Shown here in pieces: positions 1 through 64,000 of a stretch of DNA of 64,000 bases. The stretch's first letter is position 1; each line of letters begins with the position of its first letter. This DNA comes from Motiliproteus sp. GTDB lineage: Bacteria; Pseudomonadota; Gammaproteobacteria; Pseudomonadales; Balneatricaceae. Location of the stretch: contig JAPHRD010000037.1 of the NCBI GenBank assembly GCA_026196225.1, positions 6,855 to 70,854 of the forward strand, read 5' to 3'. The position numbers were made by a program, and so were the translations under genes. The notes beneath the pieces were generated by a model. The model was not told where the DNA came from. It ran no database searches and was given only the letters and a program-made list of their open reading frames with translations.

Positions 1-85
1 GCTGATTTATAAGGGGTAATGGTAGTTATCGGCCAGCCTGTCTATTTTTTAACCAGAAAAAATTTCATCAACGAGCGGAAAGATC

Positions 86-406
86 ATGAACAATCTGTTT
101 GCCGGAATCCCTTCAGATCTGCCCCAAGAACTCATCGATACCCTGTTGGAAGCCGAGGGGCTACGACTGCAGCGTATCGTTTCCAGCAACCACAGCTCAG
201 CAGAGGGGTTCTGGTATCAGCAACAGGAAAACGAGTGGGTATTGGTGATTCAGGGGGCAGCTCGGCTGCAGATTGAAGAACAGGATCAGGAGCTGGAGCT
301 AAAAACCGGTGACTACCTCAACATCCCTGCAGGCCTGCGTCACCGGGTCAGTTGGACAAGCGCCGATCCCGACTGTATCTGGCTGTGTCTTTTTTATCCG
401 GCGTAG
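86..406 (+). CDS. cupin domain protein
   Basis: 106-aa ORF with cupin beta-barrel-type segments (WVLVIQG..., GDYLNIPAGLRHRV). The 3' end overlaps the convergent GGDEF gene by 13 nt. Confidence 0.6.
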   Translation: MNNLFAGIPSDLPQELIDTLLEAEGLRLQRIVSSNHSSAEGFWYQQQENEWVLVIQGAARLQIEEQDQELELKTGDYLNIPAGLRHRVSWTSADPDCIWLCLFYPA

Positions 407-1824
407 GCGGGACCGTCGGCGGTCGAATCAACCACCCGATTGCGACCGGCATCCTTGGCAGCATAGAGACGATGGTCAACCCAACTAAGAAGCTGATCCA
501 TAGGTTGATTGAGCTGGTACTCCAACACCCCAAAGCTGGCGGTCACTTGCAAAGGCAGTGGAAAATCATGCTCGCTAATCGCCATCCTTAGCTTTTCGGC
601 AATCTCAAAACCGCCCCGCTCCCGGGTCTCCGGGCAGATAATCAGAAATTCTTCGCCACCCCAGCGACCAAAAATATCATTGCGACGCAACAGCTGTACA
701 ACCAGATTGCTGATCTCTACCAGCACCCGATCGCCTCCCTGATGGCCGAAGCGGTCATTGACCCGCTTAAAATAATCGATATCGAACAGAATTACTGTAA
801 AGGGGCGCTGGTAACGATTAAAGCGTTCCATCTCCCGCTGAAGCTCTTGGTCCAAACGTACCCGATTAGCGATTCCGGTTAAAAAATCGGTACTACTGAG
901 CCGTTCCAACTCGCGATTTTTCTCCTCAAGTTTGAGGTTAAATTTACGAATATCACGGTTGCGATAGATCAGTACCCCAAAGATCACCATCACAATAACC
1001 AACACCTGCCAGAACAGCCGGTAATCAACACCGTGCTCCAGTCGTACCGTATACCAGCGCTGCAGAATTTGGTTTTTTAGCTCTGGCCGCAGCTCCAGCA
1101 CTGCGTGTTGGAATGCCGATAGCAGTAATGGATCATCTTTGCGCACCCCCACCCGGAATTCGTTTTTGTACTCGGTGTGACCAGCTATTTTCAGATTGCT
1201 CAGCCCCAATTCCTGAATCTGACGGAGAATAATAAACAGAGGGTCCATGGTGGCGTAAATCTCGCCATCGGCGACCTTTTTAAGCGCATCCCCCATGGAT
1301 TGAACATGCACGATTTCTATATCGGGAAAGTCCCGCCGAATCAGCTCTTCATAGACATACCCTTCAACAATACCCAGGGTTTTTCCGGACATCGATGCAA
1401 GTCCATCCAGATAGACTACGTCATTGCGAGCCACCAACACCACCGCCGAGCTGACATAAGGATCGGTAAAACTCAGATATTGCTTACGCTCAGGGCTTTC
1501 GTTCAATAACGACAGGATGTCGCATTTTCGGGCTTTAGCGTACTCCACCGACTGTGACCAGCTTTCAGTAGCCACCAGTTCAATCGGGGTAGCGAGGATC
1601 TTGGAAAATTGCTGCATAAAATCAGCGGCAATTCCAACATGGCGACCACGGCTATCGATCTCTTCAAAGGGCATCCAGTCGGGATCAACACACATGGTAA
1701 CCCGCCCCTTGCTTGCCAAGTGTTTTTGCTCAGCAAGGGGCAATGGACCAGCGAGTACAGCCACGGTAGAACAGGACAACCATAAAGCCAGCATAATGGT
1801 TGCAGGGAGTTTAATCCAAGGCAT
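394..1824 (-). CDS. diguanylate cyclase with periplasmic family-3 solute-binding sensor domain
   Basis: 476 aa. Signal/TM segment, SBP_bac_3-like N-terminal half, a second TM (VLVIVMVIFGVLIY), a coiled linker, and a GGDEF domain with RWGGEEF. Confidence 0.85.
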   Translation of the reverse strand: MPWIKLPATIMLALWLSCSTVAVLAGPLPLAEQKHLASKGRVTMCVDPDWMPFEEIDSRGRHVGIAADFMQQFSKILATPIELVATESWSQSVEYAKARKCDILSLLNESPERKQYLSFTDPYVSSAVVLVARNDVVYLDGLASMSGKTLGIVEGYVYEELIRRDFPDIEIVHVQSMGDALKKVADGEIYATMDPLFIILRQIQELGLSNLKIAGHTEYKNEFRVGVRKDDPLLLSAFQHAVLELRPELKNQILQRWYTVRLEHGVDYRLFWQVLVIVMVIFGVLIYRNRDIRKFNLKLEEKNRELERLSSTDFLTGIANRVRLDQELQREMERFNRYQRPFTVILFDIDYFKRVNDRFGHQGGDRVLVEISNLVVQLLRRNDIFGRWGGEEFLIICPETRERGGFEIAEKLRMAISEHDFPLPLQVTASFGVLEYQLNQPMDQLLSWVDHRLYAAKDAGRNRVVDSTADGPAYAG

Positions 1825-1946
1825 CCACGACCCTCTTTAAAACACTGCGAGGCGTCCTGCCAAATCACAATTCGATCAGCCAAAAAAGCTGATCGATTCA
1901 ATTAGCTTGTTGTAACTCTAGTGGAAAAGTAACACTTTATCTCAGG

Positions 1947-3491
1947 TTATTGGGCCACTTCTGCCGATAGGATCCTGCTCTTGTAGTATTTCACCAGTTT
2001 TGGATCGATAAGCAGACGGGTATTCAGCCGCTGTTTTGCACCTGAGGCCAGGCTGCCGCTAATCTCTTTACGACTTTTGCGAAGGCCACCAAAACCGTCA
2101 GGATACTGAACCTCAATCACCAGATTTTTAACCGTCTTCGGTGTGGGGTTGCTGACCTCGATAAACCAGCGACCCAGCGAATCACTGACGTTTCTGAGTT
2201 TTATATATTTCTGCGGATTATCAGGCAGATCCAACTCAACCAATGATGCCAGGGCAGCCTTACCGGCACTGCTCTGATGCTCTGCGGCAGAGGCGTAATA
2301 CTCTTTGGCAGTAGAAATATCTCCTGCATCTCGAGACAGGTCACCTAAGGCATTAAAGGCATTGGCTGTGGGCAACAGCTGATTGCTTCGCTCCAGATCC
2401 ACCTTGGCCTGTTTGCCGTTATCCAGCTTATTGTTCACCAGGCCACGGCGCAGATGGTAATAGAAAAACTCCTCATTCAGGCCAATTGCTTTGGTGTATT
2501 GAGTACGGGCCGATTTAAATCGGTTGGACTTATAGTGCAGGTCTCCGAGAAAGGAATAGAAATGTCCCTCCCTGGGCTCTATCTTAATAGCCTTGTTAAT
2601 CAGATTCAGAGCGGTCTTTTTTTCACCTTTAGACAAAGCTTTTTGTGCCTTGTCGTAGGCTTCGTAGGCGGGTTCTGACTTGGTCAATCGCGCCATCATC
2701 TTGGCATAGCGATCACGCCCCACGTCACCACCTTTGGGCAATCCAGCCGCGATCTTGATGTTATTGTCGACTCGTTCCTGGGACGGCGGGTGACTGGAAA
2801 ACAATCCCTTCAGCCAATTCTGCTGCTTACCATCTTTGAGTTTCACAAAAGTCCGCTGCAGATCCACTGCTCCCTGTGGGTCGTATCCAGCCCGGGCCAT
2901 ATACTCCATGCCATAGTGGTCCGATTCTCGCTCGGCATCACGACCATACTTGGTATTGACCAGACTGGCTCCCAGACCAGCCCCTAGGCGGGCCAAATTG
3001 GCGTAGTTTTCACCCCGGGTTGCGATGGTGGTACCCAACACAACACCTTGCATCAGCACGCCCCGCTGAACGCCTTGAGCACCATGGCGGGCGGCAGCGT
3101 GAACAATTTCGTGACCCAAGACGGCCGCCAGCTCAGACTCTGACTTCAGCTCGGTCAGCAAGCCTCGGTTAATAGCGATCTTACCCCCTGGTAGAGCCCA
3201 GGCGTTGGGTACAGAACTATTCAGGACATTAAATTCGTAGGGTAATTTGCGGTCGCTTACCTTAGCCAGACGCTGGCCCACTTCATTGACGTAAGCTTCC
3301 ACCTTGGGATCGACCACATAATCACCACCCTGGGATTGCCGCATGGGTAGATACTGCTGTTTACCGGTATTCAGTTCCCACTGTTCTGATACCAGGTTCA
3401 ACTCCTGTTTGCCGGTTACAGGGTTAGTGGAGCAGCCTGATGCTGCTAGCAGGGCTACCAATATTAGAGCCGAAATTGATTTCATCGCCAC
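1947..3491 (-). CDS. M48 family metallopeptidase lipoprotein with C-terminal TPR repeats
   Basis: 514 aa. Lipobox LAASGCS, HEIVHAAARH (HExxH), and a TPR-like C-terminal half. Resembles the BepA/YfgC-type architecture. Confidence 0.8.
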   Translation of the reverse strand: MAMKSISALILVALLAASGCSTNPVTGKQELNLVSEQWELNTGKQQYLPMRQSQGGDYVVDPKVEAYVNEVGQRLAKVSDRKLPYEFNVLNSSVPNAWALPGGKIAINRGLLTELKSESELAAVLGHEIVHAAARHGAQGVQRGVLMQGVVLGTTIATRGENYANLARLGAGLGASLVNTKYGRDAERESDHYGMEYMARAGYDPQGAVDLQRTFVKLKDGKQQNWLKGLFSSHPPSQERVDNNIKIAAGLPKGGDVGRDRYAKMMARLTKSEPAYEAYDKAQKALSKGEKKTALNLINKAIKIEPREGHFYSFLGDLHYKSNRFKSARTQYTKAIGLNEEFFYYHLRRGLVNNKLDNGKQAKVDLERSNQLLPTANAFNALGDLSRDAGDISTAKEYYASAAEHQSSAGKAALASLVELDLPDNPQKYIKLRNVSDSLGRWFIEVSNPTPKTVKNLVIEVQYPDGFGGLRKSRKEISGSLASGAKQRLNTRLLIDPKLVKYYKSRILSAEVAQ

Positions 3492-3760
3492 ATTCCTTGA
3501 TCAGACCAGTGATTGATTGGCATTAAACACTTTGAGCACATTTTGTACCAGAAGGTTTCAGCTGATTAAGCTCCTTAGGGTGCCAGTGCGTTTCGATCCT
3601 GTGTTTCAGATTTACTACCAAAGTGATCAGTTTTTTCTACACTTAAGGCATTAACGTCTGTAAATTGAGCCGGAATCCGCGCCAAAAATCCAGTTAATTG
3701 TTCTTTAAAACAGCAAGTTAACATTGCCGCCATTTCCGTCCTGATTACAGGGAGGCAGCT

Positions 3761-4720
3761 ATGTTAAGAGTAATTCTAGCACTCAGTTTATTCTGTTTTC
3801 CCGCAATGAGTCTGTCCGCCACGGTGTCAGAGGGTCAGATTCGGGTCGCCATCATCGATAAGTTTTTTCCGCCACAGGGTGGTTTTCAAGATGAGGATCA
3901 TCGCCGTTCCAGCAATTGGCTATACGGCTTGGTGGATCTAGATCAGGACGATGAACGCGAACCCTACTATCACGGAGACATGGTCCATCTCATCGCTGCA
4001 CACCCACGCTTCTCCTTTCACCACTACCCTATGCGTAATAATGCCCAGCCACTGGAGGAGATCTTAGTTAATCTGAAGAAAATTGATGCCTCAATGCCCT
4101 ATCGGCCAATCGATGCGCTGATCTTATCCTGGGAGTCCTCCACCCTGATCAGCTCTTTTGAAAAGCCGCTGCGTCGACAGAACGTGGGGATATACCGCTG
4201 GCAGCTTAAGCAGTGGGGACTATCCACCCGAAGCTGGCAAGCCACCGAGGAGATTATCGAGATGCTGGAAATCCTGGCTGATCAAAACATCCAGATATTT
4301 ACCATCGCTGGCAACGGCGGGCGAGGCATGGTCAATACCTTTTCATTTGCCCGAGGTGTAACCACCGTCGGCGCCAAAGAGCCAGAGCTCAGCCACTTTA
4401 TCGCTGACAACAGTTTCGTCGATCTCTATGAACAAGCCGCCTACACCATCACTCGGGTAGATGATAACGATGGCACCCCCCTGGGTTACGATGTTGATGG
4501 TGACGGCTGTGCCGACATCCCTCTTGAGCGATTAAGCGGCCAGCAAAAACAGCAGAAGACAACTGAAGGACTGCCGAAAACCGCATGGAAGCCCATTAAA
4601 GGTTCCTCCTTTGCAGCACCTATGGCCTTTAAAAAAACCATGCTGGCAAAAAATAGCATTGGAAACATTGCCGATCATCGGCGCTGCACCTTGTTGGCAG
4701 CCAATTCTCAACTAAAATAG
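3761..4720 (+). CDS. secreted compact subtilase-like (S8) peptidase, putative
   Basis: 319 aa with a signal peptide. Candidate S8 motifs occur in canonical order: VAIIDKF (Asp), YYHGDMVHLIAA (His), IAGNGGRG (oxyanion Asn), KGSSFAAPMA (Ser). Confidence 0.5.
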   Translation: MLRVILALSLFCFPAMSLSATVSEGQIRVAIIDKFFPPQGGFQDEDHRRSSNWLYGLVDLDQDDEREPYYHGDMVHLIAAHPRFSFHHYPMRNNAQPLEEILVNLKKIDASMPYRPIDALILSWESSTLISSFEKPLRRQNVGIYRWQLKQWGLSTRSWQATEEIIEMLEILADQNIQIFTIAGNGGRGMVNTFSFARGVTTVGAKEPELSHFIADNSFVDLYEQAAYTITRVDDNDGTPLGYDVDGDGCADIPLERLSGQQKQQKTTEGLPKTAWKPIKGSSFAAPMAFKKTMLAKNSIGNIADHRRCTLLAANSQLK

Positions 4721-4808
4721 ATCGACGAACTGGTGCCAATTCAATTAATACATAGACGGCCTGTCTGGAAAATACAGCTTTGGCAGGAAATATACTGAGG
4801 AACATTCA

Positions 4809-5057
4809 ATGGGTATTATCTCCTGGATCATACTGGGTCTAATTGCCGGAGCATTGGCGAAATGGATTATGCCTGGCAAAGATGGCGGCGGCATGTTGCT
4901 GACCATGGCACTGGGTATCGTCGGTGCATTTTTGGGTGGCTGGCTAGGATCTTTCGCCGGTATGGGAACCACAGGGGGGCTAAGCCTGAGCAGTATTGGC
5001 ACCGCTACCGTTGGTGCCCTACTGGTGTTGTTTGCCTATCGCTCGCTAAAAACCTAA
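4809..5057 (+). CDS. GlsB/YeaQ/YmgE family stress-response membrane protein
   Basis: 82 aa, glycine-rich with 3 TM. N-terminus MGIISWIILGLIAGALAKWIMPG is typical of the transglycosylase-associated family. Confidence 0.85.
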   Translation: MGIISWIILGLIAGALAKWIMPGKDGGGMLLTMALGIVGAFLGGWLGSFAGMGTTGGLSLSSIGTATVGALLVLFAYRSLKT

Positions 5058-5114
5058 AGCTGATCGGAGCAGGCTGATTGCTCACCTGCTCGCAGAAATA
5101 TAACCTGACTACAT

Positions 5115-5561
5115 CTATCGGCAACCCGATACAGACTCCTGTTCGCTATCTTTTTTGATCGACAGCGCCACACCTTCAGCACCCGCGTAGAACACGATCA
5201 ATTCAGAGTCTTCGGTGAATACGCCTTGGTGCCAAGTGTTAACCACTTCGATCAGCCCATCTCCTTTTTGGAACAGAATCTCACGGCCATCCTCCTTGAC
5301 CACCTTAACGCTGCCGCTAAGCACATAGGCTCCCAACGGTACAGTATGACAGTGCATAGCCAAGATCAGCGGTTCAGGTCCAGCCTTCACGGAGATTTTC
5401 TGAACACTCAATTCCGCTTTGCCGCTGGGATATTGAAAATTCCCACCATCCCAACTGCTAGTCCCTTTCGCCAATATCGTGGCCTCAACATCTGCGGCCG
5501 AAACGGCAACAGAACCCAGCAAACCTAATACTGCACTCAACGCTAATACTTTGAATTTCAT
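5115..5561 (-). CDS. periplasmic cupin domain protein
   Basis: Start placed at the internal ATG (MKFKVLALSAVLGLLGSVAVSA signal peptide). Cupin core HCHTVPLGAYVLSGSV. Confidence 0.65.
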   Translation of the reverse strand: MKFKVLALSAVLGLLGSVAVSAADVEATILAKGTSSWDGGNFQYPSGKAELSVQKISVKAGPEPLILAMHCHTVPLGAYVLSGSVKVVKEDGREILFQKGDGLIEVVNTWHQGVFTEDSELIVFYAGAEGVALSIKKDSEQESVSGCR

Positions 5562-5838
5562 CACGTCTACCTTGGTTAACAATCTTTCGGCTACCACCTG
5601 ATCAGGGGCTGCAATCATCAACGGATAATGAAGCAAAGTTCTGACCGCCTCAAGACTCGGGTTTCCTGGCGTAAACCACCGCTTACAAATTTCTTACAAA
5701 ATCCAAAAACCGATCTGACCATTTAAACCCTTAATCCACATACAGTGACTTACAGAACAACGCGCTATCCGCCATCCAATACCAGTGGTTTCGCAGACAG
5801 CAGCGTTTCCCTATACTCACTGAACAAGGATCAAAGCC

Positions 5839-7194
5839 ATGCAGATTCAACATTCATTAAAACGGGCACTGCTGGCCGGCGTGATGGCACTCACCACTGT
5901 TGCCTTCACGACACCGGCCCAAGCCAGTCTCAAAGCCCCCAACGAGATCGACCTAAACATCAATCTGGCCACCCCTGTGATGGAGGCTAACAAGACCCAT
6001 AAAGCCTTTATCAAAATTTCCCTTGAAGGATTCAAGCAACAAAGCCAGCAACAGAGGATCCCTGCCAATATCGCCATCGTACTGGACAAGTCTGGCTCCA
6101 TGGCTGGTGATAAGCTCGCCCAGGCCCGGGAAGCGGCCATTATGGCGATTCGACGCCTGGACAGTCGCGATATCGTCTCCGTGGTGAGCTACGACTCACG
6201 AGTCAAGGTGGTGGTTCCCGCCACCAAGGTCAGCGATAAAAACAGCATCTACCAGGCGATCAGGAGTATCCGCGCCAATGGCAACACCGCCCTGTTTGCC
6301 GGAGTCAGCAAAGGGGCAAGGGAGCTACGCAAGTTCCTTGACCAGAACAAGGTAAACCGTGTCATCTTGCTCTCAGACGGCCTCGCCAATGTCGGCCCGC
6401 AAACGCCCAACGAACTGGGGCAACTGGGTGCCTCTCTGGCTAAGGAAGGTATGAGTGTCACCACCATTGGTTTGGGCCTGGGTTACAACGAAGATCTGAT
6501 GACCCGCCTGGCCGGTTTTAGCGACGGCAACCACGCCTTTGTTGAAAACGCCGAGGACCTGGCCAGCATTTTTCAATACGAATTTGGCGATGTGCTGTCG
6601 GTCGTGGCACAAGGCGTCAGTATCGAAATCCATTGCCGTGAGGGGGTCAAACCTCTGCGTCTGCTGGGTCGTGAGAGCGAGATCATGGGCAACCGGGTCC
6701 GCACCCGCCTGAATCAGCTCTACAGCGAGCAGGAGAAGTTTATTATTCTCGAGGTTGAAGTCCCCTCGCAGAATGCCGGCACAGAGCTTGAATTGGCAAC
6801 GGTGGATGTGGATTACTACAACCTCCATAGCCAGGACAAGCGCCAGGTCAGCAACCGCGTAGTGGCCAACTTCAGCCAATCCAAACAGGAAGTTAAAGCG
6901 GCGGTTGATACTAAAGCGCTGGAGTCAGCGGTGGAACAGGTCGCCAACGAATACAGCCGTGAAGCGTTGGAGAAGCGGGACCAAGGCGATATCCAGGGAG
7001 CGCAACAGATCCTTGAAAAGAGTGCCAGTTATCTGGGTTCACAAGGTGCCGCGCTAAGCTCACCCAAGTTGCTGGAGCAGAAGGCCGAAGCGCTGAAAGA
7101 TGCCGATGAATTGGACGACGAACAGCAATGGAACAAAAAACGTAAAGAGCTGAAGGCCCGTCAATATAAACGCGCTACCCAGCAGAAATATTAA
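5839..7194 (+). CDS. secreted von Willebrand factor type A (VWA) domain protein with charged C-terminal tail
   Basis: 451 aa. Signal peptide, MIDAS motif VLDKSGSMAG, ILLSDGLAN, and a K/E/Q-rich C-terminus. Confidence 0.8.
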   Translation: MQIQHSLKRALLAGVMALTTVAFTTPAQASLKAPNEIDLNINLATPVMEANKTHKAFIKISLEGFKQQSQQQRIPANIAIVLDKSGSMAGDKLAQAREAAIMAIRRLDSRDIVSVVSYDSRVKVVVPATKVSDKNSIYQAIRSIRANGNTALFAGVSKGARELRKFLDQNKVNRVILLSDGLANVGPQTPNELGQLGASLAKEGMSVTTIGLGLGYNEDLMTRLAGFSDGNHAFVENAEDLASIFQYEFGDVLSVVAQGVSIEIHCREGVKPLRLLGRESEIMGNRVRTRLNQLYSEQEKFIILEVEVPSQNAGTELELATVDVDYYNLHSQDKRQVSNRVVANFSQSKQEVKAAVDTKALESAVEQVANEYSREALEKRDQGDIQGAQQILEKSASYLGSQGAALSSPKLLEQKAEALKDADELDDEQQWNKKRKELKARQYKRATQQKY

Positions 7195-7209
7195 TACTGA
7201 CGGGGCTCC

Positions 7210-8943
7210 ATGGAGCCCCTCATCAATGGACACAACATGCTGATCAAACGAACGCCTTTAATCCTGTCAGTGATTGTCCTGCTACCGGTGACAATCCTGG
7301 CTTGGTTCGCAATTCAGCATCAGAGCAACCAACAACTGCTACTGCAACACCAATTCAGTAATTTGATCGAACTCCGATTGCAGAGTATCGATCGACAGTT
7401 GCAGGAACACTTCCAAGCCCTGCAGCGCCGCCTTCTCCCCGATGCCCAACAACTTCAGCAACAAAACCCCAGCTATCCAGCAGAAGCACTGAGAAAGTAC
7501 ACCAAAAGCTCCCCCTGGCTTAGCCAGATATTTGTCTTAGGTGCCGATGCTGAACGCATATTCCCACCCCAAGCTAAACCTTTGAATAAGCAGGAGCAGG
7601 CATTTGTCAGAGACAGTGGCACGCTGCTCTCTTCTCCTCAGCTGTTTACCCAACAGCGCCCCGAACTTGAAGCTGGATCGCCGATAGAACCTCAGCTTAG
7701 TCAACGAGATTCCAATTCCTCCAGCCGGCTAAAACTCTACAGCGCCCCCCTACCGCAGGCGAGCAACAGCGAAGCAGACTTAGCCCTGGCCACCGAAACA
7801 GGCCCCCATGGCTGGCTGGCCTGGTATGCCGATACCGGATTGCAGCACATCTTCTGGTGGCAGGATCCCGAGGGTCAGATTCTAGGCTTTGTTCTCAATG
7901 GTGCCCGGCTACTGTCGGACCTGTTAAACAGGCTACCGGAAGGGGATGCCAATGATCTGGCCAAGGCCGAGATTCGACTGATCAACAATCGTGATGAGGT
8001 GATCTACAGTTGGGGCCAGTATCAGCCAGCAGAGCAAGCAAGTCCGTTAAAAATCCGGGCCCTCAGCCACCCCATCGGTAGCTGGCGACTGGCCTACTTT
8101 TCCCCCCGCCTGCAAACGACTGGAACCGATTGGCTGGGCGTGGCCAGTTGGTTGCTACTGCTGACCGCCGGACTCGGGACTTTGGCCTTCCTGCTATACC
8201 GGGCACATATCCGAGAGTTACGGTTAGCGGAGCAACGGGTAAATTTCGTCAACCAAGTATCCCACGAGTTAAAGACCCCGTTAACCAATGTTCGCCTCTA
8301 CGCAGAGATGTTGGAACAGGAGTTACCGGAACCCGAAGAGGAGCCTCTGGTTCGTCGATATTTGAGTGTAATTACCAGCGAAAGCCAGCGTTTATCCCGA
8401 CTTATTGACAACGTTTTAAGCTTTTCCCGACTTCGCCGCGACGCCCTCAAGGTCACGCTACAATCAGGGCAGATAGACCATTGCATCGATCAGGTGATTG
8501 AAAACTTTGCCCCGGCCCTGCGGGACCGTGAACTACAGGTCAGTTTCCAGGCAGAAGCTGCCGATACCCGCCTGTTCGATTGCCAGGCCCTGGAACAGAT
8601 TCTTAATAATCTGATCAGCAACAGCGAGAAGTACGCCGCGTCGGGCAAAAAGATCGACATCCACAGCTGGCAGGATGCCGCCAACAGCTATATCCGCATC
8701 CGCGACTATGGCCCCGGCATCCAGCCAGAACAATCTGAAAAGATCTTCAGCCCCTTCTATCGCATCAGCAATAAACTTACCGATGGTGTCAGCGGTACCG
8801 GTATCGGACTGGGGCTGGCACGGGATCTTGCCCGCGCCCACGGCGGTGATCTGGTGCTGGAAAAACGATCTGAGAAAGAACCTGGAGCCAGCTTCGTACT
8901 CCAGATTGCAACACCAGCAAGCGATGACAATCAGGATCAATAA
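7210..8943 (+). CDS. sensor histidine kinase (large periplasmic domain)
   Basis: 577 aa. N-terminal TM, about 270-aa periplasmic region, second TM, H-box VSHELKTPLTNV, N box NLISNSEKY, G2 box GTGIGLGLA. The start could instead be the ATG at 7237. Confidence 0.85.
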   Translation: MEPLINGHNMLIKRTPLILSVIVLLPVTILAWFAIQHQSNQQLLLQHQFSNLIELRLQSIDRQLQEHFQALQRRLLPDAQQLQQQNPSYPAEALRKYTKSSPWLSQIFVLGADAERIFPPQAKPLNKQEQAFVRDSGTLLSSPQLFTQQRPELEAGSPIEPQLSQRDSNSSSRLKLYSAPLPQASNSEADLALATETGPHGWLAWYADTGLQHIFWWQDPEGQILGFVLNGARLLSDLLNRLPEGDANDLAKAEIRLINNRDEVIYSWGQYQPAEQASPLKIRALSHPIGSWRLAYFSPRLQTTGTDWLGVASWLLLLTAGLGTLAFLLYRAHIRELRLAEQRVNFVNQVSHELKTPLTNVRLYAEMLEQELPEPEEEPLVRRYLSVITSESQRLSRLIDNVLSFSRLRRDALKVTLQSGQIDHCIDQVIENFAPALRDRELQVSFQAEAADTRLFDCQALEQILNNLISNSEKYAASGKKIDIHSWQDAANSYIRIRDYGPGIQPEQSEKIFSPFYRISNKLTDGVSGTGIGLGLARDLARAHGGDLVLEKRSEKEPGASFVLQIATPASDDNQDQ

Positions 8944-8945
8944 CC

Positions 8946-9632
8946 ATGAAATTACTGATAGCCGAAGACGATCTTAATATCCGCCAGGGGCTCAGGGCTC
9001 TGCTGGAGAACGAAGGGTACGAGTGCATCGAAGCCGGCGACGGCGATCAGGCCTGGCAGCTGTATCAACAACAGCAACCCGACGCGGTACTACTGGATAT
9101 CATGATGCCCAAGCAGGATGGTTATAGTATTTGCCGCCAGATCCGACAGCACAGCGATACCGTACCGATAATTTTTATCACCGCCAAATCGGAAGAGATC
9201 GATCAGGTGCTGGGGCTGGAACTGGGCGCTGATGACTATATCAAAAAACCCTTTGGCAGCCGCGAAGTAATCGCCCGCCTACGCGCGGTAACCCGTCGGT
9301 GTCTGCAGATCCATTCCAATGCCCAGAACCCCGGTAATTTCCAGATGGGAGACCTGCAGGTTCTGCCCGATCAGCTCCGTGCCCAGCGTGAAGACGATGT
9401 CTACGAGCTGAGCCTGCGGGATCTGAAAATTCTCAAGCTACTTTACGACAACTGCGGCAAGGTGGTGGATCGTGAATCCCTGTTCAATCACTGCTGGGGG
9501 CGCAACTATCTGGCCAACAGTCGCAGTCTTGATCAGCAGATCTCCAAGCTCCGTAAAACCGTGGAGCTGGATCCCCGCCAACCGCAGATCATCCAGACAG
9601 TTCATGGCATCGGTTATCGTTACGACGGCTGA
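8946..9632 (+). CDS. OmpR-family response regulator
   Basis: 228 aa. Receiver domain (EDD...LLDIMMP...ITAK) plus winged helix (TVHGIGYRY). Starts 2 nt after the kinase stop. Confidence 0.9.
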   Translation: MKLLIAEDDLNIRQGLRALLENEGYECIEAGDGDQAWQLYQQQQPDAVLLDIMMPKQDGYSICRQIRQHSDTVPIIFITAKSEEIDQVLGLELGADDYIKKPFGSREVIARLRAVTRRCLQIHSNAQNPGNFQMGDLQVLPDQLRAQREDDVYELSLRDLKILKLLYDNCGKVVDRESLFNHCWGRNYLANSRSLDQQISKLRKTVELDPRQPQIIQTVHGIGYRYDG

Positions 9633-10321
9633 CATGTCTGATAAACACCCTGCAAACGAGCCAGGTGACCAGTCTTAACCAGAATCAGGCAACCCTGTTC
9701 GCTGAAAGGCTGGTGGCGGCTGTTATCCGGATTGCGAATCCAGGTCCCGGCCGGATAAGCTCCGAATTCATCTTCAAACCGCCCCTCTAGGACAAAGATC
9801 TCTTCACCACCAAAATGACTATGGGGATTAAAGCGTGTTCCCGGTTGCCAGCGAACCAAAGCGACCTGTTCGCTAAAACCATCTTGAGCAAACTGGTGCA
9901 GCGGCATCACCGACAGGCCATCCACCAATCCTGGCAACCACCCCTGTTGTGCCGTATCGATTCGAACTGGAGCCTGATCCTGAGATTGGAACATATTCAG
10001 TTTAACCAACAGGCGGCAGCCCTCACGGCTGGCGGGAGCATGCTGGGAGCCGGGTGGGTTGCGCAGATAAGTACCCGCAGGATAGCGCCCGTTCTCATCC
10101 TCAAAGACACCATCCAGCACCATGATCTCCTCCCCCATAGGGTGAAGATGGGAGGCAAACTGGCTACCCGGCAGGTATTCCACCACACTGGTAACCTGCC
10201 CCGACTCAGCGGCCTCCCGCTCCAACGGCTTGCGATTAACGCCTGCCGCCGGCGATGGCTGCCACTCCATGGCATCGGTATCGATAACCAGTCTCTGGCT
10301 GCGATCCATATTCAACATCAT
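9620..10321 (-). CDS. bicupin protein, ChrR C-terminal-like (no anti-sigma zinc domain)
   Basis: Two tandem cupin repeats (GSQFASHLHPMGEEIMVLDG / GTRFNPHSHFGGEEIFVLEG). Start set at ATG 10321 with AAGGA 7 nt upstream, 11 nt after the SDR stop. Confidence 0.6.
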   Translation of the reverse strand: MMLNMDRSQRLVIDTDAMEWQPSPAAGVNRKPLEREAAESGQVTSVVEYLPGSQFASHLHPMGEEIMVLDGVFEDENGRYPAGTYLRNPPGSQHAPASREGCRLLVKLNMFQSQDQAPVRIDTAQQGWLPGLVDGLSVMPLHQFAQDGFSEQVALVRWQPGTRFNPHSHFGGEEIFVLEGRFEDEFGAYPAGTWIRNPDNSRHQPFSEQGCLILVKTGHLARLQGVYQTCQPS

Positions 10322-10332
10322 CAGTAAATCCT

Positions 10333-11106
10333 TCAATTTCGCCCAGCCATGACACCGCCATCTACATCCCAGATGGCACCGGTAACCCAACTGGCTTTAT
10401 CGGATAACAGAAAACTGATCGCATTTGCCACATCCTCCGGGCTGCCGATACGGCCAATGGGGTGAAAGCTGTCAAAACTGCTGAGCACCTCATCGATCTG
10501 TTCTTCCTCAATAAATGCCTTGTAGATTGGCGTCTTAACCACCGCTGGCGATACGGCGTTTACCCTAATCCCTTGGTCGGCCAGCTCCATCGCCAAATGT
10601 TGTGTCATAGCATGGAGTCCCGCCTTCGCCATCGAATAGGCTGAGGATGGCGTAGCCTTGACCGCCTGTTTTGCCCACATTGAACCGATATTAACGATAC
10701 TGCCGCCACCAGTGCCGGACATCATCTGCGCTACCGTACGAGTAATGACAAACAGTGCCCGATTCAAACCCATATAAGCATCATAGTCCTGAATCTGGTG
10801 CTCCAGAAAGGGTTTGGGGCTGAAATATCCGGCGGCGTTCACAAGCTGATTGATGGGGTCAGAGACCGCTTGCAGATCCAGGCAGAACTGTTCCACCTGG
10901 CCCCAATGGTAGAGATCAACCGCTATCGTCGATACCTGGCCCGTCGTACCTAATCGCTCAGCCGCCTGATCCAGTTTCTTGCGGTCACGACCGGTAATGA
11001 TGACCGGTTTCCCGTCACCCAAGAGTTGCTCTGCCACGGCGTAGCCGATACCGCTGGAGCCGCCTACAATCAAGGTGCGAGTCTGTGAATCATTTAGGTT
11101 ATGCAT
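10333..11106 (-). CDS. SDR family oxidoreductase
   Basis: GGSSGIGYA (TGxxxGIG) and YSMAKAG (YxxxK). Start trimmed to MHNLNDSQ. Confidence 0.85.
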
Positions 11107-11243
11107 GGTCTCTATTCCTGTCTGAATTGCTTTGGCAATCGACTCTGTGGTCAACTGAAGTTTCTGACGCCACTTTAGGTTGCAGCTAACTCCATGAAAA
11201 CCAGGCACAATTTAGTAGGGTAGGTACTTTTCGGTTCATCTTT

Positions 11244-11591
11244 ATGATTTCTAACGAGAAAAAAATTTCACGCCAGATAGCCCCGGAACGGGCCGCACGC
11301 ATGGTGGAGACAATCTTTGGCTGTAAATGGTCACTGACCGTATTCAAATTACTGGATCAGGGGATCAACCGCCCCGGCGAGATGGTACGCTGTGTAGAAG
11401 GACTGAGCACCAAGGTACTTAACGACTGCCTGCGCAAAAATGTCGAGTACGGTATCTTGTCAAAAACCAGCTACCCGGAATTGCCACCACGGGTGGAATA
11501 CGCCGTAACGCCCTTTGGACTACGATTTCTGCAAGTGATTGAACAGATCGAACAGCTGCAAAGCGAACTGGACACCTCTAGCGATGATTAA
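11244..11591 (+). CDS. HxlR family transcriptional regulator
   Basis: 115 aa. GCKWSLTVFKLL and PPRVEYAVTPFG motifs. Divergent from the SDR gene. Confidence 0.8.
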   Translation: MISNEKKISRQIAPERAARMVETIFGCKWSLTVFKLLDQGINRPGEMVRCVEGLSTKVLNDCLRKNVEYGILSKTSYPELPPRVEYAVTPFGLRFLQVIEQIEQLQSELDTSSDD

Positions 11592-12207
11592 CTCACTGCT
11601 CAATACTCGCTCCTTCGCCTGGATCGGTATTTTTCTGGGGGTATTAGTTTGGTCTGCGATCAACCCCAAAGACCAATTCACCTGGTTTTTAGAGGTACTA
11701 CCGGCTCTGATCGGTGCAGTTGTATTGCTGGCGACCCGCCTAAGCTTTCGCCTGACTCCCTTGGTCTATCTGCTGATCCTGATCCATTGCGTGATCCTGA
11801 TGGTGGGAGGCCACTACACCTACGCCGAAGTTCCGTTGTTCGACTGGATCAGGGACAGTTTTGATCTGGAGCGAAATAACTACGATAAGGTAGGCCACTT
11901 TGCCCAGGGCTTTGTGCCTGCGCTGATTGCACGGGAACTGCTGATCAGAAAAGAGATTATTCCCAAGGCCACTTGGCGTAATTTCCTCATCGTTTGCTTT
12001 TGCCTGGCTTTCAGCGCTTTCTACGAACTGATCGAGTGGTGGGTGGCCATTGCATCCGGCGAGTCAGCAGAAGCCTTCCTCGGTACCCAAGGCTACGTTT
12101 GGGATACCCAATCAGATATGGGCCTGGCGCTGCTGGGGGCAATTATGGGATTAATCTGTTTAAGCCGCCTCCATCAACGCCAGCTGGATCAATTGCAGCA
12201 GTCATAA
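11584..12207 (+). CDS. DUF2238 (YjdF-like) inner membrane protein
   Basis: Start at an ATG overlapping the hxlR-like stop (ATGA). Multi-TM with RNNYDKVGHFAQGF. Confidence 0.6.
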   Translation: MINSLLNTRSFAWIGIFLGVLVWSAINPKDQFTWFLEVLPALIGAVVLLATRLSFRLTPLVYLLILIHCVILMVGGHYTYAEVPLFDWIRDSFDLERNNYDKVGHFAQGFVPALIARELLIRKEIIPKATWRNFLIVCFCLAFSAFYELIEWWVAIASGESAEAFLGTQGYVWDTQSDMGLALLGAIMGLICLSRLHQRQLDQLQQS

Positions 12208-12502
12208 TCGAATCTTTATCGCCAAAGCCGCAATCGTCAACTAATATTTTCTTAATTAATAGCTAATTGCACCACAATAATTATGATTTTCTGCAGTATT
12301 TGCAGACATTCACCATCTCATCCTTGTTAGCCTATACATGGATGGTTGGTGAGCCCCACAGGGAATCAAAATTTGGCTCAAAAAGCATTTGCCTCTGGCA
12401 AGTCCCCGATCCACAAGATCACCCGACAAGCCGTGAACAGCATGATCTGCTCCACGGCGACCCTGGTCACCAACCATCCCATGCTCACCGGACAGCCTAA
12501 CC

Positions 12503-12982
12503 ATGACACGTTCCCTCGACCGCATTGACCAGAAGATTCTCGAAATCCTGCAACGGGATGCCCGTATCAGCATCACTGATCTGTCGGAACAGGTCGGTTT
12601 ATCACCGACACCCTGCGGACGTCGTTTAAAATTGCTGGAGGAATCAGGACTGATCGAACAGCAGGTGGTGCTGCTGGAACAAAAGCAACTAGGGCTACCA
12701 ATCACCATTTTGGTCCAGGTCAGTTTGGAAACCCAGACCCGCGACAAGCTGGATGCTTTCGAAAGCGAGATCGCCAAGATCCCGGAAGTGATGGAGTGTT
12801 CTCTGATTACCGGCAGCGCAGCCGACTACATCGTCAAGATCGTCATGCCCAGTCTGGATCACTATCAACAGCTACTGCTGGATAAGCTCACTAATATGCC
12901 GGGGATTCGCTCAATCATATCCAACTTTGTACTGCGGCAACCGGTCCGAAAAACGGCGCTACCTCTTAACCACCTAAAATAG
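12503..12982 (+). CDS. Lrp/AsnC family transcriptional regulator
   Basis: 159 aa. LDRIDQKILEILQRDARISITDLSEQVGLSPTPCGRRLKLLEESGLI followed by an AsnC-type ligand domain. Confidence 0.9.
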   Translation: MTRSLDRIDQKILEILQRDARISITDLSEQVGLSPTPCGRRLKLLEESGLIEQQVVLLEQKQLGLPITILVQVSLETQTRDKLDAFESEIAKIPEVMECSLITGSAADYIVKIVMPSLDHYQQLLLDKLTNMPGIRSIISNFVLRQPVRKTALPLNHLK

Positions 12983-13850
12983 CGTCAAGACTCAGCAGTT
13001 GCTGTTCGGGTAGCTGGAAGCTGCGTTCTTTATCGCAATCAGGGCAATGAATGCGCAACAGACAGGACTGCAACTGCAGATCGAGGCCGTCGTTGACGCC
13101 ATCACCGTAGAGACGATCACCGAGAACAGGGTGACCCAAGCTCGCCAGATGCTGGCGAATCTGGTGCTTTCGACCGGTCTCCAGCAGCACTTCTACCAGC
13201 GTTCTGTCACCCTCGACATCAATCGCTAAGGTGGTGACACGACTGCGGGCACCTTTGCCATTCACCGGCGTATCGATAAGCACATCGTCGAGCTGCAATT
13301 GACCGCTAACGATCGCACGGTAGCGTTTTTCCACCTCTCGCTTCTCAAATTGAGAAGCCAGAGCCGCTGCAGTGGCTTTATCGTGGGCCACCAAAATCAG
13401 CCCTTCTGTTGCCCGATCAAGGCGATGCACCGTGAAGGAAGGGCGCTCAGGCTGCAGATGAATCTCCACCCAACGGTAAAGGGTGCAGTGATCACCGTAC
13501 TTTGACCCCTGACAACGCACGCCGAAGGGTTTGTACCATACCGAGTAGTTATTTTCGTCGCTGATCAAGCGCGGTTCCTTGGGCTGTTCAGCCAGGATCT
13601 CGGAATCAAAGTACAGGTGCAGTTGATCACCGTACTTCAGTATCTTTGAAGCTCGGCGAATACGGCTAGTTTTTCCACGGGTGAGCCAAACCGCTCCCTG
13701 ATGCATAGCCTCTTTAAGAGCACTGCGGCTGAGGGTACAGTGATCGGCTAGCCAGTCGATCGCTTTTTTTCCGCCCTCGCGAATATCGATATGGCGCTCA
13801 AAACGAGCACTACCGTTTGATGGGCTTGGGACTGTATTACTGGAAGACAT
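12966..13850 (-). CDS. RluA-family RNA pseudouridine synthase with S4-like N-terminal domain
   Basis: 294 aa. HRLDRATEGLILVAHD catalytic-Asp motif and GRKHQIRQHLA. Confidence 0.8.
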   Translation of the reverse strand: MSSSNTVPSPSNGSARFERHIDIREGGKKAIDWLADHCTLSRSALKEAMHQGAVWLTRGKTSRIRRASKILKYGDQLHLYFDSEILAEQPKEPRLISDENNYSVWYKPFGVRCQGSKYGDHCTLYRWVEIHLQPERPSFTVHRLDRATEGLILVAHDKATAAALASQFEKREVEKRYRAIVSGQLQLDDVLIDTPVNGKGARSRVTTLAIDVEGDRTLVEVLLETGRKHQIRQHLASLGHPVLGDRLYGDGVNDGLDLQLQSCLLRIHCPDCDKERSFQLPEQQLLSLDAILGG

Positions 13851-13906
13851 CGAGGCGTAAATCCTTTATCGGCCTTGGCTGTTGGATGAGATAGTTCATC
13901 AGCAAT

Positions 13907-13932
13907 AAAAAACGGGCCTAAGCCCGTTTTTT
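13907..13932 (-). terminator. rho-independent terminator downstream of pnp (symmetrical A6/T6 flanks)
   Basis: AAAAAACGGGC-CTAA-GCCCGTTTTTT, located 15 nt after the pnp stop. Confidence 0.85.
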
Positions 13933-13946
13933 ATTGTGCCGGAGAA

Positions 13947-16058
13947 TTACCCCTCCAGCCCTTCGTCTTCACGCAGGTCTTTCATGCTCAGTTTGATGCG
14001 ACCACGTGGATCGACATCCAGAACCTTGACCTTAACCATCTCACCTTCTTTCAAGAAGTCGGTAACCTTCTCTACACGCTCTTTAGCGATTTGAGAAATA
14101 TGTACCAGACCGTCCTTACCAGGCAGGATGTTAACAAACGCGCCGAAATCAACGATACGCTCAACCTTACCTTCGTAGATCTTACCTACTTCAGCTTCAG
14201 CGGTAATCGCCATTACAGTGTCGATAGCCGCCTGTGCAGCAGCTTTATCAGCCGCAAAGATCTTGATGGTGCCGTCGTCTTCGATATCGATAGAAGCACC
14301 AGTTTCTTCGGTGATGCTACGGATAGTTGCGCCACCTTTACCGATAACGTCACGGATCTTGTCAGGATTGATCTTCAGCTGAGTCATAGCAGGTGCGTTG
14401 TCGTTCAGCTCAGGACGAGCGTAGCCGATAACCTTGGCCATCTCGCGCAGAATGTGCTGACGTGCGTCCAGAGCCTGCTCCAGAGCCTGCTCCATGATCT
14501 CTTCGGTGATACCTTCGATCTTGATATCCATCTGCAGAGCAGTGATACCGTTTTCGGAACCGGCTACTTTAAAGTCCATGTCGCCAAGGTGATCTTCGTC
14601 ACCCAGGATGTCGGTCAGAACGGCGAACTTGTCACCCTCTTTCACCAGACCCATGGCGATACCCGCAACCGGACGCTTAACAGGTACACCTGCATCCATC
14701 AGCGCCAGAGAGGCACCACATACGGAAGCCATAGAGCTTGAACCGTTAGATTCTGTGATCTCAGAAACAATACGGATCGTGTAAGGGAAGTCATCCTGAT
14801 TAGGCATCATTGCCTGGATACCACGACGCGCCAAACGGCCATGGCCGATTTCACGACGCCCAGCACCCATCATACGGCTGCACTCACCGACAGAGTAACC
14901 GGGGAAGTTGTAGTGGAACAGGAATGGATCTTTACGCTCGCCCTGCAGCGCGTCGATGATCTGCTGATCACGGCTGGTACCCAGAGTGGTAGTAACGATC
15001 GCCTGAGTCTCACCACGAGTAAACAGTGCTGAACCGTGAGTCTTACCCAGTACACCCACCTCTACTTCGATCGGACGAACAGTCTTGGTGTCACGACCGT
15101 CGATGCGAGGCTCACCGTTAACAACACGGCTACGTACGATATTCTTCTCAACAGAGCTGAATAGCTTGGAAACTTCTTTTGGATCATTTTCTGACGCTTC
15201 GCCGCCAGACAGTGCTTCAACGGCTTCGTTGCGGATCTCACCCAGACGACCATAACGAGCCAGCTTGTCGCTGATCTGATAGGCCTCAGTAATTGCAGCA
15301 CCGTAACCGTTTTCGATCTGGCTCTTCAGCTCGGTGTTAACAGCTTCTGGCTGCCAATCCCAAGTTGGCTTGGCGTTTTCAGCAGCAAACTCGGTCACTG
15401 CATCGACAACAACCTGCATCTCGTCGTGGGCAAACAGTACCGCACCCAGCATCTCGTCTTCGGTCAGTTCTTGTGCCTCAGACTCAACCATCAGTACCGC
15501 ATCTTTGGTACCAGCAACAACCATGTCCAGCAGAGAGGTTTCCAGCTGCTCGAAGCTTGGGTTGAGCACGTAACCAGTCTCTTCGTCGAAACCAACACGG
15601 GCTGCACCGATAGGACCGTTGAATGGGATACCGGAGATCGCCAGCGCGGCAGAGGTACCGATCATCGCAGCGATATCGGGGTAGTTTTTCTTGTCAGCAG
15701 AAACCACCGTACAGATCACCTGTACTTCGTTCATGAATCCGTTAGGGAACAGAGGGCGGATCGGACGGTCGATCAGACGAGAAGTCAGGGTCTCAAATTC
15801 GCTCGGACGTGCTTCACGCTTGAAGAAACCACCAGGGATCTTACCTACAGAGTAGGTCTTCTCTTGGTAGTGTACAGACAGCGGGAAGAACGGCTGATCA
15901 GGACGCGCTTCTTTGTTACCGACTACAGTAGCCAATACTTGGTTTTCGCCCATAGTTACCAGAACGGCACCACTGGCTTGACGGGCAATACGCCCGGTTT
16001 CCAGAGTGACTTGCTGGCCACCAAACTGGAATGTCTTAGTCTTTGGAGTTGGACTCAC
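13947..16058 (-). CDS. pnp: polynucleotide phosphorylase
   Basis: Two RNase PH domains plus KH and S1. Start moved to GTG 16058 (AGAGGAA SD 6-7 nt upstream), which matches the usual N-terminus. The track ORF extends to 16103. Confidence 0.95.
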
Positions 16059-16141
16059 AGTGAATTCCTCTAATCTATTTTCTCTGTGCTCCGGTCTGGG
16101 CAAGCTCTTTGCCTCTAGACCCTCTGTTGTGCCTTAACAAG

Positions 16142-16197
16142 CCGTACTTTTTTGCATTCCCTTACATTTCCATCATCGGAAAGGCAAAAAAGTACGG
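16142..16197 (-). promoter_or_regulatory. long hairpin in the pnp leader (RNase III-type autoregulatory stem)
   Basis: Perfect 14-bp stem CCGTACTTTTTTGC / GCAAAAAAGTACGG enclosing 28 nt, between rpsO and pnp. Confidence 0.6.
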
Positions 16198-16277
16198 GCT
16201 GATCAACAGATCCTGAGCACCTAATTGTATGTAATATTCAGTTGCGGATTATGGCCGCAGAATCGATCCCAGAAAGT

Positions 16278-16307
16278 CAAAGGCCATAGCGAAAGCTATG
16301 GCCTTTG
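16278..16307 (-). terminator. rpsO terminator hairpin
   Basis: 13-bp stem CAAAGGCCATAGC-GAAA-GCTATGGCCTTTG, 11 nt after the rpsO stop. The U-tract is weak. Confidence 0.65.
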
Positions 16308-16318
16308 CAAGGATCAGC

Positions 16319-16588
16319 TTAGCGACGCAGACCCAGACGACCGATCAGCGTAACGTAACGCTGTGCGTCTTTGGACTTCAGGTAATCCAGCAACTTACGA
16401 CGCTGGTTAACCATACGGATCAGACCACGACGAGAGTGGTGATCTTTACTGTTGTCCTTAAAGTGGGACTGCAGACCTTCGATGTTGGCAGTCAGCAGAG
16501 CAACCTGAACTTCAGGAGAACCGGTGTCGCCTTCAGCTGTCTGATAGTCCGCAACGATGGACGCTTTCTTTTCGGCAGATAGTGCCAT
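16319..16588 (-). CDS. rpsO: 30S ribosomal protein S15
   Basis: 89 aa. [22 protein letters not shown]. Confidence 0.97.
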
Positions 16589-16719
16589 GATACTTCTCCA
16601 TTTCTAATATGCATGTGGCCGCTAAATCGCGTTCACCACACTGGTTAAACAAACGTCACCACCGTGCATATTTACAGTAGGACGCGTTGGGTTATGAAAA
16701 CCTTTAGCTCTTATGGAGC

Positions 16720-17709
16720 TTATTGGGTTTTCATCAGACGACGGGGAGTTAACACACCATCTTCCGATACTTCACCGAGACCCAAAAACCGATCTTGGTC
16801 TGCGGTCACAATTCGAATTAATGCCGACTCAGCATCGGTATCCTTAGATACTTTACTGCTGTCTACTACTTGAACCGGCCGGCCATTTTTCAAGGCCTGG
16901 GTCTGTTTATCATCCACCTTCAATTCGGGCAGATGAGCCACTGCGGTCCAAGGCGGTAATAGTACATTATCCAGCGCTAGATGTACGCCTTTATTTTCGC
17001 CCTCACCAAGCGGCTCAATATCCCCAGCTGCCTGATCAGCAATGGCCTGCAGCTGTTCTGGCGTCTTCATCATTGCCGCTTTGTAGGGGCCTGAATCCAA
17101 CCGCCGCAAAACACTAACATGAGCACCACAACCCAGCAATTCGCCCAGGTCTTCGACAATGGAACGAATATAAGTTCCCTTGCTGCAACGAACATCCAGA
17201 TCCAGCTCGTCACCGCGAAAATCTAGCAGCTCAATATGGTAGATCATCACCTGACGTTTCTTGACCTCAACCTCGATGCCTTTACGCGCCAACTTATAGA
17301 GCGGCTGCCCATTGTGCTTAAGGGCTGAGTACATGGAGGGGGTTTGGGTAATTTCACCGTTGAAATGCTGCTTAAGGAGCTCAACCACCTTCTCGGCGGA
17401 AACATTCTCTACAGGACGTTCTTCAATAACATCACCATCGGCATCGCCCGAAGCAGTTTTAATCCCCAGCTTGGCGGTGGTCTGGTAATGCTTATCAGCA
17501 TCCAACAGGTATTGGGAAAACTTGGTGGCTTCGCCAAAACAGATGGGCAGCATACCGGTGGCCAGTGGATCCAGGGCTCCGGTATGACCCGCTTTAGCAG
17601 CCCCATAAAGGCGTTTCATGCGCTGTAGAATATGGTTGGAACTAACCCCGGCGGGCTTATCCAACAACAGTATTCCATCAACCGTCCGACCCCGTCGACG
17701 TCTCGCCAA
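16720..17709 (-). CDS. truB: tRNA pseudouridine(55) synthase
   Basis: LLLDKPAGVSSN and GHTGALDPLATG, with a PUA-like C-terminus. Confidence 0.95.
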   Translation of the reverse strand: MARRRRGRTVDGILLLDKPAGVSSNHILQRMKRLYGAAKAGHTGALDPLATGMLPICFGEATKFSQYLLDADKHYQTTAKLGIKTASGDADGDVIEERPVENVSAEKVVELLKQHFNGEITQTPSMYSALKHNGQPLYKLARKGIEVEVKKRQVMIYHIELLDFRGDELDLDVRCSKGTYIRSIVEDLGELLGCGAHVSVLRRLDSGPYKAAMMKTPEQLQAIADQAAGDIEPLGEGENKGVHLALDNVLLPPWTAVAHLPELKVDDKQTQALKNGRPVQVVDSSKVSKDTDAESALIRIVTADQDRFLGLGEVSEDGVLTPRRLMKTQ

Positions 17710-17710
17710 C

Positions 17711-18115
17711 TTAGTCGTCCCCTTGTTCCGAATCGGAATCAGTGCCGCGCTGACGATCCTCGGACACCGCTTTGTTAATCAGCGACGAGAGGTAGTTACC
17801 GCGGGAAACACTGCTGTCGTAGTGAAAACGCAACTGTGGCACAGTGCGCATTTTAATCAGTTTCGCCACCCGCCCACGGAGGAAACCAGAAGCCCGATTG
17901 AGGATCTGGACGGTTGTCGCGATCTCCTCTTCGGTCTCTTCCTTCCCCATGACGGTGACATAAATGTCAGCGTAGGAAAGATCTTTGGAGATCTTGGCAT
18001 CATTGACGGTCACCAATCCCAGCCGGGGGTCTTTGACCTCCTGCTGGATCAGTTGAGCCAGGTCGCGTTGCAGCTGCTCGGCGACCCGTTGAGTACGACT
18101 AAATTCTCTGGCCAT
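17711..18115 (-). CDS. rbfA: ribosome-binding factor A
   Basis: 134 aa. RVAEQLQRDLAQLI...DPRLGLVTV, with an acidic tail. Confidence 0.93.
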   Translation of the reverse strand: MAREFSRTQRVAEQLQRDLAQLIQQEVKDPRLGLVTVNDAKISKDLSYADIYVTVMGKEETEEEIATTVQILNRASGFLRGRVAKLIKMRTVPQLRFHYDSSVSRGNYLSSLINKAVSEDRQRGTDSDSEQGDD

Positions 18116-18131
18116 ATCAATCAGTCAGCCA

Positions 18132-20663
18132 TTACAGCTGACGAGCTACCTCGGTAATTTCAAAGACTTCGATCTGATCACCGATCTTAACGTCGTAGTT
18201 CTTCACACCGATACCGCATTCCATGCCGTTCCGCACCTCGGTGACGTTGTCCTTGAAGCGACGCAGGGAATCCAGCTCGCCTTCATGAACTACCACGTTG
18301 TCGCGGAGTACACGTACTTTCTTACTGCGGTGAACGACACCTTCGGCAACCATACAACCAGCCACCTGACCGAACTTAGGCGAACGGAACACGTCACGCA
18401 CTTCGGCGATACCGAGAATGTTCTCACGAAGTTCTGGTGCCAACATACCGGACAACGCCTGCTTCACGTCATCAATGATGTCGTAGATAACGCTGTAGTA
18501 ACGCATGTCGATCTCTTCTTTCTCAACCAGCGCTTTGGCAGGACCATCAGCACGAACGTTGAAGCCGAAGATAACGGCGTTGGAAGCCATCGCCAAGTTG
18601 GCGTCGGTTTCGGTAATACCACCCACACCACTGGAAACCACGCTCACCTTCACTTCGTCGGTGGACACTTCATTCAGCGCTGCGGTCAAGGCCTCAAGAG
18701 AGCCTCGTACATCAGTCTTCAGGACTACGTTGAGAATAGATGCTTGGCCGGAACCAATATTTTCAAACAAGTTGTCCAGCTTGGCTGCCTGTTGACGGGC
18801 GATCTTAACATCGCGGAATTTACCCTGACGATAGAGCGCCACTTCACGGGCTTTCTTATCGCTCTCTACAACGGCAAATTCATCACCGGCGTTTGGAGTA
18901 CCGTCAAGACCAAGAATCTCTACAGGAATAGATGGACCCGCTTCAGTAACAGGGCGACCATTTTCATCCAGCATGGCACGGACACGACCGTAGTTCTGAC
19001 CTGCCAGGACAATTTCACCCTGACGCAGAGTACCGTTTTGAACCAGCAGAGTGGCAACAGGACCGCGTCCTTTATCGAGACGGGATTCAACAACAACACC
19101 CATACCTGGCGCTGAAGGCACAGCCTTCAATTCCAGAATTTCGGATTGCAGCAATACCGCGTCCAGCAGTGCGTCGATGCCCTGACCGGTTTTAGCGGAT
19201 ACTTCGATAAACTGAACGTCGCCGCCCCACTCTTCAGGAACAACTTCTTTAGCCGCCAGCTCATTTTTGACGCGATCTGGATCAGCCGCTTCTTTATCGA
19301 TCTTGTTAACCGCAACCACCAGAGGAACGCCAGCAGCTCTCGCGTGCTGAACCGCTTCTTCAGTCTGCGGCATCACACCGTCATCGGCTGCAACAACCAG
19401 AATAACGATGTCAGTCGCCTTGGCACCACGGGCACGCATAGCGGTAAAGGCTGCGTGTCCAGGAGTATCCAGGAAACTGATCATGCCATGACCGGTTTCT
19501 ACGTGGTAGGCACCGATATGCTGGGTGATCCCTCCGGATTCGCCGTCGGTAACCTTAGTGTTGCGGATATAATCCAGCAGCGAGGTTTTACCGTGGTCAA
19601 CATGGCCCATAACGGTAACAACCGGTGCACGAGAGGTTTGCTCACCTTCGTAATTGATACCTTCCAGCACTTGATCTTCGACACTGCTGGAGGATGCCAA
19701 GCGAACTTTGTGGCCCATCTCTTCAACAACGATAGTTGCTGTGTCTTGGTCGATCACCTGGTTGATGGTGGCTGCTGCGCCCATCTTAAACATCACCTTG
19801 ATCACTTCAGCTGCCTTGACCGACATCTTCTTGGCCAGTTCTGCAACGGTGATAGTTTCCGGCAATTCCACCTCATGGATGGTTGGCTCGGTAGGACGTT
19901 CAAAAGCGTGTTGCTTCAACTGCTCCGGGGCTTTCAGCTTGGCACGAGACCTTGCTGCTTTACCGCCACGATTGCGGCCACCGCGTCGATCATCAAAACT
20001 GGCATCGAAGCCCTGACCTTTGCGAACACCTACGCCACCCTTACCGGATTTTGCACCGGAGCGAGACTTATCGTCCGCCACTTTCTTGGCGGGCTTGCGC
20101 TTGCCACCGTCTTTGTTTGCATCATCGCTGGTAGGACGCTTTTCTGCTGTAGCCGCTGCCTGCTCGGCTTTGATACGTGCAGCTTCTGCGTTGCGACGAA
20201 TTTCTTCAGCCTTAGCTTTCTCTTCTTCGGCCTGCTTGCGGGCAGCTTCTGCTGCTGCCGCTTCTGCGCTCATCTTGGCTTCAGCTTCTGCCTTTAAACG
20301 CGCCTCTTCAGCAATCTGTTCTGCAGATTTAACTTCAGCTACATCGTCCTGACTAGACTCTTCACGCTTAACGTAGGTGCGCTTCTTCCGCACTTCAACG
20401 TTAACCGTCTTGCGACGACCACTGCCGTCTACTTTCAAGGTGCTGGTCTTTTTACGATTCAGAGTAATACGGCGCGGCGCTTCAGAATCCCCGCTTTCAC
20501 CATGACTACGCTTAAGATGAGAAAGCAGCGTCTGACGCTCCTGCTCTGAAACGGCATCTTCTTCACTTTGATGGGACAACCCGGCATCCTTCATCTGCTG
20601 CAGCAATCGCTCCAGTGGGACACCAACCACATCGGCAAGTTGTTTTACGGTAACTTCTGCCAT
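18132..20663 (-). CDS. infB: translation initiation factor IF-2
   Basis: 843 aa. A/E/K-rich N-terminal region and G domain [16 protein letters not shown]...DTPGH...NKID. Confidence 0.97.
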
Positions 20664-20675
20664 TTTGGTTCTCCT

Positions 20676-22178
20676 TTATTCTGTACCCTGTTGGGACTCT
20701 TCGAACCAAGGAGCACGGGCGGTCATGATCAGTTGCCCCGCTTTCTCTTCGTCCATATCTTCAATTTCCATCAGATCATCGATGGATTGTTCGGCCAGGT
20801 CTTCCATGGTCACGATGCCCTTGGTGGCCAGTACCAGAGCCAGATGTTTGTCCATGCCGTCCATCGCCAGCAGATCTTCAGCTGGTTGAGCACTTTCCAG
20901 TTGCTCTTCAGATGCAATGGCAATATTCAGCAACGCATCTTTTGCACGGGTGCGAAGCTCGTTGACCAGTTCTTCGTCGAGTCCTTCGATCGCCAGCATT
21001 TCTTCCATTGGTACGTAAGCCACTTCCTCTACCGAGGTAAAGCCTTCTTCAACCAACAGCTGGGCAAATTCTTCATCGATATCCAGATGCTTAACAAAAT
21101 CTTCTACAACACCGCTGACCTCTTGCTGCTGCTTTTCGGCAGCATCTTCTTCGGTCATTACGTTCAATTCCCAACCCGTCAACTCGCTGGCCAGTCTAAC
21201 GTTCTGACCGCTACGACCGATGGCCATGGCCAGATTGTCTTCGGCAACGGCTACGTCCATTGAGTGGGCGTCTTCATCCACTACGATGGAAGCCACATCA
21301 GCAGGAGCCATGGCATTGATAACCAGTTGTGCCGGATTATCGTCCCAGAGGATGATATCCACACGCTCGTTATCCAGCTCGCCGGATACTGCCTGGACTC
21401 GAGAGCCCCGCATACCAACACAGGCACCGACCGGATCGATACGACCGTCATTGGTTTTAACGGCGATCTTTGCGCGAGAACCGGGATCACGTGCAGCCGC
21501 ACGAATCTCGATCACTTCTTCGGAAATCTCCGGCACTTCAATCTTGAACAGTTCGATCAACATTTCAGGACAGCTACGGCTGAGGAACAGCTGTGGTCCA
21601 CGAGATTCGCTACGAACTTCCTGCAGAATCGCACGTACACGGTCACCCATGCGGAATGTTTCACGACCAACCAATTGGTCACGCCCCAGCAATGCTTCGG
21701 CGTTATTGCCCAGGTCAACGATGACGTTGTCGCGGGTCACTTTCTTAACCGTACCGCTAACCAGCTCACCTAGACGATGCAGGTATTCCTGAACCACCTT
21801 GGCACGCTCGGCATCACGAACCTTTTGAACGATAACCTGCTTGGCCGTTTGCGCGGCAATTCGGCCGAAACCGATCGATTCAACCATCTCCTCAAAGACA
21901 TCTCCTGCCACCAAAGCAGAATCTTTCTCGTGAGCTTCTTCAAGGGTCAACTCGGTGCCCAGCAGCGCTAGCTGGTCATCAGCAACCACAGCCCAGCGAC
22001 GGAATGTTTCGTAATCACCGGTTTCACGGTCGATCACAACGCGGATATCTGAATCTTCGTCGTAACGCTTCTTGGTCGCAGTCGCCAGCGCCACCTCGAT
22101 CGCTTCGAAGATTACATCCTTAGGTACTTCCTTCTCGTTGGAAACTGCTTCTACTACCAGAAGAATCTCTTTGTTCAT
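20676..22178 (-). CDS. nusA: transcription termination/antitermination factor NusA
   Basis: 500 aa. S1, KH1/KH2 and two C-terminal acidic repeats. Confidence 0.97.
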
Positions 22179-22213
22179 TCCACTGCCTCGTTCTTGAAAC
22201 CAGATCCAGTTGT

Positions 22214-22669
22214 TTAAAACTGGGGCACAATGTTCGCTTTATCAATGGTATCGATCGGTAACAGGTATTCGTGATTATCGACTTCAATCACAACCTCATC
22301 CTCTTCAACACCTTTCAGTAAACCATTAAATTTCCGCCGTCCTTCGAAGGGCACACGCAGACGCAGTTGCACGCGCTGACCCACAAAAGCACGGTAGTGA
22401 ACCAGTTTGAATAGCGGCCGATCCATTCCTGGCGATGAAACTTCCAGGTTGTACTCTCCAACTATTGGATCTTCGACATCAAACACACTGCTGACTTGGC
22501 GGCTAACGGCAGCACAGTCATCAATGTAAATACCTTTTTCAGCATCAATAAAAATACGTAGCACGGTGTGCTTGCCCTGGGAAAGATATTCGATCCCCCA
22601 AAGCTCAAATCCCAAACCGATAACTACCGGTTCGATCAATGCTTCCAACTGTTCCAGTTTGGTTGCCAC
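22214..22669 (-). CDS. rimP: ribosome maturation factor RimP
   Basis: 151 aa. GTG start with AAGAGG 6 nt upstream. Conserved position upstream of nusA. Confidence 0.9.
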
Positions 22670-22690
22670 TAAATGCCTCTTGCCACAAAT

Positions 22691-22713
22691 AAAAAATGGG
22701 TCTAAGACCCATT
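22691..22713 (-). terminator. hairpin plus T6 immediately upstream of the rimP SD (leader terminator/attenuator)
   Basis: Minus strand: AATGGGTC-TTA-GACCCATTTTTT. The T-run ends 21 nt before the rimP GTG. Confidence 0.6.
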
Positions 22714-22772
22714 CGAATCACCAGAACATCGCTGGTGTGCATGTCCTTTCAGGCACAAAAATAGCGCCTAAC

Positions 22773-22796
22773 AAAAAGCCCCTAACAAGGGGCTTC
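22773..22796 (-). terminator. rho-independent terminator after tRNA-Leu
   Basis: Minus strand: AGAAGCCCCT-TGTT-AGGGGCTTTTT. Confidence 0.8.
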
Positions 22797-22891
22797 TGGG
22801 AAAATCAGTTCTAAAACCTAGGGAGCCTCCCAGATTCGGACCGAAATTATAGATCTTTGGCCTGATCAGTTCAAGATCAAAACCAGAAGTC

Positions 22892-22977
22892 TGGTGCAGA
22901 TGGGGAGACTCGAACTCCCACGTCCATAGGACACTACCCCCTCAAGGTAGCGCGTCTACCAATTCCGCCACATCTGC
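22892..22977 (-). tRNA. leuU: tRNA-Leu(GAG), type II with long variable arm, encoded CCA
   Basis: Hand-folded. Acceptor GCAGATG/CATCTGC, anticodon stem CTACC/GGTAG, loop TTGAGGG, T-arm GGGAG-TTCGAGT-CTCCC. Position after secG as in E. coli leuU. Confidence 0.93.
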
Positions 22978-23005
22978 AAAAAACTTGTGCCTAAAACTTC
23001 TCGAC

Positions 23006-23377
23006 TTACTCAGCCGGAGGAACATCACCATCAACAGCTGGCTTAGAAGACTCTTCCAATACAGGAGCTTCTTCTAGGGTTTTACCCACTTCCTCAACAA
23101 CTGGAGTAGGAATACCCTGATCGCCGATCGATTCTGCTTTCTGCTTGGCAAACACCGCCAAAGCAAAGCTGGTCAAAAAGATGCCCGTAGCGACAATGGC
23201 GGTTACACGACCAAGAACACTACCGGTTCCTTGACTACCGAACACTGTCTGCGACGCACCGCTTCCGAAAGCAGCACCGGCCTCAGCACCTTTACCCTGT
23301 TGCAACAACACCAACGCTACCAGCGCGACAGCCAGGATAACGTGTACAACAAGCACTAGAGTTTCTGTAATTTCCAT
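23006..23377 (-). CDS. secG: preprotein translocase subunit SecG
   Basis: 123 aa. Two TM with a G-rich loop (GKGAEAGAAFGSGASQTVFGSQG). Confidence 0.92.
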   Translation of the reverse strand: MEITETLVLVVHVILAVALVALVLLQQGKGAEAGAAFGSGASQTVFGSQGTGSVLGRVTAIVATGIFLTSFALAVFAKQKAESIGDQGIPTPVVEEVGKTLEEAPVLEESSKPAVDGDVPPAE

Positions 23378-23398
23378 TATCTACTTCGCCCTTGTCGT

Positions 23399-24154
23399 TC
23401 AGCCATTAGCCGACTGACAAATTGCTAAAAAATCATCTGCCTTCAACGAGGCACCACCTACCAAACCGCCATCGATATCTTGCATAGCAAACAGCGTTTC
23501 AGCATTGCCGGCGTTAACACTACCGCCGTATAAAATCTGCACCCGCTCAGCAACCTGAGCATTGGAATCAGCCACTTGCGCACGAATAGCTGCGTGAACC
23601 TCTTGCGCCTGCTCCGGAGTTGCTGTCTTACCAGTACCAATAGCCCAAACAGGCTCGTATGCGATTACCGCCTCAGCAAAAGCCTCGTTACCCAGCCTTG
23701 CTAATACCGCTCCAACCTGAGCAGCCACAACAGCCAAGGTTTCGCCCGCTTCGCGCTGCTCTAGAGTCTCGCCAACACAAAGTATCGGAGTCAGCCCAGC
23801 TGCTTTTGCAGCTTCAAACTTAGCAGCAACCAGAGCATTGTCCTCTCCATACAGGGTGCGACGCTCGGAGTGGCCGAGAATAGCATACCGACAACCCATA
23901 TCCAAAAGCATCGCCGGTGCTGTTTCACCGGTATAAGCGCCTGCTTCGTGCTCACTGCTGTTTTGCGAACCTAGACCAATAGCACTGCCATTCAGCAACC
24001 CTGCTACCTGATCAAGATAGATCGTCGGAGGGCACAAAACCATCTCCACCTGATCACTACCGCTGAAACCCTGAACTAACGCCGTAACCAATTGTTCGGC
24101 CTGCTCTTTCGAGCCGTTCATCTTCCAGTTTCCGGCAACTAGCAATCTACGCAT
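23399..24154 (-). CDS. tpiA: triose-phosphate isomerase
   Basis: AGNWKMNG, ILGHSERR, AYEPVWAIGTG. Confidence 0.97.
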   Translation of the reverse strand: MRRLLVAGNWKMNGSKEQAEQLVTALVQGFSGSDQVEMVLCPPTIYLDQVAGLLNGSAIGLGSQNSSEHEAGAYTGETAPAMLLDMGCRYAILGHSERRTLYGEDNALVAAKFEAAKAAGLTPILCVGETLEQREAGETLAVVAAQVGAVLARLGNEAFAEAVIAYEPVWAIGTGKTATPEQAQEVHAAIRAQVADSNAQVAERVQILYGGSVNAGNAETLFAMQDIDGGLVGGASLKADDFLAICQSANG

Positions 24155-24229
24155 GGAGTCCTCCCAGTTCGCAAGCGGAGCGGAATACTAAACAAGTTAA
24201 TTGCAAGATACAAGACCTGCTAGGGGTAT

Positions 24230-25567
24230 TTATCGGATCGCTGCTTCAACAACGCCCGCTAACTCTTTGGTCAGCGTTTCGACCAGAGCGTCATCTTCGC
24301 CTTCTACCATCACTCGCACCACAGGTTCGGTACCAGACGGACGCAACAATACCCGACCACGCCCCTGTAACCGTTCCTCCACAGAGCGCACGCCCTCCTG
24401 CACTTTCGGTAGGCGAGTAGGATCCATCTTCTCCTTCAACCGCACGTTGATCATGGTCTGAGGTAGCTTGTTCATTTGCTGCTTCAGCTCAGACAGCGAT
24501 AGACCTTTGTCCACTAGCACATGAAGAACCTGAAGCGCAGCCACAATACCGTCACCGGTAGAGATAACGTTGCGACAGATAATATGACCCGACGATTCAC
24601 CACCGATCTGCCAATCATTCTTGATTAATTCTTCCAGCACATAGCGATCGCCAACGTTAGCGCGAACAAATGGAATGCCCTTATCTTTGAGCGCCAACTC
24701 CATGCCAAAATTACTCATGAGGGTACCGACAACACCACCTTCCAGTTTTCCAGCCGACTTCATCGCCATCGCCAGAATCAGGATCAGCTCATCACCATCG
24801 ACCACTTCGCCCTTGTGATCGACCATCACCACCCGATCACCATCACCATCAAAGGCGATTCCCAGGTCAGCCTGCTCGGCGACAACAATCTTCTGCAACG
24901 CCTTGGCATCGGTGGCACCACAGGCCTCATTAATATTGGTGCCATTGGGTGCCGCACCAATCTCCAGCACTTCAGCACCCAATTCAGAGAATACCTTCGG
25001 GGCGATATGGTAGGTTGCGCCGTTGGCACAATCCAATACGATCTTCAATCCCTTGAAACTCATGTAACGAGGGATGGTTCCTTTACAAAATTCGATATAA
25101 CGTCCGGCCGCATCCTCAACACGACGAGCTTTACCCAGCTCCGCCGAAGTTACCGTCGTCATGGCGATATCCATCTGCGCCTCGATAGCGGACTCGATCT
25201 CATCGGGCAGCTTGGTACCGTTAGCAGAGAAAAATTTAATGCCGTTGTCTTGAAATGGATTGTGAGAAGCACTGATGACGATACCGGCATCAGCACGGAA
25301 TGTCCGAGTCAAATAGGCGATCGCAGGTGTCGGCATAGGCCCCAACATCAGCGAATCCACCCCTGCTGCAGAAAGCCCCGCTTCCAGAGCGGCCTCAAAC
25401 ATATAACCGGAGATGCGAGTATCTTTACCAATCAGAATTTTACTACGGCCCTTACGGGCGAAAACCTTGCCAGCAGCCCAACCTAACTTCAATACAAAAT
25501 CGGGCGTTACCGGGTACTTACCTACCTCGCCACGAATACCATCGGTTCCGAAATACTTTCTAGTCAC
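24230..25567 (-). CDS. glmM: phosphoglucosamine mutase
   Basis: YFGTDGIRG, the SASHNP phosphoserine loop, FDGDGDR. Confidence 0.97.
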
Positions 25568-25621
25568 GCTGATTACACTCCCTATAACACTAATGTCGAC
25601 ACTTATCAGAGCCGTCGACCA

Positions 25622-26497
25622 TCATTCACCCGTTTCGTTGACTACTGCTACCGCCATATTAACCGCATCACAGGTTGCTGCAACATCATGCACACGAATT
25701 ACCCAGGCACCATTGGCCACCGCCAGCACCGCGGTGGCCAGACTACCATAAAGTCGCTCATCAACGGTGCGATTCAAGACCTGTCCAATCATACTTTTTC
25801 GGGAGGCACCCACCAACAGTGGATATCCCAGCCGAGCTAACTGCGACAACCGATTCAGAAGTTGCAAATTGTGCTGCAATGTTTTGCCAAAACCAAAACC
25901 TGGATCCAACAAAATTCGCGATCTGTCCACACCTGCATCGATACAAACATCAGCGCGAGCCTTCAGATAATCTGCTACTTCAGACATCACATCAAAATAG
26001 CGTGGGTCGTTCTGCATGGAATCGGGCTGACCCTGCATATGCATCAGACAGATTGGCAACCCCGTTTCGGCAGCAGCTTGTACCGCCCCATCCCGCTCCA
26101 ACGCCCGAACATCATTAAGCATGCCGCATCCAGCTTTGGCTGCTTCGGTCATTACTTGGGGGGAACTGCTATCGACCGATATCACCACATCCAGTTCGGA
26201 GGCGATTATCTCGACCGCCGGAACAACCCGATCCAGCTCTTGCTGCACCGACACAGACTCGGCACCTGGGCGGGTCGACTCACCCCCCACATCCAAGATG
26301 GTTGCACCGGCAGTAACCATCGCTTCAGCTCTGCGCAGCAGACTCTGACAATCGAGGCCACCACCCTGAAGCAGTTGCCCACCATCAGAAAACGAATCCG
26401 GGGTTACATTCAGGATACCCATCACCTGCGGCCTATCCAACGACAACGGATGACGCCCGAATTGAATTACTCGTTCAGCCAAGGAACTTCCTTTCAT
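25622..26497 (-). CDS. folP: dihydropteroate synthase
   Basis: MGILNVTPDSFSDGG, ILDVGGESTRPG. Confidence 0.95.
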   Translation of the reverse strand: MKGSSLAERVIQFGRHPLSLDRPQVMGILNVTPDSFSDGGQLLQGGGLDCQSLLRRAEAMVTAGATILDVGGESTRPGAESVSVQQELDRVVPAVEIIASELDVVISVDSSSPQVMTEAAKAGCGMLNDVRALERDGAVQAAAETGLPICLMHMQGQPDSMQNDPRYFDVMSEVADYLKARADVCIDAGVDRSRILLDPGFGFGKTLQHNLQLLNRLSQLARLGYPLLVGASRKSMIGQVLNRTVDERLYGSLATAVLAVANGAWVIRVHDVAATCDAVNMAVAVVNETGE

Positions 26498-26521
26498 AAC
26501 AGATTAGTAGATAGTTCTCAT

Positions 26522-26550
26522 AAAAAAGGCCGACCCAAAGGTCAGCCTTT
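26522..26550 (-). terminator. rho-independent terminator after ftsH
   Basis: Minus strand: GGCTGACC-TTTG-GGTCGGCCTTTTTT (one G-U pair). Confidence 0.75.
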
Positions 26551-26569
26551 CATCGTACTTATCGACATA

Positions 26570-28558
26570 TTAGTGAAGTGGCTTATCGGTTGCGTCCGCA
26601 TCCGAATCGAATTCATCTCCACTATCATCTGATACATCATCAGAGACGTCGCCTTGCTGCTCTGCTGATTCTGGTTCTTCGGCTGTTTCTTGCTGCTGAG
26701 CGCCACCGGCACCATTTTCATCACTGTCGGACCAACCATCGGGCTCACGAACCTCACGACGTTCCATCAGATCATCGATCTGACTGGCATCAATAGTTTC
26801 GTACTTCATCAGCGTTTCAGTCATCGTCTCGAGAATATCTCGATTATCCTCTAGAAGTTGCTTCGCGCGGCTATAGCAGTCATCAATGATAGTGCGAATC
26901 TCTTCGTCGATCTTCTTAACCGTATCTCCGGCAAGCCCTTTACCAGCGGCACCAGGACCACGACCCCATGGATCAGCATCCTCATCATCATACAGCAATG
27001 GCCCCAGGTTATCGGACAGCCCCCACTTGGTAACCATGTTACGGGCCAACTGGGTAGCACGCTGGATATCGTTGGAGGCACCTGTGGTCACACCCGCAGC
27101 GCCCAAGGTCATCTCTTCGGCGATACGACCACCGTAGAGACTACAAATCTGACTCAGGATGGCTTGTTTGCTATGACTGTAACGATCCTCTTCAGGAAGG
27201 AACATCGTCACACCCAAGGCACGACCGCGAGGAATGATAGACACTTTGTAAACCGGATCATGATCAGGTACTAAACGACCAACAATGGCGTGTCCAGATT
27301 CATGATAAGCAGTGTTCAAACGTTCGGCATGGGACATCACCATGGAACGCCGCTCAGCTCCCATCATAACCTTGTCTTTAGCTTTCTCGAACTGCTCCAT
27401 ACCAACCACGCGCTTGTTTTCGCGTGCGGCAAAGAGTGCCGCTTCGTTAACCAGGTTAGCCAGATCCGCACCGGAAAAACCAGGCGTACCTCGGGCGATC
27501 AGATCGGGCTTAACGTCATCTCCTAACGGAATCTTGCGCATGTGAACCTTAACGATCTGTTCACGCCCGCGAATATCGGGAAGACCAACCACCACTTGAC
27601 GATCGAAACGACCAGGACGCAGCAGAGCTTTATCCAGCACGTCAGGACGGTTAGTTGCGGCGATCACAATAATACCCTCGTTACCTTCGAAACCGTCCAT
27701 CTCAACCAGCAATTGGTTCAGCGTTTGTTCACGTTCATCGTTACCGCCGCCCATGCCAGCACCACGGTGACGACCAACCGCATCGATCTCATCGATAAAG
27801 ATAATGCAGGGAGCCTGTTTCTTGGCCTGTTCGAACATATCTCGAACCCGTGAAGCACCAACACCCACAAACATCTCAACAAAATCGGAACCTGAGATTG
27901 AGAAGAAAGGCACTTTGGCTTCACCGGCAATGGCTTTTGCCAGTAGGGTTTTACCGGTACCCGGCGAGCCGGACATCAATACACCTTTGGGGATATGACC
28001 ACCCAGGCGAAGGAATTTGCCAGGATCTTTCAGGAACTCCACCAGCTCCTGAACTTCCTCTTTAGCTTCTTCAACACCTGCCACATCGGCAAAGGTAGTT
28101 TTAATTTGGTCTTCGCTCAGCAACCGCGCCTTGCTCTTTCCGAAAGACATGGGGCCGCCCTTACCACCGGCGCCACCCTGCATCTGCCGCATAAAGAACA
28201 TAAACACGGCAATAATGACCAGAATCGGGAAGCTGGCAACCAGCAACTGACTCCAAATACTTTGTTGTTCTGGCTGCTTACCCTCAATCACAACACCATG
28301 GTTGTAAAGGTCATCTACCAGCTTAGGGTCCTGTAGCGCGGGACGAACTGTCTCAAACTGCTCGCCGCCTTGAAGCTCGCCCTTAATGGTGTAGCCATCA
28401 ACCAGCACGCTGGTTACCTGGTCATCCCTTACCTTCTCGATAAACTGGGAATAGCTCAGTTTGTTCGCTTCCACCTCGGTGTTGAAGTTGTTGAATACCG
28501 TCAACAACACTGCAGCTATTACCAGCCACAGCACCAGGTTCTTTGCCATATCGTTCAA
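26570..28558 (-). CDS. ftsH: ATP-dependent zinc metalloprotease FtsH
   Basis: [13 protein letters not shown] Walker A, AAA SRH region, YHESGHAIV zinc site, and an acidic D/E/S tail. Confidence 0.97.
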
Positions 28559-28635
28559 GAGATGTACCTCTGCAACCTCATCATGGTTGGTGATCGGAAT
28601 AATTAACCGACCACCCTTTGTAGCTCTGCTGCGGC

Positions 28636-29265
28636 TTAACCTTTAAAACCGCGACAGAGCTGATAAATTTCTCGGGATCGCGCCCGAGAGGATTCAGGTT
28701 TTCGTGACTGCACCTTGGTGAAGCTCTGCCTCATCTCGGATAACAGTGAATCAAACCCTTCTCCTTGAAATACTTTAGCCAAAAAGATCCCGTTTGGCTT
28801 TAAAACCTGGCGAGACAGATCAAGCGCCAATTCGACCAAATAGATAGCCTTGGGCTGGTCAACTGCCGCCATACCACTCATATTGGGGGCCATATCCGAA
28901 ATTACAAGATCTACCGGACGACCATCTACTGCATCCAGTATCGCTTCATAGACAGATTCTTCGGTGAAATCACCCTGTACGAAGGTAACACCGGCCATCG
29001 AATCCATCGGCAATATATCCGATGCCACAACCACGCCTTGATCTCCGACCTGCTGAGCCGCCACCTGCGACCAGCCTCCCGGCGCAGCACCAAGATCCAC
29101 AACCGTCATACCAGGACGAAACAACTTATCCTTCTGATCTAGTTCCAACAGTTTAAAACTGGCTCTGGACCGGTATCCCTCATCCTTGGCCTTTTGGACA
29201 TAGTGGTCGTCGAAATGTTCCTTTAACCAACGCCCACTGCTTTTTGATCGCGCCAACTTTGTCAC
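28636..29265 (-). CDS. rlmE: 23S rRNA (uridine2552-2'-O)-methyltransferase
   Basis: WLKEHFDD..., [13 protein letters not shown]. Position upstream of ftsH. Confidence 0.95.
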
Positions 29266-29424
29266 TCAACTAAAAAACGTTACCAATACCGGGTTAATCC
29301 GCTTCATGGAAGCGCCCAACCTCAATCCTGCGCTACTCTATAAAGAGCAACTAAGGTAAAATCTCTCGCCATTGAGAATCCAGCCGCACAGCCGGCTCCC
29401 CAGCAAAAGGTCAACCATTCTATT

Positions 29425-29727
29425 ATGAGCTTAACAGCCTCGCAAAAAAAACAGTACCGGACTATCGGCCACTCCCTTAATCCAATTGTCACCGTCGCAG
29501 GGAATGGACTTAGCGAAGGAGTACAACTGGAAGTTGACCGTGCTCTGGAAGATCACGAGCTTATCAAGGTGAAGTTCAACGTTGGCGACCGTGACGTCAA
29601 AAAAGTACTGATCGCCGAACTTTGCGAGCAAGTACAGGCTGAAGTAGTCCAACAGATCGGCAATATTGCCCTGATCTACCGGGAATCGGATAATCCCGAC
29701 CCCAACCTTTCCAACTTGCTACGCTGA
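29425..29727 (+). CDS. yhbY: CRM-domain RNA-binding protein YhbY
   Basis: 100 aa. HSLNPIVTVAGNGLSEGV...HELIKVKF. Divergent from rlmE. Confidence 0.9.
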   Translation: MSLTASQKKQYRTIGHSLNPIVTVAGNGLSEGVQLEVDRALEDHELIKVKFNVGDRDVKKVLIAELCEQVQAEVVQQIGNIALIYRESDNPDPNLSNLLR

Positions 29728-29745
29728 AACCTGACTGACACCTTA

Positions 29746-29773
29746 CTGAGGGGTGGGTATTTCCACCCCTCAG
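29746..29773. terminator. 11-bp GC-rich hairpin between convergent yhbY and the DUF3012 gene (no U-tract)
   Basis: CTGAGGGGTGG-GTATTT-CCACCCCTCAG. Confidence 0.45.
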
Positions 29774-29793
29774 CATCCGCGCGCAAAGACTTT

Positions 29794-29967
29794 CTACTTA
29801 AACACGCAGTGCTTGGCAAAATCGGCCGCCTCATTGGTGGTCCAATCCCCCTTAGGCTTAGCTTTCATATCCTGACACCAGCCGTCGCTTCCTACTTCCG
29901 GAGAACATCCAGCCAGCACAAAAGAAAACACCAGCACCGACATCGCCAACATTATTCTACTTTTCAT
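29794..29967 (-). CDS. DUF3012-like small lipoprotein
   Basis: Start at MKSRIM. Lipobox VLAGCS, then GSDGWCQDMKAKPKGDWTTNEAADFAKHC. Confidence 0.6.
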   Translation of the reverse strand: MKSRIMLAMSVLVFSFVLAGCSPEVGSDGWCQDMKAKPKGDWTTNEAADFAKHCVFK

Positions 29968-30117
29968 TTCTGTCACTCCTGTATCAACCAACATCACCCC
30001 ACAAGACTGGGAATTGGGAAAGGTTTTACACTGCTCGGATTTAAATCACCACACTTTCACACTCAATAAGACCCAGATTAAAACCCCAAATTTATTAGGG
30101 ATGAGCCTGAATCCTAG

Positions 30118-31347
<1,230 letters not shown>

Positions 31348-31348
31348 A

Positions 31349-32203
31349 ATGCAGATGTTTGAATATCTACAGTGCCCGCTCTGCCGCCAGCCTCTACAGC
31401 TAACGGATCGAACCTTGCGTTGTGAAAACAACCATTGTTTTGATCAGGCTCGTCAAGGGTATTTCCATCTACTGCCAGTACAGAACAAGCGCTCACGCTT
31501 GCCGGGAGACAATGCAGAAATGGTTCGAAATCGCCGCAGCTTTTTGGAGCGCGGCCATTATCAACCTATTGCTGAGGCAGTTACCGCCCTGGTATCAACC
31601 CATCTTGCAAAAGAGGGAATAAAAGATAACAAAAATAGCATCCTGGACTGCGGTTGTGGCGAGGGATACTACACTCAACATCTCGCTGAAAATCTGCCTG
31701 ATGGCTGCCAGCTGATCGGCGTCGATATCTCTAAAGACGCCGTTAAAGCCGCCTGCCAACGCAACCGTCAGATGACATGGATCGTCGCCTCAGGGGCCCA
31801 TATCCCAGCTGCAGACAACAGCGTTGACGTACTAACCTGCCTGTTTACACCTCTCGCCCTTGAGGAGTTCCAGCGGGTACTCAAACCTGGCGGCCTGTTA
31901 CTGATCGCCAGCACCGGACCAAACCACCTGATGCAATTACGGGATCTGATCTATGAGGAGGTAAAGCAAAACTTCTTTGACCCGGAACCCGGGCTGCGTG
32001 CTGTATTCAAAAACGCCCACATATACAATCAACACCTGGAGTTTGCATTCCAACTCGACAGCAATCCAGAGATTCAGCAATTATTGGCGATGACACCACA
32101 CCAATGGCGCGCTTCTGCCGAAGCCCGGCAGCGACTTGAACAGCAAACTGAACTGGCGGTCAACGCCGATATTTACCTGCACTGTGTTGAGCTATCGAGA
32201 TAA
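31349..32203 (+). CDS. rlmA: 23S rRNA (guanine745-N1)-methyltransferase
   Basis: Start at ATG 31349 (MQMFEYLQCPLCRQPL zinc motif). LLPVQNKRS, LDCGCGEGYY. The upstream 61 codons of the track ORF overlap dapE and were discarded. Confidence 0.85.
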   Translation: MQMFEYLQCPLCRQPLQLTDRTLRCENNHCFDQARQGYFHLLPVQNKRSRLPGDNAEMVRNRRSFLERGHYQPIAEAVTALVSTHLAKEGIKDNKNSILDCGCGEGYYTQHLAENLPDGCQLIGVDISKDAVKAACQRNRQMTWIVASGAHIPAADNSVDVLTCLFTPLALEEFQRVLKPGGLLLIASTGPNHLMQLRDLIYEEVKQNFFDPEPGLRAVFKNAHIYNQHLEFAFQLDSNPEIQQLLAMTPHQWRASAEARQRLEQQTELAVNADIYLHCVELSR

Positions 32204-32206
32204 CAC

Positions 32207-32479
32207 ATGCACTGGCTGAAAAAACGATTACTGGAACAAGCAGGGAAAGAACGCCAAAACCTAACCCTGTTACTGACCGGCGCCAGCATCTTTTTTCTCG
32301 GTATCGGCCTGGTGTTCTATTCCGAGCACTTTTTTTTCAGCTCTTTAAAACAGGAACTCACCGCCCTCGCAGGACTGGCGTTTGCGACAATAGGCGCTAT
32401 ACTCGCCGCTACCGGCTATATAAGCCTAAGCGTCCTGAGAATCTTCAAAATTATCAATGATGACAAAGACCAATCCTGA
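32207..32479 (+). CDS. small 2-TM membrane protein, unknown function
   Basis: 90 aa with two hydrophobic helices. Starts 3 nt after rlmA. Confidence 0.45.
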   Translation: MHWLKKRLLEQAGKERQNLTLLLTGASIFFLGIGLVFYSEHFFFSSLKQELTALAGLAFATIGAILAATGYISLSVLRIFKIINDDKDQS

Positions 32480-32852
32480 GCAGCGCCACCCAGATATTGA
32501 AATCTACTTGAAAGCCATAACGGCCTCTGAAGTCGAGGCATGGCTAAAAAAACGGTTTTCAATCGTTAGCGCTCTAAAACAGAAACAACAGGTTTCTTAT
32601 TTTCAGGTCGAGAATGACGGCAACCGCATACCCGTGATGGTGATAGAAAAAGCAGCCAAACTCTACACCAGCGTACTTTTCGAATCCGACCAAACTCCCT
32701 GGGTTCAGGATATCGACTGCGCACGGGAAGCTTTCAATCACTTCAATCAGGAGGTTCGTTGTATTGCTTCAGGCTGGAATGAGGGCGACGAGCCCGATGA
32801 GTGGTATTCAATCAGTGATCGGGGTGAAGAGAAAATTCTCTGGCGACTTTAG
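32457..32852 (+). CDS. hypothetical protein
   Basis: 131 aa. Overlaps the previous ORF by 23 nt. No motif recognised. Confidence 0.45.
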   Translation: MMTKTNPEQRHPDIEIYLKAITASEVEAWLKKRFSIVSALKQKQQVSYFQVENDGNRIPVMVIEKAAKLYTSVLFESDQTPWVQDIDCAREAFNHFNQEVRCIASGWNEGDEPDEWYSISDRGEEKILWRL

Positions 32853-32871
32853 CGGTGAATGCTGCATCAAC

Positions 32872-33300
32872 CTAAGCCGCGACACTTAAGCGCGACTGCT
32901 TAACCTCATCCACCATACCGTAATGCTTGGCCAGCACGGCAGCCTGACTGAAGGCCATGCCCTCTTCATCGTTATTGGGCAGCGGCTGTAACTGTCTGCC
33001 CTGCAACGGCACAGTTTCCAACCAGCTCAGCATCAGATGAAGATCCCCCCAATTACCTTCTTTAAGAGATTGATTTAGACGACCAACCACCTCGGCGTCG
33101 TAAAGCTGACTGCGACCACTTAGGGGGTCCGGCAGATCAATCTTTTCAGACTCATCGCCGAGCTTGTGCGCCAAAGTCTGCGATTCCGATATCATACTCA
33201 GCATCAGCGCAAAGCGAGCACCACCAGTCTCCTGAACCGCATGGCTCAGCCCAGCTGTCAGTGCATCTATTCGGGCATGTACTACTTCGCTGGTTTTCAT
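32872..33300 (-). CDS. hypothetical protein
   Basis: 142 aa with core-like composition. No motif recognised. Confidence 0.45.
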   Translation of the reverse strand: MKTSEVVHARIDALTAGLSHAVQETGGARFALMLSMISESQTLAHKLGDESEKIDLPDPLSGRSQLYDAEVVGRLNQSLKEGNWGDLHLMLSWLETVPLQGRQLQPLPNNDEEGMAFSQAAVLAKHYGMVDEVKQSRLSVAA

Positions 33301-33451
33301 CGAAAGTCCTGGAAAATGATAGATGTAGGATCGGCTACAACCACCAATTCTTTAGCCAAACCCGTCTGGTTTTTGGCATATTTCTTAGCCTTAGATAGCC
33401 ATTCTGGAGTAAAATTCCTGTTTGACCCACCCCTCCTTGGAGTACCGCTCG

Positions 33452-33661
33452 ATGGGACGCTATCGCCCTCCTCAACCACCCAAATCGAATTACATCACCA
33501 GCAACGGCGAAAAGACTCTTCGCGAAGAACTCAAGTATCTGTGGAAGGTAAAGCGACCGGAGGTTACCCAAGCTGTGCAGGAAGCTGCCGCCCAGGGAGA
33601 CCGCTCAGAGAACGCCGAATGGTGTAAGAAACCCCTCAAAGCATACTATTTCACGCGCTAG
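33452..33661 (+). pseudogene. greB: greB, 5' fragment only (transcript cleavage factor GreB truncated after about 57 codons)
   Basis: MGRYRPPQPPKSNYITSNGEKTLREELKYLWKVKRPEVTQAVQEAAAQGDRSENAE matches the Gre N-terminal coiled-coil through the GDRSENA motif. It then diverges (WCKKPLKAYYFTR*) exactly where AT-rich DNA begins. No Gre C-terminal domain was found in any frame. Confidence 0.8.
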
Positions 33662-33715
33662 CACTAATAATAAAGCCATACACAATAGTACGAATACTAT
33701 TTACCTGTACTATTT
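33644..33715. repeat. cluster of TACTATT(T) motifs at the island's left junction
   Basis: Direct copies at 33644-33651, 33695-33702 and 33708-33715. An inverted 7-mer AATAGTA at 33684-33690 forms AATAGTA-cgaa-TACTATT. Confidence 0.7.
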
Positions 33716-33769
33716 AAAACTCTCTCACTACAACCATAGACCCTGTTCTACGCACCACACCCGCTTTAT

Positions 33770-34426
33770 TTATGTCCGTATCAAGCGAAGATGACTAATC
33801 TCATTACTGAAAGAAAACAACGTGTGCGGCTTGATATCTTCTGTCACCTCGCTATCAGGAATGAGCCTAGTCATGATAGGAATAGTCCCATAAGGGTACC
33901 CATATTCATAATCCTCAGGATTGAGGTCAATTCTCCTAAGTACATAATCAACAACTATATGATAACTAACTTCCCGGTGGTCTAGCTTCTTTCTTTTTAC
34001 CTTATTTTTCATCAACACCATTTTCTCATGGAAAGAACCATCAACATAACTAAAAAAAGCTCTAACGAAATCCTCTGATATATCAATAACCGAATCCAGG
34101 TCATAAACGGACCTCATTATAGTCAGCATGTCTTTTTTCATGACACAAGCACCAACAGGAAAAAGCAATCCAACCAACTCTTTCCGCGATTCTGGCAAAA
34201 CGCTTTCCTCTAGAAAAGATTTTGAAACATATCCCCAGTCTAAATAATCAGAACCAATTTTAGGTATAGGATCAGGCCTGCAACGCTCTCTTGCATCATA
34301 TATTTGCATAGCAGCATCTAACGGCAAATAGCGAGCCAACAAAGCCCCAAAGCTTATATCGCAATACTTTGATAAAAACATAGAAAAACCAATAAAAATA
34401 AACACGAAAACTATAAATCCCTGCAA
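33770..34426 (-). CDS. hypothetical N-terminally membrane-anchored protein (orphan)
   Basis: 218 aa. One N-terminal hydrophobic helix (FIVFVFIFIGFSMFL). AT-rich. Overlaps the upstream gene by 16 nt. No motif recognised. Confidence 0.6.
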   Translation of the reverse strand: MQGFIVFVFIFIGFSMFLSKYCDISFGALLARYLPLDAAMQIYDARERCRPDPIPKIGSDYLDWGYVSKSFLEESVLPESRKELVGLLFPVGACVMKKDMLTIMRSVYDLDSVIDISEDFVRAFFSYVDGSFHEKMVLMKNKVKRKKLDHREVSYHIVVDYVLRRIDLNPEDYEYGYPYGTIPIMTRLIPDSEVTEDIKPHTLFSFSNEISHLRLIRT

Positions 34427-35676
34427 TCGCTCAAAATCCTATCCGCATCATCAGATATATTCACTTTATCCAACCACGAAGCCACAATCTCCCTCACAGA
34501 AAGCCTATTCCAGTTAAAATGCTGGTTAAGATAAAGATCAGAAAAAACAGACTCAAATGGAGATGATATTATTTCCGGAGGCAAACTCCATGTCTTAACA
34601 AGCTCATAATCTCTACTCTCCATCCTTTCTATATAATTTCCAACAAAACTTGTAAAATAGTGCCTAGCAACATAATCAGAACAACCTTCCTTCCTGATAT
34701 GAGCCACGACATCTTTAGCTTTTATATTAAAAGTAAAATAAAGATTAACCGGGGAGTAGTTTTCAGCCAGATGGTTCAACAGCGAACCCAAAGCCCTTGA
34801 GTTATCAATCGGCAATCGGTATTCTCGACTTATTGCATCGACAAGCTTATACAATTTAAAGATCTGCACGTCCTTAAACATTTTCTTGATACGGCGGACA
34901 TCATTAGATGTTAAAACAAAAGTGGAAAGACGCTGATAAAGCAGGCCAACCAAATCAATCGTATCAACACCATCTATTGAAGGCTTATTTAGGTAAACAC
35001 CTGCACATACCACTTCCTTATTTTTATAATATGCATTTATTCCAGAACGACCATCGTATGACAACTTTGATACCGATCCATAAAGCAACTCACTTGCCAG
35101 CTCCACTTCCTTTGGAATTTCTGGCAGATAAACAAACACCCCCTTGTTCACAAGAGACCAAAATAAATTTTGATCAACCACTTCACAGCCTGTGATAAAA
35201 ATTTCACTGGGCGATCCAGATAGAAAAACAAAATCCTTATCTAACGAAACCGACATCGACAGCAAAGCCAATATCTCATCAAACGCGAGATCAGAAATAT
35301 AATTTACTTTTTCAAAAGCGAGATTTTTATACTCACTAACAACTTTTATGGCATCATGTATAGATCGCTGCTTAATTAACTCTATACATTCATCGCAAAA
35401 AACTTCTTCGACAGTTTTGCAACGCCTCAAATACTCAGAACGAGTACTAACCGGCATCTTAATGCCGCATTCACGGCAGAAAAAATTATCGCCACAAGGC
35501 AAGAACAAAGTTTTCTTAGCAATCGCCCCGACTTTACGAATTTTTTCATCTTTATATTTTTTATCGATCACCGCCTGGGCAAAAAGAAAACCTGTATCCG
35601 CTTTATCAGAAAGCAACCAATACTCGTTGACTGCGCATATTTCAAAACTTGAAAGCCCCTCTGGATAACAAATCAT
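34411..35676 (-). CDS. hypothetical protein with N-terminal zinc-ribbon-like Cys cluster (orphan)
   Basis: 421 aa. GGAGG 8 nt upstream of the ATG. C61, C67xxC70, C86, C94xxC97. No catalytic motif recognised in the rest. Confidence 0.65.
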   Translation of the reverse strand: MICYPEGLSSFEICAVNEYWLLSDKADTGFLFAQAVIDKKYKDEKIRKVGAIAKKTLFLPCGDNFFCRECGIKMPVSTRSEYLRRCKTVEEVFCDECIELIKQRSIHDAIKVVSEYKNLAFEKVNYISDLAFDEILALLSMSVSLDKDFVFLSGSPSEIFITGCEVVDQNLFWSLVNKGVFVYLPEIPKEVELASELLYGSVSKLSYDGRSGINAYYKNKEVVCAGVYLNKPSIDGVDTIDLVGLLYQRLSTFVLTSNDVRRIKKMFKDVQIFKLYKLVDAISREYRLPIDNSRALGSLLNHLAENYSPVNLYFTFNIKAKDVVAHIRKEGCSDYVARHYFTSFVGNYIERMESRDYELVKTWSLPPEIISSPFESVFSDLYLNQHFNWNRLSVREIVASWLDKVNISDDADRILSDCRDL

Positions 35677-35907
35677 TTTTCAGGCCTCCAACCATACACT
35701 ACATGCGGACCAGCCCCAGCGATTATAAATGGACCTACAATTCTTCAGATTAATAGACATGGGGACCTCCTACCCGGTTACTGCTCTACCTCGTACATAC
35801 AGGCACAACAGAATCTCGAACAATTCATTCGTGAAAGTGAACGCTTGACGGAACGGAATCAGGGATGGGAGAATCAAGTCACCACAACTGAAGGCCTCGC
35901 CTTCCCT

Positions 35908-35943
35908 AAAAACCGGAATCAAGCCATTGGTTTCGGTTTTTTT
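35908..35943. terminator. bidirectional rho-independent terminator
   Basis: AAAAACCGGAATCAA-GCCA-TTGGTTTCGGTTTTTTT, a stem of about 15 bp (with G-U pairs) flanked by A5/T7. Lies 10 nt after the Ner-like gene stop. Confidence 0.75.
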
Positions 35944-35952
35944 GTGCCTATG

Positions 35953-36195
35953 TCATTTCAGACCTCCCCCTTCCAAATGCTGTGATAACTTTTCATAGTT
36001 TGATGAGACTTCGTCTTTGAGGCCCAACGCAATGGCAATCTGATAGCTTTCGCCTCTTACCGGACTCCTCTTTCCAGATAGCACCTGATATACCAAAGAC
36101 TGAGAGAAGCCTTTACGCCTAGCCCACTCGGCGACGCTAACATTATGATTTTTAAAAATTTTCTTTACTTCCTCATGAGTGCGAGCCATATACAT
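35953..36195 (-). CDS. small HTH DNA-binding protein, Ner/Nlp (Cro-type)-like
   Basis: 80 aa. VSVAEWARRKGFSQSLVYQVLSGKRSPVRGESYQIAIALGL resembles the Ner/Nlp/YdaS pattern. Divergent from the XRE gene. Confidence 0.55.
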   Translation of the reverse strand: MYMARTHEEVKKIFKNHNVSVAEWARRKGFSQSLVYQVLSGKRSPVRGESYQIAIALGLKDEVSSNYEKLSQHLEGGGLK

Positions 36196-36275
36196 AACAC
36201 TTGTTATACTTTAATTTGAAACATACGTTATACAAAGATAAAATTCTGTTCAAATTTTTTTGGTAACTCCAGGCA

Positions 36276-36647
36276 ATGAATCACAGAGAATCTATCGGCA
36301 AACGGCTAGCAGAAGAGCGCAAGCGCCTTAGCCTGACACAGGCTGAGCTTGCCAAGGCCTGCGGCATAACATCCACCACGCAGTTCCTGTACGAGAGGGG
36401 TGACAGGGTTCCAAACGCAGAATACCTGCGCTTAATTATGGAGCTAGGGGTGCGTGTTTTTTATGTACTCGACGGATCAGTAGATGACTTGTCAATCCCG
36501 CCACAAGAGCTTCGACGACTTTACGTACTGTGTGATCACAGATGTCGTGACAGCGCAGGAAGGCTTTCAGACTTAGAGACACGAGCAGATACTTTCGAGA
36601 AACTTGTTCAAGAATATTTAAGATCTACCCCATTGGAGGCTCAGTAA
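36276..36647 (+). CDS. XRE-family HTH transcriptional regulator (CI-type)
   Basis: 123 aa. IGKRLAEERKRLSLTQAELAKACGITSTTQFLYERGDRVPNAEYL. Confidence 0.8.
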   Translation: MNHRESIGKRLAEERKRLSLTQAELAKACGITSTTQFLYERGDRVPNAEYLRLIMELGVRVFYVLDGSVDDLSIPPQELRRLYVLCDHRCRDSAGRLSDLETRADTFEKLVQEYLRSTPLEAQ

Positions 36648-37219
36648 TGGAACGCAGCAATTTTGTTAGAGGACTTGTCTATTTTGGCCGCATTCATCAA
36701 GTGCTGTTATATCTGTGGCGCTATCGCAGACTGGAACATTCAATAGAAATCCATAAAGCGCCAGACTCAGCGATAGAAGAAAACTACATCAAATTTCGAA
36801 CTGCTAAGGAACGCATACTTTTCGGCCAATCGTTCAATGAGCTCCAGAGGCGAACCTATGACCGCCTTACTTTTCATGTCTCTGAAAGCACTATTCAACG
36901 TTTACTACTTGGTAGATATTTGACAGAAAGCGGCCGGATACAGCGCAACAAAATTTTAGACAATTGCCTCATGGGCCTTGTGTGCTGCACTCTGATCATA
37001 ACCGCTCTATGGCTAATCGGTGTTAGTGGGGAAATCGCTCTGCTCAACACCGTTTCACTAGCGGTAAAAGCCCAGGTGATCGTAACTCTGATCGCCTTAA
37101 TCTCCATTCCCTCTATCTATTTGGCTTACATTGCTATCGAACCGATAATTGGTTACCGCGAATACCAGCGATCAAGGGCTTACATCGGCGATGATGAATC
37201 GGCTAATTTGCAAGCATAA
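36647..37219 (+). CDS. hypothetical 2-TM membrane protein translationally coupled to the XRE gene
   Basis: 190 aa. TAATG stop/start overlap. Two C-terminal TM helices (LMGLVCCTLIITALWLIGV, VIVTLIALISIPSIYLAYIAI). Confidence 0.6.
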   Translation: MERSNFVRGLVYFGRIHQVLLYLWRYRRLEHSIEIHKAPDSAIEENYIKFRTAKERILFGQSFNELQRRTYDRLTFHVSESTIQRLLLGRYLTESGRIQRNKILDNCLMGLVCCTLIITALWLIGVSGEIALLNTVSLAVKAQVIVTLIALISIPSIYLAYIAIEPIIGYREYQRSRAYIGDDESANLQA

Positions 37220-37361
37220 GCGAGGTCATTCCTCACAATTTAGCCGTCTAATAAGCCACGACTCGTGTGTTTACGCATCAATGGCCTGATGCTCCACTTA
37301 CAGTGAAAGAAAGCACCAGACCGTCTATCTCGTTGAAGTAATCTTCACCAAGGAGGACGTC

Positions 37362-37541
37362 ATGCCGAGCATGAAAATTCCCGCGCACTGGACACCAAGC
37401 GAAGCCCTGGCCGTTTTCGAGTTTATTGACGAAATTCGAGACCAGATTTGGAATGCCTACGGACCAGAGATACAAGCACAACTGCAAGAGGATCAGGCCT
37501 CTTTACGACTACAGTGCAGCGATGAGGACCTAGATTTCTAA
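37362..37541 (+). CDS. small hypothetical protein (59 aa, below the track cutoff)
   Basis: Hand-translated: MPSMKIPAHWTPSEALAVFEFIDEIRDQIWNAYGPEIQAQLQEDQASLRLQCSDEDLDF. AAGGAGGA SD ends 4 nt before the ATG. Confidence 0.5.
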   Translation: MPSMKIPAHWTPSEALAVFEFIDEIRDQIWNAYGPEIQAQLQEDQASLRLQCSDEDLDF

Positions 37542-37551
37542 ATCATCCAAA

Positions 37552-37561
37552 GGGGGGGGGA
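37552..37561. repeat. G10 homopolymer
   Basis: Ten consecutive G, 10 nt after the 59-aa ORF stop. Followed by the hairpin GAGAGGGCG-AGATTC-CGCGCTCTC (37561-37584). Confidence 0.95.
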
Positions 37562-37828
37562 GAGGGCGAGATTCCGCGCTCTCCTAAGCAGGCAATCCTC
37601 GAGGATAATCGTGCAGTTGCACGAATGCTGATCATGGAAAGCGTGACCCCTGTTGTGACATTCCGTCATCGAGACCAAACTATCACTACGCCGCACTATG
37701 AAACATTTTCATGGGATGCTTGCTGACCACAATGCCATCAACCATTTCTAGCAAGTACCACTGAAGATCCTTTTCTAAAGGTTGGAATTTCAGCTATATC
37801 GACTTTGCAGACATCACACCGTCGCGAT

Positions 37829-38405
37829 TCAAACTATCGATGAATCCTTGCCCTCGATTCGGTACTGACTCGGGGTTGCTCCTGTCAGTTTTTTGAAAGT
37901 ACGAATAAAGAAGCTTTGATTTTCGTATCCGACAGAATTAGAAACCGCACCAACACTCAACGTGGTGGATAGCAATAGTCGCTTAGCTTTCTCTATCCTG
38001 ACCGATTGAATGTACTGAGTGAATGAAAGCCCAGTCGTCTTTTTAAGACGCCTCTTAAGACTGGAATCGCTTAGGTTAACCATCGTCATTGCGCCTTCGA
38101 GACTTAGCCCTTCAGCATGATGTTCCTCAATCCAGTCTTGTAGCTGTGCGATCTTCATATCAGAGTAATTGGCACAATTGCGGATACTTGTGGTGGCTAT
38201 GCAGCCCACAGTTTAATGCCAGAAAACACGTCGATACTGACTGTTGAATATAAAATAAATCTGATAGCACCAGGTAACGGCGACCGCTTAATGGCCGAGC
38301 GAAGGTAATAAATCCTGGACGTACCCTCATGATCAGTAGCACTGAAATATTTGTTGTAAAAGATGGCGAAGAGAAGCTATGTGCTACATCACTAATGACG
38401 CTCAT
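37829..38405 (-). pseudogene. decayed AraC-family regulator (HTH half intact, N-terminal half frameshifted or deleted)
   Basis: 37829-38158 encodes a complete AraC double HTH (LSLEGAMTMVNLSDSSLKRRLKKTTGLSFTQYIQSVRIEKAKRLL...GYENQSFFIRTFKKLTGATPSQYR). The upstream 81-aa ORF is in another frame and has only faint GlxA-like remnants (LSGRR, DLFYI). Confidence 0.5.
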
Positions 38406-38506
38406 GGCGCTTCATGGAAAACCTGATCGACCTGAATGAGTAGAGCATGCTATGCCTCCCCCCTTCAGCTAGTACTGGGCTGGTTTTTTAATTGTGCTCG
38501 CTACAG

Positions 38507-39298
38507 CTAGGGCAAAACCTCTGACATATCGCTGGATGCCTGCAACATTGCTGGGACAAATTCCTCTTTTATTTGGTCAAGCGTAAAAGATGACACATGG
38601 CTACTTACATTCATTGCGAAGCGAACTTGGTGACGACGATCATAGATAGGAACGGCGACCGCCCGCATTCCTAACTCCAGTTCTTGGTCTACAATCGCAT
38701 AACCTTGTTGTTGGACCTTTTCAATCTCAACTCGTAGTTCTTCAAGCGTCATCGTATTGGGAGTTAGTTTCTGAAAATTTGTTTCCACTAGAGTGCGTTC
38801 CAACTGATCGCCTGGAAGAGCAGACAACAAAACCCGCCCGGGAGATGTCGCGTAAGCAGGTAGACGAGCACCGATCTGCAAATTAATCGGAATCAGTCCC
38901 CGCCTTGGGATTCGAGCAATATAGACGACGTCCTGGCCATCGAGCACCGTAGCTGAACAAGATTCCCCTAGCTGATGAGCAACACGCTCCATAATAGGTG
39001 TTATTGTTTCCGTAAAATTCAATGACGATAGATAGGAATACCCCAAATCCAATATCTTTGCAGTGAGTCTAAAATGCTTATCTTCATTGCTGACATAACC
39101 AAGCTTTTGTAATGTCAGAAGAAAGCGTCGCGCAGAAGCACGCGACAGCCCGTTCTTCTTGGCTAGATCCGTCAGAGTCATCGACGGTGACTCCGTATCA
39201 AAAGACTTGATAACCTCGAGACCACGAGCAAAAGTTGAAAGAAAGTCTTTATCAACCGTTTCTGTCTCAGTATCGTTGACAGGCATAATACTTCCCAT
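38507..39298 (-). CDS. IclR family transcriptional regulator
   Basis: 263 aa. N-terminal wHTH (LTDLAKKNGLSRASARRFLLTLQKLGYV) plus an IclR effector domain. Confidence 0.8.
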   Translation of the reverse strand: MGSIMPVNDTETETVDKDFLSTFARGLEVIKSFDTESPSMTLTDLAKKNGLSRASARRFLLTLQKLGYVSNEDKHFRLTAKILDLGYSYLSSLNFTETITPIMERVAHQLGESCSATVLDGQDVVYIARIPRRGLIPINLQIGARLPAYATSPGRVLLSALPGDQLERTLVETNFQKLTPNTMTLEELRVEIEKVQQQGYAIVDQELELGMRAVAVPIYDRRHQVRFAMNVSSHVSSFTLDQIKEEFVPAMLQASSDMSEVLP

Positions 39299-39441
39299 AG
39301 ATAACCACCTACTAAAGTTCGATTATCGCTCGCTTTGTTCGACATGTGAATAGCAATAGCGGTTTCTTTGTGGACTACTCCAATCGAAAAGCTGATAGTC
39401 ACAACCCGATTTCAGGTGGCCCCGTCTCAACTTAACCGCAC

Positions 39442-41085
39442 TCACATATTGGGATAATTGGGCCCCCCTGCCCCCTCTGGCGCAACCCACGTTATATTCT
39501 GGGACGGGTCCTTGATATCACAGGTCTTGCAGTGCAGGCAGTTCTGGGCATTGATCTGGAAACGCTTGCCACCGCTCTCCTCATCAACCACCTCGTAGAC
39601 GCCCGCCGGACAGTACCGCTGGGCCGGCTCATCAAACAGCGGCAAATTACGCTCCAGGGGGATAGACGGGTTTTTCAGCTTAAGGTGGCAGGGTTGGTCT
39701 TCCTCGTGGTTGGTGCTGGAGAGGAACACCGACGAAAGCTTGTCGAAGCTGATCACGCCATCGGGTTTGGGGTAATCGATTTTGTTGCTCTCGGCGGCAG
39801 GCTTGAGCTGAGCGTAGTCGGAGGTCCTGTCCCGTAACGTGAAAGGCAGCTTTCCCTTAAACCAGTTCTGATCAACGTAGTTGAACGCGCCGCCCATCAG
39901 GGTGCCGAACTTGTGCATGGCCGGGCCGAAGTTACGTGATCGGTAAAGCTCGTCATAAGCCCAGGAGGCTTCAAAGGCTTCAGCGTAGGCTGCCAAATCG
40001 AGACCACCCTGGTCGATGGCAAAGAAGATGGTTTCGGCGGAGACTATGCCGCTCTTCATAGCCGTGTGGGTGCCCTTGATCTTGGCAAAGTTGAGGGTGC
40101 CCGCATCGCAGCCCACCAACAAACCACCCGGAAAGTGCATCTTGGGAAGGGCGTTAAAACCACCCTTGGCGATGGCGCGGGCGCCATAGGAGACCCGCTT
40201 TCCTCCCTCCAGGTACTGCTTGAATACCGGGTGGTGCTTCATCCGCTGCATCTCTTCGAAGGGGCTCACATAGGGGTTGGAGTAGCTCAGGTCGACGATC
40301 AGGCCGAGTACCACCTGATTATTTTCAGCGTGATAGAGGAAGGAGCCGCCATTGGTCTCTTTATCAAGGGGCCAGCCGCCGCCGTGGATGACCAAGCCAG
40401 GCTGGTGCTTGGCGGGGTCGATGTCCCAGAGCTCTTTGATACCAATGCCGTAGTGCTGAGGATCGGCGTCCTTATCCAACTCGAATCGCTCCATCAGCTG
40501 TTTACCCAAGTGGCCGCGGCAGCCCTCAGCAAACACCGTGTACTTAGCGTGCAGCTCCATGCCAGGCATGTAGCTGTCTTTGTGCTGGCCGTCCTCGCCG
40601 ACGCCCATGTCACCAGTGGCGATGCCTTTTACCGCCCCATCCGCATCGAAGAGAATCTCGGCGGCGGCGAAGCCGGGAAAGATCTCCACACCGAGTGTTT
40701 CGGCTTGTTCGGCAAGCCAGCGGCAGAGGTTTCCAACGCTAACAACGAAGTTTCCGTCGTTGTGCATGGTTTTTGGGACGAGTCCGTTGGGGATTTTTTT
40801 CGCATCTTCAGGCCCCGTAAAAAGGTAAATCTCATCTTGGCTCACCGGGGTGTGAAGCGGTGCGCCTCGATCTTTCCAGTCAGGGAACAATTCATTCAAT
40901 GCCCGGGGCTCCAGCACGGCTCCGGATAGTGTATGGGCCCCTACTTCCGAACCCTTCTCCACCACGCAGACCATCAGCTCCTGCGCTTTTTCCTGAGCCT
41001 GTTGCATCAGCCGGATTGCCGCTGACAGACCGGCAGGGCCTGCACCAACGATCACCACGTCAAATTCCATTGCTTCGCGTTTCAA
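39442..41085 (-). CDS. electron transfer flavoprotein-ubiquinone oxidoreductase
   Basis: 547 aa. TTG start (GAGAGG 9 nt upstream) gives MKREAMEFDVVIVGAGPAGLSAA. C-terminal 4Fe-4S motif CPAGVYE...CLHCKTCDIKDP. Confidence 0.92.
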   Translation of the reverse strand: MKREAMEFDVVIVGAGPAGLSAAIRLMQQAQEKAQELMVCVVEKGSEVGAHTLSGAVLEPRALNELFPDWKDRGAPLHTPVSQDEIYLFTGPEDAKKIPNGLVPKTMHNDGNFVVSVGNLCRWLAEQAETLGVEIFPGFAAAEILFDADGAVKGIATGDMGVGEDGQHKDSYMPGMELHAKYTVFAEGCRGHLGKQLMERFELDKDADPQHYGIGIKELWDIDPAKHQPGLVIHGGGWPLDKETNGGSFLYHAENNQVVLGLIVDLSYSNPYVSPFEEMQRMKHHPVFKQYLEGGKRVSYGARAIAKGGFNALPKMHFPGGLLVGCDAGTLNFAKIKGTHTAMKSGIVSAETIFFAIDQGGLDLAAYAEAFEASWAYDELYRSRNFGPAMHKFGTLMGGAFNYVDQNWFKGKLPFTLRDRTSDYAQLKPAAESNKIDYPKPDGVISFDKLSSVFLSSTNHEEDQPCHLKLKNPSIPLERNLPLFDEPAQRYCPAGVYEVVDEESGGKRFQINAQNCLHCKTCDIKDPSQNITWVAPEGAGGPNYPNM

Positions 41086-41111
41086 AACGGCTTACCTCTC
41101 TTTAAAATGAT

Positions 41112-41137
41112 AAAAAGGGGCCCGATAAACGGGCCCA
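41112..41137 (-). terminator. rho-independent terminator after etfA, directly abutting the ETF-QO SD
   Basis: Minus strand: GGGCCCG-TTTAT-CGGGCCCCTTTTT. A second hairpin TTGGAGACT...AGTCTCCAA lies at 41158-41183. Confidence 0.7.
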
Positions 41138-41195
41138 AGACGCTTCGGGTGAAGCGGTTGGAGACTGGGATACAAGTCTCCAACAGGAGGAAGAT

Positions 41196-42122
41196 TTAAA
41201 GCTGCCGCTCTAACTCAGGGACGGCATCAAACAGGTCTGCCACCAGGCCGTAGTCAGCCACCTGGAAGATGGGGGCCTCCTCATCCTTGTTAATGGCGAC
41301 GATAACCTTGGAGTCCTTCATTCCCGCCAGATGCTGAATGGCCCCGGAGATACCCACGGCGATATAGAGTTCGGGGGCGACGATCTTGCCGGTCTGACCC
41401 ACCTGCATATCGTTGGGAACAAAACCCGCATCGACGGCGGCCCGGGAGGCGCCCACGGCAGCACCGAGCTTGTCGGCGACCTGCTCCAACATGGAAAAAT
41501 TCTCACCGTTGCCCATGCCGCGGCCACCGGAAACAATCACCTTGGCACTGGTCAGTTCGGGACGGTCGGACTGGGCCAACTCCTCCTTGACGAAAGCGGA
41601 GATGCCGGCATCGGTGACCTTGTCCAGGGACTCGACCGCTGCGCTGCCGTCGGTGGCGGCGGCATCGAAGCCGGTGGTACGGACGGTGATCACCTTGACC
41701 GAATCGCTGGACTGCACGGTGGCGATGGCGTTACCAGCGTAGATGGGCCGCTTGAAGGTATCGGCGCTCTCCACGGCGATGATATCGGAGATCTGGGCCA
41801 CGTCCAGTGCGGCGGCCACCCGGGGCATGAAGTTCTTACCGGTGCTGGTGGCCGGCGCCAACACGTGGCTGTAGCCAGACGCCAGCTCAGTCACCAGGCT
41901 GCCTAAATTTTCCGCCAGTTTGTGGGAGTAGGCGGCGTTGTCGGCCACCAGCACCTTGGAAACGCCACTGATCTTGGCAGCGGCTTCAGCGGCGCCGCCG
42001 CAGTTGTCACCGACAACCAGCAGGTCAACATCGTCGCCCAGCTGGGCCGCGGCGGTGACGGTATTCAGAGTTGCACCCTTCAGGGTCACATTATCGTGTT
42101 CTGCAATAACCAAGATGCGCAT
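41196..42122 (-). CDS. etfA: electron transfer flavoprotein subunit alpha
   Basis: 308 aa. [36 protein letters not shown]. Confidence 0.95.
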
Positions 42123-42123
42123 A

Positions 42124-42876
42124 TCAGATTACCTTCGCTTCGTTCTTCAGTTTCTCTACCAGCTCATCTACACTGCCCACAATGATGCCAGCCTGGCGCT
42201 CGGCCGGCGGCTCGACCTTCAGGGTCTTGAGACGGGGGCTGATGTCCACACCGAAATCGGCGGGAGACTTGGTATCCAAGGGCTTGCGCTTGGCCTTCAT
42301 GAAATTGGGCAGGGAGGCGTAGCGGGGCTCATTCAGGCGCAGATCGGTGGTCACGATCGCCGGCAGGTTCAGGGACAGGGTCTGCAGGCCGCCGTCGACC
42401 TCGCGGGTCACCTCTACCTTGCCTTCAACCAGGTTCACTTCAGAGGCGAAGGTCCCCTGGGGCATGCCCGTCAGCGCACCCAGCATCTGGCCGGTCTGGT
42501 TGTTGTCGGAATCGATGGACTGCTTGCCCAGAATCACCAGGCCGGGCTGCTCTTCTTCGACCACCTTGGCCAGCAGCTTGGCAACGGCCAGGGAGTCAAG
42601 CTCCTGGTCGGTTTCAATCTGGATGCCGCGATCGGCACCAAGCGCCATCGCGGTGCGGATTTGCTCCTGGCAGGCCTTGGGGCCGATGGAAACCACCACG
42701 ACCTCGTCGGCAATCCCCTGTTCCTTCAGGCGTACCCCTTCCTCAACTGCGATCTCGCAGAAGGGATTCATCGCCATCTTGACGTTCCCGAGGTCGACCC
42801 CCGTTCCATCGGGCTTCACACGAACCTTCACATTAAAGTCTACTACGCGCTTAACGCTTACTAAGATTTTCATCAT
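42124..42876 (-). CDS. etfB: electron transfer flavoprotein subunit beta
   Basis: 250 aa. [11 protein letters not shown]...[10 protein letters not shown]. Its stop lies 1 nt before the etfA start. Confidence 0.95.
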
Positions 42877-42945
42877 TTGCTACTTTTAACCCCTCTTTCT
42901 AGCCGATGATTTTCGCCGTTAATTAACGGTTTTCGCTTCGGTGCT

Positions 42946-45060
42946 TCACTGCCTGAACGGTAACGACCTATCGCTTACCCACTGCGCGAGAGTAATCTCT
43001 TCTTGAACCAACTCCTTCAGCAGCGCCGAAGGCGTCCAATACAGTTCTCCGTGCTTATCCCGGTAGGCACAGATCATCTCGTAGACATTCTTCAAGCCCA
43101 ACTGGTCGGCGTAGAACATAGGTCCACCGCGGTACGGGGGGAAGCCATAACCAAAGACGTAGACCGCATCGATATCACCCGGTCGCTGAGCAATGCCTTC
43201 TTCCAAAATTTTGAAGCCTTCATTGATCAACGCCAGAGTCAAACGTTTTAGAATCTCGTCATTGCTGATTTCACGGCGGGTAACTCCCTGCTTATGGGCT
43301 TCCGCTTCTATGATTTTGAGCACTTCCGGATCGGAACTCCGGGCCCGCGTCTCAGGGTCGTAGCGGTAATAACCCGCCCCCGTCTTCTGACCCAAGCGCC
43401 CCATCTCGGCAAGGGTGTCGGCGATACAGTAGGTTTTCGGTTCGCCTTTCTCCTCATCGGACAAGGCCTGGCGGGCCTTGTAGCCTATATCCAGACCGGC
43501 AAGGTCCCCTACCGCCAAGGGCCCCATGGCCATGCCCCAATCCACCATCACACGGTCTATCTGTTCAGGGCTTGATCCTTCGATCAGGCAAAGCTGCGTT
43601 TCGCGAGTGTACTGGCGCAGCATGCGGTTACCGATAAAGCCAAAACAAACTCGGGAGAGAACGGGGACTTTCTGGATCTTCTTGGCAATCGACATCGACG
43701 TAGCCAGAACTTCATCCGAGGTTTTATCGCCCCGGATAATTTCCAACAACTTCATCACATTGGCGGGGCTGAAGAAGTGAAGACCGATAACATCTTCAGG
43801 GCGGCTGGTGACCGCTGCAATCGCATCCACATCCAGGTAAGAGGTATTGGTCGCTAGGATTGCCTTCTGTTTACAAACCCCATCCAGCTTGGTGAACACC
43901 TCTTTCTTGACCTCGATGCTTTCAAACACCGCCTCTATCACCAAATCACAATCGGCCAGGTCTGCATACAGAGTGGTTCCAGTAATCAATCGCTGTCGGG
44001 CGGCGGCGTCCGCTTCGGTCAGCTTGCCTCGCTTAACACTAACTCCGTAGTTCTTGGCAATCAGTTGCAAGCCGCGCTGCAAGGCTTCATCACTGATTTC
44101 CAGGAGCTTAACGGGAATGCCTGCATTGGCGAAACACATAGCGATACCACCGCCCATGGTGCCCCCGCCGATCACCGCGACGGACCGAACCTCACGATTA
44201 GCGGTTTCTTTCGGCAGCCCTTCAACCTTTGATGCGTTACGTTCTGCAAAAAACATATGCCGCATAGCAGCAGACTGTTCGGATTCCCGGCACTCAATAA
44301 ACAGCGCGCGCTCCGTCTGCAGGCCTTGATCAAACGAACCTTTGGCTGCGGCTTCGATACAAGACACAATGTGCTGGGGCGCCAACTGTCCTCGTGCACG
44401 TTTCTTCAGCTTAGAGCGATAAGAAACAAATAGATCATCAGCGACAGTGGCCGGATCGATCGTGATATCGCGAACCCGTCTGGGTTGGGCCCCGCTAGCA
44501 ACGAGCGCCTTGGCATAGCCAAGCGCCACCTCCTGCAAGTCGCCCTCCAGTACCTTATCGATCAGGCTCAGTTGTTGCGCTTTTTCAGCCACGATAGGAG
44601 CACCGCTGGTAATCAGGTCCAGCGCCGCCTCAACCCCTGCAAGGCGCGGTACCCGCTGGGTGCCTCCAGCGCCGGGTAACAAACCTAGCGTCACCTCCGG
44701 CAAACCAACCTCTGCCGTTGGAATTGCACACCGATAGTGACAGGCCAACGCCAACTCAAAACCGCCACCCAAGGCTGAACCATGCAGTGCTGCGATGACC
44801 GGCTTTTCAGAGTTTTCGATGGCAGACAGCACGCTGGGCAGTGATGGCTCTTTCGGCAGCTGGCCAAACTCACTGATATCGGCACCGGCGATAAAGGTAC
44901 GACCGGTACAAAGGATCAGCAGCGCCTTCGAACTATCGAATTTAGCTCCTTCAATGGCATTTTTCAGCCCTTCGCGTACGGCTTGAGACAAAGCGTTTAC
45001 GGGTGGGTTATCGATGGTGATAACACCAATTTCATTAACTAGTTCATATCTCACTGTCAC
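42946..45060 (-). CDS. bifunctional enoyl-CoA hydratase / 3-hydroxyacyl-CoA dehydrogenase (FadB/FadJ-like)
   Basis: 704 aa. Crotonase N-terminus (FIAGADISEF), Rossmann motif VAVIGGGTMGGGIA, 3HCDH C-terminal domains. Confidence 0.9.
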   Translation of the reverse strand: MTVRYELVNEIGVITIDNPPVNALSQAVREGLKNAIEGAKFDSSKALLILCTGRTFIAGADISEFGQLPKEPSLPSVLSAIENSEKPVIAALHGSALGGGFELALACHYRCAIPTAEVGLPEVTLGLLPGAGGTQRVPRLAGVEAALDLITSGAPIVAEKAQQLSLIDKVLEGDLQEVALGYAKALVASGAQPRRVRDITIDPATVADDLFVSYRSKLKKRARGQLAPQHIVSCIEAAAKGSFDQGLQTERALFIECRESEQSAAMRHMFFAERNASKVEGLPKETANREVRSVAVIGGGTMGGGIAMCFANAGIPVKLLEISDEALQRGLQLIAKNYGVSVKRGKLTEADAAARQRLITGTTLYADLADCDLVIEAVFESIEVKKEVFTKLDGVCKQKAILATNTSYLDVDAIAAVTSRPEDVIGLHFFSPANVMKLLEIIRGDKTSDEVLATSMSIAKKIQKVPVLSRVCFGFIGNRMLRQYTRETQLCLIEGSSPEQIDRVMVDWGMAMGPLAVGDLAGLDIGYKARQALSDEEKGEPKTYCIADTLAEMGRLGQKTGAGYYRYDPETRARSSDPEVLKIIEAEAHKQGVTRREISNDEILKRLTLALINEGFKILEEGIAQRPGDIDAVYVFGYGFPPYRGGPMFYADQLGLKNVYEMICAYRDKHGELYWTPSALLKELVQEEITLAQWVSDRSLPFRQ

Positions 45061-45249
45061 TTTGATGATCTCCTCATGAAACTCTTTCTACTAACCGCAC
45101 GAAAAATTTTTTCTATATCCTCACCCGTACAAATAACGATGACACAGGCTTTCCCTAGCCACTGACACCTAGTAGTAGGGCCACAGTTTTAACGGGGGTC
45201 ACTCGTGACAGATATAGAGACGGTATTGCCGTTACGTAATGGATGTCAG

Positions 45250-46473
45250 TTACAAAACATTCTGCTCACGTAAAGAAGCAATTTGCTCTGTGCCCTTATT
45301 CAACAGTCGTTCCAGTACGGTGTCCGTGTCCTCACCCAACTGGGGGGGGGCTTTTTTGTATTCCTGCTGAGTTTTGGAGAACTTAATTGGGCTGGCAACA
45401 CCAGGAACTGGTCCGATATCAGGATGTTCAAGGTCTACCTTCATTTCACGAGCAACAACCTGAGGGTCTTCAAATACCTGCTGAATATTCTGGATGGGGC
45501 CACAAGGCACATGAACACCCACCAATACATCCATCCAATAATGACTACTTTCTTTTCGTGTGATATCAGACATGATCCCCACGAGCGCAACACGGTTCTC
45601 CACCCGACTAGGATTAGTCTGGAAACGGATGTCCTGAGCGAGGTCCTGCCTCGCTACAACTTGGCAGAATTGCTGAAATTGCCGATCATTTCCAATCGCT
45701 ATAATTACTTGTCCGTCTGAGGTCGGGAACGGCTGATAGGGTGCCAGGTTGGGGTGATATTCGCCTGTGCGTGAAGGCGCGGTACCACTGCAAAAATAAT
45801 TCAACGCCTGGTTTGCTAACCAACTAACCTGAACATCAAGTAGGGCCATATCAATATGCTGACCCTCTCCTGTACTGTTCCGATGATGAAGGGCAGCGAG
45901 GATGGCAACTGTTGCATTCATACCGGTGGTTAGGTCGGCTACTGCCATACCGACGCGTTGAGGGCCTGCACCAGGCTGGCCATCTGGCACACCCGTAATA
46001 CTCATCAAACCGGACTGAGCCTGAATTAGATAGTCATACCCCGCATCATTAGCCATCGGCCCTGTCTGTCCAAAGCCGGTAATTGAACAATAAATAAGGC
46101 CTGGATTCACTTCTGAAAGCTCTTCATATCCGAGGCCTTTTTTGCCTAAAGCGCCTGTTTTGAAATTCTCGACAAGAATATCGCTTTTAGCCGCAAGCTC
46201 TCGTATTAGCTCTTGGCCTTCAGACTGGCTGATATCGACAGTGACCGAATGCTTGCCCCTGTTGGTGGACAGATAGTAAGCGGATTCTTTAGTAGCATTC
46301 CCATTTCGATCCTTGAGCCACGGAGGGCCCCAATGCCGGGTATCGTCTCCCATCCCCGGACGCTCGATTTTGATCACTTCCGCTCCCAAGTCCGCAAGAA
46401 TCTGTGTACTCCAGGGTCCTGCTAAAACGCGGGACAAATCCAGGACGCGAACACCTGTTAATGGACCTGCCAT
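45250..46473 (-). CDS. family III CoA-transferase (CaiB/BaiF)
   Basis: Start at ATG 46473 (GGAGGTGG upstream). GVRVLDLSRVLAGPWSTQILADLGAEVIKIERP. Confidence 0.88.
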   Translation of the reverse strand: MAGPLTGVRVLDLSRVLAGPWSTQILADLGAEVIKIERPGMGDDTRHWGPPWLKDRNGNATKESAYYLSTNRGKHSVTVDISQSEGQELIRELAAKSDILVENFKTGALGKKGLGYEELSEVNPGLIYCSITGFGQTGPMANDAGYDYLIQAQSGLMSITGVPDGQPGAGPQRVGMAVADLTTGMNATVAILAALHHRNSTGEGQHIDMALLDVQVSWLANQALNYFCSGTAPSRTGEYHPNLAPYQPFPTSDGQVIIAIGNDRQFQQFCQVVARQDLAQDIRFQTNPSRVENRVALVGIMSDITRKESSHYWMDVLVGVHVPCGPIQNIQQVFEDPQVVAREMKVDLEHPDIGPVPGVASPIKFSKTQQEYKKAPPQLGEDTDTVLERLLNKGTEQIASLREQNVL

Positions 46474-46492
46474 AACACCACCTCCTAAATAA

Positions 46493-47656
46493 TTAAGCCG
46501 TTTGCTCACTTGCTTCACGAATCAGCTGCTTTGCAATGACCAGCTGCTGAATCTGAGAAGTACCTTCATAGAGGCGGAACAGACGAACATCTCGATAGAA
46601 GCGCTCTACACAATATTCGCTGATATAACCGGAACCGCCATGCACCTGTACCGCGCGGTCAGCAACCCGGCCAACCATCTCGGTGCAAAAAAGTTTGCAG
46701 CTTGCTGCCTGCAACGAAACCTTCTCGCCTGCGTCATAGGCGCGCGCAGTCTCCTCAACCATGCATTTACCTGCGTAGTATTCCGTTTGACTATCCGCAA
46801 GCATTGCCTGCACCAGTTGAAAATTGCAGATCTCAGTTCCAAATTGCTTCCGCTCGGTTGAATAAAGGACGCTCTCATCAATAAGCCGCTTCGCAGTACC
46901 TACACTCAGAGCACTAATATGAAGCCGTCCCCGATCTAGCACCTTCATTGCTGTCTTGAATCCTTGTCCTTCAACACCACCGATCAAAGCTGCTCTGGGT
47001 ACTCGCACATTGTCAAAAATCACATCACAGGTATGCGAGCCCTTTTGCCCCATTTTCTTATCTGGTTTGCCAAGGGTGATTCCTGGTAGACCTGCATCCA
47101 CCAAAAAAGCAGATACGCCTCTGCCACCTTCCTCACGAGTACCGGTTCGAGCCATGACCGTAAAAACACCGGCACGGGGAGCATTGGTAATAAACCGCTT
47201 GGTTCCATTAAGAATGTATTCATCCCCGTCAAGCCGAGCGCTGGTTCGTACCGAGCCAGCATCCGAGCCGGCATCGGGCTCGGTCAATGCAAACGAACCG
47301 ATCAGCTCCCCACTTGCCATCAACGGCAAATACTTAGCTTTTTGCTCAGACGTTCCATCCATGATGATCCCCTGAGAACCGATCCCAACGTTGGTACCAA
47401 ACATTGAGCGAAAGACAGGTGATGTGTAGCCCATCTCTTGAATGATGGCGACTTCTTCGCTCATGGTCAGCCCGAGACCACCAAACTCCTCCGGAATAGA
47501 TATCCCAAAAAGGCCCATATCTTTCATTTCGTTAATGACTTCTTCGGGAATCTGATCTTCGTCAGCAACCTGATCTTCCAACGGAATAAGACGCTCACGC
47601 ACATACCGCCGAACAGTGTCCACGAACTGCTTCAATGTCTCTTGATCAAGTGCCAT
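46493..47656 (-). CDS. acyl-CoA dehydrogenase
   Basis: Start at ATG 47656 (GGAGG 5 nt upstream). ACAD N, middle and C domains, with YEGTSQIQQLVIAKQL. Confidence 0.9.
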   Translation of the reverse strand: MALDQETLKQFVDTVRRYVRERLIPLEDQVADEDQIPEEVINEMKDMGLFGISIPEEFGGLGLTMSEEVAIIQEMGYTSPVFRSMFGTNVGIGSQGIIMDGTSEQKAKYLPLMASGELIGSFALTEPDAGSDAGSVRTSARLDGDEYILNGTKRFITNAPRAGVFTVMARTGTREEGGRGVSAFLVDAGLPGITLGKPDKKMGQKGSHTCDVIFDNVRVPRAALIGGVEGQGFKTAMKVLDRGRLHISALSVGTAKRLIDESVLYSTERKQFGTEICNFQLVQAMLADSQTEYYAGKCMVEETARAYDAGEKVSLQAASCKLFCTEMVGRVADRAVQVHGGSGYISEYCVERFYRDVRLFRLYEGTSQIQQLVIAKQLIREASEQTA

Positions 47657-48021
47657 TGGGGCCTCCATTTTTGCATTTTTGTGATTATTCAATCTAAAAA
47701 CCATAGTTCGCATAACGAACGTATGTACGTTTATCGAACATGCTATTTTCATTCTAAAGACTTGTCAAGCGAACTTTGGAATTGAAACCAAACACACCTC
47801 TTGGGAAGGGCAAAGGTTAAAGCGAGCAAGTGTTTACGACTCATGCCCCAATATCAGCGTGGTACGACCAGCGTGCTAAACCATCAATAGATAGAACGTC
47901 CGACCATCAAAAAATCACTTGCACAATAGAATTCGGTGTGTATGATTAATTTTGCAATTCGGATATCGCACTACTGTTCGAATAACGCACCTAGTGATTT
48001 GTGAGGATAAAGGATAATAAG

Positions 48022-49011
48022 ATGAACCAGCAGATTAAGAATTTCTTTAGCGCTACAGCTATTGGAGCTGCAGCGCTATGTTCCATTTTTGCTTCTCAGG
48101 CTACTGCCGCCGATTGGCCTAGCGATAATATTCGACTTGTCGTACCGTACTCTGCGGGTGGCACAACTGACCTCATTTCGCGCAAAGTTGCGGATCTAAT
48201 GCAAAATGAACTAGGCACCATTGTTGTTGAAAACCGCCCTGGAGCTGGATCAACGGTAGCCACCGGGCAGCTATCTCGTGGTGGACGCGGCATAAACCAC
48301 ACTATCCTAATGGCCTCTCCTGGCCACGCGATCGGGCCCGCTATCTACCCGGGGTTGCGCTTCGACCCCGTCAAAGACTTCCGCTTCATTAGAAAAGTAA
48401 TCAGTATCCCCAATGTGATGGTTGTTCCAGCCAGTAGCCCATATAACAGCTTGGCGGAATTGGTTGAGGCGGCAAAAAACAAGGAAGTGACCTTCAGCTC
48501 GCCTGGCATGGGTAGCTCTGTCCATATGTCTGGGGAACTGTTTAAGAGCGTGACGGAGACACAGATGGTGCATGTGCCATTCAGAGGTAGTGGCGAAGCC
48601 TTGCCAGCTCTGCTTTCAGGAGATGTTGACGTATCGTTCGATAACATGCCCACCGTTCTTCCACACATAAAGTCTGGCAAGCTCAAGGCTTTGGCCATCA
48701 CAACACCTAAGCGCTCTCCGTTTCTTCCTGACGTTCCTACGGTAAGCGAAGCTGGTGAGCAATACGGACTGAGTGGTTTTAATACGTCCGCATGGTTTGG
48801 TGTGATTGCCCATAACTCTCTTCCCGATGCTGCTACGTCCAAGTTAACTGACGCTTTGGATAAGGTAATGGAAAGTGAAGACTTCCTCGCTTTTTTACCT
48901 AAATTTGGGGCTGAGGCTGGAATAGAATCCGGAGATAATTTCCGAGGTTTTATTTCAACTGAAGTAAAAAAATGGGCTAAGGTTGCCCAAGAAGCCAATA
49001 TCAAGCGCTGA
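48022..49011 (+). CDS. tripartite tricarboxylate transporter substrate-binding protein (Bug/TctC family)
   Basis: Signal peptide, then VVPYSAGGTTDLISRKVA. Confidence 0.88.
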   Translation: MNQQIKNFFSATAIGAAALCSIFASQATAADWPSDNIRLVVPYSAGGTTDLISRKVADLMQNELGTIVVENRPGAGSTVATGQLSRGGRGINHTILMASPGHAIGPAIYPGLRFDPVKDFRFIRKVISIPNVMVVPASSPYNSLAELVEAAKNKEVTFSSPGMGSSVHMSGELFKSVTETQMVHVPFRGSGEALPALLSGDVDVSFDNMPTVLPHIKSGKLKALAITTPKRSPFLPDVPTVSEAGEQYGLSGFNTSAWFGVIAHNSLPDAATSKLTDALDKVMESEDFLAFLPKFGAEAGIESGDNFRGFISTEVKKWAKVAQEANIKR

Positions 49012-49079
49012 GATGCCGGGAGGGTGAGGCTTGCTTATCACCCTCCCTTTCCAGGGTTTGATATAACGGAGGCTTTGAT

Positions 49080-49601
49080 ATGAAAAACGTAGAGATCGAT
49101 ATCGCAGAGATTCAGGAGCGATATTATGGGCGTTTTAACCCGAACTCGATTTTAGGTGCAACCTTTGCGCTAGTGGCGATACTCTTTCTGTACTACCTAG
49201 TTCCCAACTACATTGAAGAACCCGGTTACTTAAAGAATCCTATGTTGTCACCGCGCTTTATACCGCTAGTGGCTGGTTGGCTTGTGCTGACTTTATCCAT
49301 CGTAATGCTTATTGAAGGGTTACTTCGCCCACCAAAACATACTGCTTCAGAAGAACTACATAGCGGTATCCCAAAATTAAGGTGGGCACTGATGATGGCT
49401 GCATGCGCTATCTATATGTTCCTTTTTGAACAACTTGGTGCAATTACTTGCGGTATCTTCGCTAGCTTATTTCTCTTCCTGGCAAGTAGTGTGCGGCATG
49501 TTTGGGTCTACCTTCTTGGCTTCGCCTTTCCTGTGGTTGTCTCCTTATTATTTATTCACGTTCTGAATGTCCCGCTGCCAGTGGGTACGATTTGGGAGTG
49601 A
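49080..49601 (+). CDS. tripartite tricarboxylate transporter TctB family small membrane subunit
   Basis: 173 aa, 4 TM, positioned between the TctC and TctA genes. Confidence 0.75.
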   Translation: MKNVEIDIAEIQERYYGRFNPNSILGATFALVAILFLYYLVPNYIEEPGYLKNPMLSPRFIPLVAGWLVLTLSIVMLIEGLLRPPKHTASEELHSGIPKLRWALMMAACAIYMFLFEQLGAITCGIFASLFLFLASSVRHVWVYLLGFAFPVVVSLLFIHVLNVPLPVGTIWE

Positions 49602-49684
49602 AGGCACCTCAGAATAACTAGAAGGTACGCCTCCCCACTCCTCTCCTAATTGGCTTTAGTAGACACTTTACCGGGACATTAAAT

Positions 49685-51172
49685 ATGGAAAATTTTTCTG
49701 AAGTACTCACTCTATTTCTGAGTGTCGACAATTTTGTGGCAATTGCCGTTGGCGTGCTAGTCGGGGTCATTGTAGGGGCTATCCCAGGTTTGACAGCCAC
49801 GATGGCTGTAGCACTGGCGTTGCCATTTACTTTTTCTCTAGAGCCCGTTACCGCAATTTTATTGTTGGTTGGTATCTACAAAGGAGGCATGTACGGAGGT
49901 TCTATCACAGCGATATTGATTCGAACCCCTGGCTCCCCAGCCGCCGCCTGCACCCTTTTGGATGGCTACCCTCTGGCACAACAAGGAAAAGCAAAAAAAG
50001 CTTTAAAGACAGCACTCTACTCGTCTTGCGTAGCGGATCTTATATCTAACATCGCGCTTATCTTCTTTGCTAGTTACTTAGCAAAAATCGCCTTGAATTT
50101 TGGGCCGCCCGAATACTTTTGGTTGATCTGTTTTTCTTTGACTATCATCGTATCTGTTTCCGGTGACTCTGTTGTCAAAGGGCTCATCGCAGCTGGTCTT
50201 GGGGTCATTGTATCGAGCATTGGGCTGGATGCGGTCTATGGATCTCAACGACTAACCTTTGATAGCTATGATTTGATGGACCGTGTGTCTTTCATTCCCC
50301 TTCTAATAGGCTTATTTGCTATCCCTGAAGTCTTTGAATTTTATACCTCGAAAGTTGTTCCGCACATTCGTACGGCAGCTAGCGGTGCTTCTTTGACCCT
50401 TGCGGAATTCAAGCGCTGCCTGAAGACAGTTATTCGGGGTAGTTTGATCGGTGTAGTAATCGGTGCCATTCCTGGGACAGGCGCAACAGCTGCTGCTTTC
50501 ATCTCCTATAGCGAAGCCAAGCGTAACTCACCTAGAAAAAACAATTTTGGTAAAGGTGAAATAGAAGGTGTGGCCGCAGCAGAAGCAGGCAATAATGGTG
50601 TAGCCGGTGCCACGATGATTCCTCTTTTGTCGCTTGGAATCCCAGGTGATGTCATAACCGCGATCATCCTTGGTGCATTCATGATCCATGGCCTCACCCC
50701 TGGCCCTGTTTTGTTCCAAGAAAACCTGACCATGGTCTACGCACTGTTTTGCGGAATTTTGGTCAGCTCGGCAGTGCTCCTGATTGTAGGTAATGCCGCT
50801 ATCCGCTACTTCTCACTCATTGCGGAAATCCCGAAATCTATTCTGTTACCAATCGTTCTGATGTTCTGTGTTTATGGCGCATACGCAGTAAATAACAGTA
50901 CATTTGATATTGGATTGATGCTGCTGTTTGGACTTCTAGGGTTTATCTTTAATAGGACAGGCATTGCTTCTGCACCGTTCCTGATTGGATTTATCCTTGG
51001 GCCAATGTTTGAGGACAACTTACGCCGCACGTTCTTAATTAGCAAAGGCGACCCCTCTATCTTCTTTCGCGGCCCAATTACGTGGTTATTTATTGCTTTG
51101 ACAATAGCATCCCTTGCCTTTGCTGCTTACCGCTATTGGCAAAATAGAATAGCCGCTACCAACGCCTCTTAA
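49685..51172 (+). CDS. tripartite tricarboxylate transporter permease (TctA family)
   Basis: 495 aa, polytopic. GAIPGLTATMAVALALPFTF and GAIPGTGATAAAFISY repeats. Confidence 0.88.
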   Translation: MENFSEVLTLFLSVDNFVAIAVGVLVGVIVGAIPGLTATMAVALALPFTFSLEPVTAILLLVGIYKGGMYGGSITAILIRTPGSPAAACTLLDGYPLAQQGKAKKALKTALYSSCVADLISNIALIFFASYLAKIALNFGPPEYFWLICFSLTIIVSVSGDSVVKGLIAAGLGVIVSSIGLDAVYGSQRLTFDSYDLMDRVSFIPLLIGLFAIPEVFEFYTSKVVPHIRTAASGASLTLAEFKRCLKTVIRGSLIGVVIGAIPGTGATAAAFISYSEAKRNSPRKNNFGKGEIEGVAAAEAGNNGVAGATMIPLLSLGIPGDVITAIILGAFMIHGLTPGPVLFQENLTMVYALFCGILVSSAVLLIVGNAAIRYFSLIAEIPKSILLPIVLMFCVYGAYAVNNSTFDIGLMLLFGLLGFIFNRTGIASAPFLIGFILGPMFEDNLRRTFLISKGDPSIFFRGPITWLFIALTIASLAFAAYRYWQNRIAATNAS

Positions 51173-51293
51173 CTCTCCATTTAAAACATGCAGGATCGTA
51201 GGCCATAGCTACTTCCGGCATGAACCATTTTGGTCGAGAGAAAGCCAAGGCGTTCAAACAAATTAATGTTTCTACATCTTAAAGGATCCTAAC

Positions 51294-52502
51294 ATGAACA
51301 ACGCTTTCATCTGCGATGCAGTGCGCACTCCTATCGGTCGTTACGGTGGAGGATTGGCTTCTGTCCGGGCTGATGATCTTGGTGCAATTCCACTGCAGGC
51401 ATTGTTAGAACGTAATCCTCAATTGGACCCAGAGTTGATCGACGAAGTCATCTTTGGATGCGCCAACCAAGCAGGCGAAGACAACCGTAATGTTGCTCGA
51501 ATGTCTCTCCTATTGGCAGGCTTTCCATACTGTGTAGCCGCCACTACCATCAATCGATTATGTGGCTCTGGTATGGATGCAACAGGGGTTGCGGCACGTG
51601 CAATCAAATCCGGAGAAGTCGACCTTTTAATTGCTGGCGGAGTGGAATCAATGTCCCGTGCCCCCTTCGTTATGGGTAAGGCAGAAGCCGCCTTTAGCCG
51701 AGAACCCAATGGCCTATATGACACAACCATCGGTTGGCGCTTCATTAATTCGAAAATGAAAGCTTATTATGGCGTGGACTCCATGCCTGAAACGGCAGAA
51801 AACGTGGCTGAAGACTTTTCCATCTCTCGAGAAGCCCAGGATTTATTTGCATTACGAAGTCAACAGAAAGCAGAACAGGCTATGACCTCAGGTCTTTTTA
51901 ATGATGAAATCATTCCTGTAACGATTCCTCAGCGGAAAGGTGATCCTGCTGTTATCGAGCAAGACGAGCATCCCCGTGCTTCAACCACCCTCGAAGGGCT
52001 TGCCAAACTGCGTGCACCCTTTCGAGAAGGAGGATCAGTAACGGCGGGAAATGCTTCTGGTGTTAATGATGGAGCCTGTGCACTGCTAATCGCTTCAGAT
52101 AACGCAGTTCAAACCCACCATCTGACGCCGAAAGCTCGAATTGTCGCTATGGCTACCGCAGGTGTAGAGCCACGCATTATGGGTTTCGGACCCGCACCTG
52201 CCTGCAAAAAAGTGTTGAACAAAGCCGGTTTGACTCTGGACCAGATGGATGTGATTGAACTGAATGAAGCCTTCGCATCACAAGCACTTGCCGTTATGCG
52301 CGACCTAGGACTTCCAGATGACGCGCCCCACGTTAACCCTAACGGTGGAGCAATAGCTCTAGGCCATCCCTTGGGCGCTAGTGGTGCACGCTTAGTCACG
52401 ACTGCTACCTATCAACTGCAACGCACAGGTGGCCGCTATGCCCTATGCTCAATGTGCATTGGCGTGGGTCAGGGAATCGCGATGATCATCGAGCGTGTTT
52501 AA
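51294..52502 (+). CDS. acetyl-CoA C-acyltransferase (3-ketoacyl-CoA thiolase)
   Basis: 402 aa. [10 protein letters not shown] (active Cys), [24 protein letters not shown]. Confidence 0.93.
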
Positions 52503-52586
52503 AAGAATACGAAATTGATCATGTACTAATGATGCATGAGACCTGCTTATACAAACAGGCGATTTTCTTGGTTCCGTGGAGCGAAC

Positions 52587-53984
52587 ATGTCTGAACGCCT
52601 GTCGTCACTGTGCCTGATTATGACCATGGCAGTCATGATCGGGTACAAACTTTATGGAGGTCCGATCTTCCTCATATACATAGCGGTGATCACGCTTATT
52701 CTGTTCCTTTACCTTCAGCGGCATTGCATAAACAGAATAGGCCGGGTATTACTTTCCACAGCTATCGTATCGACGGTACTTCTCAATTGGTGTCCAGATC
52801 CGGCTTTAACTTTTAACACAGCCCTAACCCGAGCCAATTTTTTCGCCGCTTTCCTTGCTGCCTTGGCATTTATCCGCTTTGCCGCCAAGCACTCTCTGAT
52901 GGTTAAACGTTGCGGGAAGATTGTCATCAGCCAACCTCCTTCTAGGCGATATGGAATCATAACCCTTTCTGCCTATACATTTGGCAACGTGTTGAACTTT
53001 GGAGTACTTCACCTTCTAGGGCAGATGATCGAAAAGGGAAACACCCTTGAATCTGCCGGTGGGCTGGCGCATGTGCAGGAAAAGCGCCGTCAACGGATGA
53101 GCTTAGCGTTACTTCGCGGCTTTGCTCTACTGCCCCTAGCGTCCCCTTTCTCAATCGCGCTTACACTCATGCTGGCGACCATCCCAGGGTTGAAATGGCA
53201 GTACCTGCTTGCTGCGGGGACTGTGACCGCTGTCATCCTGTTTTTTCTTGGCTGGGGAGAGGATTATGTAAAGAATCCAAAGCAAGCGCCAACTTCAGCC
53301 TTGTATAGCGGCCCACCCCTTACCTGGCGACCAGCATACCAATTCTTAGGCATGATACTAGGTATCTTTATTCTTGCAGTTCTGTTGGAGCAACTAACGT
53401 CAGCAACCTTGCCAGTTGCGATAATGATCCTGTGCCCGATAGTCAGCCTGGCCTGGTTTGGATGGGGGCACTACGAACGCGGACTCAAGGCTAATCTGAA
53501 AGATATAAAAAGAGATCTCCCATTAGAAATTAATGGGTTACACTCTGAAATAAGCATCATTAGTAGTGCCTGTTTCTTTGGAGTGGTGCTGTCAGATCTA
53601 CTTCCTCGCGATAGTCTCATCGCGTTTATGCAGTCACTCCATCTTTCAGGAGCAACACTAGCTATTTCTCTATGCGTTCTGGTTACCCTACTGTCGCAGA
53701 TAGGCCTTAACCCGTTCATTACCGCGACAATTTTTGCTTCATCTTTTACGCCAACTGAAACCTATCAGTTATCACCAGAGCTACTCGCGCTAGCCCTCAT
53801 GTCCGGTTGGTGCCTGGCAATGAATTCATCTCCAGTTTCAATTTCTGCAATTATTATCAGTTCTGTTAATAAAACACCCTCCCGAGCCATCACACACCAA
53901 TGGAATGGTAATTATTCGCTCATGGCGCTGCTTGTTCTTTGTGTATGGATTGGCATAACAAGCCAGGCATTACTATTAAAATAA
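52587..53984 (+). CDS. polytopic (about 12 TM) membrane protein, unknown function
   Basis: Start at ATG 52587 (GGAG 5 nt upstream). Hydrophobic throughout. AT-richer than the upstream catabolic genes. Confidence 0.55.
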   Translation: MSERLSSLCLIMTMAVMIGYKLYGGPIFLIYIAVITLILFLYLQRHCINRIGRVLLSTAIVSTVLLNWCPDPALTFNTALTRANFFAAFLAALAFIRFAAKHSLMVKRCGKIVISQPPSRRYGIITLSAYTFGNVLNFGVLHLLGQMIEKGNTLESAGGLAHVQEKRRQRMSLALLRGFALLPLASPFSIALTLMLATIPGLKWQYLLAAGTVTAVILFFLGWGEDYVKNPKQAPTSALYSGPPLTWRPAYQFLGMILGIFILAVLLEQLTSATLPVAIMILCPIVSLAWFGWGHYERGLKANLKDIKRDLPLEINGLHSEISIISSACFFGVVLSDLLPRDSLIAFMQSLHLSGATLAISLCVLVTLLSQIGLNPFITATIFASSFTPTETYQLSPELLALALMSGWCLAMNSSPVSISAIIISSVNKTPSRAITHQWNGNYSLMALLVLCVWIGITSQALLLK

Positions 53985-54027
53985 CAGTCGTTTGGTTGTC
54001 GCCCTATTGACTGTAGGAACGAACCCT

Positions 54028-55020
54028 ATGTCTAACATTGCAAATAAAGCAAATAGAATTTTGGTTGTTCTGTCTATATTTTTATTTTCTCTCCTTACTC
54101 ATGCAGCACCGGATGATATCGATAGACCACTTAAAATAGCGATGATTCTTTGGCGCGGAGAGACCGAAGCTGAAAGAGGGTTTAAGGACGCCTTAACAAG
54201 CCTTGGTTACAAAGCAGAGTTCTACGTTTTTAACGGAAATCAAAACAGAGAAAAACTAGCAGAGACTCTAAGAACAAATGCCGATATAATAAATAAAGAT
54301 TTCGATTATTTGTACTCATTCGGAACAACCGCTACACAAATGCTCAACTCCGTTTCCGATGAATCCACCCCTCACATATTCAACATTGTAACCAACCCTG
54401 TATCAGAAGGGTTTATAAAGACAATGCAAAAGCCCGAGGTAAATCGAACAGGCACAAGCCAGCGAATCCCTGTATCCAGACAACTAGAACCTATATTACA
54501 AATAAAAAACATTAATAAATTAGCCTTCTTTTTCAACCCTAGAGAAAGAAACTCAGAGTTAATTAGAAAAGAACTTTACGGATTTTCCAATAGACAAGGG
54601 ATCGAAATATTGGAGTTCAGATGCGCTCCCGGAACAAACAGATTAGAGCGCTATTTAGATAGTATTACCAACACCAAGGACCCAATAGCTGATGCTGCTT
54701 ACTTCCCCGGTGACAGCTACCTTGTTTCAAAGGCAGAATTAATAGGACAGAAAATACAAAAGGCAGGACTGATCGCCATAGGTGCTCACCAGGACTACGC
54801 TAGATATGGAGTTCTAGCAGCTGTAATGCCTGACTACTACAGGCTAGGCGAAGCTGCTGCAACACAGCTGCATCGCCACTATCACGGCGGCATTCTAAAC
54901 GACATTCCCGTGTATAGCATAACGACCGAATACAACCTGATTGTTAACAGAAAAACCCAAGACCTTCTGGGAATAGACATTTCAAAATCTACTCACAAAA
55001 ACGTAGTGTTCATAGATTGA
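54028..55020 (+). CDS. periplasmic substrate-binding protein, ABC_sub_bind (PF04392)-like, without ABC partners
   Basis: Signal peptide, then KIAMILWRGETEAERGFKDALTSLGY... AT-rich. No permease or ATPase gene adjacent. Confidence 0.5.
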   Translation: MSNIANKANRILVVLSIFLFSLLTHAAPDDIDRPLKIAMILWRGETEAERGFKDALTSLGYKAEFYVFNGNQNREKLAETLRTNADIINKDFDYLYSFGTTATQMLNSVSDESTPHIFNIVTNPVSEGFIKTMQKPEVNRTGTSQRIPVSRQLEPILQIKNINKLAFFFNPRERNSELIRKELYGFSNRQGIEILEFRCAPGTNRLERYLDSITNTKDPIADAAYFPGDSYLVSKAELIGQKIQKAGLIAIGAHQDYARYGVLAAVMPDYYRLGEAAATQLHRHYHGGILNDIPVYSITTEYNLIVNRKTQDLLGIDISKSTHKNVVFID

Positions 55021-55337
55021 CTATCTAACGAGATGCCTGTTTTCAGGATAAGGATTAGAAAGTAGTTGATTACATTAGCCAGATTCTAAGGCCCGCAAAG
55101 GGCGCATGAACGGAATAGTAAAAAATCTCCTAAGCCTCTAGATTGGAAAGAGTTTTTTAGCCAAGGATTTCTTCGTTAAAGATTAGATGAATGGCCTTGG
55201 ATGAAGTTCATTCATTATGGCTGCCTCTTGGATAAATCATGGATCGCATCTATCCCACCAGGGTGATGTCCGCTATTGGTGAAACGACCCGAAACTTGCT
55301 GCCTAATTCTCCAAGAGGCAACAAAAACTCGCAAAAT

Positions 55338-55991
55338 TTACACCTCCGTTCCCTCGGCCAACTCAAGAGCATCATCAACTTCAACCCCTAGATAGCGGAT
55401 CGTGCTGTCAAGCTTACTGTGGCCCAAAAGCAATTGAACTGCTCTCAGGTTTCCAGTGCGTCGATAGATAAGTGTTGGTTTTGTTCTCCTCATCGTATGC
55501 GTGCCGTAGTCACAGGCATCAAGGCCAATGCTTTTCACCCACCTATCTACAATTCGAGCATACTGCCGAGTTGTTAAATGCGTTTGCGCGCTAGACCGAC
55601 CGGGAAAAAGAAAGTCGCCTCCTGTTAAGCCTCTTTTCTTTATCCAACTCACCAAAGAATTCCTTGTATCTTTGGTAATCTCAAATTGAACAGTGCGATT
55701 AGTTTTCTGCTGTACAACGAGTGCTCGGCTTTGAACAGTTTTCCCATGAGCAATATCGCGAACGCGAATGCTCATCAAATCACAACCGCGCAGCTTGCTG
55801 TCGATCGCCAAATTAAACATGGCAAGCTCACGGCTGTTTCCCTCAAGTTCAAGCCTGATTCGAATGCCCCAGATTTCCTTCAACTTAAGTGGTCGCTTTT
55901 GACCGAGAGTTTTGCCCTTATTCCAAGGTTCTTGGATCGAGGGTGGTTGCGATTGCTCTGGTTTGTATGAATGCATGTCATAGATCCTCAT
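55338..55991 (-). CDS. small tyrosine recombinase/integrase
   Basis: 217 aa. RGCDL (Arg I), YGTHTMRRT (His-x-x-Arg), LLGHSKLDSTIRYL (His...Tyr). The start may instead be the 6th codon (ATG 55976, AGGA upstream). Confidence 0.85.
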   Translation of the reverse strand: MRIYDMHSYKPEQSQPPSIQEPWNKGKTLGQKRPLKLKEIWGIRIRLELEGNSRELAMFNLAIDSKLRGCDLMSIRVRDIAHGKTVQSRALVVQQKTNRTVQFEITKDTRNSLVSWIKKRGLTGGDFLFPGRSSAQTHLTTRQYARIVDRWVKSIGLDACDYGTHTMRRTKPTLIYRRTGNLRAVQLLLGHSKLDSTIRYLGVEVDDALELAEGTEV

Positions 55992-56008
55992 TGAATGAAG
56001 GATCTATG
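55979..56008. promoter_or_regulatory. perfect 10-bp inverted repeat spanning the integrase start codon
   Basis: CATAGATCCT-(cattgaatga)-AGGATCTATG. The annotated ATG (55989-55991) sits in the loop. Confidence 0.6.
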
Positions 56009-56346
56009 AGTATGGATTTTGCGCCTGATACAGGTCAGCCAAATCGACTATGCCGACATCAAGGTGAGGGTTGAGGTGCGCCCCCACAAGAGCACCTGAA
56101 TTCAGAAAGCGGACATCTCCGAAGCGGTTTTTTGGTAACGAAGTACACCCTTAATCTGGCTATAGGGAGAGACAAGAGCTGACCGCACGTGCAACAGGCA
56201 GCACTATACTGCTGCCCGATCCAAGGGCCGCTGGGAGTGGGTCTGCAGATAGCGAACCAGCACCTGCAGTTCGTATGGATCCGGCGCCTCGGCCCTCCCC
56301 ATCATCTGCATACGCCTGTTCATTCCTCACCGCCATAGGCGGTGGT

Positions 56347-56946
56347 TTACCGAGATGTAATTCGCGATGAAGCCTCGATATAGCGTTTAAGGGCAGCGGC
56401 AAAGCTGGCACTATCCCATTCAGTGGCCCCCATCCGGCGCCCGATTTCACGTCCATACCGGTCAATCAATAGGCTCGTTGGCAACCCTCTTACCGCAAAT
56501 CGATCCAGAACTTCCGCCGAAGGCTCTACATATGTCTCCAATGACTCGATTGCGTAGCGAGAGAAGAAAGCCTGAACCGCTTCTATGCCGTTTTGATCCG
56601 TTGATAATGCCACAACCGTGAAATCCGAACCTCCTAGTTGCGCCTGTAACTGATCTAAAGCCGGCATCTCTTCCCGGCAGGGTCCACACCAGGTCGCCCA
56701 CAGGTTCAAAAGCACTAGCTGTCCGCGAAAGTCTCGCAGCGCAGTGGTTTCTCCTCCCGCAGTTTGGAAGCGAGTGTTCGGTAGCGGTTTCGGCGTTTCG
56801 TGGAAGACGAACGGTAACTGTCGAACCGCCCTGTTGGCTTCAGGCGAGTCGAGGGGATCTGAGTTCAACAATGTTTGGATACTGGCCAAGGCCAAAACTG
56901 CCACCACGGCGAGACTCAGAACGCCCTTATAAGTCTTAACGTTCAT
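56347..56946 (-). CDS. TlpA/ResA-type membrane-anchored thiol:disulfide oxidoreductase
   Basis: 199 aa. N-terminal anchor and WATWCGPCREEMP thioredoxin motif. Confidence 0.85.
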   Translation of the reverse strand: MNVKTYKGVLSLAVVAVLALASIQTLLNSDPLDSPEANRAVRQLPFVFHETPKPLPNTRFQTAGGETTALRDFRGQLVLLNLWATWCGPCREEMPALDQLQAQLGGSDFTVVALSTDQNGIEAVQAFFSRYAIESLETYVEPSAEVLDRFAVRGLPTSLLIDRYGREIGRRMGATEWDSASFAAALKRYIEASSRITSR

Positions 56947-57072
56947 GCGTCCCTAGACCACTGCGGCTGGAGTTGATCATCAATATCTTGGCCCCTATAC
57001 GAATTTTTGCAGGCCCAAGGGTACTCCCTTGGACCTGTGTCTGGAGCCTGCGTCTGAAAAGAGAGAGTCCCG

Positions 57073-58452
57073 TCAGTCTCCTGAAGTTGAACCTCTCCGC
57101 TCCTCGGTTTTCTTCCCGGTAATCCAGCTCCAATCCATCGGGAATACCCGTGGATTGAGCATGGTGCTATAGCCATGCAGCAGGATTATGGTGAGCGTGG
57201 CCAGTATCGCCTCCCAGCCATGAATCCATTGGGCATACTTGAAGACCTGATAGGGGAAATAGGACAGCGTCCACTCGAAGAACCACATCAACAGCCCCGT
57301 CACGAGGACGACATTCAGCCCGATCACCCCGGCCCAGTATTCGAGCTTTTGCAGCCAGTGATATTTTCCCGAACCCGCCGGCCTTTGCCCCAGGCCCAGG
57401 CGGAAACGGACATCCTGCCAGGCATCTTGCAGATCCTGCCGGGAGAGGAGGATATTTGCCATGTTGCGCCGGGTCAGGAGGTAATACATAAAGTGGATAT
57501 AAGCATTGCCGACAAAGGCGATGGCCGCCAGGCGATGGATCAGGCTACGGTTGTCGGCGCCGCCCACGAGCGCCACCAACCAGTCGGCGTAGGCGCTGTC
57601 CGGGTATTTGACAGCAAAACCGCTCATCGCCAGTGTGATGAAGGAGAGCGCCAATACAACATGCTGAACACGCTGGCCGGTCGTCAGATGCCGGATGTGG
57701 GGCTTCGTCGCAGGTGATGCGCGGCGCTCCCGGAGTGCTACGGGAAGATCCAGATAGATGTAAAACACCAGGAACCCGATCACCAGGGCGATCAACGCGA
57801 GATAAAAACCATCGATCAAATGGCCGATTCTCAGCGCCCCCAGACCGAACTGGTCTTTACCATACAGCGTTTTGCCGGTCCCGGAGCCGGCCAGGTTCAG
57901 AGCCATCACTTGCCGTTCCTGCTCGCTGGAGCCTCCATGGCAGCCGGCACAGACACGCCCCAGGGTATCGGCATGCAACGGATTCATTTGGGCTGACAGC
58001 GCGGCCTCGTGGCCAAGATGGCAGTAACTGCAGGTCGGGATGTTCTGTTTGCCCAACAGCGCATGTTTGCCGTGGAAGGTTCGATAGAAGTTCTCGACCG
58101 CCCCCTGGTGACAGCGGGCACACAAAGCGTCGTATTCTTTCCGCTTTTTGGGTTCGATCCGACTGACCTCATCCCGGTCCCACGCCTGCGGCTTCTCTGC
58201 CTCCTTAAGGCTGGACAGCGGCTCGCTGCCCTCTCCATGGCAGGCGATACACTTTACCCCCTCTTTGGCGTGAACACTCGCGGCCCAGGCGACTTGAGAA
58301 CGACTGCCTCCGAGCTGCATCCAGTCGGGAATGTCCGGCTCCAACGCATGAGCCATGCCCATAGGAAAAACCATGCCAACCAAGCACAGCAACATTGAAA
58401 TGATAACGTTCCTGGGCTGCACCTTAACGCCCCTCCAACTCTTGCTCGGCAT
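57073..58452 (-). CDS. fusion protein: periplasmic tetrahaem cytochrome c plus membrane dihaem cytochrome b (HydC/FdnI family)
   Basis: 459 aa. CIACH, CARCH, CSYCH, CAGCH, then at least 4 TM with conserved His (RVQHVVLALSF, IHRLAAIAF, IHGWEAIL...LLH). Alternative GTG start at 58422 (GGAGG upstream, 1 nt after the upstream stop). Confidence 0.8.
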   Translation of the reverse strand: MPSKSWRGVKVQPRNVIISMLLCLVGMVFPMGMAHALEPDIPDWMQLGGSRSQVAWAASVHAKEGVKCIACHGEGSEPLSSLKEAEKPQAWDRDEVSRIEPKKRKEYDALCARCHQGAVENFYRTFHGKHALLGKQNIPTCSYCHLGHEAALSAQMNPLHADTLGRVCAGCHGGSSEQERQVMALNLAGSGTGKTLYGKDQFGLGALRIGHLIDGFYLALIALVIGFLVFYIYLDLPVALRERRASPATKPHIRHLTTGQRVQHVVLALSFITLAMSGFAVKYPDSAYADWLVALVGGADNRSLIHRLAAIAFVGNAYIHFMYYLLTRRNMANILLSRQDLQDAWQDVRFRLGLGQRPAGSGKYHWLQKLEYWAGVIGLNVVLVTGLLMWFFEWTLSYFPYQVFKYAQWIHGWEAILATLTIILLHGYSTMLNPRVFPMDWSWITGKKTEERRGSTSGD

Positions 58453-59776
58453 GCCACATCAGCACCGGGGGGTAGGCGCTGGCCAGCCGGTTCATCGCAG
58501 CCATCCTGCCCGGAATCTCGGTATTGAGGATGAAATCCTTCTCTTCCGGCGTACCCGCTTTGATACGCCGGATCAGTCCTTGCTGCATGCGGTTCTGCGC
58601 ATCGGCAGGGGGCATGACGAAGTAGGTATAGGTCAGGCTGGCCTTGGTAATCACGGGCACTTCGTCCTCCGGTATTGGGAACTCGACCTCAACCAAGTCG
58701 GTGGACTCCGCTTCCAGCACGTGGTCAAACCCTCGCGATACCGCCGCCTCTACCATGGCCGGCTCAAAGCCGTCCTTGTCTTTGAAGTTGAACCCGTATT
58801 CCACTTCATGGCTGTCGATTTCGAAGCCGTCCTCATCCTCCATCCAGATCCTGAGGAACATGCGTGCACGCGGCGGGCAGCCATTCGGGATCGAATGTCC
58901 AATCAGATTTTTTAAACTCACTTGAATGGCAATTTGATCATGGCTCTGCTGAACCCGAAAATCGGTCTCAACGGCGGTCTTCACCATCTCAGCATCATGA
59001 CTCCCGGGAAACCGATGACCAGTCCACTCCCGCTTCTCGGCATAGCGGTCCAGATTAACCAGGCGCAGCAGGCGGTCTTTCAGGCTGGTAGATGCCGTCA
59101 GCGCCTTTTTCCAGGCTGAAGGATCCTCTTCCAGCCCTGGTGCCATATGACAGGTCTGGCAGGTGACTCCTTGCTTGGCCATTTCGGTCTTGCGAAAATC
59201 CCGGTTGGTATCGCAGCAAGCCACGCCTTTCTCCCAATCTCCCTTGGCGGCATGCGAGTTGTTGTAGTCGTGACAGGCAGAGCACATGACCTCCTTTTTA
59301 AACAGGTCTGAGCGCTCTACATTATGCATCGGCAATTTAACCGGGCTGATCTGGGCCGGCACAAGCAGCTCGGGAATATCCTTGACGGCTCGCATCGCGT
59401 GGCAGGCAGTGCAGGTGACGCCCCGGGTGTTGGGTTCATCCGCCAGTATCGCCTGGCGCATGCCTTCATAATCGCCAGATAGCTTGGTGTCGGTAGCATG
59501 GCAGTTCAAACACTCAGGAACAGACTGCCCCTGAGTGCTGAAATCGAACAGGGTGAACATCCCCCGAAAGGCGGGACTGGTTGTGGCCTTGGCGTGAAAG
59601 GAGTCCTTCCACTCATCGAAAATATTCTCATGGCAGCCCTGACAGGCTTCTGGCGGACTGGTGACGGTGAGCTTGGCATGGGCTTGGGATGAAGCTTCCT
59701 GTGCCGAAGCCACCCCACCCGCTATCAGCCATGGCAGGATGACGCCAGCCAGGAGATTATGTGAACGTATTTTCAT
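58424..59776 (-). CDS. periplasmic pentahaem c-type cytochrome with haem-free C-terminal domain
   Basis: 450 aa. Signal peptide, then CQGCH, CLNCH, CTACH, CSACH, CQTCH in the first ~210 aa. The last ~230 aa have no CxxCH. Confidence 0.8.
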   Translation of the reverse strand: MKIRSHNLLAGVILPWLIAGGVASAQEASSQAHAKLTVTSPPEACQGCHENIFDEWKDSFHAKATTSPAFRGMFTLFDFSTQGQSVPECLNCHATDTKLSGDYEGMRQAILADEPNTRGVTCTACHAMRAVKDIPELLVPAQISPVKLPMHNVERSDLFKKEVMCSACHDYNNSHAAKGDWEKGVACCDTNRDFRKTEMAKQGVTCQTCHMAPGLEEDPSAWKKALTASTSLKDRLLRLVNLDRYAEKREWTGHRFPGSHDAEMVKTAVETDFRVQQSHDQIAIQVSLKNLIGHSIPNGCPPRARMFLRIWMEDEDGFEIDSHEVEYGFNFKDKDGFEPAMVEAAVSRGFDHVLEAESTDLVEVEFPIPEDEVPVITKASLTYTYFVMPPADAQNRMQQGLIRRIKAGTPEEKDFILNTEIPGRMAAMNRLASAYPPVLMWHAEQELEGR

Positions 59777-59797
59777 GGCGGCGCCTCCGTTTGGCTC

Positions 59798-60289
59798 TTA
59801 TTCAGTACCAGCCTTAGCGAGCGAGCCAACCATTTTGTCCATTTTCTTGCCTAGCTTATCCAGCTTGGGGTTCTGATAGTGGGCAAACATTCGTGAAGGC
59901 TGGTAGTAGATTACATAGACTTTCCCATCCTTTAGCTCCCGAATGGCAACCCGCATCGGCATTTCGATACCCGCCAAAGGCTCGATCGACAGTACCTTTT
60001 GACCCATCTGAGGCTTGGCAAAGCCAATGGTGAGACTGGGTGTTTCCGTACCGCCAACCATCTCAACCATATTCTTATGGTTGGCTTCGAAGATGATGGC
60101 GAGTCCTTTCTTCTTAATTGCGGCTTTGATGCCGCTTACGGTATCGGTAAATGATTTGGACGATTCCAGTATAAGCGGCTGTTGCTCCGCGGCGTGGGCC
60201 GTCAGCGACAGACCTGCCAATAGAAACAGCGTCCAGATCAACGCGGAAAGATGCTTCTGCATCTTGGATAAATGGGTCATGGTGTGCAC
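59798..60289 (-). CDS. secreted DUF302-like protein
   Basis: 163 aa with a signal peptide. DUF302-like core (IFEANHKNM...PMRVAIRELKDGKVYVIYYQP). Ends 21 nt upstream of the pentahaem gene. Confidence 0.5.
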   Translation of the reverse strand: MHTMTHLSKMQKHLSALIWTLFLLAGLSLTAHAAEQQPLILESSKSFTDTVSGIKAAIKKKGLAIIFEANHKNMVEMVGGTETPSLTIGFAKPQMGQKVLSIEPLAGIEMPMRVAIRELKDGKVYVIYYQPSRMFAHYQNPKLDKLGKKMDKMVGSLAKAGTE

Positions 60290-60624
60290 TCTCGATCTAT
60301 AAGTTTGATTGAAAGACTAAGGGCTTGCCTGATGAGGGGCGTTTTCCACATTTGCTTATCGGGGATAGGACTCATCCCGTCAAATGGTGCATCGCGACGC
60401 CAGACATCGAAATTGATTTCGTTATCCAGTCCAACGAAGCACCATCATAAATATGATAAACGCCGTATTTAGGTACGGAGTAAAGTGAAAATTGGAGAGT
60501 TTTTAGAGAAAAACCGAAACGGATTCTAGCCAGGCCCTTAAGGGATATTAGTTGTCGGGATTGGGCTGTTGCCATCTACGCATTAACAGTCTGCAGCTCG
60601 CCATATATGCTGTGGGCTGACTGC

Positions 60625-60866
60625 ATGAACCAGATTCTTGGGGCTCTATCAATGTATCAGTTTGCCCTGATTTCCCTGCTGCTTATAACGCTCGCGGGCT
60701 GCGCGATGACCCCGGCCGCCAACACGGCTGCCATCCTGAGTGTGAGTGCTTTCTCCTAAGGGGATCTCAACGGCTGGCAGGAGAAGTCCTTTAAGGGGCA
60801 GGCGATCTATCGCGTGACAGAAACTGGGCAGGGCAAGGCACTCTGTGCCCTTAGCGAGGGTACCGC
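60625..60866 (+). pseudogene. DUF3047-family lipoprotein gene remnant (in-frame TAA at 60757, truncated at about codon 80)
   Basis: MNQILGALSMYQFALISLLLITLAGCA...SAFS*GDLNGWQEKSFKGQAIYRVTETGQGKALCALSEGTAS. The frame then runs into the 3' end of the convergent MerR-like gene. Confidence 0.55.
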
Positions 60867-60867
60867 C

Positions 60868-61230
60868 TCACTCGAAAGCGATCGCCTCCAAAGAATGCTG
60901 CAGTGATCGCAACGCTCTGATTTTTAAGCGGATGGCACTAACGTATTCAGTTGCTCTTTCTGCGGACTCGTCAGCAGGATAGTGTCCACCCACCAAGCAC
61001 AGCAGATCGCGGATCTCGGCTATCTGGAAGCCGAGTGAGCGCGCTTGGCAGATGAGCACAAGCTGTTCCTGTGAGGTTTCATCATAGAGCCGGTGACCAC
61101 CCTGTGTTCTTAACGGTTGCGACAGGAGTTCAATCTTTTCATAGTACCGAATCGTCTCTATGTTGCAGTGAGTCAACGCCGCTAAACGTCCGATACTAAG
61201 GCTGTGACGCTTTTGTTCCATCGTTGCCAA
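60868..61230 (-). CDS. MerR-family regulator at the distal end of the mer operon (lacks the canonical Hg-binding C-terminal Cys pair)
   Basis: 120 aa. LSIGRLAALTHCNIETIRYYEKIELL HTH. Only one Cys (LLCLVGG) lies in the coiled-coil region. Confidence 0.7.
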   Translation of the reverse strand: MATMEQKRHSLSIGRLAALTHCNIETIRYYEKIELLSQPLRTQGGHRLYDETSQEQLVLICQARSLGFQIAEIRDLLCLVGGHYPADESAERATEYVSAIRLKIRALRSLQHSLEAIAFE

Positions 61231-61249
61231 AACCGCTTTATTGGGAAAG

Positions 61250-61906
61250 TCAGTATGCCGTTAACGTACCGGCATACTGACTCTCGTTTTTGAGCCGGGC
61301 GATATGCGAGCCTTCATCAAGAGATATTACGAACGTTCTTGGATAGTCCCGGATCCAGTCTTCAGCCTTTTCGGTCGATGGGAAGAAATGGACGTAGTGG
61401 CAGAAATTACAAATCACGTCCTGTTCAAGAGACTTTTTGTCCGGCAGCATAAATGACAGGACCGCCTCTTGAGGCGAAACCGCCTCAACCAGTCCAGGAC
61501 TGACATGTAACTGAATCGTCGACTGCTCACCCGGAGCGAGTGATTCAACCTCCACGGTTTCACCTAAAATCTCGGGTATAAACAGCGTATCCCAAGCACA
61601 CCAGGCATAGAGATAGACCCCCTTTACTTGCATCTTATGCGGAGTGGGCTTTAAAGAGAGTCCCCAATACCCCGTGATTTGCTGGGCTTCGTCGAAGTAA
61701 ATACCCGTCCAGTCTTCAAGCATGTGTTGCAGATGGTTTACCGGCATAACTACCGCCTTAGCCAAGCGTTCCTGGCTTACAGGTTCGCCCTCAGCCAACA
61801 ATCGATAGATTGCCAGAGACACCTTTTGCTCCTCCAGGGATAACGTCGGTAATTGAGAAAGCAGCGCGTCAGCTAGCGCCTGGGGAGGTTGTGAATATTC
61901 GGTCAT
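61250..61906 (-). CDS. merB: organomercurial lyase
   Basis: LYAWCAWDTLFIPEILG (Cys96/Asp99 equivalents) and FCHYVHFF (Cys159 equivalent). ATGA overlap with the upstream gene. Confidence 0.85.
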   Translation of the reverse strand: MTEYSQPPQALADALLSQLPTLSLEEQKVSLAIYRLLAEGEPVSQERLAKAVVMPVNHLQHMLEDWTGIYFDEAQQITGYWGLSLKPTPHKMQVKGVYLYAWCAWDTLFIPEILGETVEVESLAPGEQSTIQLHVSPGLVEAVSPQEAVLSFMLPDKKSLEQDVICNFCHYVHFFPSTEKAEDWIRDYPRTFVISLDEGSHIARLKNESQYAGTLTAY

Positions 61907-62346
61907 TTTGGAAATTCTTTGAGGCAGCACCGGCCTGAAGGGTTTCGGATATCACACGCGCAGTTCTTGATCTTGGTTTGTTCCACCACAAAGGCCTTGC
62001 TGCTGCTGGTGCCAGTCAGCCGTATCTCGTCCGAAACCATGGCGTCGGAGATATCGAAGCAATAGCAGAGCGTGCGTTCCGGATCCTCTGACTTTTGACC
62101 GACTGGTTCTCGCACTTGCTCCCTGTTTAAACGCAGGCCATCCAGCGAGAAATAGACAGTATCGCAATCAACTTGAGCGCAGAAGAAATAGGCTTTGTCT
62201 GACAAGCTTCGGTTCAACGGCGCCTTGACCTGATGTAATAGCGTCATCAGCCCCACACTTTTTGAACGAGCTTGGCATGATGGGCACATAACGACTTGGT
62301 TTACCGATAAAGACTTATCCGCTTTACCTGAACAACAGTTACCCAT
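61903..62346 (-). CDS. Cys-rich putative metal-binding protein (CopZ-type zinc-ribbon N-terminus plus BFD-like Cys motifs)
   Basis: 147 aa. MGNCCSGK, CPSCQARSKSVGLMTLLHQV, CYCF...CACDIRNPSGRCCL. Confidence 0.45.
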   Translation of the reverse strand: MGNCCSGKADKSLSVNQVVMCPSCQARSKSVGLMTLLHQVKAPLNRSLSDKAYFFCAQVDCDTVYFSLDGLRLNREQVREPVGQKSEDPERTLCYCFDISDAMVSDEIRLTGTSSSKAFVVEQTKIKNCACDIRNPSGRCCLKEFPK

Positions 62347-62450
62347 TTGACGACCTCAAGAGAATAAATATATGGATAAGAATATTGCCCGACAACGCCC
62401 AACCTTTTCCTTAAAGCAATAACTCGTTGTGTTGGCCATTACCGCGCGAA

Positions 62451-62990
62451 TTAAAATGAGTAATCAAACAGCGCTTTTTTCCGGATTTCGACCATTTCCA
62501 GCAATGAAACCGGTTGAAAAATTTTCGCTGCGTACGCCGCAATCTTACCCAGGTCCTGGTCCGGATTTGGGGCGATCTTCGAGACGATCAGAAACCCCTT
62601 GTTGATATAGAAGCTCGCCCCTTCCTCATTGAGCTTGATCAGGTAATCACCGTAGGTCTGGGGGACTTCAGCCAAGGGGAGCGAGAACTGCTCGCTCATC
62701 GCTTGCCGCAGGTTGTCGGGGATGTCGTAATCCTGAATGGAATCCTTATCGGAGAGCATGCCTGTTTTGAAGGTGTTAATGGCGTCGGCATCGACCATCA
62801 CATCGACAGCCATACCGGAGCGCAAGGCGGCCCAGATGATGTTATAGGCTACACAGATTTGCGCATCATCGTGCTTCAGGCTGGTTTTCAGGTGCACAAA
62901 CAGGCGTTCTTTTGCCGGTTCTGCCTGAACAAGACTGCTCCATGACAGCAGGGTCGCCAGTAGGGCGAAAATAATGGTTAACCGTTTCAT
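62451..62990 (-). CDS. periplasmic protein of unknown function (DsrE-like fold suspected)
   Basis: 179 aa. Signal peptide ...SLVQA/EP. LFVHLKTSLKHDDAQICVAYNIIWAALRSGMAVDVMVDADA. Confidence 0.4.
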   Translation of the reverse strand: MKRLTIIFALLATLLSWSSLVQAEPAKERLFVHLKTSLKHDDAQICVAYNIIWAALRSGMAVDVMVDADAINTFKTGMLSDKDSIQDYDIPDNLRQAMSEQFSLPLAEVPQTYGDYLIKLNEEGASFYINKGFLIVSKIAPNPDQDLGKIAAYAAKIFQPVSLLEMVEIRKKALFDYSF

Positions 62991-63055
62991 AGTGCTTCCT
63001 TTGACTAGTGGTTTGTCGTCATGTATCTGAGAACTACAAGGTCCATCTTACCGGG

Positions 63056-63424
63056 TTAACAGGCCGATTCAGGACGTCCCTTTCGAGTGAGGGTAAAATC
63101 CCAAATACTGCCCGCCAAAATCAGTATCAACCCGACAAAGACTACTATGGAGAGCGGTGTCCACAGAGTGACGCCGGCAAGAACCGCCCCCACCACCGCC
63201 AGCCAAAAAGGAGCACGACGGGCATGCACCTGGTTACGTCGATAGAGCACCCACAGGTTCCATGCCAGCAGACCATAGAATAGCGGTAGCAGAATCAGGT
63301 CATTGATTAGGAAGCCCAAACCCACGCTGCCCAAAGCACCCAGGATGATCGGCAGACCCAGGCAACAGGCCCCGGTAACGCCCGTGGCAAAGAGGGTGCC
63401 AAACTGTTTAACAAGCGATTCCAT
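63056..63424 (-). CDS. merC: mercury transport protein MerC
   Basis: 122 aa, 4 TM. GACCLGLPIILGALGSVGLGFL and LILAGSIWDF match MerC landmarks. Confidence 0.65.
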   Translation of the reverse strand: MESLVKQFGTLFATGVTGACCLGLPIILGALGSVGLGFLINDLILLPLFYGLLAWNLWVLYRRNQVHARRAPFWLAVVGAVLAGVTLWTPLSIVVFVGLILILAGSIWDFTLTRKGRPESAC

Positions 63425-63444
63425 AACTGTTCCTTCTCTGACCG

Positions 63445-63816
63445 TCAGATCGTTTTCAAGTATTTATGTGGCTGTTCAGGCAGTCGCATCAGGACTTGAT
63501 CAAGATTTCTTAGCCGCTGCTGTGACGCCTGTATTTTGTTGTGCAGCACCTCGATCACCGAAACCATTTCCTGACGGTCTCGCCCTCTGATCGCCTTGAT
63601 CAGCGGTCTGATTTCACAGAGTGACAGTCCCGCATCAAGGGCTCGTCGTATCAGGCGTAGACGTTCCAGTGCCGGCTCTTCGTATAGGCCATAGCCATTG
63701 TTGGGGGATTTCCGGCACTCCAGCAACCCCTCCAGGGTATAGTTACGCACGACATACACCGACGTATCGGCCGCGTTGGCCAACTGAGAGATGCTCATTG
63801 GGAAAACTGAAGTCAT
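63445..63816 (-). CDS. merD: MerD-like co-regulator (MerR family)
   Basis: 123 aa. ISQLANAADTSVYVVRNYTLEGLL...GYGLYEEPALERLRLIRRALDAGLSL follows the MerD pattern. Lies directly downstream of merA. Confidence 0.55.
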   Translation of the reverse strand: MTSVFPMSISQLANAADTSVYVVRNYTLEGLLECRKSPNNGYGLYEEPALERLRLIRRALDAGLSLCEIRPLIKAIRGRDRQEMVSVIEVLHNKIQASQQRLRNLDQVLMRLPEQPHKYLKTI

Positions 63817-63905
63817 CCCCCCTCCTCGGGTTCCTCGTTATTTAACCCCGGTGGCCACTATCGAGCGGTCACAGGCGTCAATCACACCTTTTCATAACTC
63901 ACTTA

Positions 63906-64000
<95 letters not shown>

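Follow-up and report, generated by a model that had tools for sequence, protein, structure and literature searches.

GMT islands and related elements

Gamma-Mobile-Trio (GMT) islands form a recently described class of replicative 'armouries' that spread defence and attack genes by a mechanism that is still largely unknown. As defined by Mahata et al. (bioRxiv 10.1101/2023.03.28.534373), they carry the trio gmtY, gmtZ and gmtX at their 5′ border (NCBIfam NF040693, NF047926 and NF040692, respectively), form circular intermediates, bring along their own copies of the genes that they disrupt, and hold cargo rich in defence genes. Circle formation needs all three Gmt proteins, and 14% of the islands contain no gene beyond the trio. 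Transfer is replicative and requires second-strand synthesis, and GMT cargo is known to conceal new defence systems. In Dataset S2 of the same study, greB appears repeatedly among the intragenic insertion sites, and its target sequence matches that of the islands considered here. The study describes no conserved gene at the 3′ end of the islands, and it mentions neither the protein family nor the ATAGTA terminal repeats that are considered here.

Several tyrosine recombinases move the islands known as GInt (Bardaji et al. 2017, PMC5385486) and SE elements (Idola et al. 2023, PMC10214605), whose layout is comparable. A recombinase operon sits at one of their ends and a short AT-rich sequence at the other, the cargo is variable, and circular intermediates occur. 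We initially read the island studied here as a GInt, and dropped this reading when NCBIfam identified the recombinase trio of the related islands as that of GMT.

A decayed GMT island in greB

The DNA that we analysed (hereafter the window) is a 64,000-nt stretch from Motiliproteus sp., and in its middle lies what is left of a GMT island that inserted site-specifically in greB at about codon 48 and has decayed to its right-hand (3′) tip. Host greB survives as a 5′ fragment on the plus strand (33422..33661), within which homology to GreB covers positions 33485–33622, or residues ∼3–48, and matches Pfam GreA_GreB_N with an E-value of 5.7e-16 over profile positions 1–45 of 71. Past this homology the frame runs into island sequence, adding an island-derived tail ending in ...CKKPLKAYYFTR before the stop codon. 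Searching the whole 64 kb with intact GreB (tblastn) recovered no other piece of greB, neither the 3′ part nor an intact copy.

The island end follows the greB fragment directly. Host greB and the island probably crossed over within seven variable nucleotides, the overlap region (33619..33625, no strand assigned). These nucleotides, which follow the GGTTyTT arm, differ between two related loci whose ends are otherwise near-identical (L008 and L014), and they differ again between the integrated and circular forms of a Halomonas island discussed below. The adjoining conserved 3′ terminal region (33626..33716, minus strand) holds the terminal motif, GAGGGGTTTCTT at 33626–33637, and four ATAGTA-type repeats, which read TACTATT at 33644, 33695 and 33708 and AATAGTA at 33684. 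This architecture, with its 24- and 40-nt spacings, is identical in L001, L003, L007, L008, L012 and L014, and the layout is similar in L009, L010, L013, L015 and L018. Both L015 and L018 also carry an inverted copy of the terminal region at the 5′ end of the island.

Base composition separates the remnant from its surroundings. GC content is 0.366–0.380 over positions 34000–35499, against ∼0.50 leftward and 0.57 rightward, and it stays below that of the flanks as far as ∼39.4 kb. A first-pass annotation of this DNA had singled out two AT-rich minus-strand ORFs of 421 and 218 aa within a horizontally acquired island that disrupts greB. The coordinates of both ORFs, their low GC content (0.37–0.38), the interruption of greB and the placement of the pair within the island are all borne out. 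The island itself is of a known kind, GMT, for which greB is a documented insertion site.

The assignment draws on the related islands. In L015 and L002, GmtY (E 4e-155), GmtZ (E 3e-239) and GmtX (E 9e-66) are followed by an intact greB. The trio is also present in L018 and L024, and an intact greB lies 3′ of gmtX in L018 and L023. Like other GMT islands, these relatives thus combine a gmtY-gmtZ-gmtX border at the 5′ end, insertion in greB, an island-borne greB copy, defence-rich cargo and an end-to-end circle. Host greB is broken at the same point (∼codon 48) here and in seven further host backgrounds, with L007 a probable eighth, as expected of site-specific insertion. The window copy differs from complete GMT islands. 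A tblastn search of the whole window with the L015 trio gave no match to gmtY, gmtZ or gmtX, so the three genes that together define the 5′ border are missing. Nor does the window contain an island-borne greB, as would be expected if the 5′ portion of the island had been lost. No second island end was detected in the window by repeats, by core motif, or by tblastn with gmt and gin proteins. Because the trio is present in related islands, we regard the window copy as a remnant rather than a complete member of the class, and it is no longer mobile, since the trio and the replacement greB are gone along with the 3′ half of host greB.

The remnant retains some other cargo. An 80-aa helix-turn-helix protein of the BcepMu gp16 family is encoded at 35953..36195 on the minus strand (TIGR04111, E 1.5e-21; phrog_925, E 1.5e-18). 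Beyond it lies a divergent pair (36276..37219, plus strand) that consists of a 123-aa Xre/DicA-like repressor (36276–36647; HTH_3, E 5.9e-7, with weak DicA and RstR subfamily matches) and a 190-aa protein (36647–37219) that contains hydrophobic stretches and matches no family with confidence. All-against-all ORF clustering revealed no counterpart of these three genes in any related island, and Rfam and tRNA scans of the region returned nothing.

The 421-aa protein family

The larger of the two ORFs (34411..35676, minus strand, ATG start) belongs to an uncharacterised family that we delineated from homologues, an alignment and an AF2 model. Its members share an N-terminal MICYP sequence, a C4 zinc ribbon, and an all-alpha C-terminal domain bearing an LLNHLAENYPP motif. 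The zinc-ribbon cysteines C67, C70, C94 and C97 are nearly invariant over 17 aligned members and are also present in the Halomonas homologue. The first-pass annotation had counted six cysteines; all are there, but C61 and C86 are not conserved across the family. The AF2 model is confident (pLDDT 87.1, pTM 0.72), and residues ∼125–185 probably form a winged helix, as suggested by the helix-strand pattern of the model and a very weak match to CodY (E above 2). Foldseek comparison of the model with PDB and BFVD returned nothing with an E-value below 1, and a profile search against PDB sequences gave weak zinc-finger noise only. Neither the 421-aa nor the 218-aa protein matches any family in Pfam, PADLOC, PHROGs or NCBIfam. 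Extending the Pfam and PADLOC searches to all 17 members gave nothing consistent; the isolated weak matches in PADLOC-DB 2.0 fall in the zinc-ribbon region, and none is common to the 17. The terminal position of the gene had led us to consider that it encodes the island's own recombinase. This idea was dropped once the GmtYZX trio had been found, and Pfam, NCBIfam and fold searches detect no tyrosine or serine recombinase or transposase signature. A pair of arginines is likewise absent from the invariant residues of the alignment. Values of dN/dS among relatives are 0.11–0.34, and the family is under purifying selection.

The region upstream of the gene (35677..35952, minus strand) contains GGAGG at 35685–35689, 8 nt before the ATG, and TATAAT at 35722–35727. 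Both had been reported earlier and are where they were placed, but the proposed promoter is not called by a consensus scan. Several relatives carry a palindrome, TTGCATCA-N7-TGATGCAA, 5′ of the gene and nowhere else in their loci, which suggests operator control; it is absent upstream of the window's copy. A hairpin followed by a T run (35908..35943, plus strand) resembles a terminator antisense to the two genes. Its fold energy is −16.7 kcal/mol on the plus strand (z −3.4) and −8.4 kcal/mol on the minus strand (z +0.6). What had been described as a strong bidirectional terminator is thus strong on the plus strand only and weak on the strand of the two genes.

Both proteins had been called orphans, yet the 421-aa protein has ∼20 relatives with 27–43% identity. 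A word-indexed protein search reported 19 clusters and missed the 27%-identical Halomonas homologue, which indicates that the family is larger than these clusters. It is nonetheless rare and patchy in its distribution, and no relative was found in IMG/VR or among GenBank phages. Among 15 distinct loci, 13 have at most one gene between the family member and the conserved island end, which consists of the ATAGTA repeats and GGGGTTyTT. This end directly adjoins a greB 5′ fragment cut at about codon 48 in nine loci. In eight of them (the window, L001, L003, L009, L010, L012, L013 and L014) the fragment (residues ∼3–48) lies just past the end and is convergent with the family gene; in L007 the contig stops after a much shorter stretch of greB that is visible in the DNA alignment only. 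The host flanks of these greB-inserted loci differ from each other. Small and uncharacterised, the family persists as the last conserved gene at this island end in many marine bacteria.

The cargo next to the family gene is variable. Known defence systems lie within 8 kb of it in 9 of the 13 loci with visible cargo, and they include type I R-M, CBASS, SIR2-HerA, QatABCD, DUF1156/DUF499 and a PLD/AAA_15 set. DISARM-like genes also adjoin relatives of the 421-aa gene. The Halomonas island carries metal resistance rather than defence genes, and the family gene holds the same end position there. The gap between the family gene and its upstream neighbour is usually 110–310 nt. Two lineages (L004-6 and L011) have a family member amid defence genes, without the repeats, in islands with a different recombinase set. 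Their four-gene module (450/508/804/151 aa) is GInt/SE-like by its general layout, is not homologous to GmtYZX by BLAST, and has no counterpart in the window. We also used plasmid-borne greB copies to seek further greB-type GMT islands. One match proved to be a chromosome-like fragment that lacks GMT genes. Another, a Pseudomonas aeruginosa megaplasmid with gmtYZX-greB, has no family homologue adjacent, a different gene 5′ of gmtY, and different end sequences.

The 218-aa ORF

The smaller ORF (33770..34426, minus strand) lies between the 421-aa gene and the island end. Its start codon is uncertain: a TTG start gives 218 codons, alternatives are GTG at 34405 and ATG at 34384, and public gene calls give 211, 203 and 218 aa. 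The 16-nt overlap with the 421-aa gene that had been reported holds for the TTG start and disappears with the GTG start, and the N-terminal hydrophobic helix is mostly lost with the ATG start. Word-indexed and full HMMER searches, which covered 5.8 billion clustered proteins and 1.84 billion representatives, found no homologue. They returned its own sequence in Motiliproteus sp. records and one 24-residue match (E 4e-4) that is weak and short and that we regard as spurious. The description as an orphan therefore stands for this ORF. Its AF2 single-sequence model is unusable (pLDDT 35).

These observations bear on the claim that the two ORFs form a functional module, such as a strain-specific toxin-antitoxin, abortive-infection or sensor-effector pair. 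Both genes lie side by side in the same orientation, overlapping or at most a few nt apart depending on the start, and a simple scan calls no intrinsic terminator between them. By our own estimate, 218 stop-free codons would arise by chance in 37%-GC DNA with a probability of ∼2e-7, which makes the ORF far too long for a random reading frame. However, the smaller ORF occurs in none of the loci of the ∼20 relatives. In nine of these the family gene stops within ∼15 nt of the terminal repeats, which leaves no space for a partner, and elsewhere the slot between gene and island end is filled by unrelated genes (136-aa Xre/ParS-type in L010; 353 aa in L002 and L017). Since homologues of the two genes do not co-occur, the proposed two-gene operon fails as a conserved module, and we consider even a strain-specific partnership very improbable. 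The 218-aa ORF is best described as a strain-specific orphan in a small variable slot, with no conserved functional link to the 421-aa gene.

Circular forms and possible functions of the 421-aa family

In Halomonas, the island integrated in pTHAF12_a ends with the 27%-identical homologue of the 421-aa protein, and pTHAF12_b (47,894 bp) is an exact end-to-end circle of this island. The pTHAF12_b junction consists of the island 3′ end joined to its 5′ end without flanking target, so that a circular form exists for the relatives, as distinct from the window copy. L015 preserves a similar junction, in the order 421-family gene, repeats, GGGGTT/AACCCC inverted core, gmtY. In both circular or joined forms, the family gene lies directly 5′ of gmtYZX and is co-oriented with it. 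No terminator-like site separates the family gene from gmtY in either junction, and outward promoter-like matches there are no commoner than chance.

In an intact island of this lineage, the order is gmtY, gmtZ, gmtX, the greB copy, variable cargo, the 421-family gene, an optional small gene, the ATAGTA repeats and GGGGTTyTT. The family gene is transcribed outward and hence, in the circular intermediate, comes to lie directly 5′ of gmtYZX and in the same direction. The 421-aa protein might then regulate gmtYZX, or raise its expression, across the circle junction; alternatively, it might help to maintain or process the circular copy. Circles of the IS911/IS30 type have junction promoters, and Tn916 is read through into its transfer genes after excision. 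There too, an outward gene or promoter at one end joins recombination or transfer genes only in the circle; in the present case, coupling of gmtYZX expression to circularisation would follow from gene order and the missing terminator. A role at the junction, if real, would explain how a 47.9-kb copy of the Halomonas island persists as a 'plasmid' without an annotated rep gene.

How far this model can be taken differs among its parts. That the window holds a GMT tip and that the 421-aa family supplies the last conserved gene of this island end is, jointly, the explanation we favour, with slightly better than even confidence. That the protein, with its zinc ribbon and probable winged helix, binds specific DNA sequences in the service of the island is a plausible proposal to which we give somewhat less than even weight. 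The fullest version is the most tentative, and we consider it rather unlikely as stated: the family would be a fourth functional component of one GMT lineage, a DNA-binding protein of new fold, fixed at the 3′ end and active at the circle junction, that either couples gmtYZX expression to circularisation or helps to maintain or complete the replicative circle. The family cannot be generally required, given that all three Gmt proteins are needed for circle formation and that 14% of GMT islands have no gene besides the trio. In addition, GmtYZX and GreB are 72–82% identical between L002 and L015 and the 421-family proteins only 41%, which indicates that the family gene does not co-diverge with the recombinase module. 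Its intact state in an immobile remnant further suggests a function independent of mobility and counts against service to the island. So do the P. aeruginosa megaplasmid without an adjacent homologue and the two lineages in islands with a GInt-like recombinase set. The ATAGTA repeats are unlikely binding sites for the 421-aa protein and are probably Gmt recombinase sites, because an inverted copy also occurs at the 5′ end.

The position of the family gene beside these repeats admits another reading, in which the protein is the replication initiator of the circular copy and the repeats are its iterons and origin. The layout recalls a rep gene next to its oriV, in that three to four short repeats within AT-rich DNA adjoin a gene for a protein with a probable winged helix. 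Replicative GMT transfer involves second-strand synthesis, and the assembly gave pTHAF12_b as a circle of its own (47.9 kb) that lacks an annotated rep gene, although the PLSDB gene table for this plasmid is incomplete. Against this, the protein shows no likeness to Rep families in Pfam, PHROGs, PDB or BFVD, the repeats are just 7–8 bp long and recur inverted at the 5′ end as recombinase sites would, and most GMT islands lack the gene. We therefore consider an initiator highly improbable.

A more serious competitor is that the 421-aa protein is a stand-alone anti-phage or conflict gene carried as cargo near the island end, a possibility to which we assign roughly one chance in three. The end slot would then be favoured through linkage to a cis-acting end that cannot be lost, foreign DNA would be sensed or bound by the DNA-binding domains, and the effector or signalling activity would reside in the all-alpha C-terminal domain. 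Such an arrangement suits the frequent defence neighbours, the GMT habit of concealing new defence systems, and a rare, patchy family whose gene stands apart from its upstream neighbour with its own palindrome in several relatives. It also suits a gene that has moved between two unrelated island types (GMT and GInt-like), shows no co-divergence with GmtYZX, and remains intact in an immobile remnant. A parallel is offered by BrxR/CapW-type wHTH regulators and by the GAPS candidates of GMT islands, as they too are stand-alone genes with DNA-binding domains that recur beside many defence systems. However, the 421-aa protein has no WYL or known sensor domain and no sequence or fold match, and its gene faces outward at an island end rather than lying 5′ of an operon; GAPS1-13, likened here by description and not by sequence, all come from Vibrio, in which no family member was found. 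Nor does the protein have a recognisable effector or catalytic motif or a consistent PADLOC match in the 17 members; its dN/dS values give no sign of diversifying selection, and homologues are absent from phage records and IMG/VR. Even the 27%-identical homologue, in the metal-resistance island, has the same place and orientation at the 3′ end, and such constancy is unusual for defence genes because these turn over quickly. The defence context proposed in the first-pass annotation is thus real among the relatives, but the fixed end position fits a backbone role at least as well. Overall, the two roles, accessory DNA-binding factor of the island or solo defence gene, appear about equally plausible.

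Either outcome would be informative. A cargo-independent end gene that neighbours the recombinase operon only in the circle is a testable handle on how GMT transfer is regulated or completed. If the family is instead a solo defence gene, the defence repertoire gains a protein to which PDB and BFVD offer no detectable relative. For annotation, a 421-family gene together with ATAGTA repeats and GGGGTTyTT shows where greB-type GMT islands, intact or decayed, end on the 3′ side, and some database 'plasmids', such as pTHAF12_b, are excised island circles.

The 421-aa gene, its neighbour and its relatives

The first-pass annotation described two AT-rich minus-strand ORFs as an orphan, insulated two-gene defence or conflict operon inside an island that disrupts greB. 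Both ORFs are present, one of 421 aa with an ATG start (34411-35676) and one of 218 aa with a TTG start (33770-34426), and GC content is 0.366-0.380 over 34000-35499, versus ∼0.50 leftward and 0.55-0.64 past 39.5 kb. The description is correct only in part: the larger ORF is a genuine island gene, conserved and uncharacterised, and the 218-aa ORF lacks any homologue. The reported 16-nt overlap holds with the TTG start and depends on it (public calls of the smaller ORF are 211, 203 and 218 aa long). A GGAGG lies 8 nt ahead of the 421-aa ATG and a TATAAT at 35722-35727, although a consensus scan did not call the proposed promoter. The supposed strong bidirectional terminator at 35908-35943 is strong on the plus strand (-16.7 kcal/mol, z -3.4) but weak on the minus strand, that of the genes (-8.4 kcal/mol, z +0.6). 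Its hairpin and T run make a good intrinsic terminator only on the plus strand, where they would halt antisense transcription through the two genes, for example from the promoter of greB′, the 5′ fragment of greB cut by the island.

Searches with the 218-aa ORF, among 5.8 billion clustered proteins and, with HMMER run in full, among 1.84 billion representatives, recovered only its own sequence, solely in Motiliproteus sp. records. A lone further match of 24 residues (E 4e-4) was judged spurious, and a single-sequence model was unusable (pLDDT 35). In four of the loci that carry the 421-aa family, an extra unrelated gene lies between the family gene and the repeats of the island end. The window has its 218-aa ORF there, L010 an antitoxin-like gene of Xre/ParS type (136 aa), and L002 and L017 a gene of 353 aa. 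Since unrelated genes occupy the same place, the 218-aa ORF fills a small variable slot; it is an unrelated orphan and not a conserved partner of the 421-aa gene. All-against-all ORF clustering found the 421-aa family alone common to all loci, with no counterpart in any other locus for the window's 80-, 123-, 190- and 218-aa proteins.

Relatives of the 421-aa protein form 18 other clusters at 35-43% identity in a word-indexed search, from Pontibacterium, Methylophaga, Marinobacteraceae, a Chromatiaceae MAG and marine metagenomes. A full-length homologue at 27% identity, carried by two Halomonas plasmids, escaped this search, and the count therefore understates the family. In the family alignment the N-terminus MICYP is nearly invariant, a CxxC-x23-CxxC motif is kept, and the C-terminal half, including LLNHLAENYPP, is strongly conserved. 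All the cysteines listed in the first pass occur in the 421-aa protein, but only C67, C70, C94 and C97 are kept among relatives. Relatives are under purifying selection (dN/dS 0.11-0.34). An AlphaFold2 model built from the family alignment is confident (mean pLDDT 87.1, pTM 0.72) and suggests an N-terminal alpha/beta domain followed by a zinc ribbon and a long helix and, after these, a helix-strand-helix-strand unit resembling a winged helix, a small beta region and a C-terminal domain that is all-alpha. Profile searches of both proteins of the pair gave no match in Pfam, PADLOC, PHROGs or NCBIfam. Foldseek of the 421-aa model against PDB and BFVD returned nothing at E below 1, a profile search of PDB sequences with the family gave zinc-finger noise only, and 17 family members scanned against Pfam and PADLOC had no weak match in common.

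A Gamma-Mobile-Trio island in greB

Disruption of greB by the island is borne out by a GreB N-terminal fragment at 33485-33622 (residues 3-48 only); no further greB portion, no 3′ part and no second greB occur within the 64 kb. The identity of the island emerges from a metagenome contig, L015, where the family gene is followed by the repeats, TAGGGGTTACTTTATCATTAGAACCCCA (an inverted core), three genes (460, 910 and 201 aa) and a complete greB; L002 carries the same four genes. The trio matches GmtY (E 4e-155), GmtZ (E 3e-239) and GmtX (E 9e-66) in NCBIfam and is the Gamma-Mobile-Trio (GMT) system of Mahata et al. (bioRxiv 10.1101/2023.03.28.534373). GMT islands have the trio at their 5′ border, insert site-specifically, form a circular intermediate without flanking repeats, transfer replicatively and carry cargo rich in anti-phage systems; when insertion is intragenic, the island carries a homologue of the disrupted gene (bioRxiv 10.1101/2023.03.28.534373). 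In Dataset S2 of that work greB appears repeatedly among the intragenic insertion sites, for example ...CTTCTTGCCGTAGATGTATTCGGCGTTTTCCGAGCG... in P. aeruginosa (bioRxiv 10.1101/2023.03.28.534373), and the window junction ...GGGGTTTCTTACACCATTCGGCGTTCTCTGAGCGG is the same stretch. No gmt gene occurs in the whole window. Without one, and without a second greB or a greB 3′ part, the window holds only an immobile 3′ remnant of a GMT island.

Conserved architecture of the island end

By tblastn, greB′ (residues ∼3-47) sits immediately beyond the relative in convergent orientation, as in the window, in L001, L003, L009, L010, L012, L013 and L014; in L007 the contig stops after ∼28 nt of greB′, visible in the DNA alignment only. 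Host flanks vary among these loci. Alignment of the loci reveals a conserved island end of ∼90 bp between gene and greB′ (about 33626-33716 in the window). It reads AATAGTAy, an inverted pair ATAGTAT..ATACTATT, an AT-rich stretch, AATAGTAT, 6 nt and AGrGGTTyTT, with spacings of 24 and 40 nt kept in six loci besides the window. The family-gene stop codon lies at most ∼15 nt from the first repeat in nine loci, and in L001 the TAG stop forms part of it. A single inverted ATAGTA motif is present at the island 5′ end too, so the simplest reading makes the repeats terminal inverted repeats and recombinase sites of the island. The 7 nt that follow GGTTCTT vary with the target.

Two islands with the same end (...GGTTCTTTGGTGTA|GCC...) adjoin iteron-like direct repeats of plasmid-type replication regions, not greB, in L008 (9255-9900) and at the L019/L021 junction of the Halomonas plasmid pTHAF12_a. 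Family proteins of L008 and L014 share 94% identity, and the L014 island sits in greB. One island type thus uses at least two targets. Three metagenome contigs (L014, L015 and L017) all start ∼190-215 nt upstream of the family gene, which suggests that assemblies break where variable cargo begins, as expected of a population with a common island end and differing cargo.

An apparent excised island circle in Halomonas

The integrated island of pTHAF12_a (NZ_CP045400.1, 169 kb) lies between radC and plasmid iterons. From the radC side it has gmtY-gmtZ-gmtX-greB, then copper, mercury and cadmium resistance genes and diguanylate cyclases, and finishes with the family homologue. Its junctions are ...TTTTTTCAT|AAAGAACCCC (5′) and ...GGTTCTTTGGTGTA|GCCACTGCC (3′). 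The 47,894-bp pTHAF12_b (NZ_CP045401.1) of Halomonas sp. THAF12, which has no annotated rep gene, contains ...GGTTCTTTGGTGTA|AAAGAACCCC..., the exact end-to-end circle of this island; it would thus seem to be the island itself, excised and circular, and not a true plasmid. Even at 27% identity and with non-defence cargo, the family gene thus still has its place and orientation at the island terminus. In the circle, and likewise in L015, it lies directly upstream of gmtYZX in the same direction, with no terminator-like site between them at either junction.

Islands of this type, their greB target and their tendency to carry defence genes have been described before. New here are a conserved 3′-terminal gene family in one GMT lineage, with a confidently predicted but unmatched fold, the conserved repeat architecture of that lineage's island end, and the recognition of a database 'plasmid' as an excised island circle.

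Cargo of related loci

Wherever the flanks are visible, the relative sits in an obvious island. Neighbouring cargo comprises type I R-M with embedded SMODS/SLATT (L001, L012) or SIR2-HerA (L008); type I R-M and YgjP (L009); R-M, a reverse transcriptase, BrxR and patatin-CBASS (L007); DUF1156, UvrD and DUF499 (L003); R-M, AAA_15 and PLD (L010); SIR2-HerA and type II CBASS (L004-6); and helicase/DUF676, a VPA1262-family protein and QatABCD (L011). The embedded systems lie between hsdS and hsdR (L001 1-7261, L008 1-7290, L012 289-9160); these three operons also have a ∼200-aa half-HsdS-like gene ahead of hsdM, with a Bro-N gene between in L001 and L008. The 1067-aa VPA1262-family neighbour in L011 (8275-11478, E 1e-283) belongs to a family that takes its name from a gene in VPaI-6, a GMT island of V. 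parahaemolyticus; the L011 island has a different recombinase set.

Possible functions of the 421-aa family

We tentatively favour an accessory role in the island backbone, at somewhat below even confidence. Whatever the cargo, position and orientation are kept in 13 of the 15 distinct loci; circularisation sets the gene beside gmtYZX; and the protein has predicted DNA-binding domains. Several relatives also have a gene-specific palindrome, TTGCATCA-N7-TGATGCAA, ∼60-70 nt upstream of the start (L001 7923; L008 7887 and 7947; L012 9937; L014 86 and 146); L008 and L014 have it as two tandem copies, and L004 and L011 in degenerate form. It was found neither elsewhere in those loci nor upstream of the window gene, and its placement suggests operator control, possibly autoregulation. 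Against a backbone role, GMT mobility needs the trio only, and 14% of islands hold nothing else (bioRxiv 10.1101/2023.03.28.534373). Further, a gmtYZX-greB island on a P. aeruginosa megaplasmid (L023, NZ_CP140112.1) has no homologue, and family proteins of L002 and L015 are only 41% identical whereas their Gmt and GreB proteins are 72-82% identical.

These points would fit a solo defence or conflict gene, a possible though doubtful reading. Known defence systems lie close by in 9 of the 13 loci with visible cargo, the gene is intact in the immobile window remnant, and in L004-6 and L011 it sits among defence genes with an unrelated multi-recombinase set and without the repeats. The two-gene module of the first pass, which would pair the 421-aa gene with the orphan in the variable slot, is improbable. 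Least probable is a replication initiator, given no similarity to Rep proteins and repeats that are short and at both ends. The function of the 421-aa gene can now be addressed directly in a defined system.

Further features of the remnant and of other islands

At L023 8066-8234, a DEAD/DEAH helicase gene lies 168 nt upstream of gmtY in the same direction, and the end sequences of this gmtYZX-greB set differ. The helicase gene may be the counterpart, in another GMT lineage and in joined configuration, of the last gene described here. The window also contains a 59-aa ORF (37362-37541, plus strand) that is preceded at 6 nt by a strong AAGGAGG ribosome-binding site and matches no family. A 126-aa AraC-family ORF (37829-38209, minus strand), with a C-terminal HTH_18 domain only, is probably truncated, and a run of ∼10 G (37551-37561) lies just upstream of its region. 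Both sit in low-GC DNA that separates the remnant from the IclR/ETF-QO genes, and may mark the deletion that took away the remainder of the island.
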